Assembly (NCBI GenBank): GCA_965278945.1
Contig: OZ257128.1
Location: 1,608,403 to 1,672,402 of the forward strand
Direction: 5' to 3'
Source: Actinomycetes bacterium
GTDB lineage: Bacteria > Actinomycetota > Actinomycetes > S36-B12
Length of the DNA stretch: 64,000 nt
Shown one piece after another: positions 1 to 64,000 of the stretch. How positions within the stretch are numbered: the first letter of the stretch is position 1; the number at the start of each line of letters is the position of its first letter. The notes beneath the pieces are model-generated. The model saw nothing but the letters and a program-made list of their open reading frames with translations. It was not told the origin of the DNA and did no database searches. The position numbers and the translations under genes are program-made.

Positions 1-96
1 TTCGTCGCGACGTCTCGCATCACGGCCGACGCCGCGGAGTACTTCAGCCTCCCCCGCGATCGCACCGTCATCATGGGCTCGCGTATCTCCGTCTAG
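1..96 (+). CDS. kup: KUP/HAK/KT potassium transporter, C-terminal end only (partial)
   Basis: Frame 1 reads FVATSRITADAAEYFSLPRDRTVIMGSRISV*, resembling the conserved Kup C-terminus (A.EYF.LP.DRTV.MGS.I). Confidence 0.7.
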   Translation, partial: FVATSRITADAAEYFSLPRDRTVIMGSRISV

Positions 97-726
97 CGGA
101 CGGCTCAGGCTGCGCAGGTACCAGGCGACGAACACGCTGGTGCACGCAGCCCAGAAGCACCACATCGACGGCAGTCCTCGCCCGGCCATGAGGATGAGGA
201 CGCCCACGGCCGCGACATTCGCCCAGCCCCACAGCCGCAGGTGACGTTCGCTCGCGAGCAGCAGCGCACCGCATGTCGCGACGAGGTAGAGCATGCTCGA
301 CGTCATGTCGACGCCCGCGATGTCGAAGTCGATGTAGTACGGACACGCCACCGCAGTGCCTTTGCCTGCCAGCAGCGGGATGAGGAAGGTCAGGCTCGAG
401 TAGGCGCCCAGCCCGATGAGCCCCATGAGCGCGAATCGCCGCCAGCCTCTCGGCTCAACCAGCAGTACGGCGATCGGGATGTAGACAGGCCATAGGACGA
501 ATGCGATGGCCAGGAACACCTGCGTTGCCGTGCTGCCGAGGTCGGGCGAGATAGCGCCCTGGAGTCCCCACCACACGAAGGCCGACGTCAGCGTGTGGAA
601 GGCGAAGATCGCCGGCAGCGCGGCGATCGGCGCAGTGCGGACGTCGCGGCAGTGACGAGCAGCATCGACCGCTACCACCGCCATCGCGGCACCGGCGATC
701 AGGTCGACCTGCGGAGCAAGACACAT
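1..726 (-). CDS. DUF6629-like membrane protein; no stop codon inside the window
   Basis: Translated by hand from ATG 726: MCLAPQVDLIAGAAMAVVAVD...AFHTLTSAFVWWGL...LPSMWCFWAA; several TM helices; missing from the ORF track because the frame runs off the window. Confidence 0.65.
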   Translation of the reverse strand, partial: MCLAPQVDLIAGAAMAVVAVDAARHCRDVRTAPIAALPAIFAFHTLTSAFVWWGLQGAISPDLGSTATQVFLAIAFVLWPVYIPIAVLLVEPRGWRRFALMGLIGLGAYSSLTFLIPLLAGKGTAVACPYYIDFDIAGVDMTSSMLYLVATCGALLLASERHLRLWGWANVAAVGVLILMAGRGLPSMWCFWAACTSVFVAWYLRSLSRPLDGDTRAHDDGAIAGEAEVLRGVGRDARRRDE

Positions 727-750
727 GCTGACTCGCACCTCCTCACGATC

Positions 751-1980
751 TCAGCGCGAAAAGCGTAGACCTGGAAGCTCGTCTTGGCGACGCTTGAGCA
801 GCACGCGCTCGGATTCCGTCGTCGCGAGAGCATGCGCCGCGTCGTACGCAGCATTCGCCTCGTCGATACGACCGAGCCGCGTGAGCAGGTCTGCTCGCAC
901 CGCGTGGAACAGGTAGTAGTCGGCTAGGTCGAGCGAGTCCACGGCCACAAGCGCTCGGTCTGGGCCGTGCACCTCAGCGAGGGCGACCGCGCGATTGAGC
1001 GCGATGACGGGTGTCGGGGCGAGCGACCACAAGTGGTCATACAGCGTGAGCACCTGCGGCCAGTCCGTCGAGTCCGCGGACGACGCGTCGCTGTGCACCG
1101 CCGCGATGGCCGCCTGGAGTTGGTAAGGACCGGGATGGTTGCGACGCAAGCAGGCGCGCACGAGGTCCTGGCCCTCCGCGATCAGCGCTGAGTCCCACAG
1201 CGCCCTGTCCTGGTCGGGCAGTCGCACGATCGCGCCGTCAGCATCAGTGCGCGCCGGCCGTCTCGACTCGGTGAGCAGCATCAGCGCGAGCAGGCCGCGC
1301 GCCTCCGGCTCGTCGGGCATGAGGTCGACCAGCATGCGGCCGAGCCTGACCGCCTCGTCGGCGAGGTCGACGCGGCCTAGCGCGTCGCCGGAGCTCGCGA
1401 GATAGCCCTCGTTGAAGATGAGATAGATGACGGCGAGGACCGGACGAAGCCGGTCGGGCAGGTCGGCGTCCTGCGGCACGCGATACGGGATGTGCGCCTC
1501 GCGGATCTTGTTCTTCGCCCGGACCAGGCGCTGGGCCATCGTCGTCTCTGGCACCAGGAAGGCCCGGGCGATCTCCGGAGTCTGCAGGCCGGCGATGAGC
1601 CGAAGGGTCAGCGCCACCTGCGCGACGGGTGCGAGCGCAGGGTGGCAGCAGGTGAAGATCAGTCGCAATCGGTCATCACGCACGGCACCCACCTCCACGG
1701 GTTCGTCCTGGGCATGAAGCAGCGCGGCCTGCACGTGCCGGTCGTGCCTGGTCGCCTCGCGTCGAAGCCGGTCAATCGCGCGGTTGCGCGCGGTCGTGAT
1801 GATCCAGCCCGCCGGGCTCGGCGGGACGCCCTTGTTGGGCCACGTCTCGAGCGCGACCGCCAGGGCGTCCTGAACCGCCTCCTCGGCGAGACCGATGTCT
1901 CCGAGGAGGCGGCTCAGGGTGGCGACGGCCCGCCCGTAGTCCTCGCGGAATACCCGCTCGACGTCGCTGGCGTCGGTCAC
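751..1980 (-). CDS. ECF sigma factor with long C-terminal TPR/DUF6596 extension (ECF42-like)
   Basis: sigma region 2 (LAEEAVQDA...WPNKGVP...[16 protein letters not shown]), region 4 ([12 protein letters not shown]...LRLIAGL), YLIFNEGY motif and TPR-like tail; lies next to DGPF genes; GTG start inferred. Confidence 0.9.
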
Positions 1981-1988
1981 AAGTGGAT

Positions 1989-2336
1989 TCAGACCGTCTG
2001 GAATGGCCGGACCTCGACGGCACCCTTGCACGCGACCGTGGCCTTCTCGGCCCACTCCCTGGCTGCTTGCGCATCGGCCACCTCGAGGACCCAGAAGCCG
2101 CCGATGTGCTCCTTGGCCTCCAGGTACGGCCCGTCGGTGTGGAGCAGAGCCCCGTCCTTGGCGCGCACGACGGTCGCGGTGCTCGACGGCATCAGGCCGC
2201 CGGCAAACACGTAGACGCCTGCGGCCTGCATCTCGTCGTTGACCTTGCCGGTCGCCGCGAACGCCTCCTGCATTTCCTCGTCGGACGCATAGGGCGACAC
2301 GTCGCCGTTGTGAACGGACAGCAGGTACTGAGGCAT
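1989..2336 (-). CDS. YCII-related / DGPF protein
   Basis: GGL..ATVVR...[22 protein letters not shown]...A..WA...VEVRP. Confidence 0.9.
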
Positions 2337-2386
2337 GAGCCTCTCCTCTCAACTGAGTGCCGGCCGTTCCGGCTTCTCACTGCCTA

Positions 2387-2413
2387 TACGAAGCGCAGAT
2401 CAGCGAATCGACA
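2387..2413 (-). promoter_or_regulatory. ECF42-type promoter TGTCGA-N17-CGTA
   Basis: -35 TGTCGA (2408-2413), 17-nt spacer, -10 CGTA (2387-2390); same motif precedes the paralog. Confidence 0.75.
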
Positions 2414-2424
2414 TTTCTCCGCAA

Positions 2425-2781
2425 CTATTTTGTCGTCGCATGCGCGAACGGACGAATCTCGATCGGCGTGGTCGTCGCGTGGGACTGCTTCCGCGCCCAG
2501 ACAATCGCCTCGTCGAGGTCGGCCACCTCGAGGATCGTGAAGCCGCCGATCTGCTCCTTGGCCTCGATGAACGGCCCGTCGGTGATCACCGGCTCGCCAT
2601 CTGCCTCGAGCACCGTCGTGGCGGTCGAGGCATCGCTCAGGCCGCCGCTGAACACCCACACGCCCTGGGCGACCATCTCGTCGCCGACCGCGCTGACATC
2701 GCGCATGATCTTCTCGAGCGCATCGGGTGATGGCTGCGTGGCATCGGCCGGATAACAGACGGACAGCAGATAAAGAGGCAT
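2425..2781 (-). CDS. YCII-related / DGPF protein
   Basis: MPLYLLSV...SGGLSDASTATTV...TDGPFIEAKEQIGGFTILEV...IEIRPF; RBS GAGAGG before ATG 2781. Confidence 0.9.
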   Translation of the reverse strand: MPLYLLSVCYPADATQPSPDALEKIMRDVSAVGDEMVAQGVWVFSGGLSDASTATTVLEADGEPVITDGPFIEAKEQIGGFTILEVADLDEAIVWARKQSHATTTPIEIRPFAHATTK

Positions 2782-2832
2782 GAGCCTCTCCCCTCGTTCA
2801 CGTGCGACCGGACGCTCCGGCCTCACCCTATG

Positions 2833-2859
2833 TACGAACGGTGAGGGCCGAAATCGACA
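2833..2859 (-). promoter_or_regulatory. ECF42-type promoter TGTCGA-N17-CGTA
   Basis: -35 TGTCGA (2854-2859), 17-nt spacer, -10 CGTA (2833-2836). Confidence 0.75.
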
Positions 2860-2871
2860 GGCGCGGGGAGA

Positions 2872-3252
2872 TCAGTTCGACGCTGGACCGAAATCCTCGA
2901 GCGCGTAGCGGACGGGGATTCCTGCCGCCTCCGCTGTCGCCACCATCAGGTCCGAGCCCGACGACGGGCCGGGCAGGCGGAGAACGGCGTCGCACTTGGT
3001 GACGATCAGCTCGCCGAGCGGGTGCTGGATGCGGTCGTAGACCTCGTCGCCAACGGCGGTCGACCCCGCGCGTTCCATGAGCGGGAAGGACAGCCACTCG
3101 CCCACGATCGGCAGGTGCCCCAGCTCGAACAGGGCCAGCGCGGCCTCCTCCATGCGATCGACGTTCGCGGCGATCAGCGCCGGGGCATCTCCGGTGCCGC
3201 CGCGCAGCGGCCCGGCAACGAGGATCTGCAGTGGCCCCGGTGGCAGCGTCAT
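2872..3252 (-). CDS. DUF4406-like protein
   Basis: ILVAGPLRGGTG...AN...AAL.LF..GHLPIVGEW...CDAVLRLPG.S.G.D; ATGA overlap with upstream gene. Confidence 0.7.
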   Translation of the reverse strand: MTLPPGPLQILVAGPLRGGTGDAPALIAANVDRMEEAALALFELGHLPIVGEWLSFPLMERAGSTAVGDEVYDRIQHPLGELIVTKCDAVLRLPGPSSGSDLMVATAEAAGIPVRYALEDFGPASN

Positions 3253-3818
3253 GTGCGCAGCCTAAGGCGCCACAGCGACCGCGCTCCCTTGGCGAGTACC
3301 AGCGCGACGACGACTGCAGTGACCAGGAGGAGGAAGGCGAGCACCGCCGCGATCCACGGGTTGAGGACGGCGACGAGGATCACTCCGCACACGGCCAGGT
3401 CCTCGAGAACCGACACCGCGATGTTGCTCGCCGGCTCCGGTGACGTATTCACCGCCAGCCGTGTCGTCGCCTTGGCCAGATGAGTGATGAGCGCGACGGT
3501 GCCGCCCGCTGCCGCGATGGCAACGGTGGGAATGTCGACGTACGGCGAAGCGATCAGCGCGGCAACAACAGCGCCAGCGACCGGGCGGATGACCGTGTTG
3601 ATCGCGTCCCAGAAGGAGTCGACAAGCATGATCTTGTCCGCGATGGTGTCGATCACCGTCAGCACGGCGAAGATGATGATGACGTCCACGCGTTCCAGGC
3701 CCACCGGGACGTTGATGTCCGCGAAGCGGCCAAGCACGCCCATGAGCAGGACGAGCAGGTACGGGTTGATCCCGCTCGCCCACGAGGCCGTGAACGCCAG
3801 CGGAATTGCGCTTTCCAC
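3249..3818 (-). CDS. DUF4126 membrane protein
   Basis: ASWASGINPY..., ADKI..VDSFWDAINTVIRP, NTSPEPASNIAVSVLED; GTG start after GGGAG. Confidence 0.85.
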   Translation of the reverse strand: MESAIPLAFTASWASGINPYLLVLLMGVLGRFADINVPVGLERVDVIIIFAVLTVIDTIADKIMLVDSFWDAINTVIRPVAGAVVAALIASPYVDIPTVAIAAAGGTVALITHLAKATTRLAVNTSPEPASNIAVSVLEDLAVCGVILVAVLNPWIAAVLAFLLLVTAVVVALVLAKGARSLWRLRLRT

Positions 3819-3856
3819 GTCCAGATGCTCCCACCCCGCCCCGCCCCCTCCCCCCT

Positions 3857-3916
3857 CGAGTGGGCAGTTGTGGTCGTCAGATTCGCCCTCAGAGCAGCCA
3901 CAAGTGCCCACTCGCG
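3857..3916. repeat. REP-like palindrome copy A (60 bp)
   Basis: CGAGTGGGCAGTTGTGG (3857-3873) / CCACAAGTGCCCACTCG (3898-3914); arms 43/44 identical to copy D. Confidence 0.9.
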
Positions 3917-3943
3917 AGGCATGTCGGTGGGTACTTTGCCGGT

Positions 3944-4372
3944 ATGGCACTCACGGTCCAGGTAGTCATCGACAGCAACGACCCGCATCCGCTCGCCGCG
4001 TGGTGGGCGCAGACCCTCGGCTGGACCGTCGAGCCCCAGGATCCGGACTTCATCCGGAGGATGGTCGCCGAGGGGCATGCCAGCGAGGACGACACGATGG
4101 AGTACGAGGGATCGCTCGTCTGGCGCGTCGGCGCGGCCATCAACCACCCCGACCCGGCGTCTGGCACGCCGCGGATCTTGTTCCAGTGGGTTCCGGAGCC
4201 GAAGACGGCGAAGAACCGAGCGCACCTGGACCTGCGGGCGGACGGGGAGGACCTCGAGGCCCTGCGCGCGCGCCTGATCGAGCGCGGGGCGAGAGTGCTT
4301 CACGAGGGTCGGCAGGGTCCCCAGACGTGGCTGACCATGGCCGACCCGCAGGGGAACGAGTTCTGCGTCTAG
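3944..4372 (+). CDS. VOC/glyoxalase-like family protein
   Basis: QVVIDSNDP..LA.WWA.TLGW...RILFQ.VPEPKTAKNRAHLDL...TMADPQGNEFCV. Confidence 0.9.
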   Translation: MALTVQVVIDSNDPHPLAAWWAQTLGWTVEPQDPDFIRRMVAEGHASEDDTMEYEGSLVWRVGAAINHPDPASGTPRILFQWVPEPKTAKNRAHLDLRADGEDLEALRARLIERGARVLHEGRQGPQTWLTMADPQGNEFCV

Positions 4373-6207
4373 CTCGCCTCGGGCCAGCCGAAGGGATAAA
4401 GCACCCGGTTCGACGGGCCGTCAGCGGGGATGGCCACCGGCAGGCGGCCGACGGCGGCGACCTCGCCCGTCAGCACGCGCACGAGGGAGTCCATCGCGAT
4501 CGGCTGGTAGGAGTACGTCGCGACGAACGTCGGTACGTCGGGGAACAGCGCGATGTCGTAGGGCGTGCCGACCGCGGCGACGAGCAACGGCGCACCAGCG
4601 TCGATCAGCGCGTCGACGAGCGCCTCCTGCTCACCGTTCACCGATACGTCGTACGTAGTCGCCACCACGAGGTCGACATCGGCGGCCGCACTCACCGCTG
4701 ACGCGATCGCCGTGGCGTCCGGCTCGACTCCGGTCTCAACCTCCGTCACGTCGGCACCCTTGGAGCGCAGGTTGGTTGCCAGCGCCGTCATCGCCGCCTT
4801 GCCCCAGCCGGTCACGAGCACGCTCGCGCCGTCAATGTCCGTCATGGGGATCAGCGCCGGCTCGTCGCGAACGACGGTCGTCGTGCGATCCGTAACAGCA
4901 GTCGCGGTTGCCCGGTTCTCCTCTGAGCCGACCACTCCGTCGACCGCTGCGACGTCGACCGAAGCACCGGCGACGGTGGTGAGCCCGAGCGACGCCTTCA
5001 GCGTGAGGATCCGCCGAACGGACTGGTCCAGCCGCGCGATAGTGATCTCATTGGCGGCCACGGCCGACAGGACGGCGGTGTACGCGGCGGGCAGGTTGGG
5101 CGGATCCAGAAGCTGGTCGACCCCGGCCTGGATCGCGAGCACCGGGATGCGGCCATCGCCGTACTTGGTCCGCACGCCCTCCATCCGCAGCGAGTCGGTG
5201 ACGATCACCCCGTCGAATCCCATGTCCTTGCGCAGCAGCCCGGTGACGATCGGCTTCGACAGCGTCGCCGGGTCCCCGGAGGCGTCGAGGGCGGGAACCT
5301 GGATGTGAGCGGTCATGATCGAGTCAACGCCGGCCGCGATCGCCGCGCGGAACGGCCTCAGGTCGACGTTGCGCATCCTGGCCGCGCTGTGCGAGATGAC
5401 GGGGAGCCCGGAGTGGCTGTCGATCGCCGTGTCGCCGTGGCCAGGGAAGTGCTTGGCGGTCGATGCCACGTCCCCGTCCCAGTAGCCCCGGACCTGCGCC
5501 TTGACCATCGACGCAACCAGCGAGGGCCTCGACGAGAAGGAGCGCACTCCGATCACCGGGTTGTCCGGGTCGACGTTGACGTCGGCGACGGGCGCGTAGT
5601 CCTGGAAGACGCCCATCGCCCGAAGCTCCTCGCCAGTGATGCGCGCGGCCGTGTTCGCGTCCTCCCGCGATCGGCCCGCACCCAGCGCCATGCTCCCGGG
5701 GAACTGGGTCGCCGGCGGCCCGACCCGCACGACGTTGCCCTGCTCCTGGTCCATCGAGGTCAGGACGGGGATGACGACCCGCTGTGCGCCAGCCTGCTGC
5801 TGGATGGCGTTGCCGAACTCGGCCAGCGCCGTCGGCGTCGTGACGTTCTCGCCGAAGTAGACGATTCCGCCGACGTGGAACGCCCCGACGAGCTCGGCCG
5901 CGTTGCTCACCCCGAGGTCCTCGGTGTTCCGCTTGACCGCCTCCGCCTCCGTGGTGTCGGCGGTCGTGCCATAGACGCGCGCCACGAAGAGCTGGCCGAC
6001 CTTCTCCTCGATCGTCATCGCGGCGATCGTGGTGTCGACCCAAGCGGGGTCAACTTCACCCGGAATCGCTCCGCTGGCGGCCGCACTCCCCGCTCCGGAC
6101 GGGGTTTTCGGCGGCACCTCGGAGTTGCCGATGCAGCCCGACACCGCCAGCAGGACGGCGACCGCGGCGACCGCCTGAACCGCCCTCGCCCTCATGACAG
6201 CGACCAT
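4369..6207 (-). CDS. Glycoside hydrolase family 3 (beta-N-acetylhexosaminidase-like) lipoprotein
   Basis: EEKVGQLF, SMDQEQG, APVADVN, KHFPGHGD, IVTDSL; lipobox LAVSGC; start uncertain. Confidence 0.9.
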   Translation of the reverse strand: MVAVMRARAVQAVAAVAVLLAVSGCIGNSEVPPKTPSGAGSAAASGAIPGEVDPAWVDTTIAAMTIEEKVGQLFVARVYGTTADTTEAEAVKRNTEDLGVSNAAELVGAFHVGGIVYFGENVTTPTALAEFGNAIQQQAGAQRVVIPVLTSMDQEQGNVVRVGPPATQFPGSMALGAGRSREDANTAARITGEELRAMGVFQDYAPVADVNVDPDNPVIGVRSFSSRPSLVASMVKAQVRGYWDGDVASTAKHFPGHGDTAIDSHSGLPVISHSAARMRNVDLRPFRAAIAAGVDSIMTAHIQVPALDASGDPATLSKPIVTGLLRKDMGFDGVIVTDSLRMEGVRTKYGDGRIPVLAIQAGVDQLLDPPNLPAAYTAVLSAVAANEITIARLDQSVRRILTLKASLGLTTVAGASVDVAAVDGVVGSEENRATATAVTDRTTTVVRDEPALIPMTDIDGASVLVTGWGKAAMTALATNLRSKGADVTEVETGVEPDATAIASAVSAAADVDLVVATTYDVSVNGEQEALVDALIDAGAPLLVAAVGTPYDIALFPDVPTFVATYSYQPIAMDSLVRVLTGEVAAVGRLPVAIPADGPSNRVLYPFGWPEAS

Positions 6208-6245
6208 AGTGTCGAACCGCAGGCGGTTCAGGTCATGATGGAGGT

Positions 6246-6974
6246 ATGACGCCGCCATCCCTCAGCTATGACGCAGCCCTGGCCGAGGGCCACGCGCTCT
6301 GTCCCGGCACTCGGATCGGGAAGCCGGGACGGGCCAAGACCTACTGGACGACGATCGCTGCCATGCGGTTCCTGCGCCTCCGCCTCGCCGTCGACGTGAC
6401 CGGATCCGAGCACGTCGCGCCGGGAGCGGCGATCCTCGTGGGCAACCACGTGTCGGCGATGGACCCGGTCGTCGCGGTCATGAGCCACTGGTGGCGCGTC
6501 ACGGCTTTCGCGAAGGTCGAGGTCTTCGAGAACCGGGGCGCGATCTTCTTCCGCCTCATGGGCCAGATCCCGCTTCGCCGAGGCGACGAGGCATCGACGA
6601 GGTGGGCGCTCGACATGGCCCGGCGCACGCTCGACGAGGGCGGCAAGGTCGGCCTGTACCCCGAGGGCACCCGCTCCCCCGACAAGCGCACGATGCACCG
6701 GCTGCACCGTCGCGTTCTCATCCCGGTGCTGCTGACGAGCCCCGATGTACCCGTCCACGCGATCACGACGGTCTACGAGGGAAAGCGTCGCGGACGCCAG
6801 CGCGTGACCGTCCGCATCTCGCCGCGGCTCGACGTCGACGCCCGCACCATGGATGCCGAGGTGCTCACCCAGACCGTCACCCAGGCCCTCGTCGAGCTCG
6901 GCAACCTGCCCTACGAGCACGCGTTCGCGCGCAACGTGAAGGCGGCCCGCGACCTCGACGGCACTCGCGCCTGA
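6246..6974 (+). CDS. Lysophospholipid (1-acyl-sn-glycerol-3-phosphate) acyltransferase
   Basis: NHVSAMD (HX4D), FAKVEVF, YPEGTRS motifs. Confidence 0.9.
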   Translation: MTPPSLSYDAALAEGHALCPGTRIGKPGRAKTYWTTIAAMRFLRLRLAVDVTGSEHVAPGAAILVGNHVSAMDPVVAVMSHWWRVTAFAKVEVFENRGAIFFRLMGQIPLRRGDEASTRWALDMARRTLDEGGKVGLYPEGTRSPDKRTMHRLHRRVLIPVLLTSPDVPVHAITTVYEGKRRGRQRVTVRISPRLDVDARTMDAEVLTQTVTQALVELGNLPYEHAFARNVKAARDLDGTRA

Positions 6975-6980
6975 CACCGC

Positions 6981-7769
6981 ATGTCCGGCGCGATTACCCG
7001 CCTTGCTCCCACGCCGAGCGGCTACCTGCACGAGGGCAACGCGCTGAACTTCCTGCTCGTCGCTGCGTTGGCGCGCACGGTCGATGCGGACGTCGCGCTG
7101 CGAGTCGACGATCTCGACGTGCACCGCTGCCGCACCGAGTTCGCCGACGACATCTTCGATGTCCTCACCTGGCTGGAGATTCCCTGGCAGCACGGGCCCA
7201 AGGACCGAGCGGATCTCGATGCCCGTCACTCGCTGCGCCTGCGAACCGAGTACTACCGAGCCGAGCTCGATGCCGCCCGCGCGACGGGAATGGACGCGTT
7301 CGCGTGCCGGTGCACCCGAACCGAGATCGCGACGTCCGGCGGCCACAGCTGCATCGCTGCCTGTCGCGAACTGGAACTCCCCCTCGTTCCCGGCGAGTCG
7401 GCGCTGCGCACGTCTACGCCCCACGGAGACGTTGTCCTGTGGCGCCGCGACGATCTCCCGGCGTACCACCTCGCGTCGATCATCGAGGATCGCGATCTGG
7501 GCACCACTCATGTCGTGCGCGGCGATGACCTGCGCGAGTCCACCGACATCCAGCGCTACCTGGCTCCCCACTTCGGCGCCGACGCCTTCGCCCGCGCAAC
7601 GTTCATCCACCATCCGCTGATCACCGACGGCGAGGGACACAAGCTGTCGAAGTCGAACCTGGCAACGGGTCCCATGACTCGCGACACTGCGACGCGGGCC
7701 CGACTTCAGTCGTCGATCAGCGAGGCCAGGTTCCCGTGGCTGTCACCCGATGCGACGACCACCGGCTGA
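6981..7769 (+). CDS. gluQ: Glutamyl-Q tRNA(Asp) synthetase-like protein (catalytic domain only)
   Basis: APTPSGYLHEGN (HIGH), LRVDDLD, CRC Zn-site, VVRGDDL, KLSKS; no anticodon-binding domain. Confidence 0.75.
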   Translation: MSGAITRLAPTPSGYLHEGNALNFLLVAALARTVDADVALRVDDLDVHRCRTEFADDIFDVLTWLEIPWQHGPKDRADLDARHSLRLRTEYYRAELDAARATGMDAFACRCTRTEIATSGGHSCIAACRELELPLVPGESALRTSTPHGDVVLWRRDDLPAYHLASIIEDRDLGTTHVVRGDDLRESTDIQRYLAPHFGADAFARATFIHHPLITDGEGHKLSKSNLATGPMTRDTATRARLQSSISEARFPWLSPDATTTG

Positions 7770-8752
7770 CCGTCATCCTCAGCGCCCCGCCAGACCGTCA
7801 GCGTGAGGAAGAACTCGGGCCTGTGGTCCGCGATGTCGCCCGAGAACTCCCATGACGCGTAGGCGAACGGCCGATCCGCGGTGGCGTCGCGGCCGAGGCG
7901 CTCGACCGCCCGGGTGATCCGCGCGCGATGCGCCTCGGGCAGGTAGGTCCAGAAGGCGCTGTGCCACAGCAGCGTCGTCGCTCCGTCGGAGAGTTCGAGA
8001 TCCTCGACGAAGTCCGCCGCGTCCGCGGTGAGCACGGTCGCGGGCACGCTCTCGGCGACGACGAACGCACGCCGCAGCCGCTCGAATCGCTCCACGTCAT
8101 CGACCCAGATGTACGACGTCAGGCGCAGGCGGCCTTCGGTCGTCATCGGATCGATCGGGTTCAGGTCGCAGCCGATGCGATCGAGAACTTCCGGCAGCGG
8201 TCCGGCCTCCATCTGCGGGCGGCCGGGGAGGTGATCGGCCCGCAGGTTGAGCCCCGCCGACGCGCCGATCTCGCGCAGCCGCACCGGGAGGCCGAAGTCC
8301 AGGCGTGACAGCGCGCACCTCAGCACCGCTGCGCGGCCGGTCTCGTTCGTCTGCGGAGTCTGCGCGATGCTCGCCCGCAGTTCGTCCTCGTGATCGACGA
8401 GCGCCTCGACCACAGCGGCTCGGAACTGCTCGACATCGAACTCCGACTGCAGCGGAGTTCCGCCGAGAGTGGGCAGGTGCATCGCTACGCGTGGGGCGCG
8501 GCGTTCGAGGGCGAGGCGGTGAACCGCCGCCATCACCCGCAGCGTCACGAGGTCACCGAACCTGACGCGACCGGGCAGCGTGCTGGCGAGCGGTCCGCCG
8601 CTGCGCACGTCATCGAGGATCGCCTCGGTGATCAGCGCCGCGACGGGCGATCCTCCAGCCCGGATGAAGTCGGCGTGCCACGACAGCGCATCGACGATTG
8701 CGACCACGGCATCGTCGTCTTCTCGCTGCCAGGTCTGCGCGCGATCGAACAC
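7706..8752 (-). CDS. DUF2332 family protein
   Basis: PQTNETGR, EIGASAGLNLRAD, GCDLNPID, LTSYIWVD. Confidence 0.85.
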   Translation of the reverse strand: MFDRAQTWQREDDDAVVAIVDALSWHADFIRAGGSPVAALITEAILDDVRSGGPLASTLPGRVRFGDLVTLRVMAAVHRLALERRAPRVAMHLPTLGGTPLQSEFDVEQFRAAVVEALVDHEDELRASIAQTPQTNETGRAAVLRCALSRLDFGLPVRLREIGASAGLNLRADHLPGRPQMEAGPLPEVLDRIGCDLNPIDPMTTEGRLRLTSYIWVDDVERFERLRRAFVVAESVPATVLTADAADFVEDLELSDGATTLLWHSAFWTYLPEAHRARITRAVERLGRDATADRPFAYASWEFSGDIADHRPEFFLTLTVWRGAEDDGQPVVVASGDSHGNLASLIDD

Positions 8753-8814
8753 GGCGTCACCCTAGCCACGAGGTCCTGTCGCACGGCGGGCTCACAGGCT
8801 CTAGCGTGTGCGGA

Positions 8815-10500
8815 ATGACGACGACCACGACCAGTTCCGCCCTCGCTGACCTTGCCGAGCGACTGCTCCGTCACATGCTGGGCGCCGAGCCACTCGAGGG
8901 AACGCTCATCGGATTCCGCGAGTACGACCGCGGGCTTGCCGACCTGTCCGTCGAGCGGGAGGACGAGCTGGCGCTCGAACGCGCAGCAATCCGAGAGGCC
9001 GCGATCGCGATCGACCCGGCAACTCTCAGCGAACAGGACGCGCTCACGCGCCTGGTGATCATCGCCCAGATCGACTACACCGACGACTCAGCCGCGGCCG
9101 AGTCGATCGAGTACACCTCGTCCGCCTTCCCGGTGGCTCCTGCGTCAGTGATCCTGACCTACGTCCACATGGTCGTGGCCATGGACGAGACCCAGGCCTA
9201 CGACTACCTCGCCAGGCTGCGAGAGATCCCCCGCTTCCTCGACCAGGCGGCCGACCGACTGGCCATCGGTCGCAGCAAGGGCCTGACGCCCGTGGCGCAT
9301 CTCGTCCAGACCGCCATCGACCAGATCGATCGCTTCCTCGCGGTCGCCCCGAACCCGCTCGGCATCGATGCGCCAGCCGACTGGGACGGCGCCGAGGCGT
9401 GGGCGGCTGAGCAGGCCTCGGTTCTCAGCGAGATCGTGAACCCGGCGTTCGTCCGCCACCGCGAGATCCTCGCGACCGAGGTGCTGCCGAGCGGCCGGTC
9501 GACCGACGAGGTCGGCCTGGTCCACCTGCCCGACGGACTGGCGCGCTACGCCGGGCTCGTTCGGCAGCACACCACGACCGACCGCACCCCCGAGGACCTG
9601 CACACCACGGGCACCGACATGGTCGAGCGCATCCACGCCGAGTTCCGCGAGCTCGGCGACAAGCTCTTCGGCACGACTGACATCCGCGCGATCTTCGACC
9701 GGCTCCAGAACGATCCCGACCTGCGCTGGACCACGTCGCAGGAGATCCTGGACGCGGCGGAGGCGACCGTCCGCCGGGCCGAAGCAGCGTCGGTCGACTG
9801 GTTCGGCCGGCTGCCCGTGGCGATCTGCGCCCTCGAGGCGATCCCCGAGCTCGAGGCGGCCGATGCCGCTCCGGCGTACTACATGCAGCCCGCGCTCGAC
9901 GGCTCGCGACCTGGCACCTACTACACGAACGTCAACAAGCCCGAGGAGCGCACGTCCTTCGACCTCGAGTCGGTGGCGTACCACGAGGCCGTGCCCGGCC
10001 ATCACTTCCAGATCAGCATCGCGCTGGAGACGCCCGACCTGCCGATGATCCGCCGCCTGTCGCTGTTCACCGCTTATGTGGAGGGCTGGGGCCTGTACTC
10101 CGAGCGTCTCGCCGACGAGATGGGCCTGTACTCGTCTGACCTGCAGCGCATGGGCATGCTCTCGGCCGACGTGTGGCGCGCATCGCGACTGGTCGTCGAC
10201 ACCGGCATGCACGCGTTCGGCTGGCCGCGTCAGCGCGCGGTGGACTACCTGCTCGACAACACGCCGGTTGCCCCGATCGACGTCGAGTCGGAGATCGATC
10301 GATACATCGCGATGCCCGGCCAGGCGCTGTCATACATGACGGGTCGGATGGAGATCGAGGCGCTGCGGGCGCGGGCGACGACTGCCCTGGGCGACGCCTT
10401 CGACATCAAGGCGTTCCACGACCTGGTGCTCGCGGCGGGCGCGCTGCCGCTTGCGGTCCTCGGCCAGGTCGTCGACGCCTGGATCGCCGACCAGACCTAG
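8815..10500 (+). CDS. DUF885 family protein
   Basis: [58 protein letters not shown]. Confidence 0.92.
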
Positions 10501-10515
10501 AACGCAAACCCCTCA

Positions 10516-10545
10516 CGCGAGTGGTCAGTTGTGGTCGTGGAAATC
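10516..10545. repeat. REP-like palindrome copy B, left arm
   Basis: CGCGAGTGGTCAGTTGTGGTCGTGGAAATC; complementary to 11830-11858 except one extra G. Confidence 0.85.
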
Positions 10546-10552
10546 TCGGCAG

Positions 10553-11820
10553 GTTCAATCGGTGAGTGCAACGCCTGAGTGGTGGAGGCGTTGTGGCTGG
10601 TTCGGATCGGTATTACTCGTGGGAGCGGCGTAGGCCGTTCTTCGACGCGATTGCCCATGGTGCGTCGTTTCTGGAGGCGGTCGCGGTGGTGGGCGCGGCG
10701 GGGTCGGCGTGCCAGAAGTGGTGGCGGCAGTCTTCGGGCATGCAATTGACGTTGGGGGTGCGCGGGGGCTTGAGGATTGTTCCTGGCGGGGATGGGTTTG
10801 TCGGGGACAAGTTGACGGCGCTGGAGCGCGATCAGATCGGCACGGGTCTGGCGGCGGGCTTGTCGCAGGCGGCGATCGCGCGTGTGATCGGGCGTAGCGC
10901 GTCGACGGTGTCGCGGGAGGTCCGCCGTAATGCCGGGCCGGATGGGACGTATTACGGGTCGCTGGCGCACGTGAAGGCGTTCCAGCGGGCTCGCCGGCCC
11001 AAGGGTTTCAAGCTGGATGGGCGCGCGGATCTGATCGCGGCCATCACCGGCTGGCTCGATGATGGGTGGAGTCCGCGGCTGATCGCCCTCGTGCTGGCCG
11101 AGCAGGGCGGCGGGGACAAGACTGCACGGGTGTCGCACGAGACGATCTACCAGTCCCTTTACGTGCAGGCGCGCGGGCATCTGCGCGCGGACCTGCATCG
11201 GGCCTTGTCCACGGGCCGTGCCCGGCGCCGATCACGGACCGCGACCCGACGTGGTCCCAGTCCGTTCTCCGATGCCCTGACGATCTCCCAGCGACCCTCC
11301 GAGGTCGATGACCGCGCCGTGCCAGGTCATTGGGAGGGCGACTTGATCCTGGGCACCGGATGCGCCTCGGCGATCGGGACCCTGGTCGAGCGGTCGACCA
11401 GGTTCACGATCCTGCTGCACCTGCCGATCGATCACACCGCGGAGGAAGTCGCCAAGGCGATGATCACAGCGATGGGCGACCTGCCCGAGCACCTGCGCCG
11501 CTCGATCACCTGGGACCGCGGAAGCGAGCTGGCCCGCTGGCGCGACATCCAGATCGCCCTGGACACGCAGTTGTTCTTCTGCGACCCGCACTCACCCTGG
11601 CAGCGTGGCAGCAACGAGAACACCAACCGGCTGCTACGGCACTGGTTCACCAAGGGCACCGACCTGTCCGTCCACGACGTCACCGAGCTACGCCGCGTGC
11701 AGGACAAACTCAACTCCAGACCACGCCCTACCCTTGGACTGAAGACCCCCGCCCAAGCACTCGCGGAATACCTCGAGCAGCAGGCGGCCTAGACAACCGC
11801 GTTGCACTCACCGATTGACA
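10553..11820 (+). mobile_element. IS30-family insertion sequence
   Basis: Perfect 20-bp inverted repeats TCAATCGGTGAGTGCAACGC (10555-10574, 11799-11818) around an IS30 transposase; ends uncertain by 1-2 bp; no clear target duplication. Confidence 0.92.
10566..11792 (+). CDS. IS30-family DDE transposase
   Basis: HTH (LSQAAIARVIGRSASTVSREVRRN), VSHETIYQ, HWEGDLI, TWDRGSE, PWQRGSNENTN. Confidence 0.95.
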   Translation: MQRLSGGGVVAGSDRYYSWERRRPFFDAIAHGASFLEAVAVVGAAGSACQKWWRQSSGMQLTLGVRGGLRIVPGGDGFVGDKLTALERDQIGTGLAAGLSQAAIARVIGRSASTVSREVRRNAGPDGTYYGSLAHVKAFQRARRPKGFKLDGRADLIAAITGWLDDGWSPRLIALVLAEQGGGDKTARVSHETIYQSLYVQARGHLRADLHRALSTGRARRRSRTATRRGPSPFSDALTISQRPSEVDDRAVPGHWEGDLILGTGCASAIGTLVERSTRFTILLHLPIDHTAEEVAKAMITAMGDLPEHLRRSITWDRGSELARWRDIQIALDTQLFFCDPHSPWQRGSNENTNRLLRHWFTKGTDLSVHDVTELRRVQDKLNSRPRPTLGLKTPAQALAEYLEQQAA

Positions 11821-11829
11821 TCGCCCTCC

Positions 11830-11858
11830 GATTTCACGACCACAACTGACCACTCGCG
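11830..11858. repeat. REP-like palindrome copy B, right arm
   Basis: GATTTCACGACCACAACTGACCACTCGCG. Confidence 0.85.
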
Positions 11859-11859
11859 G

Positions 11860-12804
11860 TTAAGAACGAGCAGCGAGGCGGGCCTTCAGGGCGTCGCGCT
11901 TCTCCTCGAATCGGCCGGCTGCAGTGTCCATGTCTGACATGAGCAGCGCGAGCTCCTCACGGGCCTGCTCGCCGACGGGTCCGAAATCCTCGCGCTCGAA
12001 GATGCGCCACTTGCGCAGGATCGGCATGACGACCTCCTCGCGATGCTGGCGGATGTCGTAGATGCCGGCCACCGCGATCTCGACGGACTTGCGAGCGAAG
12101 CCCTCGATGCCGTAGCCCGGCATAGCGAAGTCGCGCACGGACGCGAGGATCGCGGTCATCGTTTCGTCGGGAGCGATCTCAAGAGCGACCTCGATGACGT
12201 TCCGGTAGAAGAGCATGTGCAGGTTCTCGTCGAGCGCGATCCGCGCGAACAACTGCTCGGCGACCGGGTCGCCGGTGGCCGCACCGGTGTTGCGGTGCGA
12301 CACCCGAGTGGCCAGCTCCTGGAACGCGACGTAGGACAAGCCCGGCAGCACGCCGGGATGGATGGCCTTGAAGCCCTCCTCCATGTGGGTCATGCGCGCC
12401 CGCTCCATGGCGATTGGGTCGATCGAGCGCGTGACGAGCAGGTAGTCACGGATGGCGGTGGCGTGACGGCCCTCCTCCGCGGTCCAGCGGCCGACCCACG
12501 TTCCCCAGGCCCCGTCGCGACCGAGGATCGTGGCAATCTCGTAGTGGTAGCTCGGCAGGTTGTCCTCGGTAAGGAGGTTGACGATCAGGCTCGTGCGCGC
12601 CGCGTCGCTGAAGCGCTGCTCGTCGGCTGTCCACTCGCGGCCGCCGAGCGGGCCGGAGAAGTCCTCGCCCTCGCTCCACGGCACGTACTCGTGGGGGAAC
12701 CACTCCTTGGCCGTGCTCAGGTGGCGGTTGAGCTCCCGCTCGACCACTGGTTCGAGGTCCACGAGGAGCCGCTGATCCGAAACACTGTCCGCGAGTGCCG
12801 TCAT
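11860..12804 (-). CDS. desA1: Acyl-ACP desaturase
   Basis: WFPHEYVPW, NLLTEDNLPSYH, WTAEEGRH, FQELAT.VSH, DENLH diiron motifs. Confidence 0.92.
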   Translation of the reverse strand: MTALADSVSDQRLLVDLEPVVERELNRHLSTAKEWFPHEYVPWSEGEDFSGPLGGREWTADEQRFSDAARTSLIVNLLTEDNLPSYHYEIATILGRDGAWGTWVGRWTAEEGRHATAIRDYLLVTRSIDPIAMERARMTHMEEGFKAIHPGVLPGLSYVAFQELATRVSHRNTGAATGDPVAEQLFARIALDENLHMLFYRNVIEVALEIAPDETMTAILASVRDFAMPGYGIEGFARKSVEIAVAGIYDIRQHREEVVMPILRKWRIFEREDFGPVGEQAREELALLMSDMDTAAGRFEEKRDALKARLAARS

Positions 12805-12869
12805 GGGCACAGCCTCCCACATTGGGGATGCGTATCTCCTGCCATGAGGCGGTGCGGGAGGATGCCCTC

Positions 12870-13835
12870 ATGACCAACGCAGACATCAGATGGGGCTTCA
12901 TCGGAGCAGGCAACATCGCCAGGACGGCCCTCGCACCGGCCGTGCACGCGGCGACCGGCGCCCGGCTTGAGGCCGTCGCGGCCCGCGATGCCGAGCGCGC
13001 CCGCGCCCTGAGCCCGTCCGGGGCGTCCTACGACAGCTACGAGGCGCTCGTCACCGACCCGAACGTCGATGCGGTCTACATCTCGCTGAACAACGATCTG
13101 CACGAGCCGTGGACGATCCGCGCCCTCGAGGCGGGCAAGCACGTGCTGTGCGAGAAGCCCCTCGGGCTCGACAGCGCCGAGGTCGCGCGCATGACCGACG
13201 CCGCTGACGCGGCCGGCCTGCTGCTCGTCGAGGCCACGTGGAACCGGTGGCACCCGCGCACCAAGCGAGCCCATGCACTGATCCAGTCCGGGATGATCGG
13301 CGCGGTCACGGAGGTCACGAGCGGGTTCATCGTCGGCGGTGCCGACCCGACCAACTTCCGCTCCCTGCCCAACGGCGGCGGTGCCCTCTACGACCTCGGC
13401 TGCTACAACATCGTTGCCTCCATGTGGGCGACCGGCGGCGTCGTGCCCGAGATCGAGACGGCGTCAATGCGGCTGAACGAGCACGGCGTGGACCTCGAGA
13501 CCCAGGCAAGGTTCAAGCTCGGTGGCGCAACCGTGCTGCTCGAGTGCGCGATGGATCGCCCTCCGGCGCAGTGGCTGAGCATCACCGGGACCGAGGGCAG
13601 CATCGACTTCGCGGAGGACGCGATCATGTCGCGCAACTCTCCCAGCACCCTGACGATCGTCGACTTCCGCGGCACGCGCGTCGAGCACTTCGCTCCCGTC
13701 GACCCGTACACGCTCATGGTCGAGAACGTGTCCGCCGCGATCCGCGGCGAGGCCTGCTACCTGCCGCCGGCCACGCAGTCGGCTCACATGACCGCGATCC
13801 TCGAAGCGATAACCGAAGCTGCATCCCCCGTCTAG
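12870..13835 (+). CDS. Gfo/Idh/MocA oxidoreductase
   Basis: WGFIGAGNIA, AGKHVLCEKP, GGALYDLGCY. Confidence 0.9.
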   Translation: MTNADIRWGFIGAGNIARTALAPAVHAATGARLEAVAARDAERARALSPSGASYDSYEALVTDPNVDAVYISLNNDLHEPWTIRALEAGKHVLCEKPLGLDSAEVARMTDAADAAGLLLVEATWNRWHPRTKRAHALIQSGMIGAVTEVTSGFIVGGADPTNFRSLPNGGGALYDLGCYNIVASMWATGGVVPEIETASMRLNEHGVDLETQARFKLGGATVLLECAMDRPPAQWLSITGTEGSIDFAEDAIMSRNSPSTLTIVDFRGTRVEHFAPVDPYTLMVENVSAAIRGEACYLPPATQSAHMTAILEAITEAASPV

Positions 13836-13854
13836 AACGGCCTTCCGGGGGTAC
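13830..13854 (+). promoter_or_regulatory. Possible SigB/SigF-type promoter GTCT-N15-GGGTAC
   Basis: GTCT 13830-13833, GGGTAC 13849-13854, upstream of the acidic hypothetical gene. Confidence 0.35.
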
Positions 13855-13892
13855 TGTGGAAAGACGAGCAGACCCGAGGGAGGCGATCTGAG

Positions 13893-14372
13893 ATGACCGA
13901 CACCGTGGCTGGATCCGCATCCCCGAACGATGTAGCGCGGATGACCAGTACCAACATGGACAACCCCGGCGACTGCGCGGACCAGGCCGACCGTCTCACG
14001 ATGATCATGGAGGCCGAGGCCACTCACAACGCACTCAACGGCGGCGGGGGCGAGGGCAGCAACGACGACCTGCCCTATCCGCTCGAGGACATCGAGGACG
14101 TCCTCGCTCAGGAGGGTGCCGACGACGCGAGCGATGACCCCATGCATTCGGGCGGGCTGTCCCCCGCGCCGTGGATCTCCGCGGAGCAGGCCGCGATGCA
14201 CGTCATCGATCCCAGTGATCTCGACGACTCCGAGTACGTCGGCGACGAGACCGACCTCGGCCGCGCCGACCCGTTTCGCGATCAGTTCGAGGCGCCGCCG
14301 CGCGACCTGACACCCGAGGACGAGACCATCCTCGGCGTCGATCCGTATGAGGATGGCACTCTTAGCGCATGA
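13893..14372 (+). CDS. Very acidic hypothetical protein with DUF5709-like SAEQAAMHVI motif
   Basis: GGGAGG RBS; D/E-rich, probably disordered; GTGA/ATGA-type 4-bp overlap with next gene. Confidence 0.65.
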   Translation: MTDTVAGSASPNDVARMTSTNMDNPGDCADQADRLTMIMEAEATHNALNGGGGEGSNDDLPYPLEDIEDVLAQEGADDASDDPMHSGGLSPAPWISAEQAAMHVIDPSDLDDSEYVGDETDLGRADPFRDQFEAPPRDLTPEDETILGVDPYEDGTLSA

Positions 14373-15160
14373 CCACCGACAGCCTCGTCGACACCGTCCT
14401 TTACGACGTCCGCGATGGGGTGGCCCTCATCACGCTCAATCGACCCGATCGTCTCAACGCCCTGCTGCCGGACATGGGCCCGAGGTACGCCGCTCTCCTG
14501 CAGCGGGCGGACGCCGATCCCGAGGTGCGCGCCATCGTCGTCACCGGTGCCGGTCGCGGCTTCTGCTCCGGCGCTGATCTGGGCACCCTCGGCTCAGGAC
14601 CCGAGGCGCTCAACGAGTTTCTCGACGGCCAGAACGTCGACACTCTGCCCACGGCGGCTCTGCGCATCGGAACTCCGGTCGCGACGGCGATCAACGGGCC
14701 GTCGGCGGGCATCGGCTTCGTCCTCGCGATCGCTGCAGACGCGCGGTTCGCGTCGCCGTCCGCGACCTTCAGCAGCACCTTCGCACGACTGGGGCTCATC
14801 GCGGAGTACGGATCGACGTGGCTGCTCACCCGCCTCGTCGGCCACGGCCGCGCGAGCGACATCCTGCTCACCGGACGCACTCTCTCGGCGGACGAGGCGC
14901 TCGCGATCGGGCTGGTCAACGACATCGCGGACGACGTCGTCGCGCGTGCCCTCGCCTGGGCGCAGGACGTAGCCGACAACTGCTCTCCGACATCAACGGC
15001 CGTGATCAAGAGCCAGTTGCTGCAGGTCGACGATCAGAGCCTCGAGGAGTCCGTTGACTCGTCTCTCGTCGAGATGCGCGCCGCGTTCGCGCGACCGGAT
15101 CTAGCCGAGGCGATCAGCGCCAAGATCGACAAGCGCAGACCGAAGTTCGCTCCGCGCTAG
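14369..15160 (+). CDS. Enoyl-CoA hydratase/isomerase family protein
   Basis: TLNRPDRLNA, GRGFCSGADL, AINGPSAGIG, RLGLIAEYG. Confidence 0.9.
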   Translation: MTTDSLVDTVLYDVRDGVALITLNRPDRLNALLPDMGPRYAALLQRADADPEVRAIVVTGAGRGFCSGADLGTLGSGPEALNEFLDGQNVDTLPTAALRIGTPVATAINGPSAGIGFVLAIAADARFASPSATFSSTFARLGLIAEYGSTWLLTRLVGHGRASDILLTGRTLSADEALAIGLVNDIADDVVARALAWAQDVADNCSPTSTAVIKSQLLQVDDQSLEESVDSSLVEMRAAFARPDLAEAISAKIDKRRPKFAPR

Positions 15161-15693
15161 TTCAGCACGCCGCAGTGGGCAAGGGCCATGCGCACCAGTC
15201 GGCCCTGCCCCCCGGACATCTCGTCCTGGAACTGCGCCGATGACGCCTCGGCCGGACTGACCCACACCAGGTCGAGCGCATCCTGCGACGGCTCGCAGTC
15301 TCCGTCGATCGGCACGACGAACGCGAGAGCGACCGCGTGCTGGCGCGGATCATGGAAGCCCGTGACCTCCGGGCTCGGGAAGTACTCCACCACGGTGAAC
15401 GGCTGCGGGGATGCCGGCACGCGTGGCAGCGCCATGATCCCGAGGTCCTTCTCGATATGACGAAGCAGTGCGTCGCGCACTCGCTCGCCGTACAGGACGC
15501 GACCGGACACCACCGCGCGGGACAGCTGGCCGTTGGGCATGGCACGAAGCAGGAGGCCGATCGACGTCACCTGGCCGAGGGCATCGACCCGGACGGGGAC
15601 CGCGTCGACATACACGATCGGCAGCCGTTCGCGGGCCGTGGCCAGTTCCTCGTCGGACAGCCATGTGGCGTGGGAATCGAGAATGTCGCTCAC
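15157..15693 (-). CDS. NUDIX-like hydrolase (DUF4916)
   Basis: RLPIVYVDAVPVRVD, SGRVLYGERVRDALLRHIEKDLG, HDPRQHAVALA. Confidence 0.85.
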   Translation of the reverse strand: MSDILDSHATWLSDEELATARERLPIVYVDAVPVRVDALGQVTSIGLLLRAMPNGQLSRAVVSGRVLYGERVRDALLRHIEKDLGIMALPRVPASPQPFTVVEYFPSPEVTGFHDPRQHAVALAFVVPIDGDCEPSQDALDLVWVSPAEASSAQFQDEMSGGQGRLVRMALAHCGVLN

Positions 15694-15713
15694 GGCACGA
15701 CCATACTGTCCGC

Positions 15714-16340
15714 ATGTTGGGTGCACTCCTCACCGGCCTTGCCATCGGCGCGTTGGCCGCCGCGAACGTGGGACCGATCTGGCTGCTGTGCGTGCGCACC
15801 AGCACGCGGTTCGGCTGGCGGTCCGGCGCAGCCATCGGAATCGGTGCGTCGATCGTCGATTTCGCCTACGCGATCCTCGGCGCCCTCGGCGCTGCGGCGC
15901 TGCTGCAGTTCGCGCCGCTGCGCATCGGGCTCGGGCTGGCCGGCGCGGCCGTCCTAATCTTCATCGGCGCGCGGACCCTACGCGACGCGTTCCGTGTACG
16001 CATGGGAGCCGAGGACGACTCCGAGGTGCTGCGTCCCCGGCACGCACTACGCACCGGACTCATCGCGACCGCCTCCAACCCGCTGACGATCCTGACCTGG
16101 GCAGCGGTCTTCTCCGGTGCGGCTGTCGCGAACGTGGCCGCCGGTTCGTCCACCGCAATCGCCTTCATTGTAGGAATCGGCCTCGGCTCGCTCGCCTTCC
16201 ACATCGGACTGTCGGGGGTCGCGTCGGCCGTGGGCGGCCGGATGGGCACGACTGCGCTGAAGTGGACCGACGCCGTCAGCGGCATGGGCCTCATCGGATT
16301 CGGGGCACTGCTCGGGGTCCGCACTGTGCGCGAGGGCTGA
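15714..16340 (+). CDS. LysE/RhtB family translocator
   Basis: GPIWLLCVRTS..FGWRSG..IG.G...VDF.YA; TASNPLTILTW. Confidence 0.85.
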   Translation: MLGALLTGLAIGALAAANVGPIWLLCVRTSTRFGWRSGAAIGIGASIVDFAYAILGALGAAALLQFAPLRIGLGLAGAAVLIFIGARTLRDAFRVRMGAEDDSEVLRPRHALRTGLIATASNPLTILTWAAVFSGAAVANVAAGSSTAIAFIVGIGLGSLAFHIGLSGVASAVGGRMGTTALKWTDAVSGMGLIGFGALLGVRTVREG

Positions 16341-16360
16341 CGACGGGTTACCGTCTTCCC

Positions 16361-16822
16361 ATGGCTCACAGCTCCCCCGCCAGCGACGGCGCGACCCGAC
16401 CCGACGGCACTAACTACGCGCTCGTCAAGGACGAGTCCGACTGGAAGGGCGAGCTGAACCCGCTTGAGTACCACGTGCTGCGCGAGGCCGGCACCGAGGC
16501 GCCGTTCGTCGGCGAGTACACCGACACCAAGACCGAGGGCGTGTACCGCTGCCGGGCCTGCAGTGCCGAGCTGTTCCGCAGCGATGCGAAGTTCGACTCG
16601 CACTGCGGCTGGCCCAGTTTCTACGCACCGCTCGCCAAGGACAGTGTCGTGTACATCGAGGACCGCAGCCTGGGCCGCGTGCGCACCGAGGTCCGCTGCG
16701 CGACGTGCGGTGGCCACCTCGGCCACGTGTTCGAGGGCGAGGGCTACGGGACGCCCACCGACCTTCGCTACTGCATCAACTCCATCTCGATGACCCTCGA
16801 GCCAGCGGGCGAGAACTCCTAG
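16361..16822 (+). CDS. msrB: Peptide-methionine (R)-S-oxide reductase
   Basis: GTEAPF.GEY, CRAC, HCGWPSF, CATCGGHLGHVF, RYCINS. Confidence 0.97.
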   Translation: MAHSSPASDGATRPDGTNYALVKDESDWKGELNPLEYHVLREAGTEAPFVGEYTDTKTEGVYRCRACSAELFRSDAKFDSHCGWPSFYAPLAKDSVVYIEDRSLGRVRTEVRCATCGGHLGHVFEGEGYGTPTDLRYCINSISMTLEPAGENS

Positions 16823-16826
16823 CCCG

Positions 16827-17678
16827 TTATCCCCCAGCGGCGATGAGCATGACGCCGAACAGGGCCGCGCCCACACCCGCGTACTGCACGCCGCGCAGCC
16901 GCTCCCGAAGGAAGATCGCCGCGAGCACTGCCGTGACGACCGGGTAGAGGTCACCCAGGACCGCCGTCACGGACAGCAGTCCCATCGTCGTGGCGAACCC
17001 GAACATGACGTTCGCCCCGGCATCGAGAATGCCGATCGTCACCAGCGGCACCGCATCGCGCGGCCGGGCTCCCCCGATGTTGCGCGCGACAAGGAACACG
17101 AATGCGTAGATCACCACGGTCGTCACGCGCATGCCGGTCATCGTCATGAGCGGGTCGTGCTTGCTGCCCTCGGCCATGAGCACGAACATGCCGCCGAATC
17201 CGATCGCCGCGACGCCCGCGAGGATCAGCGGCTTGGCACTCTCGGCGCCCGTCAGCTCCGGACCGCTGGCCAGCAGGATGCCCAGGATCGCCACCACGAT
17301 GCCGACCAGCTGAATGGGCTCGGGAAGCTCGCCACGGAGCAGCGACACCACGACCGGCACGAGCACGGCGAGCGCCACGAGTGGCGAGACGATGCCCATC
17401 GGGCCGATCGCCAGCGCCTTGTAGAAGGAGATCATCGCGATCATGCCCAGGACCGAGGCGGCTATCGCCCATGGCCAGTAGCCCGGATCGGCGCCCCAGC
17501 CGCCCGTCGCCGTGGCGATGATGACAAGGAAGACGAACCCGACCGCCTGGGACAGCCCGTAGACCGCGATCGCGGGTAGCCGTCGAGTGAGAACGCCCCC
17601 GAGGAAGTCCGACGTGCCCCACATGAGGGAGGAGACGACTGCGAGGAGGGCCGCCACGGCAGTCACTCTAGGCGTCAC
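16827..17678 (-). CDS. EamA/DMT family transporter
   Basis: WGTSDFLGG, FYKALAIGPMGIVSP, LYPVVTAVLA; true start may be GTG 17657. Confidence 0.85.
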   Translation of the reverse strand: MTPRVTAVAALLAVVSSLMWGTSDFLGGVLTRRLPAIAVYGLSQAVGFVFLVIIATATGGWGADPGYWPWAIAASVLGMIAMISFYKALAIGPMGIVSPLVALAVLVPVVVSLLRGELPEPIQLVGIVVAILGILLASGPELTGAESAKPLILAGVAAIGFGGMFVLMAEGSKHDPLMTMTGMRVTTVVIYAFVFLVARNIGGARPRDAVPLVTIGILDAGANVMFGFATTMGLLSVTAVLGDLYPVVTAVLAAIFLRERLRGVQYAGVGAALFGVMLIAAGG

Positions 17679-17725
17679 GGCGCGGCGAGAGCGACACCTG
17701 CCGTGCGGACGCCTAGCCTGCGGGA

Positions 17726-18328
17726 ATGAGGACGATTCCCACGCGCGCCGACGGGTTTGCGCTCGCCCTCGAGCAGGTCAAGGCGGTGATCGTCCGTCCC
17801 GAGTTCGACCTCGAGGAGGCCCCCGCGCCCTCCCGGCTGGCTCCTTCTTCCCTGGCCCTCACCCTCGACCGCTCCGATCCCGAGGCCGTCGAGGCCTCCG
17901 GTCGGTTCGTCCTGCTGCACGATCCCGACGGGGTCGACGAATGGGAGGGCTCATTCCGGGCGGTCGTCTTCGTCCGCGCCGAGCTCGAGGCCGACCTCAT
18001 CGACGAGCAGATGCTGCACGACGTCGGCTGGAGCTGGGTCACCGACTCGCTCGCCGGTGCCGATGCCCACGTCACCCAGCTCGGCGGCACGGTCACGCGC
18101 ACGTCGGGTCGGTCGTTCGGCACCATGAGCGATCGTCCGTCCGATGGCTATGTCGAGATCCGTGCATCGTGGACGCCGCTGGAGGATCCCGACACCGGCT
18201 TGGTCATGGACGACTTCGGCCTGCACGTGGCGGCCTGGGTCGACCTCACCGCGCACGCCGTGGGCCTGCCTCCCGTGCCCCGAGGCGTCACGCACGTGGA
18301 GTCCATGCGTCGTCGAAGTCGCAGATGA
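17726..18328 (+). CDS. DUF3000 family protein
   Basis: EEAPAPSRLAP, GRFVLLHDP, VGWSWVTD, EIRASWTP. Confidence 0.9.
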   Translation: MRTIPTRADGFALALEQVKAVIVRPEFDLEEAPAPSRLAPSSLALTLDRSDPEAVEASGRFVLLHDPDGVDEWEGSFRAVVFVRAELEADLIDEQMLHDVGWSWVTDSLAGADAHVTQLGGTVTRTSGRSFGTMSDRPSDGYVEIRASWTPLEDPDTGLVMDDFGLHVAAWVDLTAHAVGLPPVPRGVTHVESMRRRSRR

Positions 18329-19569
18329 GCGACCTGACCGACGAACCTGTCGATCTGCCCGAGCCGATCGCACCCATCGAGCCCCGCGACGGAGTTCCGC
18401 CTGTCATCACGGACGCCGCGGGAGTCGAGCAGTACGCGACGCTCCTGGCTGCCGGATCTGGCCCGCTCGCCGTCGACGCCGAACGGGCCTCGGGCTACCG
18501 CTACGACCAGCGCGCCTACCTGATCCAGCTGCGTCGCGAGGGCGCGGGAACCGCGCTCATCGACCCCATCGCCGTGCCGGACCTCACCGCGATCCAGGAG
18601 GCGACGGCCGACGTCGAGTGGATCCTGCACGCAGCGACCCAGGACCTCGGCTGCCTCGCCGAGCTCAACCTGCGCCCGTCCGCACTGTTCGACACCGAGC
18701 TCGCCGGACGGCTCCTCGGGCGCGAGCGGGTGAGCCTGGCGGCACTCGTCCTCAGCGAACTCGGCGAGGTCATTGAGAAGGGCCACGGCGCGACGGACTG
18801 GTCGGTGCGCCCGCTCACCGCCGCGCAGCTTCGGTACGCGGCGCTCGACGTGGAGCTGCTCATCGAGCTGCGCAACATCATGGACGCGGAGCTGGTCGAG
18901 GCCGGCAAGCGCGACATCGCCAAGCAGGAGTTCGACTCCCTGCTGACGTTCACGCCGCGCGAGCGAGGCGAGGATGAATGGCGCCGCACCTCGGGCATCC
19001 ACCGCATCCGCAAGCCGCGTTCCCTTGCCGTTGTCCGCGCGCTGTGGCACACCCGCGACGAGATCGCCCGCACCCGCGACATCGCGATCGGACGAGTGCT
19101 GCCCGACGCCGCGATCGTCGCTGCCGCGACGACGATGCCCGCGGACATCGAGACGCTCGCCGCGATGAAGGAATTCACCAACCGCGGCGCCAGCCGATAC
19201 ATCCGCAAGTGGTGGGCGGCGATCGTCGAGGCGCAGGCGCTGAGCAACTCCGACCTGCCGCTCGCGGCGACCCCGCTCGGCGGGCCTCCGCAGCCGCGCA
19301 CGTGGGCCGAGCGCGATCCGGTCGCCTACGCCCGCCTCGAGGCGGCCAAGTCGGCGATGACCGACCTGGCCGAGAAGAACCACATGCCGGTCGAGAACCT
19401 GCTCACCCCCGACCTGGTCCGCCGCCTGTGCTGGCAGCCTCCCGAGGACGGTGACGTGCCGTCAGCGCTGGCCGCGATGGGCGCCCGCCGGTGGCAGATC
19501 GACCTCACCGCCCCGGCCCTGACCACAGCGCTCCAGGCCCAGCCCGCGCCGGAGGTTACTGGCGAGTAG
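18325..19569 (+). CDS. rnd: Ribonuclease D (3'-5' exonuclease + HRDC)
   Basis: AVDAERASGYRY, WILHAATQDL, FDTELAGRLLG, YAALDVE, HRDC domain. Confidence 0.9.
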   Translation: MSDLTDEPVDLPEPIAPIEPRDGVPPVITDAAGVEQYATLLAAGSGPLAVDAERASGYRYDQRAYLIQLRREGAGTALIDPIAVPDLTAIQEATADVEWILHAATQDLGCLAELNLRPSALFDTELAGRLLGRERVSLAALVLSELGEVIEKGHGATDWSVRPLTAAQLRYAALDVELLIELRNIMDAELVEAGKRDIAKQEFDSLLTFTPRERGEDEWRRTSGIHRIRKPRSLAVVRALWHTRDEIARTRDIAIGRVLPDAAIVAAATTMPADIETLAAMKEFTNRGASRYIRKWWAAIVEAQALSNSDLPLAATPLGGPPQPRTWAERDPVAYARLEAAKSAMTDLAEKNHMPVENLLTPDLVRRLCWQPPEDGDVPSALAAMGARRWQIDLTAPALTTALQAQPAPEVTGE

Positions 19570-19593
19570 CCAGCCAAGTTACCCGCCGGTAAT
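19555..19593. promoter_or_regulatory. Tandem imperfect palindromes GTTAC-N6-GTA(A/G)Y, candidate fadAB operators
   Basis: GTTACTGGCGAGTAGC (19555-19570) and GTTACCCGCCGGTAAT (19578-19593), overlapping a TAATAT -10-like hexamer. Confidence 0.55.
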
Positions 19594-19648
19594 ATGACTG
19601 CCAGACGACCCGGCCGGGCCGTCACCCTCGTCAAGCCTGGGAGCCAGC

Positions 19649-20848
19649 GTGAGCCGTGTCGCTCAAGAGGTCGTTTTCGTCGACGGGGTACGGACCCCCT
19701 TCGGGCGAGCCGGGAGCCTGTTCGCCGAGACCCGCGCCGACGACATGGTCGTCAAGGTCTTCCGCGAGCTCCTGCGCCGCAATCCGAACCTTCCCCCCGA
19801 GCGCATCGACGACGTCGCCGTCGCCGCGACGACGCAGATCGGCGACCAGGGCCTGACCATAGGGCGCAGCGCAGCGATCCTCGCCGGCCTGCCGAAGTCG
19901 GTGCCCGGCTACTCGGTCGACCGCATGTGCGCGGGCGCGATGACCGCCGTCACCACGCTGAGCGCGGGCATCGCCGCGGGCGCCTACGACGTCGTGCTCG
20001 CCGGCGGCGTGGAGAACATGTCACGCCATCCCATGGGCGAGGGCGTCGATCCCAACCCGCGATTCATCGCCGAGCGCCTGGTCGACATCGAGGCCCTCAA
20101 CATGGGCATGACCGCCGAGAACTTGCACGACCGCTTTCCCCACCTGACGAAGGCCCGCGCCGACGAGTTCGCGCTGGGCTCGCAGCAGAAGACGGCCAAC
20201 GCCTACGCGCAGGGCTGGATCCAGCCTGATCTCGTCCCCGTCGCCGTGCGCTCCGCCGAGCAGGGCTGGGGCTACGTGACCCAGGACGAGGCGCCAAGAC
20301 CCACCACGACCCTCGAGGGCCTTGCCGGGCTCAAGACCCCGTTCCGCCCGCACGGTCGCGTGACCGCAGGCAACAGCTCGGGCCTCAATGACGGCGCGAC
20401 TGCTGCTCTCCTGGCATCGGAGACCGTTGCCGACGAGCTCGGGCTGAGCAAGAAGATGCGCATGGTCGGGTTCGCCTTCGCCGGCGTCTCCCCCGAGGTC
20501 ATGGGCGTCGGCCCGGTGCCCGCCACCGAGAAGGCGCTGTCGCGCGCCGGACTGACGATCGACGACATCGACCTGTTCGAGGTCAACGAGGCGTTCGCCA
20601 TCCAGGTCCTCGCGTTCACCGACCACTTCGGCCTCGCCGACGACGACCCCCGCGTCAACCCGATGGGCGGCGCGATCGCCGTCGGCCACCCGCTCGCCTC
20701 GAGCGGCATCCGCCTGATGTCCTACCTGGCCAGGGACTTCGAGCGGAACCCCGACGCGAAGTACGGCATCACCACCATGTGCATCGGACTGGGCATGGGC
20801 GGAACGGTCATCTGGGAGAACCTCAACCACGCAGGGAGCAACGCATGA
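19649..20848 (+). CDS. fadA: Acetyl-CoA acyltransferase (thiolase)
   Basis: VDRMCAGAM, NEAFA, GHPLASSG, MCIGLGMG. Confidence 0.95.
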   Translation: MSRVAQEVVFVDGVRTPFGRAGSLFAETRADDMVVKVFRELLRRNPNLPPERIDDVAVAATTQIGDQGLTIGRSAAILAGLPKSVPGYSVDRMCAGAMTAVTTLSAGIAAGAYDVVLAGGVENMSRHPMGEGVDPNPRFIAERLVDIEALNMGMTAENLHDRFPHLTKARADEFALGSQQKTANAYAQGWIQPDLVPVAVRSAEQGWGYVTQDEAPRPTTTLEGLAGLKTPFRPHGRVTAGNSSGLNDGATAALLASETVADELGLSKKMRMVGFAFAGVSPEVMGVGPVPATEKALSRAGLTIDDIDLFEVNEAFAIQVLAFTDHFGLADDDPRVNPMGGAIAVGHPLASSGIRLMSYLARDFERNPDAKYGITTMCIGLGMGGTVIWENLNHAGSNA

Positions 20849-22956
20849 CCGCCGACGTCGCAGCAGCCGAGAAGACCGCTCCCGAGGAGGTCGTCACCCA
20901 CGCGCGCGTGCGCGTCGTCGAGCTTCCCGCTGACGCCGGGAAGCTCGCGCTCATCACTCTCGACAACGACAAGGACCACACTCGGCCGAGCACCTTCGGC
21001 CCAGCCGGCCTGAAGTCGCTGAACGATGCGCTCGACTCGATCGTCGCGATGACGGACATCGTCGGCGTCGCCGTCACCGGCAAGCCGTTCATCTTCGCCG
21101 TCGGTGCCGACCTGTCCGCGATCGGGCTCGTCAACGATCCCGCGATCATCAAGCAGTTCGGCAAGTTCGGCCACGACGTCATGCGTCGATTCGGCGAGCT
21201 CGACATCCCGACCTTCGCCTTCGTCAACGGCGCCGCGATGGGCGGCGGCACCGAGCTGGCCCTCCACTGCGACTACCGCACGATGTCGACCGGCGCTGCC
21301 GGCATGTCGCTGCCCGAGGTCTTCCTCGGCCTCATCCCCGGCTGGGGCGGCGCCTGGCTGCTGCCGAACCTCATCGGTCCGGTCGACGCCCTGCAGGTGA
21401 TCATCAGCAACCCGCTGCAGCAGAACAAGCAGCTGAAGCCCGCCGACGCGCTCAGGCTCCACATCGTCGACGCGCTGTTCGAGCCCGCCGACTACCTCGA
21501 GGAGTCGCTCAAGTGGGCGGCCGGCGTGATCTCCGGACGCACCGTCGTGAGCCGCACGGCACCTGACCGCGAGTCGTGGGATGCCATCGTCGACATCGCG
21601 CACGGCATGGTCGACGCCCGGCTGCACGGCGCCACCCCCGCGCCATACAAGGCGCTCGAGCTCGTGCGCGCTGCCGCCACCAGCACGCGCGACGAGGGCT
21701 TCGCCGCCGAGGACCAGGCGCTGACCGACCTCGTCATGGGCGATGACCTGCGCGCCTCGCTCTACTCCTTCGACCTCGTGCAGCGCCGGGCCAAGAAGCC
21801 CGTCGGAGTCCCCGACAAGTCGCTGGCCCGCCCGGTCAAGAAGGTCGGCATCGTCGGGGCCGGCCTCATGGCCAGCCAGCTCGCGCTGCTGTTCGCCAAG
21901 CGCCTCGAGGTGCCGATCGTCATCACCGACCTCGACGCCGAGCGCGTGGAGAAGGGCCTCGCGTACGTCCGCCACGACATCGCGGCCCAGGTCGAGAAGG
22001 GTCGCCTGAGCCAGGACAAGGCCAACCGCCTCACCGCCCTCGTCACCGGCGACACCTCGAAGGACTCGTTCGCCGATGCGGACTTCGTCATCGAGGCCGT
22101 CTTCGAGAACCTCGCCGTGAAGAAGCAGGTGTTCGCCGAGGTCGAGGCCGTCGTGTCCGACACCTGCATCCTCGCCACCAACACCAGCTCGCTGTCGATC
22201 ACCGACATGGCCGCCGACCTCAAGCACCCCGAGCGGGTCGTGGGCTTCCACTTCTTCAACCCGGTCGCGCTCATGCCACTGCTGGAGATCGCTCGCGCCG
22301 AGCACACCGACGATGCGACTCTCGCGACCGCGTTCGAGGTCGGCAAGAAGCTCAAGAAGTCGTCGGTCCTCGTGAAGGACGCCCCCGCATTCGTCGTCAA
22401 CCGCCTGCTCACCCGCTTCATGGGCGAGGTCACCAAGGCCGTCGACGAAGGCACCGACTTCGAGGTCGCCGACCACGCTCTCGACGAGCTCGGCCTGCCG
22501 ATGACCCCGTTCAACCTGCTGTCGCTCGTCGGCCCGGCCGTCGCATTCCACGTGTCCGAGACGCTCCACGCCGCATTCCCCGACCGTTTCTACGTGTCGG
22601 AGAACCTCGGCAAGGTCGTCGCCGCGGGCAAGGGATCGCTGCTCACCAAGTCCGAGGACGGCTCGCAGGTCGTCGACCCCGAGGTCGCCGCGCTGTTCAC
22701 CCAGGGCGACAAGCCGCTGACCGCAGACGAGGTCCGCGATCGCGCCCTCGACGCGATGGCCGACGAGGTCAAGCGCATGCTCGACGAGGGCGTCGTCGCC
22801 AGCCCGAAGGACATCGACCTGTGCATGCTGCTCGGTGCCGGCTGGCCGTTCTGGCTCGGCGGCATCACGCCGTACCTGGATCGCTCGGGTGCCTCAGAGC
22901 GCGTGACCGGGAGCACCTTCCTCAAGCCTGGGGTGGCGTCAGTCCCCGTCGCCTAA
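20845..22956 (+). CDS. fadB: Multifunctional enoyl-CoA hydratase/3-hydroxyacyl-CoA dehydrogenase
   Basis: Crotonase N-domain (GGGTELAL, PEVFLGLIPGWGG), GAGLMAS, ATNTSSL, HFFNP. Confidence 0.93.
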   Translation: MTADVAAAEKTAPEEVVTHARVRVVELPADAGKLALITLDNDKDHTRPSTFGPAGLKSLNDALDSIVAMTDIVGVAVTGKPFIFAVGADLSAIGLVNDPAIIKQFGKFGHDVMRRFGELDIPTFAFVNGAAMGGGTELALHCDYRTMSTGAAGMSLPEVFLGLIPGWGGAWLLPNLIGPVDALQVIISNPLQQNKQLKPADALRLHIVDALFEPADYLEESLKWAAGVISGRTVVSRTAPDRESWDAIVDIAHGMVDARLHGATPAPYKALELVRAAATSTRDEGFAAEDQALTDLVMGDDLRASLYSFDLVQRRAKKPVGVPDKSLARPVKKVGIVGAGLMASQLALLFAKRLEVPIVITDLDAERVEKGLAYVRHDIAAQVEKGRLSQDKANRLTALVTGDTSKDSFADADFVIEAVFENLAVKKQVFAEVEAVVSDTCILATNTSSLSITDMAADLKHPERVVGFHFFNPVALMPLLEIARAEHTDDATLATAFEVGKKLKKSSVLVKDAPAFVVNRLLTRFMGEVTKAVDEGTDFEVADHALDELGLPMTPFNLLSLVGPAVAFHVSETLHAAFPDRFYVSENLGKVVAAGKGSLLTKSEDGSQVVDPEVAALFTQGDKPLTADEVRDRALDAMADEVKRMLDEGVVASPKDIDLCMLLGAGWPFWLGGITPYLDRSGASERVTGSTFLKPGVASVPVA

Positions 22957-22964
22957 GTACACAA

Positions 22965-23000
22965 AGTGATGCCCCGCCACGAATGTGGCGGGGCATCACT
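22965..23000. terminator. Bidirectional hairpin terminator
   Basis: Perfect 16-bp stem AGTGATGCCCCGCCAC-gaat-GTGGCGGGGCATCACT between convergent genes. Confidence 0.85.
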
Positions 23001-23011
23001 CGTTCTGAGCG

Positions 23012-23767
23012 TCAGTCGTACTTGCTCATCACCCGGACGTTGATCGCCAGCATGATGCCGACGAACACGGCGACCACGATGAAGCCCGGCGCGATCGCGG
23101 ACCAGTTCAGCGGCTCGAGGATCAGCGACCGCATCGACTCCATCACGTAGGTGACGGGGTTGATTGTCGCCGCGATCTCCATCGGGTCGGTGAGCAGGTC
23201 ACGCGGCACGAAGTTCGGCGTGAGGAACAGGAGCGGGAAGAACACCAGGCCCGCCGAGTTCGTCGCCGCCGCGCTGCGCGTCTTGAGCGCCACGAACTGC
23301 AGGAACGCCGCGTAGCCCGTTGCCCATCCTGCAGCCAGGATCACGAGCAGGACGATGCCGACGATCCCGCTCGAGACACGAACACCGAACGGCACGGCCA
23401 CGAGCAGGATGACGAGCGTCATCGCCGCGATCTTGACCGGCTCGGAGATCAACCGCCCGAGGGCGATCGACGTTCGCGACACCGGAGTGGCTCGGATCTT
23501 GTCGAAGTAGCCGTTCTCGATCTCCTCGACCAGGTAGAGCGCAGCAGTGCCGAACGACGCGGCCAGCAGGATCGTCGCCGGCAGCTGGAAGGCCGCGTAG
23601 CTCTGGCCACGCAGGAACGGCGTGGTGTCGGTCGGGAAGATGCGTGCTGCCTGCCCGACGTTGACCACCAGGAAGAACAGCGGGATGAGCAGCGTGGGCA
23701 GCAATGCGTCCGGAGTGCGCAATGCCTCGCGCAGGCCACGGCCACCAAGGACCTTGAGAGCATTCAT
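23012..23767 (-). CDS. ABC-2 type permease (DrrB-like)
   Basis: EIENGYFDKIRATPVSR, FLTPNFVP, NPVTYVMESMR. Confidence 0.9.
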   Translation of the reverse strand: MNALKVLGGRGLREALRTPDALLPTLLIPLFFLVVNVGQAARIFPTDTTPFLRGQSYAAFQLPATILLAASFGTAALYLVEEIENGYFDKIRATPVSRTSIALGRLISEPVKIAAMTLVILLVAVPFGVRVSSGIVGIVLLVILAAGWATGYAAFLQFVALKTRSAAATNSAGLVFFPLLFLTPNFVPRDLLTDPMEIAATINPVTYVMESMRSLILEPLNWSAIAPGFIVVAVFVGIMLAINVRVMSKYD

Positions 23768-24566
23768 TACTGCACCTCCCGAACTTCGCCAGCGCCGCGT
23801 TCTCGATTTCGACCGGTCACGTCGAGGAAGACGTCGTCGAGGGTCGGCTCGGTGTCACCACCGCGCTTGGCCTTGAGATCGGCCTTCAGCGATGCGGGAG
23901 TTCCCTCGCGCACGATTTTGCCGCCGTCGATGATGGCCCGCCGTGAGCACAGCTGGTCGGCCTCCTCCAGATACTGGGTGGTGAGGAAGACGGTGACGCC
24001 CAGGTCGTTGATGCGACGGACCTCCTCCCACACCACCAGCCGGCTGGCGGGATCCAGGCCCGTCGTCGGCTCGTCGAGGAAGAGCACGTCGGGCCGGTGG
24101 ACAAGCGCACTGGCCAGATCAAGACGGCGCTTCATGCCGCCCGAGTAGGTCTTGGTGCGCCGATCGGCTGAGTCCGTCAGCTCGACGAGCTCGAGCAGCT
24201 CCTCCGCGCGCTTGCCGGCCTCGGCGGCCGAGACGCCGAACAGCCGCGCCTGCAGCACGAGGATCTCCCGGCCAGTCTGGCGTGGATCGAGCCCTACCTC
24301 CTGCAGTGCGACGCCGATCTTGCGGCGGACGCCATCAGGATCGGAGGCGACGTCGACACCGACGATCTGCGCCGTGCCGCCCGAGATCGTCGTGAGCGTG
24401 GTGAGCATCCGCACCGTCTGGACTTGCCCGCCCCGTTCGGCCCGAGGAAGCCGAATACCTCCCCCTTCTGCACCTCGAGGTCGACGCCGCGAACCGCCTC
24501 GACCGTCGATCCCTTCTTTCCGTGGAATGTCTTGATCAGCCCTTGGGCTGTAACCGCATTTGTCAT
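23767..24566 (-). pseudogene. ABC ATPase (DrrA-like) with 1-bp deletion right after Walker A
   Basis: [10 protein letters not shown] in one frame, TVRMLTTL...YSGGMKRRL...LFLDEPT in the next; junction reads GGC AAG TCC AG ACG GTG CGG. Confidence 0.8.
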
Positions 24567-24658
24567 GCGGCGAGGGTAGGGAATACCCCTGACACCGGGC
24601 AATCCGCCTAGATTCCTCGCCAGGGACCGGCGAACTGGCAATTCGTTACGCTTCCTCC

Positions 24659-25000
24659 GTGCACAAGATCTTCACTACGCCCTTCCCCTCGGTCTACCCC
24701 CACTACGTGAACAAGGTGGAGAGGAAGGGGCGCACGAAGGCCGAGTTGGACGAGATCATCGAGTGGCTCACCGGCTTCGACAAGGCGGCTCTGGAGCGTC
24801 ACCTTGCCGAGGAGACCACGTTCGAGGACTTCTTCGCCGACGCGACCTTGAATCCGAATGCCGCCTTGATCACCGGATCGGTGTGCGGGGTGAAGGTGCA
24901 GGACGTCGAGGATCCGCTCATGCAGAAGATCCGCTACCTCGACAAGCTGGTCGACGAGCTGGCCAACGGCAAGAAGATGGACAAGATCCTGAGGTCGTGA
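24659..25000 (+). CDS. DUF2200 family protein
   Basis: [52 protein letters not shown]. Confidence 0.92.
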
Positions 25001-25013
25001 GCCGCGCCGCCGC

Positions 25014-26699
25014 TCACGAAAGACGACCCACGAGCTCCAGACTCTTCGCTTCGCTCCAACCCGGGGGTTCGAGGATTGCCGCCCATGCCCACACCTGGTT
25101 GCTCGCGTAGACGTGCCCGTGCCCGGCCGGGACGCCCGTGCTGTAGATGAGGTCAGCGGAAACCTGGAAGAACGTGATGAGCGGCCACCAACGCAACGAT
25201 GGCAACACATCGCTGCCGCGCGGCTCGTCCAGCCAGTCAGGCTTGGACAGCAGCAGGTTTGGCGCCCACCAGACGATGGGATCTGACGCGTTCTGCAGGT
25301 ACAGCACTCTGGCGGCGCCCCACTCTCCAGAAGGGATCCCGAGGTCCCCTTGCGTCTGGGCCCAGCGCAGGTCGTCCCCATCCTGGAACACGGGCAGGAT
25401 CTGCGGGCTTCCCGGATCGCGCGCGGCGGTGTAGCGACGCCATTGCTCATTGGCGTTCGGCGGGCCCGCGAAGAGGATCCCACTGGCACGGTTCGTCATG
25501 TCCTGGATGCCGCTGAACGCAGCCTCGCCTCCGAACGAGCCGAGGCTCTCGCCGAAGACCAGCAGTCGCGGTCGCGATTCCGCTGGCCGCTCGAGCCACG
25601 CGCCGTACACCGCGTCGAAGAGCGCGATACCGGTCTCCTTCGCCTTCTCCTGATCGACGAGGAAGGAGATCCAGCTCGGCAGGTAGGAGTACTGCATGGC
25701 AACAGTTGCCACGTCACCGTTGTACATGTACTCCAATGGATCGACCGCTCCCTCGTCGATCCACCCTGTCCCGGTCGTGTTGCCCACAGCGAGGACCGCG
25801 CGGTCGAACGCACCGAGCTTCACGAGCTCATCGACGGCCAGCTCCGCCCGGGCCGCCACGGTGTCCGCTGACTCCAGACCGACATAAGCACGGATCGGCT
25901 CGATCGCTCCACCACCGTTGAAGGAATCGAGCGACTCGACCGAGCTGCCGTCGACGACGAAATCGCGGCCCTGGTTGCCGAGGCTGTCCCAGGGGATCAA
26001 CGATTCTGGTCCGCCCGACACGAAACTCGACGTTGTCTGCACGACGCCTTCGGTCGTCGTGTCGTTCTTCGTCTTGTACGCGGCCTCTGTCACCGCGAGG
26101 ATCCCGTTCAGCAGCAGGCCGCTGATCACGAGCCACACCACGATGATGGCAATCAGGATCGCGAGCGCTCGCGCGGTCCGCGCAGGCATCGCGTGGGTCA
26201 TCCAGTGCGTCAGACCTCGCGCCATCCGTCGAACACCCCGAGAGATCGAGATCACCAGGACGAACACGACTACCGCGACGCCAAGGACAGTCAGGTACCA
26301 CGTGCCGCCGGGCTGACTCATGCCCATCAGGGCGTAGAGGTCATCCTGTGCCTGCTTGCCCGACCACAGGAAGAAGGCCAGTACAACCGCGGCGACGACG
26401 CCTAGCACCTGCCATGCCCGGCGACTACCTGACCACGGACCCTGGCGTCCGCTGAACTGGCGGATGAACCACGCCACAAGGAGGCCGACGCCATAGCCAA
26501 TCGCCAGTCCGACACCGAACACGAGTCCTTCGAGAAAACCGGTGCGAGGCAGTAGCGACGGGCCGAGCGAGAGTGCTCCGCCCACCACGGCACCGATTGC
26601 CGCCGCAAAGCTGCACGTCCACCAGGGACGACTCACCGAGGGCGACGCTGACTCTGCGTCGGCCAACGCCGACGTCGCAGCTTCGCTAGTAGAACTCAT
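25014..26699 (-). CDS. Membrane-anchored alpha/beta hydrolase (Abhydrolase_9 type)
   Basis: N-terminal TM region, TTGTGWID, QYSYLPSWISF, GESLGSFG, YLQNASDPIVWW. Confidence 0.88.
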   Translation of the reverse strand: MSSTSEAATSALADAESASPSVSRPWWTCSFAAAIGAVVGGALSLGPSLLPRTGFLEGLVFGVGLAIGYGVGLLVAWFIRQFSGRQGPWSGSRRAWQVLGVVAAVVLAFFLWSGKQAQDDLYALMGMSQPGGTWYLTVLGVAVVVFVLVISISRGVRRMARGLTHWMTHAMPARTARALAILIAIIVVWLVISGLLLNGILAVTEAAYKTKNDTTTEGVVQTTSSFVSGGPESLIPWDSLGNQGRDFVVDGSSVESLDSFNGGGAIEPIRAYVGLESADTVAARAELAVDELVKLGAFDRAVLAVGNTTGTGWIDEGAVDPLEYMYNGDVATVAMQYSYLPSWISFLVDQEKAKETGIALFDAVYGAWLERPAESRPRLLVFGESLGSFGGEAAFSGIQDMTNRASGILFAGPPNANEQWRRYTAARDPGSPQILPVFQDGDDLRWAQTQGDLGIPSGEWGAARVLYLQNASDPIVWWAPNLLLSKPDWLDEPRGSDVLPSLRWWPLITFFQVSADLIYSTGVPAGHGHVYASNQVWAWAAILEPPGWSEAKSLELVGRLS

Positions 26700-26866
26700 C
26701 GCTACCCCCAGCGACTCGCGTCAGATCGTCAAACACCCAGACGCTACTCGCGTAGGGCATCGCGATGTCCAACATCCGGAGTTCGAGACTGCCCGTGAGT
26801 TCGGGTGAATACTGACCGCGTGTCCGAAGGCGCTGACCAGCCGATCCTCCGCTGGCGGGCCCTCGC

Positions 26867-28570
26867 GTGACTCGCGCCCGGCTACTGCTGCCGTCGCTGG
26901 AGGGCTACAGGATCACTTGGCTATCTCGTGATGTGGTGGCCGGCCTGGTCCTGTCAGCCCTTCTCGTGCCACAGGGCATGGCCTACGCAGAACTGGCTGG
27001 CCTGCCAGCCGTCACGGGCCTGTACACATCGATCCTGTGCCTGATCGGCTACGCCGTAGTCGGTCCGTCGCGCATCCTCGTCCTCGGCCCCGACAGCTCC
27101 CTAGGGCCGATGATCGCCGCCACGATTCTTCCCTTGGTCGCCGCCGACGGCGATCCCGCCAAGGCGGTTGCACTCGCCTCCATGCTGGCCATCCTCACGG
27201 GCGCCATCATGATCGTGGCCGGCATCGGGGGCCTCGGCTTCATTGCCGACCTCCTGTCGCGCCCCACGATTCTGGGCTACATGAACGGTCTGGCGCTGAC
27301 CATCCTCGTCGGCCAACTGCCAAAGCTGCTGGGCTTCTCCGTCGACGCGGACGGATTCCTCGGGGAAGTCATCGGCGTGGCCCAAGGACTCATCGAAGGC
27401 GCGACAGTGCCAGCCGCAGCCGCTGTCGGCGTGTCTTCCCTGGTGCTCATCCTCCTCCTGGCACGGGTACTTCCGCGCGTGCCCGCAGTGCTGATCGCCA
27501 CCATCGCGGCGATCATCGCGAGCATCGCCTTCGGCCTCGCCGAACGCGGCGTTCCCGTGGTCGGGTCTCTGGTCCAAGGCCTGCCCAGCTTCGCCATTCC
27601 GGAAATCGGCTTTCAGGACCTCGCCCTCCTCGTCGTCGGCGCTGTCGGCATTTCCCTCGTCGCACTCGCGGACACCATCTCGACGGCGACTGTCTTCGCC
27701 GAACGGCAGGGATCGCGCGTGGACGGCAATCGGGAGATGGTTGGAATCGGCGTCGCCAATGTCGCTGCGGGACTGTTCCAAGGTTTCCCAGTCAGCACGA
27801 GCGGATCGCGGACGGCGGTCGCCGAGGGCGCAGGGGCACGCAGTCAGCTCACCGGTCTCGTCGGCGCGGGCATGATCGCGCTGATGCTGGTTGCCTTCCC
27901 TGACCTACTTGCCGACCTTCCTCAGGCGACGCTGGCTGCGGTGGTCATTGCCGCTTCGCTCTCGCTTGCCAACATCAGCGGAATGCGCCGACTCTCGCGG
28001 CAGCGCCGATCCGATTTCATCATCGGTCTCGCCGCCTTCCTGGGCGTTGTTCTCCTCGGCGTGCTGCCGGGCATTGTCGTTGCCGTCGGCCTGTCCGTGG
28101 CAATGGTCTTCAAGAGAATCTGGCGGCCCTACCGGGCCACACTCGGGCGCGTCCCGGGACTTGCCGGGCTGCACGACACCACCAGCTACCCCAATGCCGA
28201 CCGCCTTGACGGCTGCGTGGTGATGAGGTTCGACGCACCGCTGATCTTCGCCAACGCGGGAGCCTTCCGCGACGAGGTGCACCGACTCGCTGCCACGGAT
28301 CCCGCGCCGCTGTGGATCGTGATCGCGGCGGAGCCCATCACTGACATCGATACGACCGCATGCGACATGCTCGAGGACCTCGTAACGAAGCTGGACGGCA
28401 AGGGTGTTCACCTCGTCCTCGCCGAGCTCAAGGATCAGCCGCGAAAGAAGATCGAGCAGTTCGGGCTCGAGCACTCTCTCGACAGTTCTCGGTTCTTCCC
28501 CACCATCAGCGCCGCTACGGGCGCCTACCAGCTATCGACTGGTCGGGACTGGAAACACCCGAGGGAGTGA
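26867..28570 (+). CDS. SulP/SLC26 anion transporter with STAS domain
   Basis: DVVAGL..ALLVPQGMAYAELAG, GLYTS, GFPVSTSGSRT, RFDAPLIFANA, DIDTTA. Confidence 0.93.
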   Translation: MTRARLLLPSLEGYRITWLSRDVVAGLVLSALLVPQGMAYAELAGLPAVTGLYTSILCLIGYAVVGPSRILVLGPDSSLGPMIAATILPLVAADGDPAKAVALASMLAILTGAIMIVAGIGGLGFIADLLSRPTILGYMNGLALTILVGQLPKLLGFSVDADGFLGEVIGVAQGLIEGATVPAAAAVGVSSLVLILLLARVLPRVPAVLIATIAAIIASIAFGLAERGVPVVGSLVQGLPSFAIPEIGFQDLALLVVGAVGISLVALADTISTATVFAERQGSRVDGNREMVGIGVANVAAGLFQGFPVSTSGSRTAVAEGAGARSQLTGLVGAGMIALMLVAFPDLLADLPQATLAAVVIAASLSLANISGMRRLSRQRRSDFIIGLAAFLGVVLLGVLPGIVVAVGLSVAMVFKRIWRPYRATLGRVPGLAGLHDTTSYPNADRLDGCVVMRFDAPLIFANAGAFRDEVHRLAATDPAPLWIVIAAEPITDIDTTACDMLEDLVTKLDGKGVHLVLAELKDQPRKKIEQFGLEHSLDSSRFFPTISAATGAYQLSTGRDWKHPRE

Positions 28571-29366
28571 CGGCGGCCGTTGACTTCCATCGCTGCGGGC
28601 GCTGCGATGGGAAGGCGAGCGTGATCGCCACCGCACCGCCGAGCAGCACGACCGCCACGACTGCGTCGAGGATGAAGTGGTTGCCCGTGGCGATGACCAC
28701 CCAGGTAGTGGCGAGCGGGTAGACGAGCGCCAGCCACCTCCACCTGGTGCGTGCGACAACGATGATGATCAGGGCCACTGCTGCCGCCCACGCGACGTGG
28801 ACCGACGGCATGGCCGCGAACTGGTTCGCGCCGGGGACAGCGCCGTAGACGGACAGTCCGTGGATGGCCGCGGTGTCGACGATGCCGAGCTCGGGAATCA
28901 GCCGTGGCGGAGCGACGGGCTTGTACTGCAGGATCAGGCACGCGCCGGTGAGGATGACCACGGTGGTCCGCGCGAACGGCCAGTCCGGTCGCCGGAAGAA
29001 CAGCACCCATGCGAGCGTGATGAGGAACACCGATACGTGCATGACGATGTAGTAGATGTCGGCGGCCCTGCCGAGCCAGTCGATGTCGAGGACCGGCCCC
29101 TGGAACCACGACTCGGACGGCCAGTGAAGGAACGCCTGCACGTCGGCGATCCACAGACCCGCGTCATGAGCCGAGTCGAGCCCGCCGAGCGAGATCGTTC
29201 CGGCGTACTGCCACACGGCGTACAAGCCCACCAGGAGCGCCACTTGTCCGAGCAGCGATGACAATGACCTCGTCCGGGGACTGGCGCGCAAGGCGAGCAT
29301 GAGCACGACGAGCACCGCGGCGATGATGATTGCTGGTCGCCAGGGAAGCCAGCCGACGTCACCCAC
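28515..29366 (-). CDS. PAP2-like (PAP2_3) membrane phosphatase/transferase
   Basis: PVAPPRL, FAAMPSVHVAWA, VIATGNHFILD. Confidence 0.85.
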   Translation of the reverse strand: MGDVGWLPWRPAIIIAAVLVVLMLALRASPRTRSLSSLLGQVALLVGLYAVWQYAGTISLGGLDSAHDAGLWIADVQAFLHWPSESWFQGPVLDIDWLGRAADIYYIVMHVSVFLITLAWVLFFRRPDWPFARTTVVILTGACLILQYKPVAPPRLIPELGIVDTAAIHGLSVYGAVPGANQFAAMPSVHVAWAAAVALIIIVVARTRWRWLALVYPLATTWVVIATGNHFILDAVVAVVLLGGAVAITLAFPSQRPQRWKSTAAVTPSGVSSPDQSIAGRRP

Positions 29367-29390
29367 GATTGCTTCCCAACTGGTCCGGCA

Positions 29391-31328
29391 TTAGGCCTGG
29401 AGGTCTGCCGAACTCTCTACCTGAGCGGGCTGCCCGTCGGCACGGTGAGCGACCGCCTCGACGATCGAGCGCGAGATCTCCTGCGCGGTCAGTCCGCACT
29501 CGACGAGAACCTCGGAGCGCTTGCCCTGCTCGAGGAACCTCTCGGGGATGCCAATATTGCGGACCGGGACCTCGATCCCGTTGTCGCGCAGCTGCTGGCT
29601 CACCGATGCACCGACCCCGCTGGTGCGGATGCCGTCCTCGACGACGACAACAAGGCGAGCGCAAGAGGCGAGCGGCACGAGCGAGTCGGGAAGTGGCTTC
29701 ACCCAGACGGGATCGACGACGAGGACGCCGATGCCCTGCGCGCGAAGCCGCTCGGCAACGTCGATGCACAACTCGGCGAACGCGCCGATGCTGACGATGA
29801 GCACATCGGGAGTGCCGGATTCGGCGAGCACGTCGTAGCCCGGCTCGCGTCGCAGCGAAGGGACCTTGGGACCGAGGGCGCCTTTGGGGAAGCGCACGAC
29901 CGTCGGCGCATCATCGATGGCTACGGCCTCGCGCAGCGACGAACGCAAGGTGGCCTCGTCGCGCGGGGCCGCGATGCGAAGGCCTGGGACGACCTGCAAC
30001 ATCGCCATGTCCCACATGCCGTTATGGCTCGGGCCGTCGTCGCCGGTGACGCCGGCGCGGTCGAGCACGAACGTGACCCCAGCGTTGTGGAGGGCGCAGT
30101 CCATGAGCACCTGGTCGAAGGCGCGGTTGAGGAAGGTCGCGTAGAGCGCGATGACGGGGTGCAGTCCCCCGTACGCCATGCCCGCCGCCGAAGTGACCGC
30201 GTGCTGCTCGGCAATGCCGACGTCGTAGGTGCGATCGGGGAACACCTTCGCGAAGCGGTCCAGGCCAGTGGGCCCGAGCATCGCTGCGGTGATGGCGACA
30301 ACATCAGGACGCTCGTGGCCGATCGCGACCAGCTCGTCGGAGAACGCACCGGTCCACGTGGGTCCGCTGGCCTTGACCGGCAGCCCCGTCTCCGGGTCGA
30401 AGATCGGGACGCCGTGGAAGTGGTCGGCCTTGTCGAGCTCGGCGGGCCGGTAGCCGCGACCCTTCTGCGTGATCGCGTGCACGATGACGGGCCCGGGGAA
30501 CGCCTTCGCGCGGGAGAGGGCGAACTCCATCTCCTGCTCGTCGTGACCGTCGATCGGGCCGATGTACTTCAGTCCGAGATCCTCGAAGAGTCCCTGGGGG
30601 GCAACGATGTCCTTGACGCCTTTCTTGAACCCGTGCAGCGCGCCGTAGACCGGCTCCCCCACGACGGGCGTCTGGCGCAGGACGCGCTTGCCCCACTTCA
30701 TGAACTTCTCGTATCCGTGGGTGGTGCGCAGCGTCGCCAGGTGGTGCGCCATGCCGCCGATGGTCGGCGAGTAGGACCACGCGTTGTCGTTGACAACGAT
30801 GACCATCGGTCGGTCCGAGGTGGCGATGTTGTTCAGCGCCTCCCAGGCCATGCCACCGGTGAGCGCGCCGTCGCCGATGACGGCAACGACGTGCTGGCTG
30901 CCGAGGAGTCCGCGTCGCTCCCACGCCTTCGCGAGCCCGTCGGCATACGACAGCGCGGTCGACGCATGGCTGTTCTCGACGAGGTCGTGGGCGCTCTCGA
31001 CCCGGCTCGGGTAGCCGGACAGGCCACCCTTCTGCTTCAGGGTGTCGAAGTCGCCGGAGCGGCCGGTGAGGATCTTGTGGACGTAGGCCTGATGGCCGGT
31101 GTCCCACACGATCATGTCGTCGGGAGAGCGGAAGACACGGTGCAGCGCGATGGTCATCTCGACGACGCCGAGGTTCGGGCCGAGGTGGCCGCCGGTGGCG
31201 GAGACCTTCTCGACGAGGAACTCGCGGATCTCCGCGGCCAGGGCCGGGAGCTGCTCTGGAGACAGCGCGCGCACGTCGCGAGGATCACGGATGCCTTCGA
31301 TCAAGGTGGCTTCCTCTCGCTCCGGCAT
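29391..31328 (-). CDS. dxs: 1-deoxy-D-xylulose-5-phosphate synthase
   Basis: [43 protein letters not shown]. Confidence 0.97.
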
Positions 31329-31340
31329 GACCTCCTGAGT

Positions 31341-31730
31341 CTAGGCGATGGGACCGTTTTGCACCGGATGACGAGCCCGTCGCGCGGCGTCGACCAGGGC
31401 GCCCTCCACGAGGGCCACCTCCCGCTGGACGCTCAGGAGCCGGGCTCCCTCGGCCTCGAGTGCCGACTGCACCACGGCGATCTGGTCGGGGCCTAGGTAG
31501 GCGGTCATCTCGACACGCGCTGAGGCGTAGGCCGCCCGCATTCCGTCTAGCTCGGCAGCGACGACATGGGCGACCACGCGCACGAGCGCGATCGGCAGGT
31601 GCCGCACCGGCGAGGACCGCAGGTCGGCGGGCGCGCGATCCAGCAGCCAGCCTGTCACCTTGTCGTCGAACTCCTCGGTGCCCGCTGGCGGCAGGTCACG
31701 CGGCCACCCCGGCTGGTCCGCCCGCGCCAT
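31341..31730 (-). CDS. Conserved actinobacterial hypothetical protein
   Basis: PGWP..LPP, WLLD.AP, EGARL...REVALVE pattern; sits 8 bp downstream of acnA. Confidence 0.7.
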   Translation of the reverse strand: MARADQPGWPRDLPPAGTEEFDDKVTGWLLDRAPADLRSSPVRHLPIALVRVVAHVVAAELDGMRAAYASARVEMTAYLGPDQIAVVQSALEAEGARLLSVQREVALVEGALVDAARRARHPVQNGPIA

Positions 31731-31738
31731 GCGTCCGC

Positions 31739-34396
31739 CTAGAGAAGCGAGCGGAGGACGAACTGGAGGATGCCGCCATGACGGTAGTAGTCGGCCTCGC
31801 CGGGAGTGTCGATGCGCACGAGTGCGGTGAACGCCACGGTGCGGCCGTCGAGCGCGGTTGCCTCGACCTCGACCTCGCGCGGCGTGACGCCATCGTTGAG
31901 CGCGGTGATGCCCCGGATCGTGAACTCCTCATCGCCCTGCAGGCCGAGCGAGGCCGCGTTGACGCCCTCGTGGAACTGCAGCGGGAGGACGCCCATGCCG
32001 ATGAGGTTCGAGCGGTGAATGCGCTCGTACGACTCGGCGATGACGACTCGGACGCCGAGCAGCGCGGTGCCCTTGGCGGCCCAGTCGCGGCTCGAGCCCG
32101 ACCCGTACTCCTTGCCGGCGAGGATCACCAGCGGGATGCCGTGGCTGGCGTAGGCCGACGCGGCATCGTAGATCGGGACCGTCTCCGTGTTCGGGTTGGT
32201 GAAGTCAACCGTGAACGGACCCTCGACGTCGTCGAGCATGAGGTTGCGCAGGCGGATGTTCGCGAACGTGCCGCGGATCATGACCTCGTGGTTGCCGCGA
32301 CGCGAGCCGTAGGAGTTGAAGTCCTTGCGGTCCACGCCGTGCTCGGTGAGGTACTGACCGGCCGGGCTGTCGGGCTTGATCGAGCCGGCCGGGGAGATGT
32401 GGTCGGTGGTGACGGAGTCGCCGAGCTTCAGCAGCACGCGGGCACCGAGGATGTCGGTGACCGGTGACGGCTGCGCCGACATGCCGTCGAAGTAGGGAGG
32501 CTTGCGAACGTAGGTGCTGTTCGCGTCCCACTCGAAGATGTCGCCGACGGGGGTCGGCAGCGACTGCCAGCGCTCGTCACCGGCGAACACGTCGGCGTAG
32601 CGGCGCGTGAACATCTCGGCGTCGATCGACGAGTCCATGACGGCCTGCACCTCGCGGGCGCTCGGCCAGATGTCGGCGAGGTAGACGGGGTTGCCGTCGG
32701 AGTCCATGCCGAGGGGGTCGCGGTCGATGTCGAGATCCATCGTGCCGGCGATCGCGTACGCGACCACGAGCGGCGGCGAGGCGAGGTAGTTCATCTTGAT
32801 GTCGGGGTTGATGCGTCCCTCGAAGTTGCGGTTGCCGGACAGCACAGACACGACCGCGAGGTCATGCTCGTTGACCGCTGCGGAGACCTCGGGGATGAGC
32901 GGGCCGGAGTTGCCGATGCACGTGGTGCAGCCGTAGCCGACGATGTCGAAGCCCAGCTTCTCCAGGTAGGGCAGCAGTCCCGAGCGCTCGTAGTAGTCGG
33001 TGACCACCTTCGAGCCTGGGGCCAGGGTGGTCTTGACCCACGGCTTGCGGGTCAGGCCGCGCTCGACGGCCTTCTTCGCCAGCAGGCCGGCTCCGAGCAT
33101 GACCGACGGGTTGGACGTGTTGGTGCATGACGTGATGGCCGCGATAACGACGGCGCCGTGGCCGATTGCGGCCTCCTCGCCGTCGATCACGATCGGGGCG
33201 ATCGTCGCGGGCGTCTTCGTGTAGGCATCGAGGGCGGTGAGGAACGAGGACTTGGCCTCCGAGAGCAGCACGCGATCCTGCGGGCGCTTCGGGCCCGCGA
33301 TCGACGGCACGATGGTCGACAGGTCCAGCTGCATGTACTCCGAGTAGACGGGCTCGCTCGCAGCGTCATGCCACAGGCCCTGCTCCTTGGCGTACGCCTC
33401 GACCAGCGCGATCTGCTGCTCGCTGCGGCCGGTCAGGCGCAGGTAGTCGGTGGTGGCGTCGTCGATGGGGAAGATGGCAACAGTGCTGCCGTACTCCGGG
33501 CTCATGTTGCCGATCGTCGCCCGGTTGGCGAGCGGCACGGCGGAGACGCCGTCTCCGTAGAACTCGACGAACTTGCCGACGACGCCGTGCTTGCGCAGCA
33601 TCTCGGTGATCGTCAGGACGAGGTCGGTCGCGGTGGCACCCTGCGGGAGCTCGCCGGTGAGCTTGAAGCCGACGACGCGCGGGATAAGCATCGACACGGG
33701 CTGGCCGAGCATCGCGGCCTCGGCCTCGATGCCGCCCACGCCCCAGCCGAGCACGCCCAGGCCGTTGACCATCGTGGTGTGCGAGTCGGTGCCGACGACG
33801 GTGTCCGGGTAGGCCTGCCCGCGGCGGGCCATGATGACGCGGGCGAGGTTCTCGATGTTGACCTGATGCACGATGCCGGTGCCCGGGGGCACGACCTTGA
33901 ACTCGTCGAACGCGTCCTGGCCCCAGCGCAGGAACTGGTAGCGCTCGAAGTTGCGCTCGTACTCAAGGTCGACGTTGCGCTGCTCGGCATCGGGCATGTT
34001 AAAGAAGTCGGCGATGACCGAGTGGTCGATGACCAGCTCGGCAGGAGCGAGCGGCTCGATCTTGGACGGGTCTCCCCCGAGCTCGGTCACGGCCTCGCGC
34101 ATGGTGGCGAGGTCGACGACGACCGGGACGCCGGTGAAGTCCTGCATGACCACGCGGGCCGGGGTGAACTGGATCTCGTCGGTCGGCTCGGCGGACGGGT
34201 CCCAGGCGCCGATCGCCGCGATGGTCTCGTGCGTGACGTTGGCACCGTCCTCGGTGCGCAGCAGGTTCTCCAGGAGCACCTTGTGGGTGAACGGAAGCCG
34301 CGAGGAGCCCTCGACGGCGGAGATGCGGAAGATCTCGTAGGACTCGGCGCCCACCTCGAGGGTGCCGCGCGATCCGAAGGTGTCCTTGCTGGCCAC
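31739..34396 (-). CDS. acnA: Aconitate hydratase A
   Basis: [44 protein letters not shown]. Confidence 0.97.
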
Positions 34397-34424
34397 GGGC
34401 GTTCTCCTCAGGTCGTTCCCAAAG

Positions 34425-34442
34425 TATCTTGACGTCAAGATA
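34425..34442. promoter_or_regulatory. Perfect 18-bp palindrome upstream of acnA (candidate operator)
   Basis: TATCTTGACGTCAAGATA, ending 29 bp upstream of the acnA GTG. Confidence 0.7.
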
Positions 34443-34485
34443 TCTCATTACCGGCCAGGTTTCGACCGGACCCCTCGATCGTTAT

Positions 34486-35667
34486 CTAGCTGAGTCTCAC
34501 CAGCCGGGCGACGGTCTCGAAGTGGTGTGTCATGGGGAACGCGTCAAAGGCGCGGACCTCGTCCAGACGGTAGCCGCGCTCGGCGAACAACGCCACGTCC
34601 CGTCCCAGGGCGACCGGGTCGCAGGCGACATAGACAACAACCGGGGGCGCGTGATCGGCAATGGCGTTGACGACGTCCGCGCCCGCCCCGGCCCTCGGCG
34701 GATCGAGGACGACGCCGTCCGGCGACTGCCCCACCGGCTTGTTGCGCAGCCAGCGAATGACGTCCTGCGTGTGCAGCCTGACTTGCGGCAGGTCGTACAG
34801 CGCACGCCGCCCCTCGCGGATCGACTCGTGCGAGAGCTCGACCGCGTCGATCCGCCCGGCCTCGCCCACGCGCTCGGCGAGTGCTGCCGATAGCAGTCCG
34901 GCTCCGCAGTAGAGGTCCCACCAGGTCTGGCCCGCCTGCGGCCTGCCCTGCGCGAGCACCTCGGCCTGCAAGGCACCGGCGAGCGCGGGATGCACCTGCC
35001 AGAAGCTGGCTGCGGAAGTCCGCCACTCGCGTCCGTTCACCTGCTGCCGCACGCGGTCGTGGCCGCGCCCGACCTGGCCGTCGGATCCGAGCGCGACGGC
35101 GACCTCGTCGGCATCGCCCGGCGCCGGCTCGATGTCCTTCACGTCGAGTCCCGGTGCGGCGAGGAGGCACGAGTCGACGGGCACGACGCGATGCCGTCTG
35201 TGGGCGCGAAGGCCCATGTCGCCGCTGCGGGTGACGCCCCACCGCATGCGCGTGCGCCAGTGGAGCCCGTCCGGCGCACCGGGCAGCTCCTCGACCGTGA
35301 CGCGGTCCGCGAAATCGTTGACCTTGCCGAAGCGGGTGAGGGCGTCGACGAGAACGGTGGTCTTGAGCGCGCGCTGCGTCGTCAGGCCGACGTGCTGGAA
35401 GTCGCACCCCCCGCAGGCATCGGGCCGGGCCCACGGGCACGGCGCGGTAACTCGGTCCGGCGATGCAGTGATGACTTCGACAGCATCCGCGCGGACGATG
35501 CGCTTGTTGACCTCGGTGACCCGAACGCGCACGGACTCCCCCGGCAGGGCGTGGCGGACGAACAGGGTGCGGCCATCGGAGTGCGCGATGACGTGGCCGC
35601 CATGCGCGATCGACCCGGTCTCGACGATCCGCTCGTCGCCTACGCCGAGTGCGGGCGCGTCGGTCAT
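34486..35667 (-). CDS. TRAM-domain RNA (uracil-5) methyltransferase (RlmD/TrmA family)
   Basis: TRAM N-terminus, CGGCDFQH, FWQVH, DLYCGAGL, LDPPRAG, YVACDP, FDAFPMTHHFE. Confidence 0.9.
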   Translation of the reverse strand: MTDAPALGVGDERIVETGSIAHGGHVIAHSDGRTLFVRHALPGESVRVRVTEVNKRIVRADAVEVITASPDRVTAPCPWARPDACGGCDFQHVGLTTQRALKTTVLVDALTRFGKVNDFADRVTVEELPGAPDGLHWRTRMRWGVTRSGDMGLRAHRRHRVVPVDSCLLAAPGLDVKDIEPAPGDADEVAVALGSDGQVGRGHDRVRQQVNGREWRTSAASFWQVHPALAGALQAEVLAQGRPQAGQTWWDLYCGAGLLSAALAERVGEAGRIDAVELSHESIREGRRALYDLPQVRLHTQDVIRWLRNKPVGQSPDGVVLDPPRAGAGADVVNAIADHAPPVVVYVACDPVALGRDVALFAERGYRLDEVRAFDAFPMTHHFETVARLVRLS

Positions 35668-35670
35668 GCG

Positions 35671-37608
35671 TCAGTCCTCGCGGTCGGCGGCGAGCTCGCT
35701 CGACTTCAACTGCCACGGCACGCTCGTGACCATGACACCCGGCGTGAACAGCAGTCGGCTCTTCAGGCGCAGCGCCGACTGGTTGTGGAGCAGGTGCTCC
35801 CACCAGCGCCCGACGACGTACTCAGGGATGTAGACCGTGATGAGGTCATTCGGGTTGTCCGACTTCAGCGTGCGAACGTAGTCGAGGATCGGCCTGGTGA
35901 TCTCGCGATATGGCGAGGCGAGCACCTTCAGAGTCACGGGGATGTCGCGACGCTCCCACTCGGACTGCAGGCGCGCGGTGTCCTCGCTGTCGACGTCGAC
36001 GGTGATCGCCTCGAGCACAGTGGGGCGCGTCGCACGCGCGTACATGAGCGCGCGCATCGTCGGCTTGTGGAGCTTCGACACGAGCACCAGCACGTGCACG
36101 CGCGTCGGTAGTGTCATCATCTCGCGGTCGACGGCCATGATCTCCGTGCTCACGCGCTCGTAGTGTTTATGAATGCCACGCATCAGCAGGAAGATCAGCG
36201 GCATGGCGATCACGACGATCCATGCGCCCTTGGTGAACTTGGTGACGAGAACGATGATGAGAACCGACGTGGTCATGACCAGGCCGAAGGCGTTGATGAC
36301 GCGCGATCGCATCATGCGGCGACGCTCGCCGGGTTCGGTCTCCGAGCGAAGGTGCCGAGTCCAGTGCTTGACCATGCCGAGCTGGCTCAGGCTGAACGAC
36401 ACGAAGACGCCGAGGATGTAGAGGTTGATCAGGCCGCTGACCGAGGCCTGGTAGGCGATGACGAGGATGATCGCCATCGCCGCGAGGCTGAGGATGCCGT
36501 TGCTGAACGCCAGGCGGTCACCGCGGGTGTGCAGCTGACGCGGCAGGTAGCCGTCCTTCGCGAGCACAGAGCCGAGCACCGGGAATCCGTTGAACGCGGT
36601 GTTGGCGGCCAGCGCCAGGATCACCGCGGTGGCAAGGGCGATCACGAGCACCGCCCACGGCATGCCGCTGAAGACCGCGTCGGCGATCTGCACGATGACC
36701 GTTTTCTGCGACTGTCCTGGCGGAAGCCCGATGAGCTCGTCGTTGTGGAGCGTCACGTGCACGTTCGTCTTCAGTGCCAGCCACGTGATGCCGGCGAACA
36801 TGGACATCGAGATGACGCCGAGCAGAAGCAAGGTGGTTGCCGCGTTCTTCGACTTCGGCTTCTTAAAAGCAGGGACGCCGTTGGAGATGGCCTCGATGCC
36901 CGTCAGGGCCGTCGTGCCGCTGGAGAAGGCGCGCGCGACGAGGAAGATGAGCGCGAGCCCAGTGAATGACTGCTCGGCGACGATCTGCCAGGTCGCGCTC
37001 TCCGCCTGGATGTCCTCGCCCATCGCGAGCTGGATGGCCGCCGAGCCGATCATGATGAAGATCGACGCGATGAAGAAGTAGACCGGAATCGCGAAGAATG
37101 CTCCCGACTCCTTGACCCCTCGCAGGTTGAGCAGGGAGATGACGACGATCAGGCCGACCGCGAACCAGACGCTGTGGTGCTCGACGAAGGGAATAGTCGA
37201 CCCGAGGTTCTCCACGGCGGCGGAGATCGACACCGCGACGGTCAGGACGTAGTCAATGAGCAGCGCGCTCGCGACGAAGACACCCCAGTTGGGACCGAGG
37301 TTCTTCGAGACGACCTCGTAGTCGCCGCCACCGCTGGGGTACGCGTGCACGTTCTGCCGGTACGACGCGACGACCGTGAAGTAGATGATGACGACGCCGA
37401 GCGCGATCCACGGCCCGTAGATGTACAGCGAGGACCCGCCGAGCGCCAGGGTGATGAGGATCTCCTGGGTCGCGTACGCGTTCGATGACAGCGCGTCGCT
37501 CGCGAACACCGGCAAGGCGATTCGCTTGGGAAGCAGAGTGTCGCCGAGTCGCTCGCTGCGCAGCGCTCGTCCAAGGAATACGCGCTTGACCACATCCGAC
37601 ATCGACAC
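35671..37608 (-). CDS. APC-family permease, KimA-like K+ transporter
   Basis: FASDALSSNAYATQE, YPSGGGDY, TGIEAISNGVP, cytoplasmic C-domain (WWEHLLHNQSA). Confidence 0.85.
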   Translation of the reverse strand: MSMSDVVKRVFLGRALRSERLGDTLLPKRIALPVFASDALSSNAYATQEILITLALGGSSLYIYGPWIALGVVIIYFTVVASYRQNVHAYPSGGGDYEVVSKNLGPNWGVFVASALLIDYVLTVAVSISAAVENLGSTIPFVEHHSVWFAVGLIVVISLLNLRGVKESGAFFAIPVYFFIASIFIMIGSAAIQLAMGEDIQAESATWQIVAEQSFTGLALIFLVARAFSSGTTALTGIEAISNGVPAFKKPKSKNAATTLLLLGVISMSMFAGITWLALKTNVHVTLHNDELIGLPPGQSQKTVIVQIADAVFSGMPWAVLVIALATAVILALAANTAFNGFPVLGSVLAKDGYLPRQLHTRGDRLAFSNGILSLAAMAIILVIAYQASVSGLINLYILGVFVSFSLSQLGMVKHWTRHLRSETEPGERRRMMRSRVINAFGLVMTTSVLIIVLVTKFTKGAWIVVIAMPLIFLLMRGIHKHYERVSTEIMAVDREMMTLPTRVHVLVLVSKLHKPTMRALMYARATRPTVLEAITVDVDSEDTARLQSEWERRDIPVTLKVLASPYREITRPILDYVRTLKSDNPNDLITVYIPEYVVGRWWEHLLHNQSALRLKSRLLFTPGVMVTSVPWQLKSSELAADRED

Positions 37609-37646
37609 GCCGCGAGCCTAATGCCCGGTGCGTGTAGCGTTCGACC

Positions 37647-38309
37647 GTGCACATCGTGATCCTTGGCTGCGGCCGCGTCGGGTCACTGCTGGCGCACCGC
37701 CTCGACGAGATGGGCCATTCGGTGGCCATCGTCGACCAGGAGCCGGACGCATTCCGCAAGCTCGGCCCGGAGTTCAAGGGCCAGACCGTCAAGGGCGTCG
37801 GCTTCGACCGGGAAACCCTGGAATCCGCCGGAATCGAGCGCGCGCACGCCTTCGCCGCCGTGAGCAGCGGCGATAACAGCAATATCCTCGCCGCGCGCGT
37901 GGCCCGCGAGACCTACGGCGTCGAGCAGGTCGTCGCCCGCATCTACGACCCTCGCCGCGCCGAGGTCTACCAGCGCCTGGGCATCCCCACCGTCGCCACG
38001 GTCTCGTGGACGGCCGAGCAGATCATGCGCCGGCTCATTCCTCTCGGCGCGCAGTCGGAATACCAGGATCCCAGCGGTTCGGTGATGCTTGCCGAGGTGC
38101 ATGTCGGCGAGAAGTGGATCGGCAAGAGCGCAAGGGAGCTGGAGGCTACGTCCGGCGCCCGGCTGGCCTTCATCACGCGATACGGCACCGCGTTCGTCCC
38201 AACCGACGAATCCGTCATCCAGGACGGCGACATCGTGCACGCGATCTTCGAGAAGGACACGCGCGAGCGCATCGAGCTCGCCTTCGAGAGCGGGCCGGTG
38301 GCCAGCTGA
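37647..38309 (+). CDS. trkA: TrkA-family RCK protein (CeoB-like)
   Basis: ILGCGRVGS, SSGDNSNI, ARIYDPRRAEVY. Confidence 0.9.
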   Translation: MHIVILGCGRVGSLLAHRLDEMGHSVAIVDQEPDAFRKLGPEFKGQTVKGVGFDRETLESAGIERAHAFAAVSSGDNSNILAARVARETYGVEQVVARIYDPRRAEVYQRLGIPTVATVSWTAEQIMRRLIPLGAQSEYQDPSGSVMLAEVHVGEKWIGKSARELEATSGARLAFITRYGTAFVPTDESVIQDGDIVHAIFEKDTRERIELAFESGPVAS

Positions 38310-38968
38310 TGCGCGTCGCCATAGCGGGAGCCGGCAAGGTCGGGCGAGCCATCGCGCGCGAGCTCGTCGGCAACGGTCACCAGGTTCTCCTCATCGATCG
38401 CGACGCGCAGCTCGCGCGCCCCGGAATCGTCGAGGGCGCCGACACCCTGCTCGCCGATGCGTGCGAGATCTCCGCATTGGACGAGGCGATGCTGTCGCAG
38501 TGCCAGGTCGTGGTCGCGGCGACGGGCGACGACAAGGTCAACCTGGTCGTGTCCCTCCTCGCCAAGACCGAGTACGGGGTTCCCCGGGTCGTCGCGCGCG
38601 TGAACCATCCCAAGAACGAGTGGATGTTCGACGAGTCCTGGGGCGTCGACGTCGCCGTGTCCACTCCGCGCATGCTCTCCGCGCTCGTCGAGGAAGCCGT
38701 CAGTGTCGGTGATCTCGTGCGACTGTTCACCTTCCGCCAGGGCGACGCGAACCTCGTCGAGATCACGCTGTCGACCGACTCCCCCGTTGTCGGCGCGCGC
38801 GTCGGCGACCAGAACTGGCCGACCGACACCGCACTCGTCGCGATCGTCAGAGGTCCGCGTGTGTTCGCTCCGTCGGCCGATGATCCTCTAGATGCGGGCG
38901 ACGAACTGCTGTTCGTCGCGTCACCTGATCAAGAGGGCGAGCTGCAGCGCCTGCTCGGTCACGCCTGA
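38309..38968 (+). CDS. trkA: TrkA-family RCK protein (CeoC-like)
   Basis: IAGAGKVG, ATGDDKVNL, ARVNHPKNEWMF, TrkA_C domain. Confidence 0.9.
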   Translation: MRVAIAGAGKVGRAIARELVGNGHQVLLIDRDAQLARPGIVEGADTLLADACEISALDEAMLSQCQVVVAATGDDKVNLVVSLLAKTEYGVPRVVARVNHPKNEWMFDESWGVDVAVSTPRMLSALVEEAVSVGDLVRLFTFRQGDANLVEITLSTDSPVVGARVGDQNWPTDTALVAIVRGPRVFAPSADDPLDAGDELLFVASPDQEGELQRLLGHA

Positions 38969-39681
38969 TCCGGCGTCGGCTCCGCACTCTTCTCGTCCTC
39001 GGCCGCGACCGGCTTCGCCCCGCGCTTGGCAACCCATACGGGCCGCAGTAACCGGTACGTGAAGTAGGCGGCCGCAACGTAGAGCGGAATGCCCATGACG
39101 ATCTTCATGACGCCGAGAGCGGCGATAGCGCCCGCGAAGTAGAGCGGCACCTGCACCGCAAGGCGACCGAAGAACAAGCCGACCCAGATCCACGACGCCG
39201 CGCCGTACACCCGACGAAGCGGCGGGTCCTGGCGCCAGCGTGTGCCCTCGCCGGTGAGGAAGCCCATCGCGACGCCGATGAGCGGCCACCGCACGATGAT
39301 GCTGATGAGGAACGCGAGCCCGTAACCGAGGTTCTGCAGGAAGCCGGGCAGGAAGTAGTTCTCCGCCTTGCCGGTGCGCCAGGCGAAGAACGCGGAGATC
39401 GCGACGCCGACGAACCCGTAGAACACCTGCCGCATCGGCTCGTGCCTGATCGCCCGCCAGACGACGATGATCAGTCCCGCGACGAGAGCGGCGATGACGG
39501 CTGCCTGCAGGTTGTTCGGCGGGATCACGTAGGCGATGACGAAGACAACGGTCGGAACTGCGGAGTCGATCATCCCGCGGATGCCGCCGATGGCGCGTTC
39601 GAGGAGCAGGACCTCGGCCCGGATCTCCGCGGGCGTCTCGAGTTCGGAAGCCGGCTTGTCGCTCGTGTCCTCCGCCGTCAT
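38959..39681 (-). CDS. DUF3159 membrane protein
   Basis: GGIRGMIDSAVPTVVF, TGKAENYFLPG, VRWPLIG. Confidence 0.88.
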   Translation of the reverse strand: MTAEDTSDKPASELETPAEIRAEVLLLERAIGGIRGMIDSAVPTVVFVIAYVIPPNNLQAAVIAALVAGLIIVVWRAIRHEPMRQVFYGFVGVAISAFFAWRTGKAENYFLPGFLQNLGYGLAFLISIIVRWPLIGVAMGFLTGEGTRWRQDPPLRRVYGAASWIWVGLFFGRLAVQVPLYFAGAIAALGVMKIVMGIPLYVAAAYFTYRLLRPVWVAKRGAKPVAAEDEKSAEPTPDQA

Positions 39682-40097
39682 GCGGAGACGGGCTTCAGTT
39701 CATACCGGGGGTTGTAGATCGTGGGGCTGTCGGCGTTGCAGGTCAGCCGGCCGGTGACGACGATCGATCGGCCCGGCTCGATGCCCGGGATCTTGCGCCG
39801 GCCCAGCCACACCACGGCCACGCTGCCGGAGCCGTCATAGAGCTCGATCTCGAGGGCGGGCACGGTGCTCTTCGGTCGCAACGTCATGCTGCGGACCATT
39901 CCACGAACGGTGACCGTTGCACCGGGGCTGCAGCAGTCGATGCGGGTCAGGTCGCGCGCAGCGGCCTGATTGTCGCGGAGCAGCTCGTCGGCCTCGGCCT
40001 GCGCCTGCGTGCGCGTCCAGCGGCGCCATCGACCGTTGTTGACGGCGGGCTCAGCTGCGGTCGTCTGCACTGCGGAGCCCTGATCGGGAATCGTCAC
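39678..40097 (-). CDS. OB-fold nucleic-acid-binding protein
   Basis: ALEIELYDGSG..VVWLGRRKIPGIEPG, IYNPRYEL; start uncertain. Confidence 0.85.
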   Translation of the reverse strand: MTIPDQGSAVQTTAAEPAVNNGRWRRWTRTQAQAEADELLRDNQAAARDLTRIDCCSPGATVTVRGMVRSMTLRPKSTVPALEIELYDGSGSVAVVWLGRRKIPGIEPGRSIVVTGRLTCNADSPTIYNPRYELKPVSA

Positions 40098-40106
40098 CTC
40101 AATAGG

Positions 40107-40727
40107 TTAACGCGTCTCGGTGATCTCAGGGCCTCGGGAGAAGGGTGAGGGCAGCCCGGGCGCGTCCGGGACCTGCTGTGCGGACTCCGGAAGGCGAAGA
40201 GGGATCGGCGCGCCCACGGGCATCGCCTCGTCGCCGCGTACGACGACCAGGTTGCGGACCATGCCCTCGAGGAGGTCTGTCGTCGGCCCCGGCTTGGCCG
40301 CGGCGCCGAGGAACACCGCGCGCAGGAACCAGCGCGGACCTTCGACGCCGACGAATCGGGCGGACTGGAGATTGTTGGTGCCGTCGGCCTTGACCTGAGC
40401 GCGCAACTCGGTGCCGAAGGACCCCTGGGTCTCCTCGACGAGTCCGCCGCCGGTGTTGATCGAGGCCTTGATCTGCGGACGGACCGTGTCCCATAGGCCG
40501 CCGCTGCGCGGCGCGGCGTACGGCTGCACCTGCACGCCTCCGTCAGGACAGGCGAAGGTCAGCTGGATGACGTTGCCGCTCGTCTCGTCGACCTGCACCT
40601 GGACGTCGACGCCCGCAGTCGATTGCACCTGCAATGCCCCTAGGTCCAATCGCTCGACCTCGATCGAGAAGTCCACCTCGGACACGTCCCACGGACCATG
40701 GGATCGGTTTTCCGGCACGCCTGTCAC
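40107..40727 (-). CDS. DUF3710 family protein
   Basis: GPWDVSE, LDLGAL, YAAPRSGGLW, RFVGVEGPRWFLR. Confidence 0.9.
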   Translation of the reverse strand: MTGVPENRSHGPWDVSEVDFSIEVERLDLGALQVQSTAGVDVQVQVDETSGNVIQLTFACPDGGVQVQPYAAPRSGGLWDTVRPQIKASINTGGGLVEETQGSFGTELRAQVKADGTNNLQSARFVGVEGPRWFLRAVFLGAAAKPGPTTDLLEGMVRNLVVVRGDEAMPVGAPIPLRLPESAQQVPDAPGLPSPFSRGPEITETR

Positions 40728-40750
40728 CTCTTCTGGACGCCCGAGCGGCG

Positions 40751-41224
40751 TTATCCAACCGTTACCGTACCCGCGTGGCCGCCCGTCGACCCAAAACCGC
40801 CGGAACCTCGATGCGATCCGGGTAGCGCGGTGACCTCGACGAGGTTCGCGCGGGTGACCTGCTGGACCACCAATTGGGCGATCCGATCACCCCGCGTGAT
40901 GCGGAATGCCGAGTCGGGGTCGTGGTTGATGAGGATCACGCTGATCTCGCCGCGGTACCCCGCGTCGACGGTCCCGGGGCCGTTCACCACGCCCACGCCG
41001 TGCTTCAGCGCCAGACCGCTGCGCGGGTGCACGAAGGCGGCGTAGCCGTCGGGCAGGGCGATCGCGATGCCCGTGGGCACCAGCGCGCGGGCGCCCGGCT
41101 CGAGCACGTGGTCGCCGCTGCTGAACAGGTCCAGGCCGGCATCACCGGGATGCCCGTACGACGGGAGCGGCAGGTCGGGGTCGAGCCTGGTGATGAGAAC
41201 GTCGCATTCGTCTCGCGCGCTCAT
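40751..41224 (-). CDS. dut: dUTP diphosphatase
   Basis: [34 protein letters not shown]. Confidence 0.97.
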
Positions 41225-41874
41225 GGGTTGACCTCGACGGCCCGCTGGTCCGCGTCGCCCTCGGGGCGCCACGCGGGGCCGCCCTTGGCGCGATCGTCGA
41301 TCGCCAGTTGCACGTGCTCGGCAGTCCCGTGCGTGACGAAGTGCTCGAGCGGGACCTGGACGAACAGCGCCGCCGCCGAGATGGCGATCGGCCCGTCCTT
41401 ATCGTTGAGCCGCCCGATCGCGCGCGTGAACACCTTGCGGCCCTTGACGCCGACGATCTCCGCGTTGATGTGCAGGCGCGAGCCGACCGGCACCGGACGC
41501 CGGAAGTCGCACTCGAGCCGCCCGGTCACCGCGGGTCCCGCGAGCAGCCAGTTCAGGGAGCCGAGGATCTCGTCGACCGCGGACGTCAGCAGTCCGCCGT
41601 GCGCGAGTCCCGGCGCACCCTGATGATGCTCGGTAACCAGGAAGTCGCCGACAACGGTCAGGCCCTCGCCGGCCGTGATGCTCATGTGGAGGCCGGTGGG
41701 GTGCTCACTGCCGCAGCCGAAGCACCAGCGGTAGTGAGACGGAATCTGCTCGCCAGGGGCGGGGGCATGGGCGGCCCGCAGCGGCATGACGGCGTCGGGA
41801 GGCGGAGCGGTCGGCAGCGGTCCACGCGGTCGGTTGGACCCGGCGGATGAGACTCGCTGGTCAGACTGGCTCAC
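41221..41874 (-). CDS. PaaI-family thioesterase
   Basis: [21 protein letters not shown]...AVDE. Confidence 0.88.
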
Positions 41875-41930
41875 GACGCGACCCTACCGGCCCGCGAGCA
41901 CCGCGGTCGGGCTCGTGACAGGCTGAGCCA

Positions 41931-42389
41931 GTGACGGGCACCGACTACCGAGAGCGACTGCTCCCCCACTGGTGGGTCTGGATCGTGGCCCTCCTCCCGG
42001 TGGCGATGCTGGCGATCGCCTACGGCTCCGCCCTTGGCCCGTTTGCCGGGTTCCTCGTCGGCGGCCTCGGCACGGCGATGGCCGTGTGGCTGCTGTGGAT
42101 CTCCGCGCCGGTCACCACGGTGACGTCGGAAGGGCTCGCGGTTGCGTCGGCCCGACTCCCGCTTGAGTCGATCGGCGACGTGTCGGTCGTTGACCGTGCC
42201 GGCATCGTCAGCCTCCGCGGACCCGGCGGCGATGCGCGACTGTTCATCGAGCTTCGTCCGTGGTCGGCGAGCAGTGCGGTGCTCATCAACCTCGACGATG
42301 CCGACGACCCGCATCCGGCCTGGCTGATCAGCACGCGGCATCCGGACCGTCTGCAGGAGACCTTGAACGCGAGGATCGGATCCGCGTGA
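41931..42389 (+). CDS. DUF3093 family protein
   Basis: YRERLLPHWW, two TMs, RPW, DDPHPAWLISTRHP. Confidence 0.88.
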   Translation: MTGTDYRERLLPHWWVWIVALLPVAMLAIAYGSALGPFAGFLVGGLGTAMAVWLLWISAPVTTVTSEGLAVASARLPLESIGDVSVVDRAGIVSLRGPGGDARLFIELRPWSASSAVLINLDDADDPHPAWLISTRHPDRLQETLNARIGSA

Positions 42390-42446
42390 TCTGGCAGGAC
42401 CGATACGCTCGACCGGCACACACCGACAGCGCACACCGGAGGACCA

Positions 42447-42746
42447 ATGTCAGACAGTGACGACGTGACCGGCACCGCTGATGTCGACGTCCAGGTAGAT
42501 GTCAATCCGCTCGCCCACATCATCGCGCCCATTGTCGCGATCGGCGCCACGATGCTCGTGCGCAAGTGGATGAACTCCGGCTACAAGCGCGTCGCGAAGG
42601 GTCCCGTGCCGACCGCCGGGGATCCCCGGGTCAGTCTTGGCCGTGCGCTCATGTGGTCGGCCATCACGGCCGCGACCGCCGCCGTCGTCGAGGTGGCCGT
42701 GTTCCGCGTCGCCAATCACCTCGGCGAGCGCAAGCCGTCCGCGTAG
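42447..42746 (+). CDS. DUF4235 family protein
   Basis: ATMLVRK...GYKRV.K..P...D....ALMWSAITA. Confidence 0.7.
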   Translation: MSDSDDVTGTADVDVQVDVNPLAHIIAPIVAIGATMLVRKWMNSGYKRVAKGPVPTAGDPRVSLGRALMWSAITAATAAVVEVAVFRVANHLGERKPSA

Positions 42747-42779
42747 TAGCTGTTCCCTACGCGGCGCGCGGCGCTGCGA

Positions 42780-43076
42780 TCAGCTGCATTCCTTGCAGAC
42801 CGGCCCGGTCTTCGACTCGTGATCGAGCTGGCTGCGGTGCTGCACCAGGAAGCACGAGCTGCAGGTGAACTCGTCCGACTGGCGGGGCAGCACGCGAACG
42901 GTAAGGCTCTCATCGGACAGGTCCGCGCCCGGCAGTTCGAGACTCTCGGCGAGCTCGGCCTCGTCAACATCGACCGCTGACGACGCCTTGTCGGCGCGTC
43001 GGGCCTTCAGCTCCTCGAGGCTGTCCTCTGCGAGCTCCTCGTCGGTCTTCCGAGGTGCGTCGTAGTCGGTTGCCAT
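42780..43076 (-). CDS. DUF4193 family protein
   Basis: MATDYDAPRKTDE...ELPGADLS...VLPRQSDEFTCSSCFLVQHRSQL...CKEC. Confidence 0.93.
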   Translation of the reverse strand: MATDYDAPRKTDEELAEDSLEELKARRADKASSAVDVDEAELAESLELPGADLSDESLTVRVLPRQSDEFTCSSCFLVQHRSQLDHESKTGPVCKECS

Positions 43077-43155
43077 GTGGCGTGCCCTTCGTTTTCTGGC
43101 CGGATCCACCCGGCTGGGCGGATCCTTGGAACTCCTTGGATCCGTACGCCCTGAA

Positions 43156-43181
43156 AACGCAACACCAGGCCGAAACATTCC
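43156..43181 (-). promoter_or_regulatory. SigR/SigH-type promoter GGAAT-N18-GTT
   Basis: Minus strand GGAAT (43177-43181), 18-nt spacer, GTT (43156-43158), upstream of DUF4193. Confidence 0.65.
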
Positions 43182-43276
43182 CCGGCACTAGCAAGACCCA
43201 AGGCGGAGATTGTGCACCATCGGGCTGACGGGCGCATGGCAGGGTAGGTGTCTTGTCGTTCACGAAAGGAACACGG

Positions 43277-43795
43277 ATGCCGCTTTACGCCCTCGGAGAC
43301 CGTCGGCCGACCATCGATCCCACCGCCTTCATCCATCCCGACGCGGTCATCATCGGCGATGTTCGCATCGGGCCCGAGTCGAGCGTGTGGCCGTCAGCGG
43401 TGCTGCGCGGGGACCACGGAGCGATCATCGTCGGCGCGCAGACATCGGTGCAGGACGGCACGATCATCCACTGCACCAACCATCACGACACCGTCATCGG
43501 GGATCGATGCGTGATCGGGCACAACACCCATCTCGAGGGCTGCGTCATCCACGACGACTCGCTGGTCGGATCGGGGTCGACCGTGCTCAACGGGGCGTCG
43601 GTCGGACCCCACGCCCTTGTCGGCGCAGGTGCGGTCGTCGGCCCCAACAAGGTCGTGCCGGCCAATGCCCGGGCCCTCGGCGTACCGGCCGTGATCACCG
43701 AGAACGTCGTTGCCGAGGGCTCGTTCTCGGGCGCGGTCGCGATGTACGTGCACAACGTGCACTGGTACTCCGCGGAGCTCAAGCGCCTCGACTGA
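43277..43795 (+). CDS. Gamma carbonic anhydrase family protein
   Basis: AFIHPDAVIIGDV.IG, VLRGD, QDGTIIH, IGHN..L.GC hexapeptide repeats. Confidence 0.9.
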   Translation: MPLYALGDRRPTIDPTAFIHPDAVIIGDVRIGPESSVWPSAVLRGDHGAIIVGAQTSVQDGTIIHCTNHHDTVIGDRCVIGHNTHLEGCVIHDDSLVGSGSTVLNGASVGPHALVGAGAVVGPNKVVPANARALGVPAVITENVVAEGSFSGAVAMYVHNVHWYSAELKRLD

Positions 43796-44630
43796 CGCCG
43801 AGGTCGTCCGCGGCCAGCGCGACGAGTGCCGCGCGTAACTCGTCGGCGATTCCGGGAGCGGCCGCGAAGACGAACGAGCTGAAGTCGTCGTCGCGCAGGC
43901 CCGTGACGATCGCGCCGGACTCCTGCGCGATCAGCGCGCCCGCGGCGTAGTCCCACGCGTTGAGCCCGTCCTCGTAGTACGCATCGACGCGACCGCGGGC
44001 CAGCCAGCAGAAGTCGACGACTGCCGCGCCGAGGCGCCGCACGTCTCGGATATCGGGGATCAGGCCCGCCACCACCGCGGCCTGCGCGCGACGACGATCC
44101 GCGTCGTAGCCGAATCCGGTGGTGACGAGCGCGGCGCTCACGTCGGTGCACGTGCTGCCCGACATCCGCTCGGCGCGTGCGCCGCGCACATGCCACGCGC
44201 CGTGGCCGAGCACGCCGATGTACGCCTCGTCGAACTCCGGCGTCGCGACCACTCCGACGGTGACGGTCCCCTGCTCCTCTGCCGCGATCGACACCCCCCA
44301 CATCGGCAGCCGGAACAGGTAGTTGACCGTGCCGTCGAGCGGGTCAACGATCCACCGGACCCCGGAGGTGCCCAGACGCTCGCCGCCCTCCTCGCCGAGG
44401 AGTCCGTCCGTGGGGCGCGCACCGAGAAGCTCATGGAGGATCAGGTCCTCCGCGGTGCGGTCCATGACCGTCACCGAGTCGCTCGGTGAGCTCTTCGTGT
44501 CGACCTCGAGCAGTTCCGGCCGCTCGTCGCGAAGGAACCGTCCGGCCGTGCCTGCGGCACGCCACGCGAGCGGGAGGAGAGGGTGGAAGGCGAGCACGTC
44601 GGCAAGGTCACGGACTTCGGGATTCGGCAT
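43779..44630 (-). CDS. Inositol monophosphatase family protein
   Basis: LGEEG, WIVDPLDGTVNY, RRLGAAVVD, WDYAAG. Confidence 0.92.
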   Translation of the reverse strand: MPNPEVRDLADVLAFHPLLPLAWRAAGTAGRFLRDERPELLEVDTKSSPSDSVTVMDRTAEDLILHELLGARPTDGLLGEEGGERLGTSGVRWIVDPLDGTVNYLFRLPMWGVSIAAEEQGTVTVGVVATPEFDEAYIGVLGHGAWHVRGARAERMSGSTCTDVSAALVTTGFGYDADRRRAQAAVVAGLIPDIRDVRRLGAAVVDFCWLARGRVDAYYEDGLNAWDYAAGALIAQESGAIVTGLRDDDFSSFVFAAAPGIADELRAALVALAADDLGVSRGA

Positions 44631-44674
44631 GACCCCATCCTGCCCGGACCCCCACGAGCGATAGCGTCCGAGTC

Positions 44675-45988
44675 GTGCTGACCACGTACCGACAGGCGTT
44701 GTCCCTGCCGGGAGCGAAGAAGTTCTCGTCGAGCGCGTTCGTCGCTCGACTGCCCATCGCCATGTCCGTGCTCGGCATCGTGCTGCTCGTCAGCGAGTCA
44801 ACCGGCTCGTATGCGATCGCCGGCGCCCTCGCCGCCGTGTTCCAGGTCGGAGTCGCCGTCGGCACGCTCGTCACCAGTCGCCGGGTCGACCAGCTGGGCC
44901 AAGGCCGCCTGCTTCCGTGGATCGCCTGCGCGCACGGCCTGGCCCTCGTCGCCTTCGTTGCCACCGTCGAGGTCGGCCTCATGGTCGTCGTTCAGGGCGC
45001 CGCGGTCCTGCTCGCCGGGCTGTCGCAGCCCGCAATCGGCTCGATGGTGCGCGCCCGGTGGGCCAAGGCGGCAACGACCCCGGAGGAGCTTCGCGGGGCA
45101 TTCGCCCTCGAGAGCATCATCGACGAGCTCATCTTCTCGATCGGCCCCCTGCTCACGGCGTTCCTCGCCTTCCAGGTCGGCCTTCCCGTGCCGCTCGTCG
45201 TCGCCGCCGTCGTGACCGTCGTCGGCTCCCTGGCGTTGTCGGTGCAGCGGCGGACCGAGCCGGCGCCCTCCGGGCGTCGTCGCGGGACGAATGCGGACGG
45301 CGAGCGCCACCGCAGCGCGCTGCGCGCCCCCGGCATGGTCTACATGGCCATCGCGGCGATGGGCATCGGAGGCGTCTTCGGCTCCTACGAGGTGACCGTC
45401 GTGGCCTTCGCGGAGGAGGCTGGCCAGGCGGGCGCGTCAGGGCTGGTTCTCGGACTGTGGGCGATCGGCTCGATGCTCGGCGGGATCTACTTCGGCTCGC
45501 GCCAGTGGGCCGTCTCGCTGCCTCGCCAGGTCTTGCTGCTGACCGGGGTGCTCTCCCTCGTCCTGATCCCGGCGGTCTTCGTGCGGAGCGTCCCGATCCT
45601 CGTGGTGTCGACCTTCTTCGCCGGCATGGCGGTGGCCCCGGCCCTCATCGCCGTGTTCTCGCTCACCGAACGGCTCGTACCGCCGGCCCAGCTGACCGAG
45701 GGCCTCACCTGGGCGACCTCGGGCATGTCGATCGGCTTTTCGACCGGCACTTCCCTTGCCGGCATCGTCATCGATTTGGTCGGGACGTCGTGGGCATTCG
45801 TCATCCCGATCGCGTCGGCCGCCGCAGCCTGCCTCGTGGCCGCCATCGGCCAGCCCGTGCTGCGCCGGGCCGCTGCCGGGCGCCCGCAGCCCCTGCCGAG
45901 CGTGCCGTGGGTCGATGAGCCCGTTCCCGGCCCGCGTCCTGGTGGTGTCGTCGATGATCCGCCCGACGACATGCGCGGGACGAATTAA
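44675..45988 (+). CDS. MFS transporter
   Basis: About 12 TMs; ARLPIAM, TGSYAIAG, AFALESIIDELIFSIGP, LTEGLTW. Confidence 0.88.
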   Translation: MLTTYRQALSLPGAKKFSSSAFVARLPIAMSVLGIVLLVSESTGSYAIAGALAAVFQVGVAVGTLVTSRRVDQLGQGRLLPWIACAHGLALVAFVATVEVGLMVVVQGAAVLLAGLSQPAIGSMVRARWAKAATTPEELRGAFALESIIDELIFSIGPLLTAFLAFQVGLPVPLVVAAVVTVVGSLALSVQRRTEPAPSGRRRGTNADGERHRSALRAPGMVYMAIAAMGIGGVFGSYEVTVVAFAEEAGQAGASGLVLGLWAIGSMLGGIYFGSRQWAVSLPRQVLLLTGVLSLVLIPAVFVRSVPILVVSTFFAGMAVAPALIAVFSLTERLVPPAQLTEGLTWATSGMSIGFSTGTSLAGIVIDLVGTSWAFVIPIASAAAACLVAAIGQPVLRRAAAGRPQPLPSVPWVDEPVPGPRPGGVVDDPPDDMRGTN

Positions 45989-46835
45989 CGACGCAGCCAT
46001 TCGTGCGAAACCCGGAAGCGCTAAGTTCCTCCCAGCGCACGGGCGCGCTCGCGCGCCGACCATCAGCCAGTGGGAGATTGCCCTGCAGACCTTCAGCCCT
46101 CGGGAGATCCAGTCTCGGGTTCGCGCGGGCGCCTCAGCAGAGACGGTCGCCAACGACACTGGGTGGCCGCTCGACAAGGTGCTTCGCTACGCGGAGCCCC
46201 TGTTGGCGGAGCGCGCCTTCATTGCCGAGCAGGCGCTCGCCGTCGAGGTTCGCCGGTCCTCCGGCGGCGCAACCCTGCGTCAGGCCGCTGCCGCTGCAGT
46301 AGGCGTGCCCACCGACTCCGACGCGATCGTCTGGGATGCCTGGCGGCGCGAGGACGGCAAGTGGGTAGTCGCGGCGACGTATAGCGAGAAGAACAAGTCG
46401 CGCACGGCCGAGTGGACCTACGACCACTCCGGACGCAATATCCACCCGCTCGACGACAACGCCCGCTCCCTCATGGGGGTGCGCTCCATCGTCGACGACC
46501 GCGATGCGATCGCCGACGCCCTCGACCTCGTCTCGGACCACGAGCCAGAGCCCGAGCCCGTCGAGACCCGACCGCGCCTGGTCGCCGTGCCCGATGCCGA
46601 GGATGCGGCCTCCGACGCGGACGACGTCGATGATGCGGACGACGCGGACGAGCCCGAGGAGCCGGAGAGCATCGCGCCGGTGGTTCCTGAGCCAGAGCCT
46701 GCGCCCAAACCCAGGACCGCGAAGAAGGCTGCTCCGACCAAGGCCCCGGCCGCGAAGTCCCGCAAGGGCCGCGCCCACGTGCCCAGCTGGGACGAGATCC
46801 TGTTCGGCGCCACCCGCCCCGACGACCAGCCCTAG
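45954..46835 (+). CDS. sepH: Septation protein SepH (DUF3071), start uncertain
   Basis: SPREIQSRVRAGASAE.VA, KVLRYAEPLLAERAF, WDAWRREDGKW, acidic linker, C-terminal RAHVPSWDEILFG. Confidence 0.8.
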   Translation: MIRPTTCAGRINDAAIRAKPGSAKFLPAHGRARAPTISQWEIALQTFSPREIQSRVRAGASAETVANDTGWPLDKVLRYAEPLLAERAFIAEQALAVEVRRSSGGATLRQAAAAAVGVPTDSDAIVWDAWRREDGKWVVAATYSEKNKSRTAEWTYDHSGRNIHPLDDNARSLMGVRSIVDDRDAIADALDLVSDHEPEPEPVETRPRLVAVPDAEDAASDADDVDDADDADEPEEPESIAPVVPEPEPAPKPRTAKKAAPTKAPAAKSRKGRAHVPSWDEILFGATRPDDQP

Positions 46836-46846
46836 CACCACCCCCA

Positions 46847-46906
46847 CGCGAGTGGGCACTTGTGGCTACCAGAACGTGCCAGTTCGCGACCACAACTGCC
46901 CTCTCG
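46847..46906. repeat. REP-like palindrome copy C (inverted relative to A and D)
   Basis: 21-nt arm identical to A/D; 23-nt arm 20/23 identical to A; 16-nt unique centre. Confidence 0.9.
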
Positions 46907-46927
46907 TGTGACTGATTCGGCGTGCGA

Positions 46928-47800
46928 TCAGCCGCGGACAAGCGCCGAGTTCACGAGCGCGACCATTCGTTCCGGGTCCTTCAGATCCTGTGCGGTGAAG
47001 ACGATCACCTTCCACCCCGCGTCCTGCAGCAAGTTGCGTCGCAGCGCATCCTTGCGCCGCTGAACTTCGGGCAGGTGGACTATCCCGTCGTACTCCGCGA
47101 TAACCCGTTCGCGACGCCACACCATGTCTGGACGAGCTAGCCATTCACCGCCGACGATGAGGTCGATATTGCACTCGGGCTTCGGTACGCCCCGCTGCAC
47201 GAGGACGCACCGCGCACATGACTCTCCGGGCGACTCCGAGCCCGGGTCGAGGAGAGGCAGTGCCTGGCGCGCGGACCTCACGCCACGTCGACCGTGCGCC
47301 CAGCGAATCACTGCGTTGACTTCGGCGACCGTCGCAAGGTTTCTGCGCAGCAGGTTGTCACCTATCGCCACCAGATGTTCGATCGGCACCAGCTCGGCGC
47401 AGTCCACCCAGGTACGAGAGGGACGTGTGATCGTTCGACCCCGATCCTCGACGAGATGCTGCACTGGTAGTTCCAACCGACGACCGCGGACTCCAGTCCT
47501 GCGCTGTCGCGAGGCTCCGCGAGCGACGGCGACGCTGATTGGTCGCTTCGCAAGTTCAAGCCCGATCCGCGGAGGTAGTGGCAGTCCCCAGTGCTGTGCA
47601 GCAGAGAGGTCGCTGAGGACTGACACGTCCGCCTTTGTGATGAGGGCAGCTTGGGTAAGTGCCTCGACTGGTTCGGCCGCGTCGTCGCGGACCCGGACGC
47701 CTCGCGACGGAGCGACGTACGGAAGTCGTCTTGCCTGAGCGCGAGTGAGCCCTTCAGCCCCGGTCGCAGCGACGAGGAAGGCACGGCTCTCGGACGTCAT
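46928..47800 (-). CDS. AbiEi-like N-terminal region + DUF559 (PD-(D/E)xK, Vsr-like) endonuclease domain
   Basis: LSDLSAAQHWGL, TRPSRTWVD, SESPGES, RPDMVW..ERVIAEYDGIVH, D..RRN.LQDAGWKVIVFT..DL. Confidence 0.85.
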   Translation of the reverse strand: MTSESRAFLVAATGAEGLTRAQARRLPYVAPSRGVRVRDDAAEPVEALTQAALITKADVSVLSDLSAAQHWGLPLPPRIGLELAKRPISVAVARGASRQRRTGVRGRRLELPVQHLVEDRGRTITRPSRTWVDCAELVPIEHLVAIGDNLLRRNLATVAEVNAVIRWAHGRRGVRSARQALPLLDPGSESPGESCARCVLVQRGVPKPECNIDLIVGGEWLARPDMVWRRERVIAEYDGIVHLPEVQRRKDALRRNLLQDAGWKVIVFTAQDLKDPERMVALVNSALVRG

Positions 47801-47851
47801 GAACGAATTGCGCCCGCACCGGAGGCGGATGTGACCAGCCAGGACGTCAAA

Positions 47852-47890
47852 TGTGGATACGGGACCGGCGGGTGGTCAACGTGTGGATCA
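47852..47890. promoter_or_regulatory. Two DnaA-box-like 9-mers, 30 bp apart
   Basis: TGTGGATAC (47852-47860) and TGTGGATCA (47882-47890), each 8/9 to TGTGGATAA. Confidence 0.5.
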
Positions 47891-47902
47891 GCAATCAGTC
47901 CG

Positions 47903-47962
47903 CGAGTGGGCACTTGTGGTCGTCAAAACATCGCGTCGCGTAGCCACAAGTGCCCACTCGCG
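47903..47962. repeat. REP-like palindrome copy D
   Basis: Perfect 19-bp stem CGCGAGTGGGCACTTGTGG (47901-47919) / CCACAAGTGCCCACTCGCG (47944-47962). Confidence 0.92.
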
Positions 47963-47984
47963 TGGGGGTGGCGGGGGTGGCGGG

Positions 47985-48632
47985 TCAGCCGAAGGGCAGG
48001 GGCTGCGGGGACATGTGCGCCTGCGCCGCCCGCGCTGACGTCATCCGGGCTCGGTAGTGCTGGCGGCACAGCACCTCGTAGGCGATAGCCGACGAGGACT
48101 GGGTGTTCGTGTCGCCCACCAGGACCTGGTCGCCCTCGACCACCATCTCACCGTTGACCGTTCGCGCATTGTGGATCGCCCGCACCCCGCACCAGCACAG
48201 TGCCTCGACCTGCAGAACGTGGACGCGGTCGGCGAGCTCGACGAGCCGGGCCGATCCGGGGAACAGCCGGGTGCGGAAGTCCGTCATGATGCCGAAGGCA
48301 TAGACGTCGACGCCGAGGTCGTCGACGACCGACGCGAGCTGCTCGACCTGCTCCTCGGAGTAGAACTGGGCCTCGTCGCAGATGAGGTAGTCCACCCGCT
48401 CGCCCTGGGACAGCCGGTCGACCACGAGTGCCCGGAAGTCCAGGACCTCGTCCACCTCGACCGCGGGCACCGTCAGGCCGAGCCTGCTGGACAGCACGGA
48501 CTCCCCGGCACGGTCGAGCTGGGTGAGCACGATCCCCGCGCGGCCGCGCGAGGAATGGTTGTGATCGGTCTGCAGGGCGAGCGTCGACTTACCGCAGTCC
48601 ATCGTTCCCGCATAGAAGATGAACTCCGCCAC
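47985..48632 (-). CDS. tdk: Thymidine kinase
   Basis: GTMDCGKST, CDEAQF, FGIMTDFR, EALCWCG...LCRQH. Confidence 0.95.
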   Translation of the reverse strand: MAEFIFYAGTMDCGKSTLALQTDHNHSSRGRAGIVLTQLDRAGESVLSSRLGLTVPAVEVDEVLDFRALVVDRLSQGERVDYLICDEAQFYSEEQVEQLASVVDDLGVDVYAFGIMTDFRTRLFPGSARLVELADRVHVLQVEALCWCGVRAIHNARTVNGEMVVEGDQVLVGDTNTQSSSAIAYEVLCRQHYRARMTSARAAQAHMSPQPLPFG

Positions 48633-48658
48633 GGGGCACATCGTGCCAGACGGCTTAG

Positions 48659-49750
48659 TCAGTCCCGACGGTGAACGAGCGCGGGGATGAGCAGCTCGTC
48701 GGCAGTCAGTGCACCGTGCTGCCCGATCAGGCCGGAGACGACCTTGTCGACACGTGACGCGAGCATCATCGAGCCGTTGCTGACGGCCATCACGTCGCCG
48801 ATGCGATCGGCCAGCGCCGGCTCCACCGGACCGAACATGCCCTGGTCCACGAGGTCCTGGCGCAGGTGCACAGTGGCGAGCCCATCGAGCTCGGAGGTCC
48901 AGGCTGCCGCAACATCGGCGGCGGCCCCGTCGCGCACATAGACGTGGCGCGCGCGCGGCTCCCCCGCAACCCTGATCACTCCCGCGGTGAGCAGCGGGTT
49001 GGCCTCGATCTCGATGCGGTCCGCGGGCTGGCAGTCGACCATGCCGTGGTCGGCGGTGACCACGAGCGCTGCACCGGACGGCATCGAGTCGATGAGCCCG
49101 CCAACCAGGTGATCGGCCCGCGCGAGGGCCGTGCGCCACTGGACGCTGTCGACCCCGAACTCATGGCCCGTGCGATCAAGCTCGGACCAGTAGACGTAGG
49201 TGAACGACGGCTCGGTCGACGTGAGGACCGACGCCACTTCCGCGACGCGATCCTCGAGACCTTCGGCACCGTGGTAGTCCGAGCCGCGCAGGACCGCGCG
49301 GGTCAGCCCTGAGTTCCGGTACGCGGGATGGGAGACCGTGGTCATCGTGATGCCAGCGCGGGCCACCGACTCGAACACCGTGCGCTCGGGCTGCACTGCC
49401 ACGGGATACGGCTCCCCGCCCCACTGCAGCGGGGTGAGCACGTCGTCGATCTCCGGCAGCATGAACGAGGCGCCAACCATGCCGTGCATGCCGGGCAGCA
49501 GTCCGGTCCCGAAGGAGCCGAGCCCCACCGGGGTGGTCGTCGGGAAGACGGCGTTGATGGGCGGCCCCGACAGCGCGGACAGGCGCGGTGCCCACAGCGC
49601 GTGCCGCTCGAGGATGTTCGAGCCGAGCCCGTCGATCAGGCAGACGACAACATGGCGCGTCGGACCGATGCCGAGTACATCGGTGAAGGGCGCGACTCCA
49701 ACGGCTGCTGCCGCGGACGTGGCGACATCAGCCAGGGTCGTCGTGGTCAC
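48659..49750 (-). CDS. Alkaline phosphatase / nucleotide pyrophosphatase family protein
   Basis: LIDGLG, FPTTT, ELDRTGHEFG, VTADHG, GQHG. Confidence 0.88.
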   Translation of the reverse strand: MTTTTLADVATSAAAAVGVAPFTDVLGIGPTRHVVVCLIDGLGSNILERHALWAPRLSALSGPPINAVFPTTTPVGLGSFGTGLLPGMHGMVGASFMLPEIDDVLTPLQWGGEPYPVAVQPERTVFESVARAGITMTTVSHPAYRNSGLTRAVLRGSDYHGAEGLEDRVAEVASVLTSTEPSFTYVYWSELDRTGHEFGVDSVQWRTALARADHLVGGLIDSMPSGAALVVTADHGMVDCQPADRIEIEANPLLTAGVIRVAGEPRARHVYVRDGAAADVAAAWTSELDGLATVHLRQDLVDQGMFGPVEPALADRIGDVMAVSNGSMMLASRVDKVVSGLIGQHGALTADELLIPALVHRRD

Positions 49751-49754
49751 GAAG

Positions 49755-50339
49755 TCAGCGGGCCCGCTCCGCTGTGGCCTGGGAGAGTGCGGATGCGAAC
49801 GCGAGGACCTGCCGCACGACCTCCGCGCCGTCCGCGGCCTCGGACACGCGCACCGACAGGTCGTCGTTGCTCGCGGTGCCGGTGTAGCCGTGGTCGGCCT
49901 CGCACGCCGGATCCCCGCAGGCGGCCGGCTCGAGGTCAATGCGGCTGACGGCTCCCCAGCCGATGGTCAGGACGACCTCGGCGGCCGGGCCGCCAGCCTT
50001 ATGGTGCTCGGGCTCGCTGACGACGCGGGTGACAACCACGGAGTCGACCCGCTCGAGGCGGACCGCCTCGGTGGACGCGGAGGCATAGGGCTTCGGGTTG
50101 GTGTCGTCAATCGGATGCTCGTCGGTATGGCCGACGATCAGTCGCGTCGGGGTCAGCGCGAGCACCGTCACGTGGCGACGCAGCTCGTCGCGATCGAAGG
50201 TCGCCTCGTGGTGGACGACATAGGACGAGAGCGATTCCGCGGCCATCGCCGTGTCGAGTGCATCGGCGACGAGGTCCGGGTAGTAGCCGGACCTTTGGAT
50301 GTCGGAACGAAGCTGCTCAACGAGCGCGGTGTCGGTCAT
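49755..50339 (-). CDS. DUF5998 family protein
   Basis: IQRSGYYPDLV, HHEATFD..ELRRH, GWGAVSRIDLEPAACGDPACEADHGYTG. Confidence 0.92.
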   Translation of the reverse strand: MTDTALVEQLRSDIQRSGYYPDLVADALDTAMAAESLSSYVVHHEATFDRDELRRHVTVLALTPTRLIVGHTDEHPIDDTNPKPYASASTEAVRLERVDSVVVTRVVSEPEHHKAGGPAAEVVLTIGWGAVSRIDLEPAACGDPACEADHGYTGTASNDDLSVRVSEAADGAEVVRQVLAFASALSQATAERAR

Positions 50340-51577
50340 TCCCGCATTGTTCCACCCGCAGCGTCCGCGGGGAGCCGCCCGTCCAGTACCGGGGTCAGGT
50401 GCCCGCGCAGGCGCCATGCGAGGAAGCCCGCGACGAGGCAGCCACCGACGACGACGGACACCCACGCCGCGACCAGGTCCGCGCCTAGCAGGATCCCGGC
50501 CAGCGCCGGTCCGAGCGCTCCGGAGACACCCCACACCAGGCCCTGGATTGAGTTGTACCGACCGCGGAGGTGGTCGGGGGCGAGGTCGTTGATGAGCGCG
50601 GGTGCGATCGGCGCCCATAACGTCTCGCCCACGGCGAACACCAGCGACGACAGGCAGATCAGCACGATCGCGGCAGTCTGCGGGAGCAGCCCGGTGACCC
50701 CCATGATCAGCCAGGACGCTGCCCACAGGGCGGCGACGGTGACCATCAGCAGGCTGCGCGAGCGGTTCTTCATGAAGCGCAGACTGACCAGCTGCAGCAG
50801 CACGATGGTCATGGTGTTGACGGTGAAGGCCACCGCCACCCACGACACCGAAAGACCGTTGATCACGGTGATGAACACCGGAAGCCCGATCTCGATCGAC
50901 CCGTATCCGCAGGTCAGCAGGACGAGGCCGAGGATCGCGATGCGCAGCAGGACGCGATCGGCGAACACCTCCCGATAGCCGCCCTCGGCCTGCTGACCCT
51001 CCTCGCGCGGCGCCGGCCCGACGCCCACCCCGGGAAGGGTTAGTAGCGCGGCGACGTACAGCAGGTACGTCGCCGCGTCGCCGAGATACAAGACCGTGAA
51101 CGTGTCGGGATGGTCGACGTCGACGACGACCGCGGCGAGGATCCCGCCGATGCCAATGCCGAGGTTGAGCAGCATGAACTGGATCCCGAACACCCGCTGC
51201 CGCATCTCCGGCCCGGCGATGCGCCCGAGCAGCGCCGACTGCGGGCCCCACACGAACGAGCCGCCGATCGAGACCACCGTGGCGACCGCGAATGCCGTCG
51301 GAATGCTGTGCACCTGCGTGAGCAGCGCGACGCCTGCGGCCTCGATGAGCAAGCCGACCATCAGCACCGGCCGCGGTCCGAAGCGGTCGACGAGGATGCC
51401 GCTGACGGGCAGGAGGATGAGCGAGACGACGGCGACGTACGCGACGACGATGCCCGCGACCGCGGTACCGAGCCCGCGCACCTGGCCCAGGTACACGATG
51501 AGCAAAGGCATCGTGAGCCCGCTGCCGATCGCCGAGAGCGCGTTGCCAAGCAGTACCCGGCGGATCACCGGGGTCAT
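50336..51577 (-). CDS. MFS transporter
   Basis: GSGLTMP..VYL..VRG, G.LVDRFGPR, AVGETLWAP, LAPDHLRGRY. Confidence 0.88.
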   Translation of the reverse strand: MTPVIRRVLLGNALSAIGSGLTMPLLIVYLGQVRGLGTAVAGIVVAYVAVVSLILLPVSGILVDRFGPRPVLMVGLLIEAAGVALLTQVHSIPTAFAVATVVSIGGSFVWGPQSALLGRIAGPEMRQRVFGIQFMLLNLGIGIGGILAAVVVDVDHPDTFTVLYLGDAATYLLYVAALLTLPGVGVGPAPREEGQQAEGGYREVFADRVLLRIAILGLVLLTCGYGSIEIGLPVFITVINGLSVSWVAVAFTVNTMTIVLLQLVSLRFMKNRSRSLLMVTVAALWAASWLIMGVTGLLPQTAAIVLICLSSLVFAVGETLWAPIAPALINDLAPDHLRGRYNSIQGLVWGVSGALGPALAGILLGADLVAAWVSVVVGGCLVAGFLAWRLRGHLTPVLDGRLPADAAGGTMRE

Positions 51578-52077
51578 AGCGAGTCGATGATGCTCAAGTC
51601 GGCGACGATCGCGTCGCGGCCACGACGCAGGGTCAGCGGGAAGCCGGATGTCTCGAACGTCCTGAGCATCGCGATGTTGTCGGGAAGCACTTCGGCCGTG
51701 AATGCCGTGACGCCCTCGCGGCGAGCCAGCACCGCCAGATGCTGCAGCATCGCTGAGCCGAGGCCGAGGCCCTGATGGTCGTCGCGGATGACGAATGCAA
51801 CCTCTGCCACTCCATCGCTGACGATGTCGAAGCGGCACACGCCGATCAGCTCGCCGTCGTCGATCGCCACCAGTGCCACGCGGGCATGCTGATCGACCTC
51901 CGTGAAGTGCTCGACATCGGCATCGCTGAGGGACCTCTTGCTCGTGAAGAACCTGAAGTACACCGTGCGATCGGACAAGGAGGTGTGGAACGCGCGAAGC
52001 GCAGGCCCGTCTGCGGGATCGATCTGCCGGAGCTGCACCACGCGGGCATCGCGCAGCACGACATCGGTCCCGGACAT
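51574..52077 (-). CDS. Stand-alone GNAT acetyltransferase (Pat-type GNAT domain)
   Basis: DVVLRD, LSDRTVYFRFF, AEVAFVIRDDHQGLGLGS, AEVLPDNIAML. Confidence 0.85.
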   Translation of the reverse strand: MSGTDVVLRDARVVQLRQIDPADGPALRAFHTSLSDRTVYFRFFTSKRSLSDADVEHFTEVDQHARVALVAIDDGELIGVCRFDIVSDGVAEVAFVIRDDHQGLGLGSAMLQHLAVLARREGVTAFTAEVLPDNIAMLRTFETSGFPLTLRRGRDAIVADLSIIDSL

Positions 52078-52168
52078 GGGGTCATTGTGTCGCTCACGGC
52101 CGACGCCCGACCGGCGAACCTCACGCCGAGCCGTGCGCTCCGCGACCGGCCGAAGGTAGGGTCGGGGG

Positions 52169-53113
52169 GTGACAAACACCGCCCTCGATCCCGGCCTCAT
52201 GACCGTCGCTCCAGACGTTCTGGAGGCCCTCGCCGAGGGGCGAGGGGTCGTCGCGCTCGAGTCCACGATCATCAGCCACGGCCTGCCCAGGCCCGAGAAC
52301 CTCCGCGTCGCCGCCGAGGTCGAGGACATCGTCAGGTCGCGGGGCGCCGTGCCCGCCACCGTCGCGATCCTCGACGGCCGGGTTCATGTCGGGCTCGATG
52401 AGGGGCTGCTCGACCAGGTCGCCAATCGCGACGACGTCGTCAAGGTCAGCGTCCGCGACATCGCCACCCTGGTGGCGCGCGGGGGAAGCGGTGCCACCAC
52501 CGTCGCCGCCACCAGCCATATCGCCCGCCTTGCCGGACTGCGAGTGTTCGCCACCGGCGGCCTCGGCGGCGTGCATCGCCAGGCCCGCGACAGCTGGGAC
52601 GAGTCCGCCGACCTCAGCACCCTCGCGGTCACACCGGTCACGGTCGTCTGCTCAGGCGTGAAGTCGATCCTCGATGTCGGCGCGACGCTGGAGCGACTGG
52701 AGACGTTGAACGTCGGGGTCCTTGCCTACGGGACGAGCGCCTTCCCCGGCTTCTACCTGTCGGACTCGGGCTATCGCGTCGACTGGTCGGCCAGCGATGC
52801 CGACGACGTCGCACGCATCATGGGCGTTCGCGACGCGCTCGACATCCCGTCCGCGCTCGTCGTGGCGAACCCGCTGCCGGAGTCCGAGCAACTTGATCCC
52901 GACGTTCACGATGCCGTCCTCGAGGAGGGCCTGCGCCTGGCGTCGGCCCGCAACATCACCGGCAAGGACGTCACGCCGTTCCTCCTCGACCACTTCCATC
53001 GGGCTACGCATGGCGCGAGCCTGATCGTCAACGAGCAGATCATCGTGCGCAATGCCGAGCTTGCCGCGCGGATCGCGGTCTCCGACGCGTCACTTCGCGC
53101 CGTCGCTCTCTAG
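52169..53113 (+). CDS. psuG: Pseudouridine-5'-phosphate glycosidase
   Basis: VVALESTIISHGLP.P.N, ATTVAAT, FATGGLGGVHR, GVKSILD, GKDVTPFLL. Confidence 0.95.
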   Translation: MTNTALDPGLMTVAPDVLEALAEGRGVVALESTIISHGLPRPENLRVAAEVEDIVRSRGAVPATVAILDGRVHVGLDEGLLDQVANRDDVVKVSVRDIATLVARGGSGATTVAATSHIARLAGLRVFATGGLGGVHRQARDSWDESADLSTLAVTPVTVVCSGVKSILDVGATLERLETLNVGVLAYGTSAFPGFYLSDSGYRVDWSASDADDVARIMGVRDALDIPSALVVANPLPESEQLDPDVHDAVLEEGLRLASARNITGKDVTPFLLDHFHRATHGASLIVNEQIIVRNAELAARIAVSDASLRAVAL

Positions 53114-53122
53114 TACCCGCCG

Positions 53123-54022
53123 ATGACCGCCGAGGGTGCTGGCCGCTGCGTGATCGTCGGCGACGTCATGATGGACGTCACCGCGCGGATCGCCACCGCC
53201 ATCGAGTTCGCCAGCGACACCCCCGCACAGGTCAGTGTCCAGCCCGGCGGATCGGCGGCCAACACGGCGGCGTGGATGGCGGCGAGTGGTCGCCAGGTCA
53301 CGTTCGTGGGCTGCGTCGGTGACGACGCCTTCGGTCGAGACGTGCGCGACGTGCTCGTCTCGTCCGGTGTCGAGCCGCGCTTGGCGGTCTCGGGCGTTCG
53401 CCCGACCGGCACGTGCGTCGTGATCGTCGACGACCAGCACGAGCGCACGATGTTCCCCGACAAGGGCGCAAACGATGAGCTCGACGCGAGTGCGGTCGTC
53501 GCGCTGGGGCTGGTCCCCGGCGACCACGTGCACCTGTCCGGCTACGTGCTGCTCAATCCGCACGCCCGCCAGGCAGGATTGCGAATCCTCGCGCATGCGC
53601 GGTCCGCGGGGGCCACGACCAGCCTGGACCCGGCCTCGGCCGGTCCGCTCCGGCAGCAGCGCGAGGAGGTCGTCGACGCGCTTCGCCTCGTCGACATCGT
53701 GATCGCCAACGGTGACGAGGCGGCGGTTCTCACCGGCGCCGACGACCCGCTCGACTCGGTCGTGCTCCTCGCCGAGATGGTCGCGACCGCCGTGGTGAAG
53801 CGCGGCAGCCTCGGCGCGGTCGCCAGGGACGCCACCCACAGCGTGACCCAGCCCGCGCTGCCCGCCACCGTGGTCGACACCACCGGAGCGGGTGATGCGT
53901 TCGCGGCGGGCTTCCTCGGAGCCTGGCTGGCCGGGCGCGCGCTCAGCGAGGCGGTCAGGGCCGGCCAGGAGCTGGCGGCCGAGGCCGTGGGCCGTGTCGG
54001 AGCAGGGCCACTAGGGCGTTGA
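53123..54022 (+). CDS. PfkB-family kinase (probable pseudouridine kinase)
   Basis: [27 protein letters not shown]; directly after psuG. Confidence 0.85.
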
Positions 54023-54083
54023 GCCGGGAGAATCACCCCTGAACGGGGGCGCCACGAGCGCCCCACCGAATCGAGAGGACACC

Positions 54084-56537
54084 ATGGCCCGCCGAGCCAC
54101 GCGCAACGTCGAGCATCCTGGCGACGGTCGCATCGTCGACGTCGACGTCTCGGACGAGATGCGCGGATCATTCCTGGAGTACGCCTACTCCGTCATCTAC
54201 GCGCGAGCCCTTCCCGACGCCCGCGACGGCATGAAGCCCGTGCAGCGGCGCATCTTGTTCCAGATGGCGCAGATGGGCCTGCGCCCCGACCGTGGTCACG
54301 TCAAGAGCGCCCGCGTCGTCGGCGACGTCATGGGCCGCCTGCATCCGCACGGCGACACCGCGATCTACGACGCGCTCGTGCGCATGGCGCAGCCGTTCTC
54401 CCTGCGCCTGCCGCTCATCGACGGCCACGGCAACTTCGGCTCGCTCGACGACGGACCAGCGGCGATGCGCTACACCGAGGCCCGGCTGGCCACGCCCGCG
54501 ATGGCGATGACCGACGGCCTGGACGAGGACGTCGTCGACTTCGGCGCGAACTACGACGGACGCGAGACCGAGCCGGCCGTGCTGCCCGCGGCCATCCCGA
54601 ACCTGCTCGTCAACGGCGCGTCCGGCATCGCGGTCGGCATGGCGACCAACCTCGTCCCGCACAACGTCGGCGAGGTGCTCAACGGCGCGCGCCACCTGCT
54701 GCGCAATCCGGACGCGACACTCGCGGAGATCATGACGCTCATCCCGGGCCCGGACTTTCCTGGCGGCGGGGTCATCGTCGGACTCGACGGAGTGCGCGAC
54801 GCGTACGAGACAGGACGCGGTGCGTTCAAGGTGCGGGCTCGCACGCGCATCGAGCAGGTCACTCCGCGACGACGTGGCATCGTGGTCACCGAGCTGCCCT
54901 ACAACGTCGGGCCCGAGCGCATCATCGATCGCATCAAGGACGCCGTGCAGGCAAAGAAGCTCGAGGGCATCTCCGACGTCGTCGACCTCACCGACGGGGA
55001 CAGCGGACTCCAGCTGGTCATCGAGATCAAGAACGGATTCCATCCCGAGGCCGTCCTCGAGCATCTCTTCCGGCTCACGCCGATGGAGGACACGGTCAAC
55101 GTCAACGCGGTCGCGCTCGTCGACGGGCAGCCGCAGACGATGGGCCTCATCTCGATGCTCGAGGTCTGGCTCAAGCATCGTCTCGAGGTCGTGCGCCGCC
55201 GCAGCGAGTACCGCCGCCGCCGCGCGCAGGAGCGCCTGCATCTTGTGGATGGCCTGCTCCTGGCCATCATCGACATCGACGAGGTCATCCAGCTGATCCG
55301 CGAGTCCGACGACTCCGCGGCCGCGAAGGAACGACTCATGACGGTGTTCGACCTCAGCGACGTGCAGGCGACTTACATCCTCGACATGCCGCTTCGCCGC
55401 CTCACCAAGTTCTCGCGGATCGACCTCGAGAAGGAGGGCGACGACCTGCGCCGGACGATCGACGAGCTCACCGCTCTGCTCGAGGACCCCGAGGTGCTTC
55501 GCAACGCGGTCGCCGACGAGATCGGCGAGGTCGCGCAACTGCACGCCACTCCGCGACGCACGCTGCTCATGGAGTCCTCGTCGGTGCCGGTGCGCACCGC
55601 CGTTCCGATGGAGGTCCACGACGAGCCGTGCGTCGTGCTCATGTCGAGCACCGGACTGCTCGCGCGCACGTCGGTCATCTCCGCGGCTGACGATGCCAGC
55701 CACGCGCAGCGCTCCACCCACGACGTCATCATCAGCGCGACTCCGGCAACCACGCGCGGCCAGTTCGGCATCGTCACCTCCGCGGGCCGCGTGCTGCGAC
55801 TCAACACCGTCGACCTGCCGTCGCTGCCCGCTGTCAGCGGCACGCCAGCCCTGTCGGCCGGTGCGCCGCTCGGCGCCTTCGTCGACCTGCCCGTCGACGA
55901 GGCACCTCTGTGCCTGGTCACCCTCGACGATGCCGGCGGCATCGCGCTGGCCACGGCGCGCGGCATCGTCAAGCGCGTGATCCCCGATGCGCTGCAGAAC
56001 AAGGACTCGTGGGAGATCATTCGTCTCGAGGACGGCGACCGAGTCGTCGGCGCGACGCGACTGCCGGAGGCCGAGGCGGAGAAGTCCGAGCTCGTGTTCA
56101 TCACCTCGGATGCCCAGCTGCTGCGCATCCCCGCGACCTCCGTGCGCCCGCAGGGCCGCGCAGCGGCCGGCATGGCGGGTATCAAGCTGGCGCGCGGAGC
56201 CGAGGTGATCTCCTTCCATGCGCTGCGACCGCAGGAGGAGTCGGTGATCGTGACGATCGCCGGAAGCGGCGCCGCGCTGCCGGGCACCGAACCGGGCACG
56301 GTGAAGGTCACTCCGCTGGCGGAGTACCCGGCCAAAGGCCGCGCTACCGGCGGGGTGCGCTGCCACAAGTTCCGCTCCGGCGAGGACCGCCTGCTCCTCG
56401 CCTGGGCCGGCACCGGGCCGGCACGCGCCGCGACCGCATCCGGCGGCCCGCTGCCGCTGCCCGAGGTCGATATCCGTCGTGACGCGACCGGGGTTCCCGC
56501 AACAGCGCCGATCTCCTCGGTGGCCGGAGCCCTATGA
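54084..56537 (+). CDS. parC: DNA topoisomerase IV subunit A (actinobacterial type)
   Basis: [30 protein letters not shown], beta-pinwheel CTD without a clear GyrA box. Confidence 0.9.
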
Positions 56538-57493
56538 CCTCGTGCTCCATCGAAGCGCTCGCCGTCGGCGAGCCGCTTCCCGGAACCGCGCCCCATGCGA
56601 CGGGCTGGATCGTCCTCGAGCAGCCCGGATCGTGGGGGCGAGATGCCGTCTCCGAGAGCCAGTTGGACCCACGGGTCGCCGCCTTCCTGGCGAACGCCGA
56701 CCGATCAGGCATCAAGGTGCTGATGGCACGTCACCCCGACCGTCCGGCCCGACGGCCCGACGGCACCCGGCACGCGTGGGTCGCACGCAGCATCGCCGGC
56801 GCTCACCTGCTGCGCCACGGGATCCTCGACGGCATCGAGGAGGTGCTGACGTGGGACCTCGAGGCGATGGGTGCCGGGCACCTGCCCGTCATGGGCTCCC
56901 TCGACCCCAGGCCGACGACCTTCGTGTGCACGCACTCCAAGCGCGACCGCTGCTGCGCCCTCGACGGCCGTGCGCTCATCACCGATCTTCTCGCCGAGGT
57001 GGAGCCCGACGAGCGCCTGCGGATCTGGGAGTGCAGCCACGTCGGCGGGCATCGCTTCGCTCCCGTGATGCTGACCTTGCCGTCCGGTGCGGTCCACGGC
57101 CGAGTCGATGGCCAGACCGCACGCGAGGTGATCAACCTCGCGTCGCGTCACGAGGTGGTGATCGACCGGCTGCGCGGGCTCTCCGGGTTCAGTCCCGCGT
57201 TCCAGGTCGCGGCGATCGCCGTCATGCGCGCCGAGGGCCTGACCCGCGACGATGACCTGGACGTCCTGCGCATCGTCAAAGGGCGAGCCATTCCGGTCAA
57301 GCCCGGTGCGCCGAACGCCGACGGCACCGACATCGTGGAGGCCGAGGTGCGGCATACCGACGGTCGGTCATGGCGAGTGACCGTCGAGCGCGTACCGCTG
57401 GCGAAGGATCGGCGCGAGTCGTGCAGCAAGGACCCGGTGTCCGGATTCGCCTGGGAATGCACGGCTCTCGCTGCCACAACCCCTTGGTCCTAA
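56534..57493 (+). CDS. Sucrase/ferredoxin-like (thioredoxin-like [2Fe-2S]) protein
   Basis: [32 protein letters not shown]. Confidence 0.88.
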
Positions 57494-58863
57494 CCCCCTG
57501 GGCGTGCCGCGGCGAGCAGGTCGTCCTGGTGGTGGATCGTCGTGCGGTCGCGACCACGTGATGCACCGAGGGCTCGCTCCGCGCTGTCGATCGAGCGCCA
57601 GCCGTCAGTCGACACGGCGACGATGCCCTTGGCAGCGAGCAGCGCGTCGAAAGCATCAGCAGTCGGCGTTGCCGGCTCGGGCAGGACGCCGGCCTCGATG
57701 TCGGCGACGAGCGACGCGACCGTGGCGGTCGCATCCTTCTTGTTCGTGCCGATGATCCCCGTAGGACCGCGCTTGATCCATCCGGCGACGTACTCCCCCG
57801 CGACCGTCTGGCCATCGCGGTGCACGCGGCCGTCGTTGTGCGGGATGACGTTGCGCGAGCTGTCGAAGGGGACCTCGTCGAGCGCGGTGCCGCGGTATCC
57901 GACGCTGCGCACGATGACGTTCGCGTCGACCTCGAAGAACTCGCCGGTTCCCTCCGCGCCGCCCTCCGCGGTCAGGCGCGTGCGCTCCACTGACACCTTC
58001 TCGGCGTGGTCGGTGCCGAGGATCTCGGCGGGACGGGCGAAGAAGTGCAGGTGGATGCGACGCGAATGGCCGGCGTGCTCGCGGTCGATCCACCCGCGCA
58101 TGACCTCGACGTTGCGCGCAACGGCCTTGTCGGCAGCAGCAGCCGCGGCGCTCGCCTCGTCGAGATCGAAGTCCTCGGCCTTGACGATGATGTCGGCATC
58201 CTCGAGCTCGCCGAGCTCGCGTAGTTCCTTGGTGGTGAATGTCGCCTGAGCCGGTCCGCGACGGCCAAGCACGTGGATGTCGGTGATCTGCGACTTCGAC
58301 AAGGTGTCCAGCACGTGCTGAGGCATGTCGGTGTGCTCCAACTCGGCGACCGTCTTCGCCAGCACGCGAGTGACATCGACGGACACGTTGCCCACGCCGA
58401 CGACGACAACGCCGGTCGCGGTGGGAAGCAGCGTCTCGAACAGCTCGCGGTCAGCGTCGGGATGGCCGCAGTACCAGGCCACGAAATCCGTCGCGGCGAT
58501 GCTGCCCGGCAGGTCCTCACCCTCGATGCCCAGGCGACGATCGCGCGATGCGCCATACGTCCAGATGACGGCGTCGAAACAGGAGTGCAGCTCGGATGCG
58601 GTGATGCCGCCGACCTCGCCGACGAGGACGTTTCCGACGAACCGGACGCCCGGCTTGTCGAGCACCTTGTCGAGAGTGTCGCGCACCGAGCGGATGCTCA
58701 GGTGGTCGGGCGCCACGCCGTATCGCACGAGACCGAAAGGCACGGGCAGTCGGTCGATGACGTCGACCTCGACGGGGAAACCGTCCTGGCTGACAAGCGC
58801 GTCGGCTGCATACATGCCCGATGGGCCCGACCCTACGATGGCGACCCTCAGGGGGCGTGGCAT
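57490..58863 (-). CDS. fprA: Ferredoxin-NADP+ reductase (FprA/adrenodoxin reductase type)
   Basis: VGSGPSG, PFGLVRYGVAPDH, GVGNVSVD, GRRGP, GWIKRGPTG.IGTN. Confidence 0.9.
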   Translation of the reverse strand: MPRPLRVAIVGSGPSGMYAADALVSQDGFPVEVDVIDRLPVPFGLVRYGVAPDHLSIRSVRDTLDKVLDKPGVRFVGNVLVGEVGGITASELHSCFDAVIWTYGASRDRRLGIEGEDLPGSIAATDFVAWYCGHPDADRELFETLLPTATGVVVVGVGNVSVDVTRVLAKTVAELEHTDMPQHVLDTLSKSQITDIHVLGRRGPAQATFTTKELRELGELEDADIIVKAEDFDLDEASAAAAAADKAVARNVEVMRGWIDREHAGHSRRIHLHFFARPAEILGTDHAEKVSVERTRLTAEGGAEGTGEFFEVDANVIVRSVGYRGTALDEVPFDSSRNVIPHNDGRVHRDGQTVAGEYVAGWIKRGPTGIIGTNKKDATATVASLVADIEAGVLPEPATPTADAFDALLAAKGIVAVSTDGWRSIDSAERALGASRGRDRTTIHHQDDLLAAARPGG

Positions 58864-58962
58864 GGCAACTCCTCGACGCGACCGGCAGGACCGGCCCAGC
58901 CTAGAGCGGCGGCCCGCGGCAGGCCGACCGGCGCACCGTCAACTTCTCATATGCTGCCGGAC

Positions 58963-59508
58963 ATGGACGAGGTACCGATCCGACGGGTGGCAAGTCGGGT
59001 CGCCTACTCAAATCCCTGGCTCACGCTGCGCGAGGACGACGTCTCATATGCGGATGGAACGGTAACGATCTTCGGAGTCGTCGAGAAGCCGGACTTCGCG
59101 CTGGTTCTCCCGCGCGGGGATGGCGGCTTCTGGCTGGTCAGCCAGTATCGCTATCCCGTCGGGCGGCGTACCTGGGAGATGCCGCAGGGCTCGTGGGGAC
59201 ACGACGCATCAGGCACGGCGGAAGAACTGGCGCGTAGCGAACTCCGCGAGGAGACCGGTCTGACCGCGTCGTCGATGCATCATCTCGGTCGACTCGCGCA
59301 CGCGCCGGGCATCAGTCCAACGCAGTTCGACGTATACCTGGCCGAGGGCCTTGCCCAGGGAAAGCCACGACCTGAATGGACCGAGGTCGACATGCACCAT
59401 CGCTTCGTCACCGATGACGAGCTCCGAGGAATGATCGCCTCACGCGAGGTCTACGACGCCCCATCGCTGGCCGGACTTGCCCTGTTCTGGATGCGCAACA
59501 ACCACTAG
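58963..59508 (+). CDS. NUDIX hydrolase
   Basis: QYRYPVG...WEMPQG...ARSELREETG Nudix box. Confidence 0.88.
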   Translation: MDEVPIRRVASRVAYSNPWLTLREDDVSYADGTVTIFGVVEKPDFALVLPRGDGGFWLVSQYRYPVGRRTWEMPQGSWGHDASGTAEELARSELREETGLTASSMHHLGRLAHAPGISPTQFDVYLAEGLAQGKPRPEWTEVDMHHRFVTDDELRGMIASREVYDAPSLAGLALFWMRNNH

Positions 59509-60041
59509 GCCTCCATGGGAAGCAGGCGCCCGGTGTGCACGTCGAACACCGCGCCGCCGACGATCAGGTCGGGCGGAAGGAGCGGGTACGCGCGGATGCG
59601 CACGATGTCGGTTATCAGCGCAGCCTTCTGGTCGGTCACCGTGCGGATCTCGACACTGCGCGTGTCGATCCCATGAGTGTCGAGGATCTGCTGGTGAACC
59701 GCGGCCTCCTCGCCGCTGGCCATCTTGCAGTCGGTGTGCGGCATCACGAGGACCCGCTTGACGCCAAGCAGATAGGTCGCGAGGACCAGGGTGCGCAGGA
59801 CGTCATCGGTGACGCGGGCGCCGGCGTTCCGCAGGATCTTGGCATCGCCTCGCTCCAGGCCGAGTACCCCGAGCGGGTCGATGCGCGAGTCCATGCAGGT
59901 GATGACCGCAAGCCCCCGCTCAGCCCAGCCCGATCGCTCGATCGGGACGAACGTGTCGACGTAGTCAGCGTTGCCAGCCAGTACGTCCGCGAACGCAGCG
60001 CTCGGGAAGTCCTGCACGATCGCAGTGCTCTCAAGGGTCAT
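59505..60041 (-). CDS. Beta-class carbonic anhydrase
   Basis: TCMDSRI, RNAG, HTDC zinc ligands. Confidence 0.9.
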   Translation of the reverse strand: MTLESTAIVQDFPSAAFADVLAGNADYVDTFVPIERSGWAERGLAVITCMDSRIDPLGVLGLERGDAKILRNAGARVTDDVLRTLVLATYLLGVKRVLVMPHTDCKMASGEEAAVHQQILDTHGIDTRSVEIRTVTDQKAALITDIVRIRAYPLLPPDLIVGGAVFDVHTGRLLPMEA

Positions 60042-60093
60042 GTCGGCACCCTACTAAGCCGTGCGCGACTGGGCACGACGACGTTGACAGGGC

Positions 60094-62187
60094 TCAGGCG
60101 TCGATGCGATTGCGATCAAGCGACGCAGCGCCATCGACGATGAAGTCCTTGCGAGGAGCGACCTCGCTGCCCATGAGCAGGTCGAACACCGCTCCTGCGG
60201 CATCGACGTCGGACATCGTCATGCGGCGCAGGGTGCGGTGCGCAGGATCCATGGTGGTCTCGCGCAGCTGCGAGGAATCCATCTCGCCGAGGCCCTTATA
60301 GCGCTGCACGGGATCCTTCACGCGACGGCCGCGCTTCTCGGCGTCCTTGAGCACGGTCTTCATCTCCGCGTCGGAGTACGTGTAGACCACCTCGTTCGAC
60401 TTCGATCCCGGGTTGATGATCTCGACGCGATGCAGCGGCGGCACCGCCGCGAAGACGCGTCCGTCGTCGAGCAGCGGCTTGAGGTAGCGGTGGATGAGTG
60501 TCAGGAGCAGGCAGCGGATGTGCGCGCCGTCGACATCAGCATCGGACATCAAGATGATCTTGCCGTAGCGCGCCTGCTCGAGATCGAACGTGCGACCGGA
60601 CCCCGCGCCGATGACCTGGATGATCGACGCGCACTCGGAGTTCTTGAGCATGTCGGCGAGCGATGACTTCTGGACATTGAGGATCTTCCCGCGGATCGGC
60701 AGCAGCGCCTGGTGATCGGCGTTGCGCGCGGTCTTCGCGGTGCCGAGCGCGCTGTCGCCCTCGACGATGAACAGCTCCGTGCGCAGGATGTCGTCGCTGC
60801 GGCAGTCAACGAGCTTGGCGGGCAGTGCTGACGACTCGAGAGCGGTCTTGCGCCGCTGCGTATCGCGGTGCGTTCGTGCCGCCACCCGCGCGCGCATGGC
60901 GTTCGCGGTCTTGTCGAGGATCGCCTTCGCCGCGGCCTTCTCACCGCGTGGCGGCGAGGTGAGCCATGACGTGAGCTCCTTGCTGACGACGTTGCCGACG
61001 ATGCGCGAGGCGGCGGGGGTGCCGAGCACCTCCTTCGTCTGCCCGTCGAACTGCGGCTCGGCGAGGCGAACGGTGACGACGGCGGTGAGGCCCTCGAGGA
61101 TGTCGTCCTTGGTGATGTTGTCGTCGCTGGCCTTGAGGATCTTCGCCGCGCGCAGCTGGTCGTTCATCACCTTGACGATGGCGCGCTCGAAGCCCGCCAC
61201 GTGCGTGCCGCCCTTGAGGGTCGGGATGACGTTGACGAACGAGCGCATGACGGTGTCGTAGCCGGTGTCCCAGCGCAGCGCGATATCGACTCCGAGGTCG
61301 CGCTCGACCTCCTGCGGAGTCATGTGGCCCTTGGCATCGAGGACAGGGACCGTCTCGTGGAAGTGACCGCTGCCGGTTAGGCGGATCACCGGACTGACCG
61401 CCTCTCCCGTCGACAAGAACTCCGCAAACTCGCTGAGCCCGCCCTTGTGCTGGAAGGTCTCCTCCCAGACGTCGTCGGCATCGCGCTCGTCTCGCATCGC
61501 GATCGTCAGGCCGGGCACCAGGAACGTGCTCTGCATGGCGCGCTCGCGCAGCACCTCGCGGTCGTACTCGGCGTCCTTGGTGAAGACCTGGCGGTCGGCC
61601 CAGAACCGCACGCGCGTGCCGGTCTTGGTGCGCGGGCACGTTCCGACGATGCGCAGCCCGCCCTTGCGGGTGAACTCGGCGGTCTCGTCGTCGCCGTCGA
61701 AGATCCCGGGCACGCCGCGACGGAAGGTCATCAGGTGGATCTTGCCGACGCGGTCGACCTCGACGTCAAGGCGCGAGGACAGCGCATTGACGACGGACGC
61801 ACCCACTCCGTGCAGTCCGCCCGAGGCGCCGTACGAGCCGCCGCCGAACTTGCCGCCGGCGTGCAGCTTCGTCATGACGACCTCGACGCCGGTGAGCTTC
61901 GTCTTGGGCTCGACGTCGACCGGGATCCCGCGGCCATCGTCCTCGACCTCGGCGGAGCCGTCGGCGCGCAGCGTGACGACGATCTTCTTGCAATGCCCGG
62001 CCAGCGCCTCGTCGACGGCGTTGTCGATGATCTCGCCCAGGCAGTGCATGAGGCCGCGGCTGTCGTTGGAGCCGATGTACATGCCCGGGCGCTTGCGCAC
62101 CGCCTCCAGGCCCTCCAGGACCGCGAGGTCCTTGGCGGAGTAACCCGAGGATGCAGTCGGCTTGGCGGCAGAACGAGCGGTTGGCAC
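60094..62187 (-). CDS. parE: DNA topoisomerase IV subunit B
   Basis: EAVRKRPGMYIG, EIIDNAVDE, LHAGGKF, IVEGDSA, PIRGKILN, DADVDG, RYKGLGEM; lacks gyrase-length insert. Confidence 0.9.
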   Translation of the reverse strand: MPTARSAAKPTASSGYSAKDLAVLEGLEAVRKRPGMYIGSNDSRGLMHCLGEIIDNAVDEALAGHCKKIVVTLRADGSAEVEDDGRGIPVDVEPKTKLTGVEVVMTKLHAGGKFGGGSYGASGGLHGVGASVVNALSSRLDVEVDRVGKIHLMTFRRGVPGIFDGDDETAEFTRKGGLRIVGTCPRTKTGTRVRFWADRQVFTKDAEYDREVLRERAMQSTFLVPGLTIAMRDERDADDVWEETFQHKGGLSEFAEFLSTGEAVSPVIRLTGSGHFHETVPVLDAKGHMTPQEVERDLGVDIALRWDTGYDTVMRSFVNVIPTLKGGTHVAGFERAIVKVMNDQLRAAKILKASDDNITKDDILEGLTAVVTVRLAEPQFDGQTKEVLGTPAASRIVGNVVSKELTSWLTSPPRGEKAAAKAILDKTANAMRARVAARTHRDTQRRKTALESSALPAKLVDCRSDDILRTELFIVEGDSALGTAKTARNADHQALLPIRGKILNVQKSSLADMLKNSECASIIQVIGAGSGRTFDLEQARYGKIILMSDADVDGAHIRCLLLTLIHRYLKPLLDDGRVFAAVPPLHRVEIINPGSKSNEVVYTYSDAEMKTVLKDAEKRGRRVKDPVQRYKGLGEMDSSQLRETTMDPAHRTLRRMTMSDVDAAGAVFDLLMGSEVAPRKDFIVDGAASLDRNRIDA

Positions 62188-62337
62188 CTGCTCAACCTAC
62201 CCAGCGCCGCCGACGTCGACGGACCGCGCCGCGCGTGTGTTGACGCTCTCGCTTGTGACCTTGTGAACACGCGGCCACCGAGTTTTCCACCGTGTTAACT
62301 CTCCGCTGTGGGCGAACGACGTCGGCGTGGCTAACCG

Positions 62338-62364
62338 GGAACAAACAGTCCATGGGAGACTGTT
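62338..62364 (+). promoter_or_regulatory. Possible SigR/SigE-type promoter GGAAC-N19-GTT
   Basis: GGAAC 62338-62342, GTT 62362-62364; spacer one base longer than consensus and containing an ACAGTC/GACTGT inverted repeat. Confidence 0.35.
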
Positions 62365-62428
62365 ACGACTACCAACGGGTGATTGATCCTGATCACCACC
62401 AGCACCTGGACTTGGAGGTACCGCGCAC

Positions 62429-62644
62429 ATGACTACGACACTGACCGCGCCGACCCTCAGCGCTACTGACCGTTGCGATCGCTGCAACGCGCAGGCCTAC
62501 GTTCGTGTCGTGCTTCCCGGAGGTACCGACCTGCTGTTCTGCGGCCATCATTGGGGCCGTCACGAGACTGTGCTGCGCCCGCAGGCGGTCGAGATTCTCG
62601 ACGAGACCCACCGGCTCACCGCCGTCCCGCCCGTCGCTGACTGA
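62429..62644 (+). CDS. Small conserved actinobacterial CxxC protein (DUF7455-like)
   Basis: DRCDRCNAQAYVRV...LLFCGHH; GGAGG RBS. Confidence 0.85.
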   Translation: MTTTLTAPTLSATDRCDRCNAQAYVRVVLPGGTDLLFCGHHWGRHETVLRPQAVEILDETHRLTAVPPVAD

Positions 62645-62652
62645 CCGCTTCG

Positions 62653-63468
62653 CTACTTCCCCTCGAAGCGGGCCGGCCGCTTGGCGAGGAATGCCTTGAT
62701 GCCTTCCTGATAGTCGTCGCTGCGCCATGCAGCACGACGCAGGGAGGTCAGGCGCTCGAACTCATCGCTCGTCAATGACCTGGCATCGGTCAGGGCTGTT
62801 GTCTCGGCCTTGATCGCGGCAATCGCCAATGGTGCCAACGATGAAATCCGGGTCGCGAGCGCCACCGCCGTCGACTCGAGCTCGGCCGAATCGCCCACCA
62901 CGCGGTTGACCACGCCGAACGATGCCATCGCTTCCGCGGTGATCGGCTCGGCGGTGAAGAACATCTCCTTCGCGACGTTCAGGGGCAGTCCGCCGAGGAA
63001 GTGCGCGACACCTGCCGTGTTGTACGGGATGCCGAGCCGGGCCGGGGTGATGGCGAATGTCGACGTCCGCATCGCGACGACCAGATCGCACGTGAGCACT
63101 AGATCGCAGGCGCCGCCCCAGACCGTGCCCTCGACCGCCGCGATGACCGGGAACGGCGTGTGCCGCACCGTGCGCAAGAACAGCTCGAGGGGGTTGGTCC
63201 AGGTCAGCGGGTCGGTCCCGTCGACGGGCAGTTCGGAGATGTCGTGGCCGGCGGACCACACGCTCACCCCGGGCTCGGCACGGATGATGAGCGCCCGGCA
63301 GCCTGAGTCCGTGGCCGCCATCAGCTCGGCCGTCAAGGCGGCGAGCATGTCCGAGCCGAGGGCATTGCGCTTGGCCGGCGCCGCCAAGGTCACTTCGATG
63401 ACGTGGCCCGGATGCGATTCGTCGCCGACGTTGCGGACGTGAACCAGAGTGGAATCCTGTGCAGACAT
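62653..63468 (-). CDS. scpB: Methylmalonyl-CoA decarboxylase (crotonase family)
   Basis: SAGHDI.ELP..G.DPL, VEGTVWGGA, STFAITPARLGIPYN, SDEFERL..LRR....DYQEG..AFL.KR, closely following E. coli ScpB motifs as I recall them. Confidence 0.82.
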   Translation of the reverse strand: MSAQDSTLVHVRNVGDESHPGHVIEVTLAAPAKRNALGSDMLAALTAELMAATDSGCRALIIRAEPGVSVWSAGHDISELPVDGTDPLTWTNPLELFLRTVRHTPFPVIAAVEGTVWGGACDLVLTCDLVVAMRTSTFAITPARLGIPYNTAGVAHFLGGLPLNVAKEMFFTAEPITAEAMASFGVVNRVVGDSAELESTAVALATRISSLAPLAIAAIKAETTALTDARSLTSDEFERLTSLRRAAWRSDDYQEGIKAFLAKRPARFEGK

Positions 63469-63561
63469 CCTGCCTCCAGTGTCCGAATTGTCGGGAAAGG
63501 GCTAGTCATCTAGCCAACCGAAGGTTACGGTGATGCCCTCGCCTTGAGGCTCGGGGGGCCA

Positions 63562-64000
63562 ATGGTGCTCAAGAAGATGAGATTTCGCGTTGCGACAGGA
63601 GCGATCACGTCGGCGCTCGCCATCACGGCCCTGTGCCTGAGCCCGGTGCCGGCACACGCCGCGGTGCCTGGGACTCCCGCGGGGATAGCCGCCGCCGGCA
63701 ACAACACCTCCGCCGCCGTGTCGTGGCCGGCGCTGTCGGCCTCCCCCGCGGTTACCGGCTACACCGCTTCCGCGTGGACAACCTCGTCAGGAAACACCCT
63801 CGCGGGCTCCTGCACGACAGCGACCACGAACTGCTCGATCACGGGCCTGACGAACGGAACCACCTACTTCGTCGACGTCCTGGCGACCAACATCGACGGC
63901 TCCGGTGCACCGACGGCTCGAATCAGCGTGACGCCCGCCACGAACCCCGGGCCTCCATCGATCACGGGAGTCGGCGTCGGCAACGCCTTCGTCGAAGTCG
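63562..64000 (+). CDS. Secreted fibronectin type III repeat protein (partial, runs off window)
   Basis: Signal peptide ending PAHA-A; VPGTP...VSW...VTGYT...ITGLTNGTTY.V.V.ATN FN3 pattern. Confidence 0.85.
   Translation, partial: MVLKKMRFRVATGAITSALAITALCLSPVPAHAAVPGTPAGIAAAGNNTSAAVSWPALSASPAVTGYTASAWTTSSGNTLAGSCTTATTNCSITGLTNGTTYFVDVLATNIDGSGAPTARISVTPATNPGPPSITGVGVGNAFVEV

What the first reader, a model, noticed from the sequence alone, without database searches (positions are those of the whole stretch)
3857..3916. Dispersed 60-bp repeat family with fixed arms and a unique, fixed-length 16-nt centre
Copies A (3857-3916), D (47903-47962) and C (reverse complement of 46847-46906) align without gaps. 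They share a 23-nt arm CGAGTGGGCA(G/C)TTGTGGTCGTCA (C differs from A at 3 positions) and an invariant 21-nt arm AGCCACAAGTGCCCACTCGCG. The 16-nt centres are unrelated: GATTCGCCCTCAGAGC, AAACATCGCGTCGCGT, ACTGGCACGTTCTGGT. Arms 43/44 identical between A and D with a wholly different centre of the same length is not expected from neutral duplication. It suggests selection on arms and spacing (protein binding or cleavage geometry), or capture or exchange of centre sequence. Copy A is a solo copy about 43 kb from the nuclease gene, as a non-autonomous REPIN-like element would be.
Basis: partly seen in the sequence, partly recalled or inferred. Interest (0 to 1): 0.75.

Follow-up and report, generated by a model that had tools for sequence, protein, structure and literature searches.

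The report
58-bp palindromes paired with DUF559 nuclease genes
The "repeat with a unique centre" is a 58-letter DNA palindrome from a REP-like family scattered between genes; its conserved arms match the palindromes that frame a small nuclease gene, its centre is only the fixed-length tip of the hairpin, and this nuclease-plus-palindrome pairing appears undescribed in the papers I could search.

Summary
The two "arms" are reverse complements, so each copy is a 58-bp palindrome.

- **Copy number.** The 3.55-Mb genome holds 27 intact copies (26 of exactly 58 bp). Twelve more are split exactly at their centre by IS30-family insertion sequences.
- **Conservation.** Positions 1-21 and 38-58 are conserved and covary.
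- **The window's copies.** The centre is often partly self-complementary, far more so than in A, C and D, which are the least self-complementary, chimeric members.
- **Other families.** Three further palindrome families exist (57/58, 58 and 66-72 bp). Each family also brackets its own AbiEi-like/DUF559 nuclease gene.
- **Across the genus.** Each genome's abundant palindromes carry the arm "code" of its resident nuclease cassette.
- **Orthologous sites.** Sites stay occupied, but the palindrome there is often replaced by another family member of equal length. Empty sites also exist.
- **The nuclease.** Its best fold match is I-Bth0305I, a homodimeric homing endonuclease that footprints about 60 bp.

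Best reading: arms are the protein recognition site and the centre is a fixed-length spacer or cleavage zone. No evidence supports sequence capture. The biochemistry is inferred, not shown.

The parts
3857..3914 (.). Copy A: solo 58-bp palindrome of family F1 (CGAGTGGGCAGTTGTGG...CCACAAGTGCCCACTCG). It lies between the divergent DUF4126 (-) and glyoxalase-like (+) genes. Its centre is not self-complementary, so it is a chimeric copy.
   Evidence: An orthologous site in G020 holds a different F1 member, and G009 holds a relic half.
10518..10547 (.). Left half of an F1 palindrome (CGAGTGGTCAGTTGTGG..) split by an IS. The last 3 nt, CTC, are the target-site duplication.
10548..11825 (+). IS30-family insertion sequence (1278 bp, ends GGCAGG...ATCGCC) inserted at the exact centre of the palindrome. 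The transposase ORF is 10566-11792.
   Evidence: NCBIfam transpos_IS30 scores 265 bits against a cut-off of 80. Four identical copies exist, all inside F1 palindromes with 3-bp duplications.
11826..11856 (.). Right half of the split F1 palindrome. The first 3 nt, CTC, are the target-site duplication. 30 + 31 - 3 = 58 bp.
46849..46906 (.). Copy C: F1 palindrome between the stop of the DUF3071 gene (+, ends 46835) and the stop of the DUF559 gene. It is degenerate: one arm mismatch and an asymmetric centre.
46928..47800 (-). AbiEi-like / DUF559 (Vsr-fold) nuclease gene p1, 290 aa, bracketed by C and D. The motif E236..D238..H242..D251 is conserved in 48 homologues.
   Evidence: Pfam PF04480 scores 27.4 bits against a cut-off of 20.6. 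Homologues carry PF04480 and PF09407. Alignment. AF2 model pLDDT 93. Best PDB fold match is 3r3p, I-Bth0305I.
47903..47960 (.). Copy D: F1 palindrome between the DUF559 gene start and the stop of the thymidine kinase gene (-, ends 47985).
   Evidence: The whole 1149-bp cassette C-gene-D is absent at this site in six same-genus genomes and replaced by a solo palindrome in G020.

Best explanation
A, C and D belong to a family (F1) of 58-bp palindromic, REP-like intergenic repeats. These are the cognate DNA sites of a family of AbiEi-like/DUF559 (Vsr-fold, EDxHD-type) nuclease genes.

Each such gene sits between two palindromes of its own type. The same type is scattered as solo copies through the genome.

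- **Arms.** The outer 21 bp on each side carry a conserved scaffold, YGAGYGG-NNNN-NTGT. A few variable "code" positions differ between nuclease lineages.
- **Centre.** The central 16 bp is a spacer, or the tip of the hairpin. Only its length, and in many copies partial self-pairing, is conserved.
- **Proposed geometry (inferred).** A homodimer reads the two arms with its N-terminal domains. Its two nuclease domains sit over the sequence-free centre, which fixes the spacing.
- **Renewal.** Copies are renewed by hairpin-sized copying or replacement at already occupied sites, and by exchange of half-palindromes. This produces chimeras such as A, C and D.
- **IS30.** The centre is also the specific insertion point of IS30-family elements.

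Shown here: anatomy, copy number, gene association, code matching, turnover and IS30 targeting. Inferred: protein binding and cleavage, and the mechanism of copying.
For: **1. Palindrome, fixed length, covariation**
- There are 27 intact copies, 26 of exactly 58 bp.
- In 62 sequences from several genomes, 84.6% of cells pair against 70.7% in shuffles. 21 of 26 pairs show changes on both sides, and 0 of 500 shuffles reach this.
- Positions 22-37 carry about 0.1 bit.

**2. Gene association**
- Seven of 8 DUF559-type genes found in the genome are bracketed by palindromes, and 6 of them by one of the four families (one more by short palindromes of another kind). F1 brackets p1-p4, F3 brackets p5, F4 brackets p7 and F2 brackets p8. 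The gap is about 1 kb in each case.
- In a scan of 51 homologous loci, 39 had at least one flanking palindrome and 20 had both. Each has its own arm code.
- A 37%-identical homologue in an uncultured Actinomyces MAG is bracketed by palindromes with near-identical arms; one of the two matches the 14-nt arm pattern exactly.

**3. Code matching per genome**
- High copy numbers of an arm code occur only where a cassette with that code is resident. This holds in G000, G020, G018, G007, G012, G022 and G010.
- For the GAGTGG[GC]CAGT code, 4 of 4 genomes with the cassette have 4-18 copies. Of 21 genomes without it, 3 have 1-4 copies (my count).

**4. Turnover**
- The C/D site is empty in six genus members (G009, G018, G001, G008; G003 and G012 have only 25-33 unrelated bp), solo in G020, and holds a cassette in G000. 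G017 holds a cassette with the gene inverted, 52% identity and another code.
- At 1352799 the flanks and the outer 15 nt of the arms are the same in G020, but the inner 28 nt are unrelated and of the same length. The G020 copy there is identical to another G020 copy at an unrelated locus.
- Sites 2515108, 368251 and A are also replaced. The 1765188/1765800 pair is conserved, with 1-3 differences in 58 nt.

**5. The protein**
- The AF2 model has pLDDT 93. The C-terminal domain matches the I-Bth0305I catalytic domain: TM 0.69 on the target, rmsd 3.4 A, probability 1.00.
- I-Bth0305I is a homodimer that footprints about 60 bp (PMC3239194).
- The E/D/H/D motif is invariant or nearly invariant.

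**6. IS30**
- All 12 copies of two IS30 types (at least 99.7% identical) lie at palindrome centres. The two flanks add up to 61 = 58 + 3, and TSDs are perfect in 6 copies.

**7. Location**
- All 113 palindromes of the four families are intergenic. 57% lie between convergent genes, against a 13-16% background.
Against: - No binding or cleavage was tested. [quoted passage not shown]
- Gene and flanking palindromes are physically linked. Shared codes could therefore reflect common descent, with solos as remnants of cassettes, rather than recognition.
- Some genomes hold a few palindromes without a matching cassette (G002, G003, G008). One code in G000 (GGTCAG) has no resident gene.
- Two palindromes of one cassette can carry different codes, each self-complementary (L058, L081). 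That fits intrastrand pairing or templated symmetrisation better than one protein reading both.
- In I-Bth0305I the highest specificity is at the centre of the site. Here the centre is free.
- An earlier check in this scan, on other DNA, found the repeat did not strictly go with the gene.
Confidence: 0.55

Rival explanations
1. The solo palindromes are not mobilised in trans. They are "solo-LTR-like" leftovers. The mobile unit would be the whole cassette (palindrome-gene-palindrome), which inserts at intergenic or palindromic hot spots. Recombination between its two palindromes later deletes the gene and leaves one palindrome. Replacement at orthologous sites would then be repeated insertion plus deletion.
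For: - The same intergenic site holds nothing, a solo palindrome, or a cassette in different species, with two unrelated cassette types.
- In C and D the two outer halves resemble each other (CTAC type) and the two inner halves resemble each other (TCG type). This is expected if a cassette with its own inner halves entered a resident palindrome.
- G000 keeps an arm remnant TCGAGTGG next to palindrome 368251.
Against: - Solos outnumber genes by about 5-25 to 1 per code.
- G020 has two identical 58-bp copies with unrelated flanks and no gene remnant.
- In p3, L058 and L081, differences segregate by palindrome and are compensated within each one, not by inner versus outer half.
- This rival is not exclusive of the main explanation.
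Confidence: 0.2
2. The palindromes are host cis-elements kept for RNA or DNA structure alone, such as bidirectional terminators or mRNA-stabilising hairpins, like many REPs. The nuclease genes merely tend to land next to them.
For: - There is a strong bias to convergent gene ends: 64 of 113 against a 13-16% background.
- None lies inside a gene.
- Hairpins are very stable, -42 to -60 kcal/mol.
- Pairing is kept by compensatory changes.
Against: - Structure alone does not explain near-invariant arm sequence or genome-specific arm codes that match the resident cassette.
- It does not explain presence/absence between species at otherwise 2-7-bp gene junctions.
- It does not explain exact arms in distant orders.
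- There is no T-run after the stem, and flanks are G-rich.
- Copy A sits between two gene starts.
- There is no Rfam family match.
Confidence: 0.15
3. The element is a miniature inverted-repeat transposon (two terminal inverted repeats joined back to back) moved by a transposase, for example the IS30 elements found in it.
For: - It is a short palindrome with conserved ends.
- IS30 copies are always associated with it.
Against: - The IS30 ends (CTTGGGTTCAAGG.., GGCAGGTTCAATC..) are unrelated to the arms.
- IS copies are at least 99.7% identical while their flanking half-palindromes differ completely. The palindromes are therefore targets, not parts of the IS.
- Flanks are inverted (CCG..CGG, GT..AC), not direct duplications.
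- No other IS with such ends was seen.
Confidence: 0.03
4. The centre is captured foreign or genomic sequence, spacer-like as in CRISPR, or like the variable part of integron attC sites.
For: The centre is unique, of fixed length, and lies between conserved repeats.
Against: - Copies are dispersed singly, not in arrays.
- Arms are inverted, not direct.
- Every centre occurs only once in the genome.
- New copies inherit the centre.
- Many centres pair with themselves.
- A 16-mer is too short for a meaningful search of phage or plasmid collections, so that search was not run.
Confidence: 0.02

Closest known systems
REP / REPIN elements with their RAYT gene (REPtrons) of Proteobacteria
   Same: - Short, GC-rich palindromic repeats in tens of copies.
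- Strictly intergenic and enriched at gene ends.
- The presumed partner gene is itself flanked by the repeats.
- There are several families per genome, each with its own partner paralogue.
- The repeats are used as IS targets.
   Different: - No Y1/HUH transposase is present in the genome (PF01797: no match in a six-frame search).
- The partner is a Vsr-fold DUF559 nuclease with an AbiEi-like N-terminal part.
- Units are single 58-bp palindromes, not 20-35-nt REPs arranged as REPIN doublets.
- A fixed 16-nt sequence-free centre is not a REP feature.
I-Bth0305I (EDxHD family homing endonuclease, PDB 3r3p; PMC3239194)
   Same: - It is the best structural match of the cassette protein's C-terminal domain.
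- It is a multidomain homodimer that footprints about 60 bp of pseudo-palindromic DNA, commensurate with a 58-bp palindrome.
- It has a Vsr-like active site.
   Different: - I-Bth0305I is encoded in a group I intron of a phage recA gene.
- Its highest specificity lies in the central 14 bp.
- Here the gene is free-standing between two full palindromes and the centre is the least conserved part.
- Sequence identity is only about 15%.
REP-targeting insertion sequences (IS1397, ISKpn1, IS621, ISPpu9/10; Tobes and Pareja 2006, PMC1525189)
   Same: Insertion sequences integrate specifically into palindromic repeats. Here all 12 copies of two IS types lie at the palindrome centre.
   Different: That survey lists IS3, IS110, IS4, IS256 and IS5 family elements as REP-targeting. 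Here the elements are IS30-family, in an actinobacterium, with a 3-bp duplication at the dyad.
Template-switch origin and maintenance of perfect hairpins (Monttinen and Loytynoja 2022, PMC8794818)
   Same: It offers a known route by which a change in one arm is copied to the other in one step. That would keep each palindrome perfect while its free part drifts, as seen for p3, L058 and L081.
   Different: It is a general mutational mechanism described there for RNA hairpins. It was not tested here and does not explain the conserved arm code or the gene association.

Membership tests
REP/REPIN-RAYT system | Many short intergenic palindromic repeats | tested here: met
   27 intact and 12 IS-split F1 copies. 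All 113 palindromes of four families are intergenic.
REP/REPIN-RAYT system | RAYT (Y1 HUH transposase, PF01797) present and flanked by the repeats | tested here: not met
   No PF01797 match in the whole genome in six frames, while the controls ring. The flanked gene is DUF559.
REP/REPIN-RAYT system | Replicating unit is a doublet of inverted REPs (REPIN) | tested here: not met
   Copies are single 58-bp palindromes. Close pairs occur mainly around genes.
MITE | Terminal inverted repeats equal to those of an autonomous IS, plus direct target-site duplication | tested here: not met
   IS30 ends are unrelated to the arms. Flanks are inverted, not direct.
IS30-family insertion sequence (the element at 10548-11825) | IS30 transposase, terminal inverted repeats, 2-3-bp target duplication | tested here: met
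   NF033563 scores 265 bits against a cut-off of 80. Pfam HTH_38 and rve are present. The ends are GGCAGGTTCAATCGGTGAGTGCAAC and GGCGATGTCAATCGGTGAGTGCAAC. The duplication is 3 bp in 4 of 4 copies.
EDxHD / Vsr-fold homing endonucleases | Vsr-like catalytic fold with E, D, H, D residues | tested here: met
   Fold match to 3r3p with TM 0.69 and probability 1.00. E236, D238, H242 and D251 are invariant or nearly invariant in 48 sequences. Pfam DUF559 is above its cut-off.
EDxHD / Vsr-fold homing endonucleases | Gene embedded in a self-splicing intron or intein and copied into a cleaved intron-less allele | tested here: not met
   The gene is free-standing in an intergenic spacer between two full palindromes. 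Cleavage and homing are not testable with these tools.
Intrinsic terminator | GC-rich hairpin followed by a U-tract | tested here: not met
   Right flanks are G-rich (CGGGGG, CGGTGG) with no T-run.
CRISPR array / integron attC | Direct repeats in an array with spacers, or attC sites next to cassettes and an integrase | tested here: not met
   Copies are dispersed singly and arms are inverted. There is no array. An integrase was not searched for.

The most novel reading that the evidence does not exclude
A family of homodimeric Vsr-fold (EDxHD-like) nucleases may maintain and spread its own 58-bp palindromic target sites. This would be a non-RAYT "palindrome-homing" system.

- Each paralogue reads a short, evolvable code in the palindrome arms.
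- It cuts in the sequence-free centre.
- Repair from other copies overwrites resident palindromes, giving concerted evolution, chimeras and constant length.

This would be a new class of selfish nuclease-plus-repeat element in Actinomycetota. It would also be a natural series of matched DNA-code and protein pairs.
Probability: 0.3. Interest if true: 0.8.

Novelty: new variant of a known kind. Interest (0 to 1): 0.6.

Why it matters
Dispersed palindromic repeats are common, but their origin is understood only where a RAYT transposase is present. Here four repeat families coexist in a genome with no RAYT. Each is tied to its own DUF559 nuclease paralogue.

Arm codes track the nuclease lineage across a whole genus. 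The best structural relative of the nuclease is a homing endonuclease with a footprint of about 60 bp.

This makes three things directly testable:
- the function of a very large "unknown function" family (DUF559/AbiEi fusions);
- the origin of REP-like repeats in Actinomycetota;
- a possible modular DNA-recognition code.

Finally, it shows that these palindromes are traps for IS30 elements, which shapes genome rearrangement.

Tried and rejected
- **Loose half-site scan** ([CT]GAGTGGNNA[GC]NNG with one mismatch). It gave fewer hits (1071) than the reversed-genome control (1506), so it was pure noise and was dropped.
- **Gene calling.** Two GC3-based gene finders miscalled genes around the copies. 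I replaced them with a codon log-odds caller. Gene contexts therefore rest on approximate calls.
- **Failed scripts.** A fuzzy-regex anchor search timed out and a file-path error cost one call. Both were replaced by blastn.
- **Protein look-ups with no result.** The PDB sequence search with p1 gave no hit. NCBIfam gave no hit for p1. Pfam finds no N-terminal domain in p1 itself, and only sub-threshold AbiEi_4 in p5 and p7.
- **Rfam.** The gathering scan of the window found nothing at the copies.
- **Phage and plasmid search of centres.** Not run, because a 16-mer has tens of chance matches in collections of that size.
- **Large concatenated flank query.** I built one but did not submit it. Instead I compared G020 loci already fetched against the local genome.
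- **Explanations rejected.** MITE of IS30, CRISPR or attC-like capture, and a plain terminator (see rivals).
- **Simple homing into the centre.** The model \"gene homed into the centre of a palindrome\" predicts half-palindromes at the gene's sides, as for IS30. Full palindromes are seen instead.

Full report
**1. The observation**

- A and D agree at 43 of 44 arm positions.
- C, read as its reverse complement, differs from A at three arm positions.
- The three 16-nt centres are unrelated.
- The 21-nt arm occurs four times in the window, against 0.01 expected.

Each copy is a 58-bp palindrome with cores at 3857-3914, 46849-46906 and 47903-47960.

**2. Extent of the family**

The window is C1:1608403-1672402 of a single-contig genome of 3.55 Mb and 66.5% G+C.
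- The genome holds 27 intact copies of this family, which I call F1. Of these, 26 are exactly 58 bp and one is 57 bp.
- Sub-types differ at a few arm positions: GGGCAG, GGCCAG, GGTGAG and GGTCAG. The TGAG sub-type is flanked GT..AC, and the CGAG sub-type is flanked CCG..CGG.
- Predicted hairpin energies are -42 to -60 kcal/mol.

Per position:
- Positions 1-21 and their partners are conserved.
- Positions 1, 8, 13, 16, 18, 19 and 21 change on both sides together.

On 62 distinct sequences from this and other genomes:
- 84.6% of cells pair, against 70.7% in shuffles and about 40% in slid controls.
- 21 of 26 pairs show double changes, and 0 of 500 shuffles reach this.

In many copies the centre is itself partly self-complementary, so the stem runs further and in the best copies leaves a 3-4-nt loop. 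A, C and D have the lowest central self-complementarity of all 26 copies: 1, 2 and 1 of 10 pairs.

Mean pairwise identity is 77% in the arms and 33% in the centre. Every centre occurs once only in the genome.

**3. Other families**

A sequence-blind scan for long palindromes found three more families.
- F2: CGACCTTGAGGTT.., 52 copies, 57/58 bp.
- F3: CGACCCGAACYGTCGTGAAAC.., 13 copies, 58 bp.
- F4: CCGCCTCCCGGGTCAAATC.., 21 copies, 66-72 bp.

F1 to F3 share the same geometry of 20-21-bp arms and a 16-17-nt free centre.

All 113 palindromes are intergenic by my approximate gene calls. 57% lie between convergent genes, against 13-16% of junctions. 10% lie between divergent genes, against 32% of intergenic spacers of at least 70 bp. 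Copy A is one of the few between two gene starts.

**4. The partner gene**

The gene between C and D (46928-47800, minus strand) is a DUF559 protein.

The genome has eight DUF559-type genes.

| Gene | Bracketed by |
|---|---|
| p1-p4 | F1 palindromes of matching sub-type; both p4 palindromes are split by IS30 |
| p5 | F3 |
| p7 | F4 |
| p8 | F2 |
| p6 | short palindromes of another kind |

No RAYT (Y1 transposase) is present.

Results for the protein:
- Homologues carry PF04480 and PF09407 (AbiEi). Sources name them "endonuclease domain-containing protein" or "DUF559".
- E236, D238, H242 and D251 are invariant or nearly invariant.
- The AF2 model has pLDDT 93.
- Its best PDB match is the catalytic domain of I-Bth0305I: TM 0.69 on the target and probability 1.00.
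- I-Bth0305I is a Vsr-fold homing endonuclease. It is a homodimer and footprints about 60 bp (PMC3239194; family grouping in PMC3424549).

**5. Across genomes**

p1-like genes occur in almost every genome of the genus.
- In a scan of 51 homologous loci, 39 had at least one flanking palindrome under a strict criterion, and 20 had both.
- The upstream palindrome lies about 95-215 nt before the aligned start of the gene (mostly 95-185). The downstream one usually lies within about 80 nt of the stop.
- All use the scaffold YGAGYGG-NNNN-NTGT but with lineage-specific codes.

The scaffold pattern is found in 25 of 31 genus genomes, at up to 51 copies, with controls of 0-2.

The abundant code in a genome equals the code of its resident cassette in G000, G020, G018, G007, G012, G022 and G010. 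For the GAGTGG[GC]CAGT code, all four genomes with such a cassette have 4-18 copies. Only 3 of 21 without it have any, at 1-4 copies.

Exact F1 arms also occur in Lacisediminihabitans, Micrococcus lylae and an uncultured Actinomyces MAG. In the last, they bracket a homologue only 37% identical. Lengths there are 54-57 nt between GAGTGG and CCACTC, so length is strongly but not absolutely fixed.

**6. Turnover**

At the junction between the DUF3071 and thymidine kinase genes:
- The two stop codons are 2-7 bp apart in four genomes.
- They are 25-33 bp apart in two genomes.
- G020 (OZ245718.1) has one solo F1 palindrome, in a 125-bp spacer.
- G000 has the 1149-bp cassette.
- G017 has a 1152-bp cassette with the gene inverted, 52% identical, and a GGTGAG code.

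At site A, G020 has another F1 sub-type and G009 a relic half.

I compared G020 palindromes with their G000 sites.
- Two are conserved, with 1-3 differences in 58 nt, against 10-14% in the flanks.
- Sites 2515108, 1352799 and 368251 hold a different family member of the same length.
- At 1352799 the flanks and the outer 15 nt are the same, and the inner 28 nt match at 8 of 28.
- That G020 copy is identical to a G020 copy at an unrelated locus. Hairpin-sized copying therefore happens, and new copies inherit their centre.
- The same follows from a group of G022 copies with near-identical centres.
- G000 keeps an 8-nt arm remnant beside 368251.

A's right half resembles halves seen elsewhere (CTGCTCYGGAGG, flanking the IS at 932486 and common in G018). 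Its left half resembles 1352799 and the G009 relic. A is therefore a chimera of two half-lineages.

**7. IS30**

Two IS30-family types (1261 and 1278 bp inside the flanks, at least 99.7% identical among copies) have 12 copies. All lie inside F1 palindromes.
- The two flanks add up to 61 nt, which is 58 + 3.
- All four type-2 copies and two type-1 copies have perfect 3-bp duplications at the dyad. The window copy duplicates CTC.
- Several type-1 copies have flanks from two different palindromes. This shows recombination between IS copies, and it is one inferred route to chimeric palindromes of unchanged length.
- A third IS30 type sits in F4 palindromes.
- The published survey of REP-targeting IS elements lists five other IS families (PMC1525189).

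**8. Interpretation**

The arms behave as a recognition site and the centre as a spacer. I infer the following model:
- A homodimeric nuclease reads the arms and acts on the centre.
- Repair or copying from other family members renews copies and keeps length constant.
- Palindromy within each copy is kept by selection, or by templated symmetrisation of the kind described in PMC8794818.

None of the biochemistry is shown.

Alternatives are given in the rivals section: solo remnants of mobile cassettes, a structure-only host element, a MITE, and capture.

Earlier notes of this scan describe the same gene-plus-palindrome layout in this and other genomes. They also record a check that did not find strict co-occurrence. 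I treated these as leads and repeated the tests here.

**9. Limits**

- Relatives are different species (70-90% nt identity), so events are old.
- Gene calls are my own.
- Co-occurrence counts are not phylogenetically corrected.
- No RNA or read data could be used.

Noticed in passing
window 12407-12474 (+): Rfam ASdes sRNA match (45.5 bits against a gathering score of 40), antisense to the fatty-acid desaturase-like gene 11860-12822 (-), right next to the IS30-split palindrome.
   Followed up: no
genome C1 (outside the window): e.g. 664431-665548, 548050-549242, 2677701-2678856: Three further palindrome families exist: F2 with 52 copies, F3 with 13 and F4 with 21. Each brackets its own DUF559-type gene. 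F2 is the most abundant repeat family found in the palindrome scan.
   Followed up: partly
genome C1: 828192-829359, 924970-926228, 1534359-1535526, 2042091-2043258, 2424222-2425389, 2533554-2534801: A third IS30-family element (identical 266-aa transposase ORFs) is inserted in or beside F4 palindromes, apparently off-centre. A seventh copy at 795903-796703 was not examined.
   Followed up: partly
L020 (G017:C1:246900-249700): At the same DUF3071/thymidine-kinase junction, another species carries a cassette of almost the same length (1152 against 1149 bp). Its nuclease gene is in the opposite orientation, and it has a different arm code.
   Followed up: partly
genome C1 631567-632016: In the p2 cassette of this genome an extra 149-aa ORF lies between the nuclease gene and its far palindrome. 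The G020 orthologue has the palindrome directly after the gene instead.
   Followed up: no
genome C1 641387-642709: One IS30 copy has two flanks that are exact reverse complements including the 3 nt next to the IS (ACC / GGT). A simple insertion with a direct 3-bp duplication cannot give this. It suggests an IS30-mediated inversion or dimer event.
   Followed up: no
window 3830-3856 and 47961-47984; G020 L019: The palindromes sit in C-rich (left) and G-rich (right) flanks that are themselves weakly complementary. The inserted unit is therefore larger than 58 bp (about 72-125 bp). The flanks may be remnants of older palindromes.
   Followed up: partly

Follow-up and report, generated by a model that had tools for sequence, protein, structure and literature searches.

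The window analysed here, a stretch of 64,000 nucleotides, carries between sepH (DUF3071) and tdk a gene enclosed by two hairpins, and this locus raises the question of whether gene and hairpins together form a mobile unit and, if so, how such a unit would move. The first-pass annotation had proposed a non-transposase mobile unit or a gene comparable to a REP caretaker, a proposal that stands on the computational comparisons given below; every computational check suggested with it turned out in its favour. The interval contains the following features, in which a dot marks the absence of an assigned strand.

46838–46846 (.), C-rich outer flank CCACCCCCA, complementary to 47963–47971 and lying within the 32-nt perfect inverted repeat
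46847–46908 (.), downstream palindrome of 62 nt with arms 46847–46865 and 46890–46908 (16/19 paired) and a 24-nt loop
46909–46917 (.), inner flank TGACTGATT, to which AATCAGTC at 47893–47900 is complementary
46928–47800 (minus strand), nuclease gene of 290 aa, the lone ORF of the unit
47852–47890 (minus strand), two copies of a TCCACA motif, TGTGGATAC at 47852–47860 and TGTGGATCA at 47882–47890 (plus-strand letters)
47893–47900 (.), inner flank AATCAGTC
47901–47962 (.), upstream palindrome of 62 nt with arms 47901–47919 and 47944–47962 (19/19 paired) and a 24-nt loop
47963–47971 (.), G-rich outer flank TGGGGGTGG

The outer inverted repeat pairs 46838–46869 with 47940–47971 over 32 nt at 100% complementarity, and each end is itself a hairpin with complementary inner flanks, as first annotated. 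Arm-to-arm matching in this unit, hereafter unit A, amounts to 32/32 on the outer side and 27/31 on the inner side and runs into flank and loop bases; the own arms of each hairpin pair across only 19–21 nt. The unit begins 2 nt past the sepH stop codon (46833–46835) and ends 13 nt short of that of tdk (47985–47987), and no target duplication is visible at its ends, which likewise agrees with the initial description. The downstream palindrome, a member of the R1 covariance-model family, starts 20 nt past the nuclease-gene stop codon, and the upstream palindrome is separated from the start codon by a 100-nt leader that contains the two DnaA-box-like TCCACA copies; a [TC]CCAC[AG] motif occupies the equivalent relative position in 15/16 loci. 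The general order of a unit is a 62-bp palindrome, a leader of ~100 nt with the conserved TCCACA motif, the 290-aa gene, 10–25 nt and a second 62-bp palindrome. The nuclease gene has a GC content of 65.1% and a GC3 of 69%, compared with a GC3 of 92% for tdk and ~84% for the genome (from a crude genome-wide gene set), and GC3 is low in all of its paralogs.

The C-terminal part of the protein (~205–290) is a DUF559/Vsr-fold PD-(D/E)xK nuclease domain, and the N-terminal and middle region, putatively DNA binding, is distantly AbiEi-like. Residues 225–284 match Pfam DUF559 (PF04480; E 3e-6, 27.4 bits against a gathering cut-off of 20.6), as do 43 of 45 family members. In an alignment of these 45 sequences, D225, E236 and D251 are invariant, while conservation of D238 and H242 reaches 90% or more. 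Together these are the predicted active-site residues, their catalytic role being assigned by alignment to 3hrl and 3r3p; the motif reads E236-Y-D238-G-x-x-H242 ... D251, and its residues align to 3r3p with a spacing that differs from the literal EDxHD. The AF2 model has a pLDDT of 92.6, and the best Foldseek matches to the model of the catalytic domain are 3r3p (probability 1.00, TM 0.67 over the target) and 3hrl, both of which were also recovered by a sequence profile. The nearest solved relative is the catalytic domain of the homing endonuclease I-Bth0305I (PDB 3R3P), a homodimer with a footprint of ~60 bp (PMC3239194). The gene is under purifying selection (dN/dS 0.13–0.15). Pfam and fold bear out the nuclease assignment of the first-pass annotation, whereas its AbiEi-like label is weak: one PADLOC AbiEi model matches residues 34–171 at E 1.5e-3 and another reaches E 2.3e-3, Pfam AbiEi profiles do not match the window protein even at E up to 10, and among the 45 members AbiEi_1 is found in 2 and AbiEi_4 in 1. 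PADLOC indicated no defence-system membership beyond these weak matches. The unit contains no AbiEii nucleotidyltransferase gene, its neighbours being sepH and tdk, and the Pfam search of the unit returned DUF559 only, with no DDE, HUH, serine or tyrosine transposase.

The palindromes belong to a dispersed family. Within the window, the arm motif has 4 matches against 0.01 expected, and both dispersed copies noted at the outset were recovered:

3855–3916 (.), intact solo palindrome of type 1a, as in the unit
10516–11858 (.), further member of this palindrome family, interrupted at the apex by an IS30-family element, with arms at 10516–10534 and 11840–11858

A genome-wide search for the arms located ~38 palindrome loci in the 3.55-Mb genome, of which ~30 are solo and mostly lie just 3' of stop codons. 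The nuclease gene, at first taken to be single, has four full-length paralogs in this genome (A to D), and all four are bracketed by palindromes; the chance of both sides being occupied for one given gene is ~1.6e-4 (~38 palindromes in roughly 3000 intergenic regions). Paralogs A and B carry sub-type 1, C sub-type 2 and D sub-type 3, and the solo copies belong to the sub-types that bracket the paralogs. Both palindromes of paralog D are split by IS30, and paralog B has no palindrome directly behind its stop codon. The inverted orientation of the ends, which had been described as a property of the unit, does not hold in general, because the elements are themselves palindromes. All begin with CG[CT][GT]GAGTGG, and two outer boxes, CG[CT][GT]GAGTGG ... 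CCACTC[AC][AG]CG, stand at fixed spacing. Conservation is greatest at these outer ends and the loops have no conserved core sequence. Compensatory changes are present in 19/22 stem pairs with constant geometry and total length, and stem pairs are nearly all Watson-Crick, with very few G-U intermediates. The solo palindromes lie 30–60 nt past stop codons, with a C-rich tract before and a G-rich tract after; 16/26 are located between convergent genes and 1/26 in a divergent region, context classes that are approximate given that genes were called with a crude GC3-based method, which overlooks about one gene in four.

Two known sources of such repeats do not account for the family. IS30-family elements are physically linked to 12 of the ~38 palindromes, and the element within 10516–11858 encodes a 408-aa transposase with HTH_38 and rve domains. 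Identical IS copies, however, start inside the loops and have different arms, so that the arms are targets of IS30 rather than IS termini, and the palindromes are not IS30 MITEs. RAYT-driven REPs were also rejected, since PF01797 (Y1/HUH transposase) is absent from the whole genome although six control genomes gave matches.

Comparison of orthologous sites revealed gain, loss and inversion (related genomes are denoted by G numbers). The sepH–tdk site, occupied in the window, is empty in G009 (where the spacer is 4 nt), G003 and G042 and holds a solo palindrome in G020, so that the empty site sought in relatives is present, and with it a solo-palindrome site. In G017 it is occupied as well, by a unit that is inverted and has another palindrome variant. 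At the paralog-C site, a model scan placed a unit in G000, G020, G003 and G019, and coordinates placed one in G007; G017 has a solo palindrome there, and in 9 species the site is empty. In G020 and G017, and likewise in G257 and G279, the solo palindromes are of the same type as those around the resident genes of the respective genome. Between syntenic nuclease copies dS is 1.28, compared with 0.48 for tdk, the one gene that serves as baseline. This comparison shows the unit itself to be what is apparently inherited and moved. Its gain and loss between related species points to what may be a type of actinobacterial selfish DNA element that has not been described before.

Other lineages have homologues with palindromes of their own. 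A related-locus search with the single protein retrieved 3 loci, all from uncultured MAGs. Bracketing on both sides was found at 13 loci in further species of this order and at 9/14 loci from other orders, and a homologue with 32% identity from a cultured Arthrobacter is bracketed as well. At every level compared, from the genus and the order to other actinomycete orders and Arthrobacter, the layout recurs with arms that are lineage-specific yet self-complementary. Among 151 genomes, 21 have both gene and palindrome, 7 the palindrome only, 8 the gene only and 115 neither (odds ratio 43, p 1.3e-13; p 1.1e-5 at the genus level), and all 15 palindrome-rich genomes have the gene. The palindromes are dispersed in other genomes as they are here. 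The 8 gene-only genomes have a strong gene match and no palindrome recognised by the covariance model; those with palindromes and no strong gene match include some with weak matches and some fragmented assemblies. About half of the actinomycete genera sampled contain the nuclease family, for which the sole annotation is 'DUF559' or 'hypothetical protein'. Phage or plasmid cargo was rejected, with no phage match and just two distant matches, on Arthrobacter megaplasmids. Because of the bracketing of paralogs, the recurrence across lineages, the co-occurrence and the polymorphism of the sites, the arrangement of palindrome and gene is not due to chance.

The reading that we favour, with somewhat better than an even chance, is that the interval is one copy of a selfish or semi-domesticated palindrome–nuclease unit, which has a REPtron-like layout, an unrelated enzyme and a homing-like mechanism. 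It would be a mobile unit of probably homing type, whose binding, cleavage and transfer steps we infer. A protein dimer would bind the two conserved outer boxes via its AbiEi-like N-terminal part, and the Vsr-fold nuclease domain would cut in or beside the palindrome. If the break were then mended from a gene-bearing copy, palindrome, gene and palindrome could be copied into the cut palindrome, in either orientation because the target is symmetric. Recombination between flanking palindromes might delete the gene and leave a solo palindrome, or invert the unit. Solo palindromes would be tolerated by the host and, since they occur between convergent genes, may serve it as bidirectional 3'-end hairpins. 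The protein may in this manner recognise, cut and thereby mobilise the hairpins, as initially supposed. Several observations sit poorly with homing. The gene of a classical homing endonuclease disrupts the target in which it lies, whereas the palindromes on either side of the present gene are both intact and ought to be open to cleavage. The first arrival of a palindrome at a naive site, such as the 4-nt sepH–tdk spacer of G009, is left unexplained. The palindrome is most conserved at its outer ends, whereas the specificity of I-Bth0305I is greatest at the centre. The 8 gene-only and 7 palindrome-only genomes also count against the model, as does paralog B, which has no palindrome directly after the stop codon. 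Solo palindromes, moreover, cluster near gene copies to a marginal degree only (p 0.045), and the dS baseline consists of tdk alone.

Other explanations attribute the palindromes to a different activity. Site-specific recombination, which we regard as unlikely, would make the palindromes recombination sites like integron attC or Xer-dependent dif modules; a circular palindrome–gene molecule would integrate into a chromosomal palindrome through a recombinase encoded elsewhere, with the nuclease as cargo, for example for addiction or defence. The matches of unit A (outer arms 32/32, inner 27/31) do have the attL/attR (B-O-P' / P-O-B') pattern of two crossed palindromes, the unit is found in both orientations at one site, and the inner flanks of unit B are complementary, as in unit A. 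However, the unit contains no recombinase and its loops no conserved core, and the cargo is always one gene family class-wide with arms that vary with the gene, which is unexpected for a generic cassette site. Loop orientation, direct in unit B and inverted in the syntenic copy of G020, likewise fails to support a cassette and is uninformative as a discriminator between recombination and homing. We assign a still smaller probability to autoregulation, in which the AbiEi-like part would bind the palindromes and repress its own gene, solo copies would be regulatory or decoy sites and the protein would mobilise nothing. AbiEi antitoxins bind inverted repeats in their own promoters, and the weak AbiEi similarity, the palindrome that is always upstream of the gene and the co-variation of protein and site would fit such a role. 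It leaves aside the second palindrome past the stop codon, the presence/absence and orientation polymorphism at two orthologous sites, the nuclease active site conserved under purifying selection and the lack of an AbiEii partner gene, and the position of solo palindromes behind stop codons, with 16/26 convergent and 1 divergent, disfavours operator or regulon sites.

The same position, 30–60 nt past stop codons, where each convergent transcript would read a C-rich sequence and then a hairpin, agrees with an RNA-level system of palindromes as bidirectional 3'-end hairpins (terminators or stabilisers) and a Vsr-like domain that binds or processes these RNA hairpins, as Vsr-like domains of RAP/FASTK type do. 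For FASTKD4, a Vsr-like fold that acts on RNA has been documented (PMC11879112). The nearest solved relative is, however, a DNA homing endonuclease, and such a system, which we judge as improbable as autoregulation, leaves unexplained why palindromes and units come and go at orthologous sites. Its stems would also not be expected to be near-pure in Watson-Crick pairs with few G-U, though function on two strands would select likewise. Finally, IS30 transposase or another enzyme might spread palindromes that accumulate around horizontally acquired genes by coincidence or hitch-hiking, and both the IS30-family elements at 12 of ~38 palindromes and the palindrome pairs around an unrelated 164-aa ORF and around the 204-aa ORF next to paralog B are in its favour. 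The matched variants bracketing 4/4 paralogs, the class-wide conservation of the layout and the odds ratio of 43 are against it, as are IS30 ends inside loops and arms that are not the same from one identical IS copy to the next. What the paralogs and the other lineages show largely refutes this explanation, to which we give very little credence.

REPs and comparable dispersed palindromes have been described chiefly in Proteobacteria, where they are partnered by an HUH transposase (RAYT). The palindrome–nuclease unit resembles the REPtron (RAYT = TnpA-REP, an HUH Y1 transposase) in that a low-copy gene is bracketed by a palindrome also dispersed extragenically, the palindrome variant is gene-specific, gene and repeat co-occur and the repeats are targeted by insertion sequences. 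The enzyme, in contrast, is a Vsr-fold PD-(D/E)xK nuclease rather than an HUH tyrosine transposase, copies number tens rather than hundreds, and the hosts are Actinomycetes rather than mostly Proteobacteria. The palindromes, at ~62 bp against 20–40 bp for REPs, also lack the GTAG or CGTC tag that by definition marks one end of a REP (PMC3733652). I-Bth0305I, the closest solved structure, is a multidomain homodimer whose ~60-bp footprint corresponds to the palindrome length, and fast turnover with a protein under purifying selection is shared with free-standing homing endonuclease genes. It is located in a group I intron of a phage, where it interrupts its target, whereas the gene here is intergenic and chromosomal, its presumed target is a multi-copy repeat of which two intact copies flank it, and its N-terminal region is unrelated (AbiEi-like). 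The type IV AbiE toxin–antitoxin system offers a weak similarity over residues 34–171 and a DNA-binding protein beside inverted repeats, but the protein here has no AbiEii partner and a fused nuclease domain, and the repeats, which flank the gene on either side, are dispersed in the genome. Xer-dependent dif modules and integron cassettes are likewise small modules with imperfect palindromic bounds, and the hybrid sites of unit A resemble attL/attR, but no integrase or Xer-type core is recognisable here, the cargo is one gene family and the arms are gene-specific. An autonomous unit with many short non-coding derivatives recalls an IS–MITE pair, although a DDE, serine or tyrosine transposase, terminal inverted repeats of the usual kind and a target duplication are all absent, and each 'MITE' would be one self-complementary palindrome.

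We more tentatively suggest, at rather less than an even chance, that these units represent a new class of prokaryotic mobile element, widespread in Actinomycetes, in which a Vsr-fold endonuclease with an AbiEi-like DNA-binding module creates, spreads and maintains its own family of ~60-bp intergenic palindromes without a transposase or recombinase; solo palindromes would then be footprints or landing pads and secondary hot spots of IS30 insertion. No published description of palindrome-flanked DUF559 genes was found in the open-access literature. A REP-like genomic signature is here associated with an unrelated nuclease family in actinobacteria. If the proposed reading is true, it would provide a role for the large DUF559 family and an origin for a class of intergenic hairpins in high-GC Gram-positives, and the lifestyle of a gene with its cognate palindrome would have arisen more than once by convergent evolution. 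The proteins appear to recognise ~60-bp sites that vary with the protein and could thus serve as nucleases of programmable specificity, and the bracketed copy in a cultured Arthrobacter makes the system testable.

The nuclease gene of unit A, the copy in the window, lies between the stop codon of the DUF3071 (SepH) gene and that of the thymidine kinase gene (tdk), with a palindrome at either end.

46847–46865 / 46890–46908: arms of the 62-nt hairpin at the sepH-side end, 24-nt loop
46928–47800, minus strand: sole ORF of the interval, 290 aa
47901–47919 / 47944–47962: arms of the 62-nt hairpin at the tdk-side end, 24-nt loop

The exact inverted repeat described in the first-pass annotation was confirmed, with 46838–46869 and 47940–47971 being 100% complementary over 32 nt. 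The gene also has the low GC content claimed for it (65% GC; GC3 69%, with tdk at 92% and the genome as a whole at about 84%), and a low GC3 is common to all of its paralogs. No target duplication is visible at the ends of unit A.

A tblastn search of the source genome, a single 3.55-Mb contig (C1) containing the window, revealed four full-length paralogs, of which B, D and C share 72%, 55% and 52% identity with A, together with three further DUF559 matches confined to the C-terminal region. Pattern, nhmmer and core-motif searches located about 38 palindrome loci genome-wide, extending the dispersed copies noted earlier to a family of three sub-types. Palindromes bracket 4/4 full-length paralogs; the chance of both-side flanking for one gene is about 1.6e-4, given about 38 palindromes and roughly 3000 intergenic regions. 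Because sub-types 1, 2 and 3 each flank a paralog, every palindrome sub-type in the genome has a resident gene.

Palindrome types and flanks of the nuclease paralogs in the source genome
Type 1: CGCGAGTGGGCA[GC]TTGT...
Type 2: GTTGAGTGGCCAGT[CT]GTGGGGG
Type 3: GTTGAGTGGTGA...
Paralog A: type 1a palindromes on both sides
Paralog B: type 1b palindromes, the distal one separated from B by a 204-aa ORF
Paralog C: type 2 palindromes on both sides
Paralog D: type 3 palindromes, each split by an IS30 insertion

No palindrome lies directly past the stop codon of paralog B in the source genome. Beside B (C1:631530–633324; locus L002 464–3195 in the relative G020) are tandem paralogous genes of 204–280 aa, of unknown function, with the motif RRSPDHPLRR...EYRYRLKMPGL and no Pfam match; in G020 a palindrome follows each of them. 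The nuclease gene is not the only one enclosed by a palindrome pair: two type-1 copies flank a 164-aa ORF outside the window (C1:1765186–1765859), which matches no Pfam family and has an N-terminus resembling a signal peptide.

On a crude gene map, 16/26 intact palindromes lie between convergent genes, compared with about 18% of intergenic regions, usually 30–60 nt past a stop codon, and only one of the 26 occupies a divergent region. Between sepH and tdk, a C-rich tract precedes and a G-rich tract follows every palindrome or unit (window 46836–46846 and 47963–47984; in loci from related genomes, L032 2159–2264, and L044 343–369 and 1476–1494). Empty sites lack both tracts, indicating that the inserted DNA was longer than the 62-nt palindrome or that the tracts were made during insertion. 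On RNA from either convergent gene, the C-rich stretch would come first and the hairpin after it, a rut-like arrangement.

The unit had been proposed as a candidate mobile element, and the convergent sepH–tdk site indeed exists in three states. Only 4 nt separate the two stop codons in G009, and 25 nt in G003 and G042; G020, the closest relative (tdk 91% identical), has a single solo palindrome there, flanked by C-rich and G-rich sequence; the window carries the full unit, as does G017, in the opposite orientation and with a gene 52% identical and a different palindrome variant. All three states recur at the paralog-C site, next to a glycosyltransferase-like gene: the site is occupied in the source genome, G020, G003 and G019 (all four by model scan) and in G007 (by coordinates), holds a solo palindrome in G017 and is empty in nine species. 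Solo palindromes are of the type that flanks the resident gene copies of the same genome. Copy B and its positional equivalent in G020 are only 73% identical, with a dS of 1.28 compared with 0.48 for tdk between the same genomes and a dN/dS of 0.13–0.15; the protein has thus been kept functional, and either its lineages predate the split of the hosts or copies are exchanged. Judged from sequence, these comparisons show that palindrome, gene and palindrome are inherited and moved as a unit, that palindrome or unit sites have been gained or lost, and that gene and palindrome variants go together. The "empty" paralog-C site of G009 (L098 1465–1497) reads cccgcctctcCGCACTCGCGgagggggctcggc, a C-rich/G-rich mini-hairpin that includes the 8 nt ending a type-1 right arm (CACTCGCG); this may be a trace left by excision or deletion, or a chance match.

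The source organism and its relatives are uncultured MAGs, and homologues occur in 33/41 relatives at 2–7 copies per genome. The first-pass annotation proposed checking whether orthologs and hairpins co-occur, and the link between hairpin and gene does extend to relatives: palindrome pairs flank the gene at 13 loci of other species in the order, with locus-specific arm sequences and a constant geometry (palindrome, 100–135 nt, gene, 10–25 nt, palindrome). When 151 genomes of the order were each scanned with a palindrome covariance model and a protein profile, 21 had both, 7 the palindrome only, 8 the gene only and 115 neither (odds ratio 43, p 1.3e-13; p 1.1e-5 with one vote per genus, the sole correction for kinship). 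Within the class, 131/251 genomes and 77/138 genera contain the full-length family. In other orders, the palindromes on either side of the gene are again about 60 nt long and differ in motif (CGAATGG, CGATTGG, GTTGATCATGG and CGAGATCGG); two of these genomes also carry dispersed copies of the flanking palindrome, and the controls gave no hits. In the cultured Arthrobacter sp. ERGS1:01, a homologue 32% identical and annotated as a hypothetical protein is bracketed by GTTGAGGGCCC[AG]GATAATCC palindromes. The palindrome–nuclease feature is real, non-random and conserved across the class.

An alignment of 43 palindromes is nearly gap-free, with invariant GA..GG / CC..TC boxes at fixed spacing, and shows compensatory double changes in 19/22 stem pairs with G-U intermediates almost absent. 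This Watson-Crick-only covariation fits selection at the DNA level, and a hairpin functional on both transcripts would leave an identical pattern.

Exactly in the loop, 12 of the about 38 palindrome loci are split by IS30-family elements of two sub-families, with transposases of 402 and 408 aa that both carry HTH_38 and rve domains.

Palindromes split by IS30 elements
Window: 10516–11858
C1: 612539, 624997, 641385, 746643, 932484, 1019485, 1298680, 2368264, 2721903
C1, flanks of paralog D: about 1930100 and about 1931250

Copies with identical IS sequence differ in the arms outside, which rules out the arms as IS30 termini and makes the palindrome the target; the palindromes were invaded secondarily, and the precise position identifies their apex as a strong IS30 target. 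The copy at 746643–749406 has an IS256-like element inserted in it, and that at 2368264–2370014 is disrupted. The copy at C1:1019485–1020810 has mismatched arms (type 3 left, type 1 right), suggesting recombination between IS copies in different palindromes.

The AlphaFold model of the nuclease protein, built on a 45-sequence alignment, is confident (pLDDT 92.6, pTM 0.89). DUF559 spans residues 225–284 (Pfam, above gathering score), and among solved structures the homing endonuclease I-Bth0305I (3r3p) matches best, through its catalytic domain, with the DUF559 structure 3hrl also matched. In the alignment, D225, E236, D251, R254 and R255 are invariant and D238 and H242 nearly so. Sequence comparison finds no protein of solved structure related to the N-terminal two thirds; the AbiEi-like region assigned to the protein earlier persists as weak matches, in PADLOC and in a few homologues. 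The AbiEii partner gene is absent, and an AbiE toxin-antitoxin pair was rejected as the identity of the unit, as were an IS and an integron or dif cassette of recognisable type.

REPtrons (RAYT plus REPs; PMC3733652) have the same layout, although their defining HUH enzyme and GTAG tag are missing here and the source genome has no RAYT. EDxHD homing endonucleases have a similar catalytic domain, but the nuclease gene here, unlike theirs, does not interrupt its target. Literature searches turned up no account of palindrome-flanked DUF559 genes, and the feature appears to be unpublished.

We consider the association of gene and palindrome, and the mobility of the unit, very probable, and lean modestly towards an action of the nuclease on its palindromes. 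The multidomain homodimer I-Bth0305I has a footprint of about 60 bp (PMC3239194), near the 62-bp span of the palindrome. The protein might bind the outer boxes as a dimer and cut the palindrome; break repair would then copy the unit into palindrome-bearing sites, and recombination between flanking palindromes could yield solo copies or inversions. This specific homing-type route is a working hypothesis, to which we give low confidence. In unit A the outer arms pair with each other at 32/32 positions and the inner arms at 27/31, both matches running on into flank and loop, whereas the two arms within each hairpin pair over only 19–21 nt. This pattern fits a crossover of attL/attR type as well as the insertion of a palindrome-ended element at the apex of a palindrome already in place, and does not separate homing from site-specific recombination.

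A [TC]CCAC[AG] motif (consensus RTCCACAGC), at window 47852–47860 and 47882–47890, lies 15–45 nt inside the upstream palindrome in 15/16 aligned loci (including L002, L007 and L009–L018). The motif resembles TTGTCCACA, the DnaA box of actinobacteria, and could serve as a DnaA site, belong to the promoter or be bound by the nuclease-family protein itself. In G039, a distant homologue (29% identity) lies amid a different hairpin repeat, GCAAAATCGACCAAGAC (L030 847–921 and 2247–2316), which may represent a further palindrome family. Three congeneric species (G018:C4:110750, G002:C13:424520 and G007:C18:29163) have a roughly 40%-identical family member about 10–11 kb away from tdk; absent from the source genome, it may be an older, positionally conserved copy.
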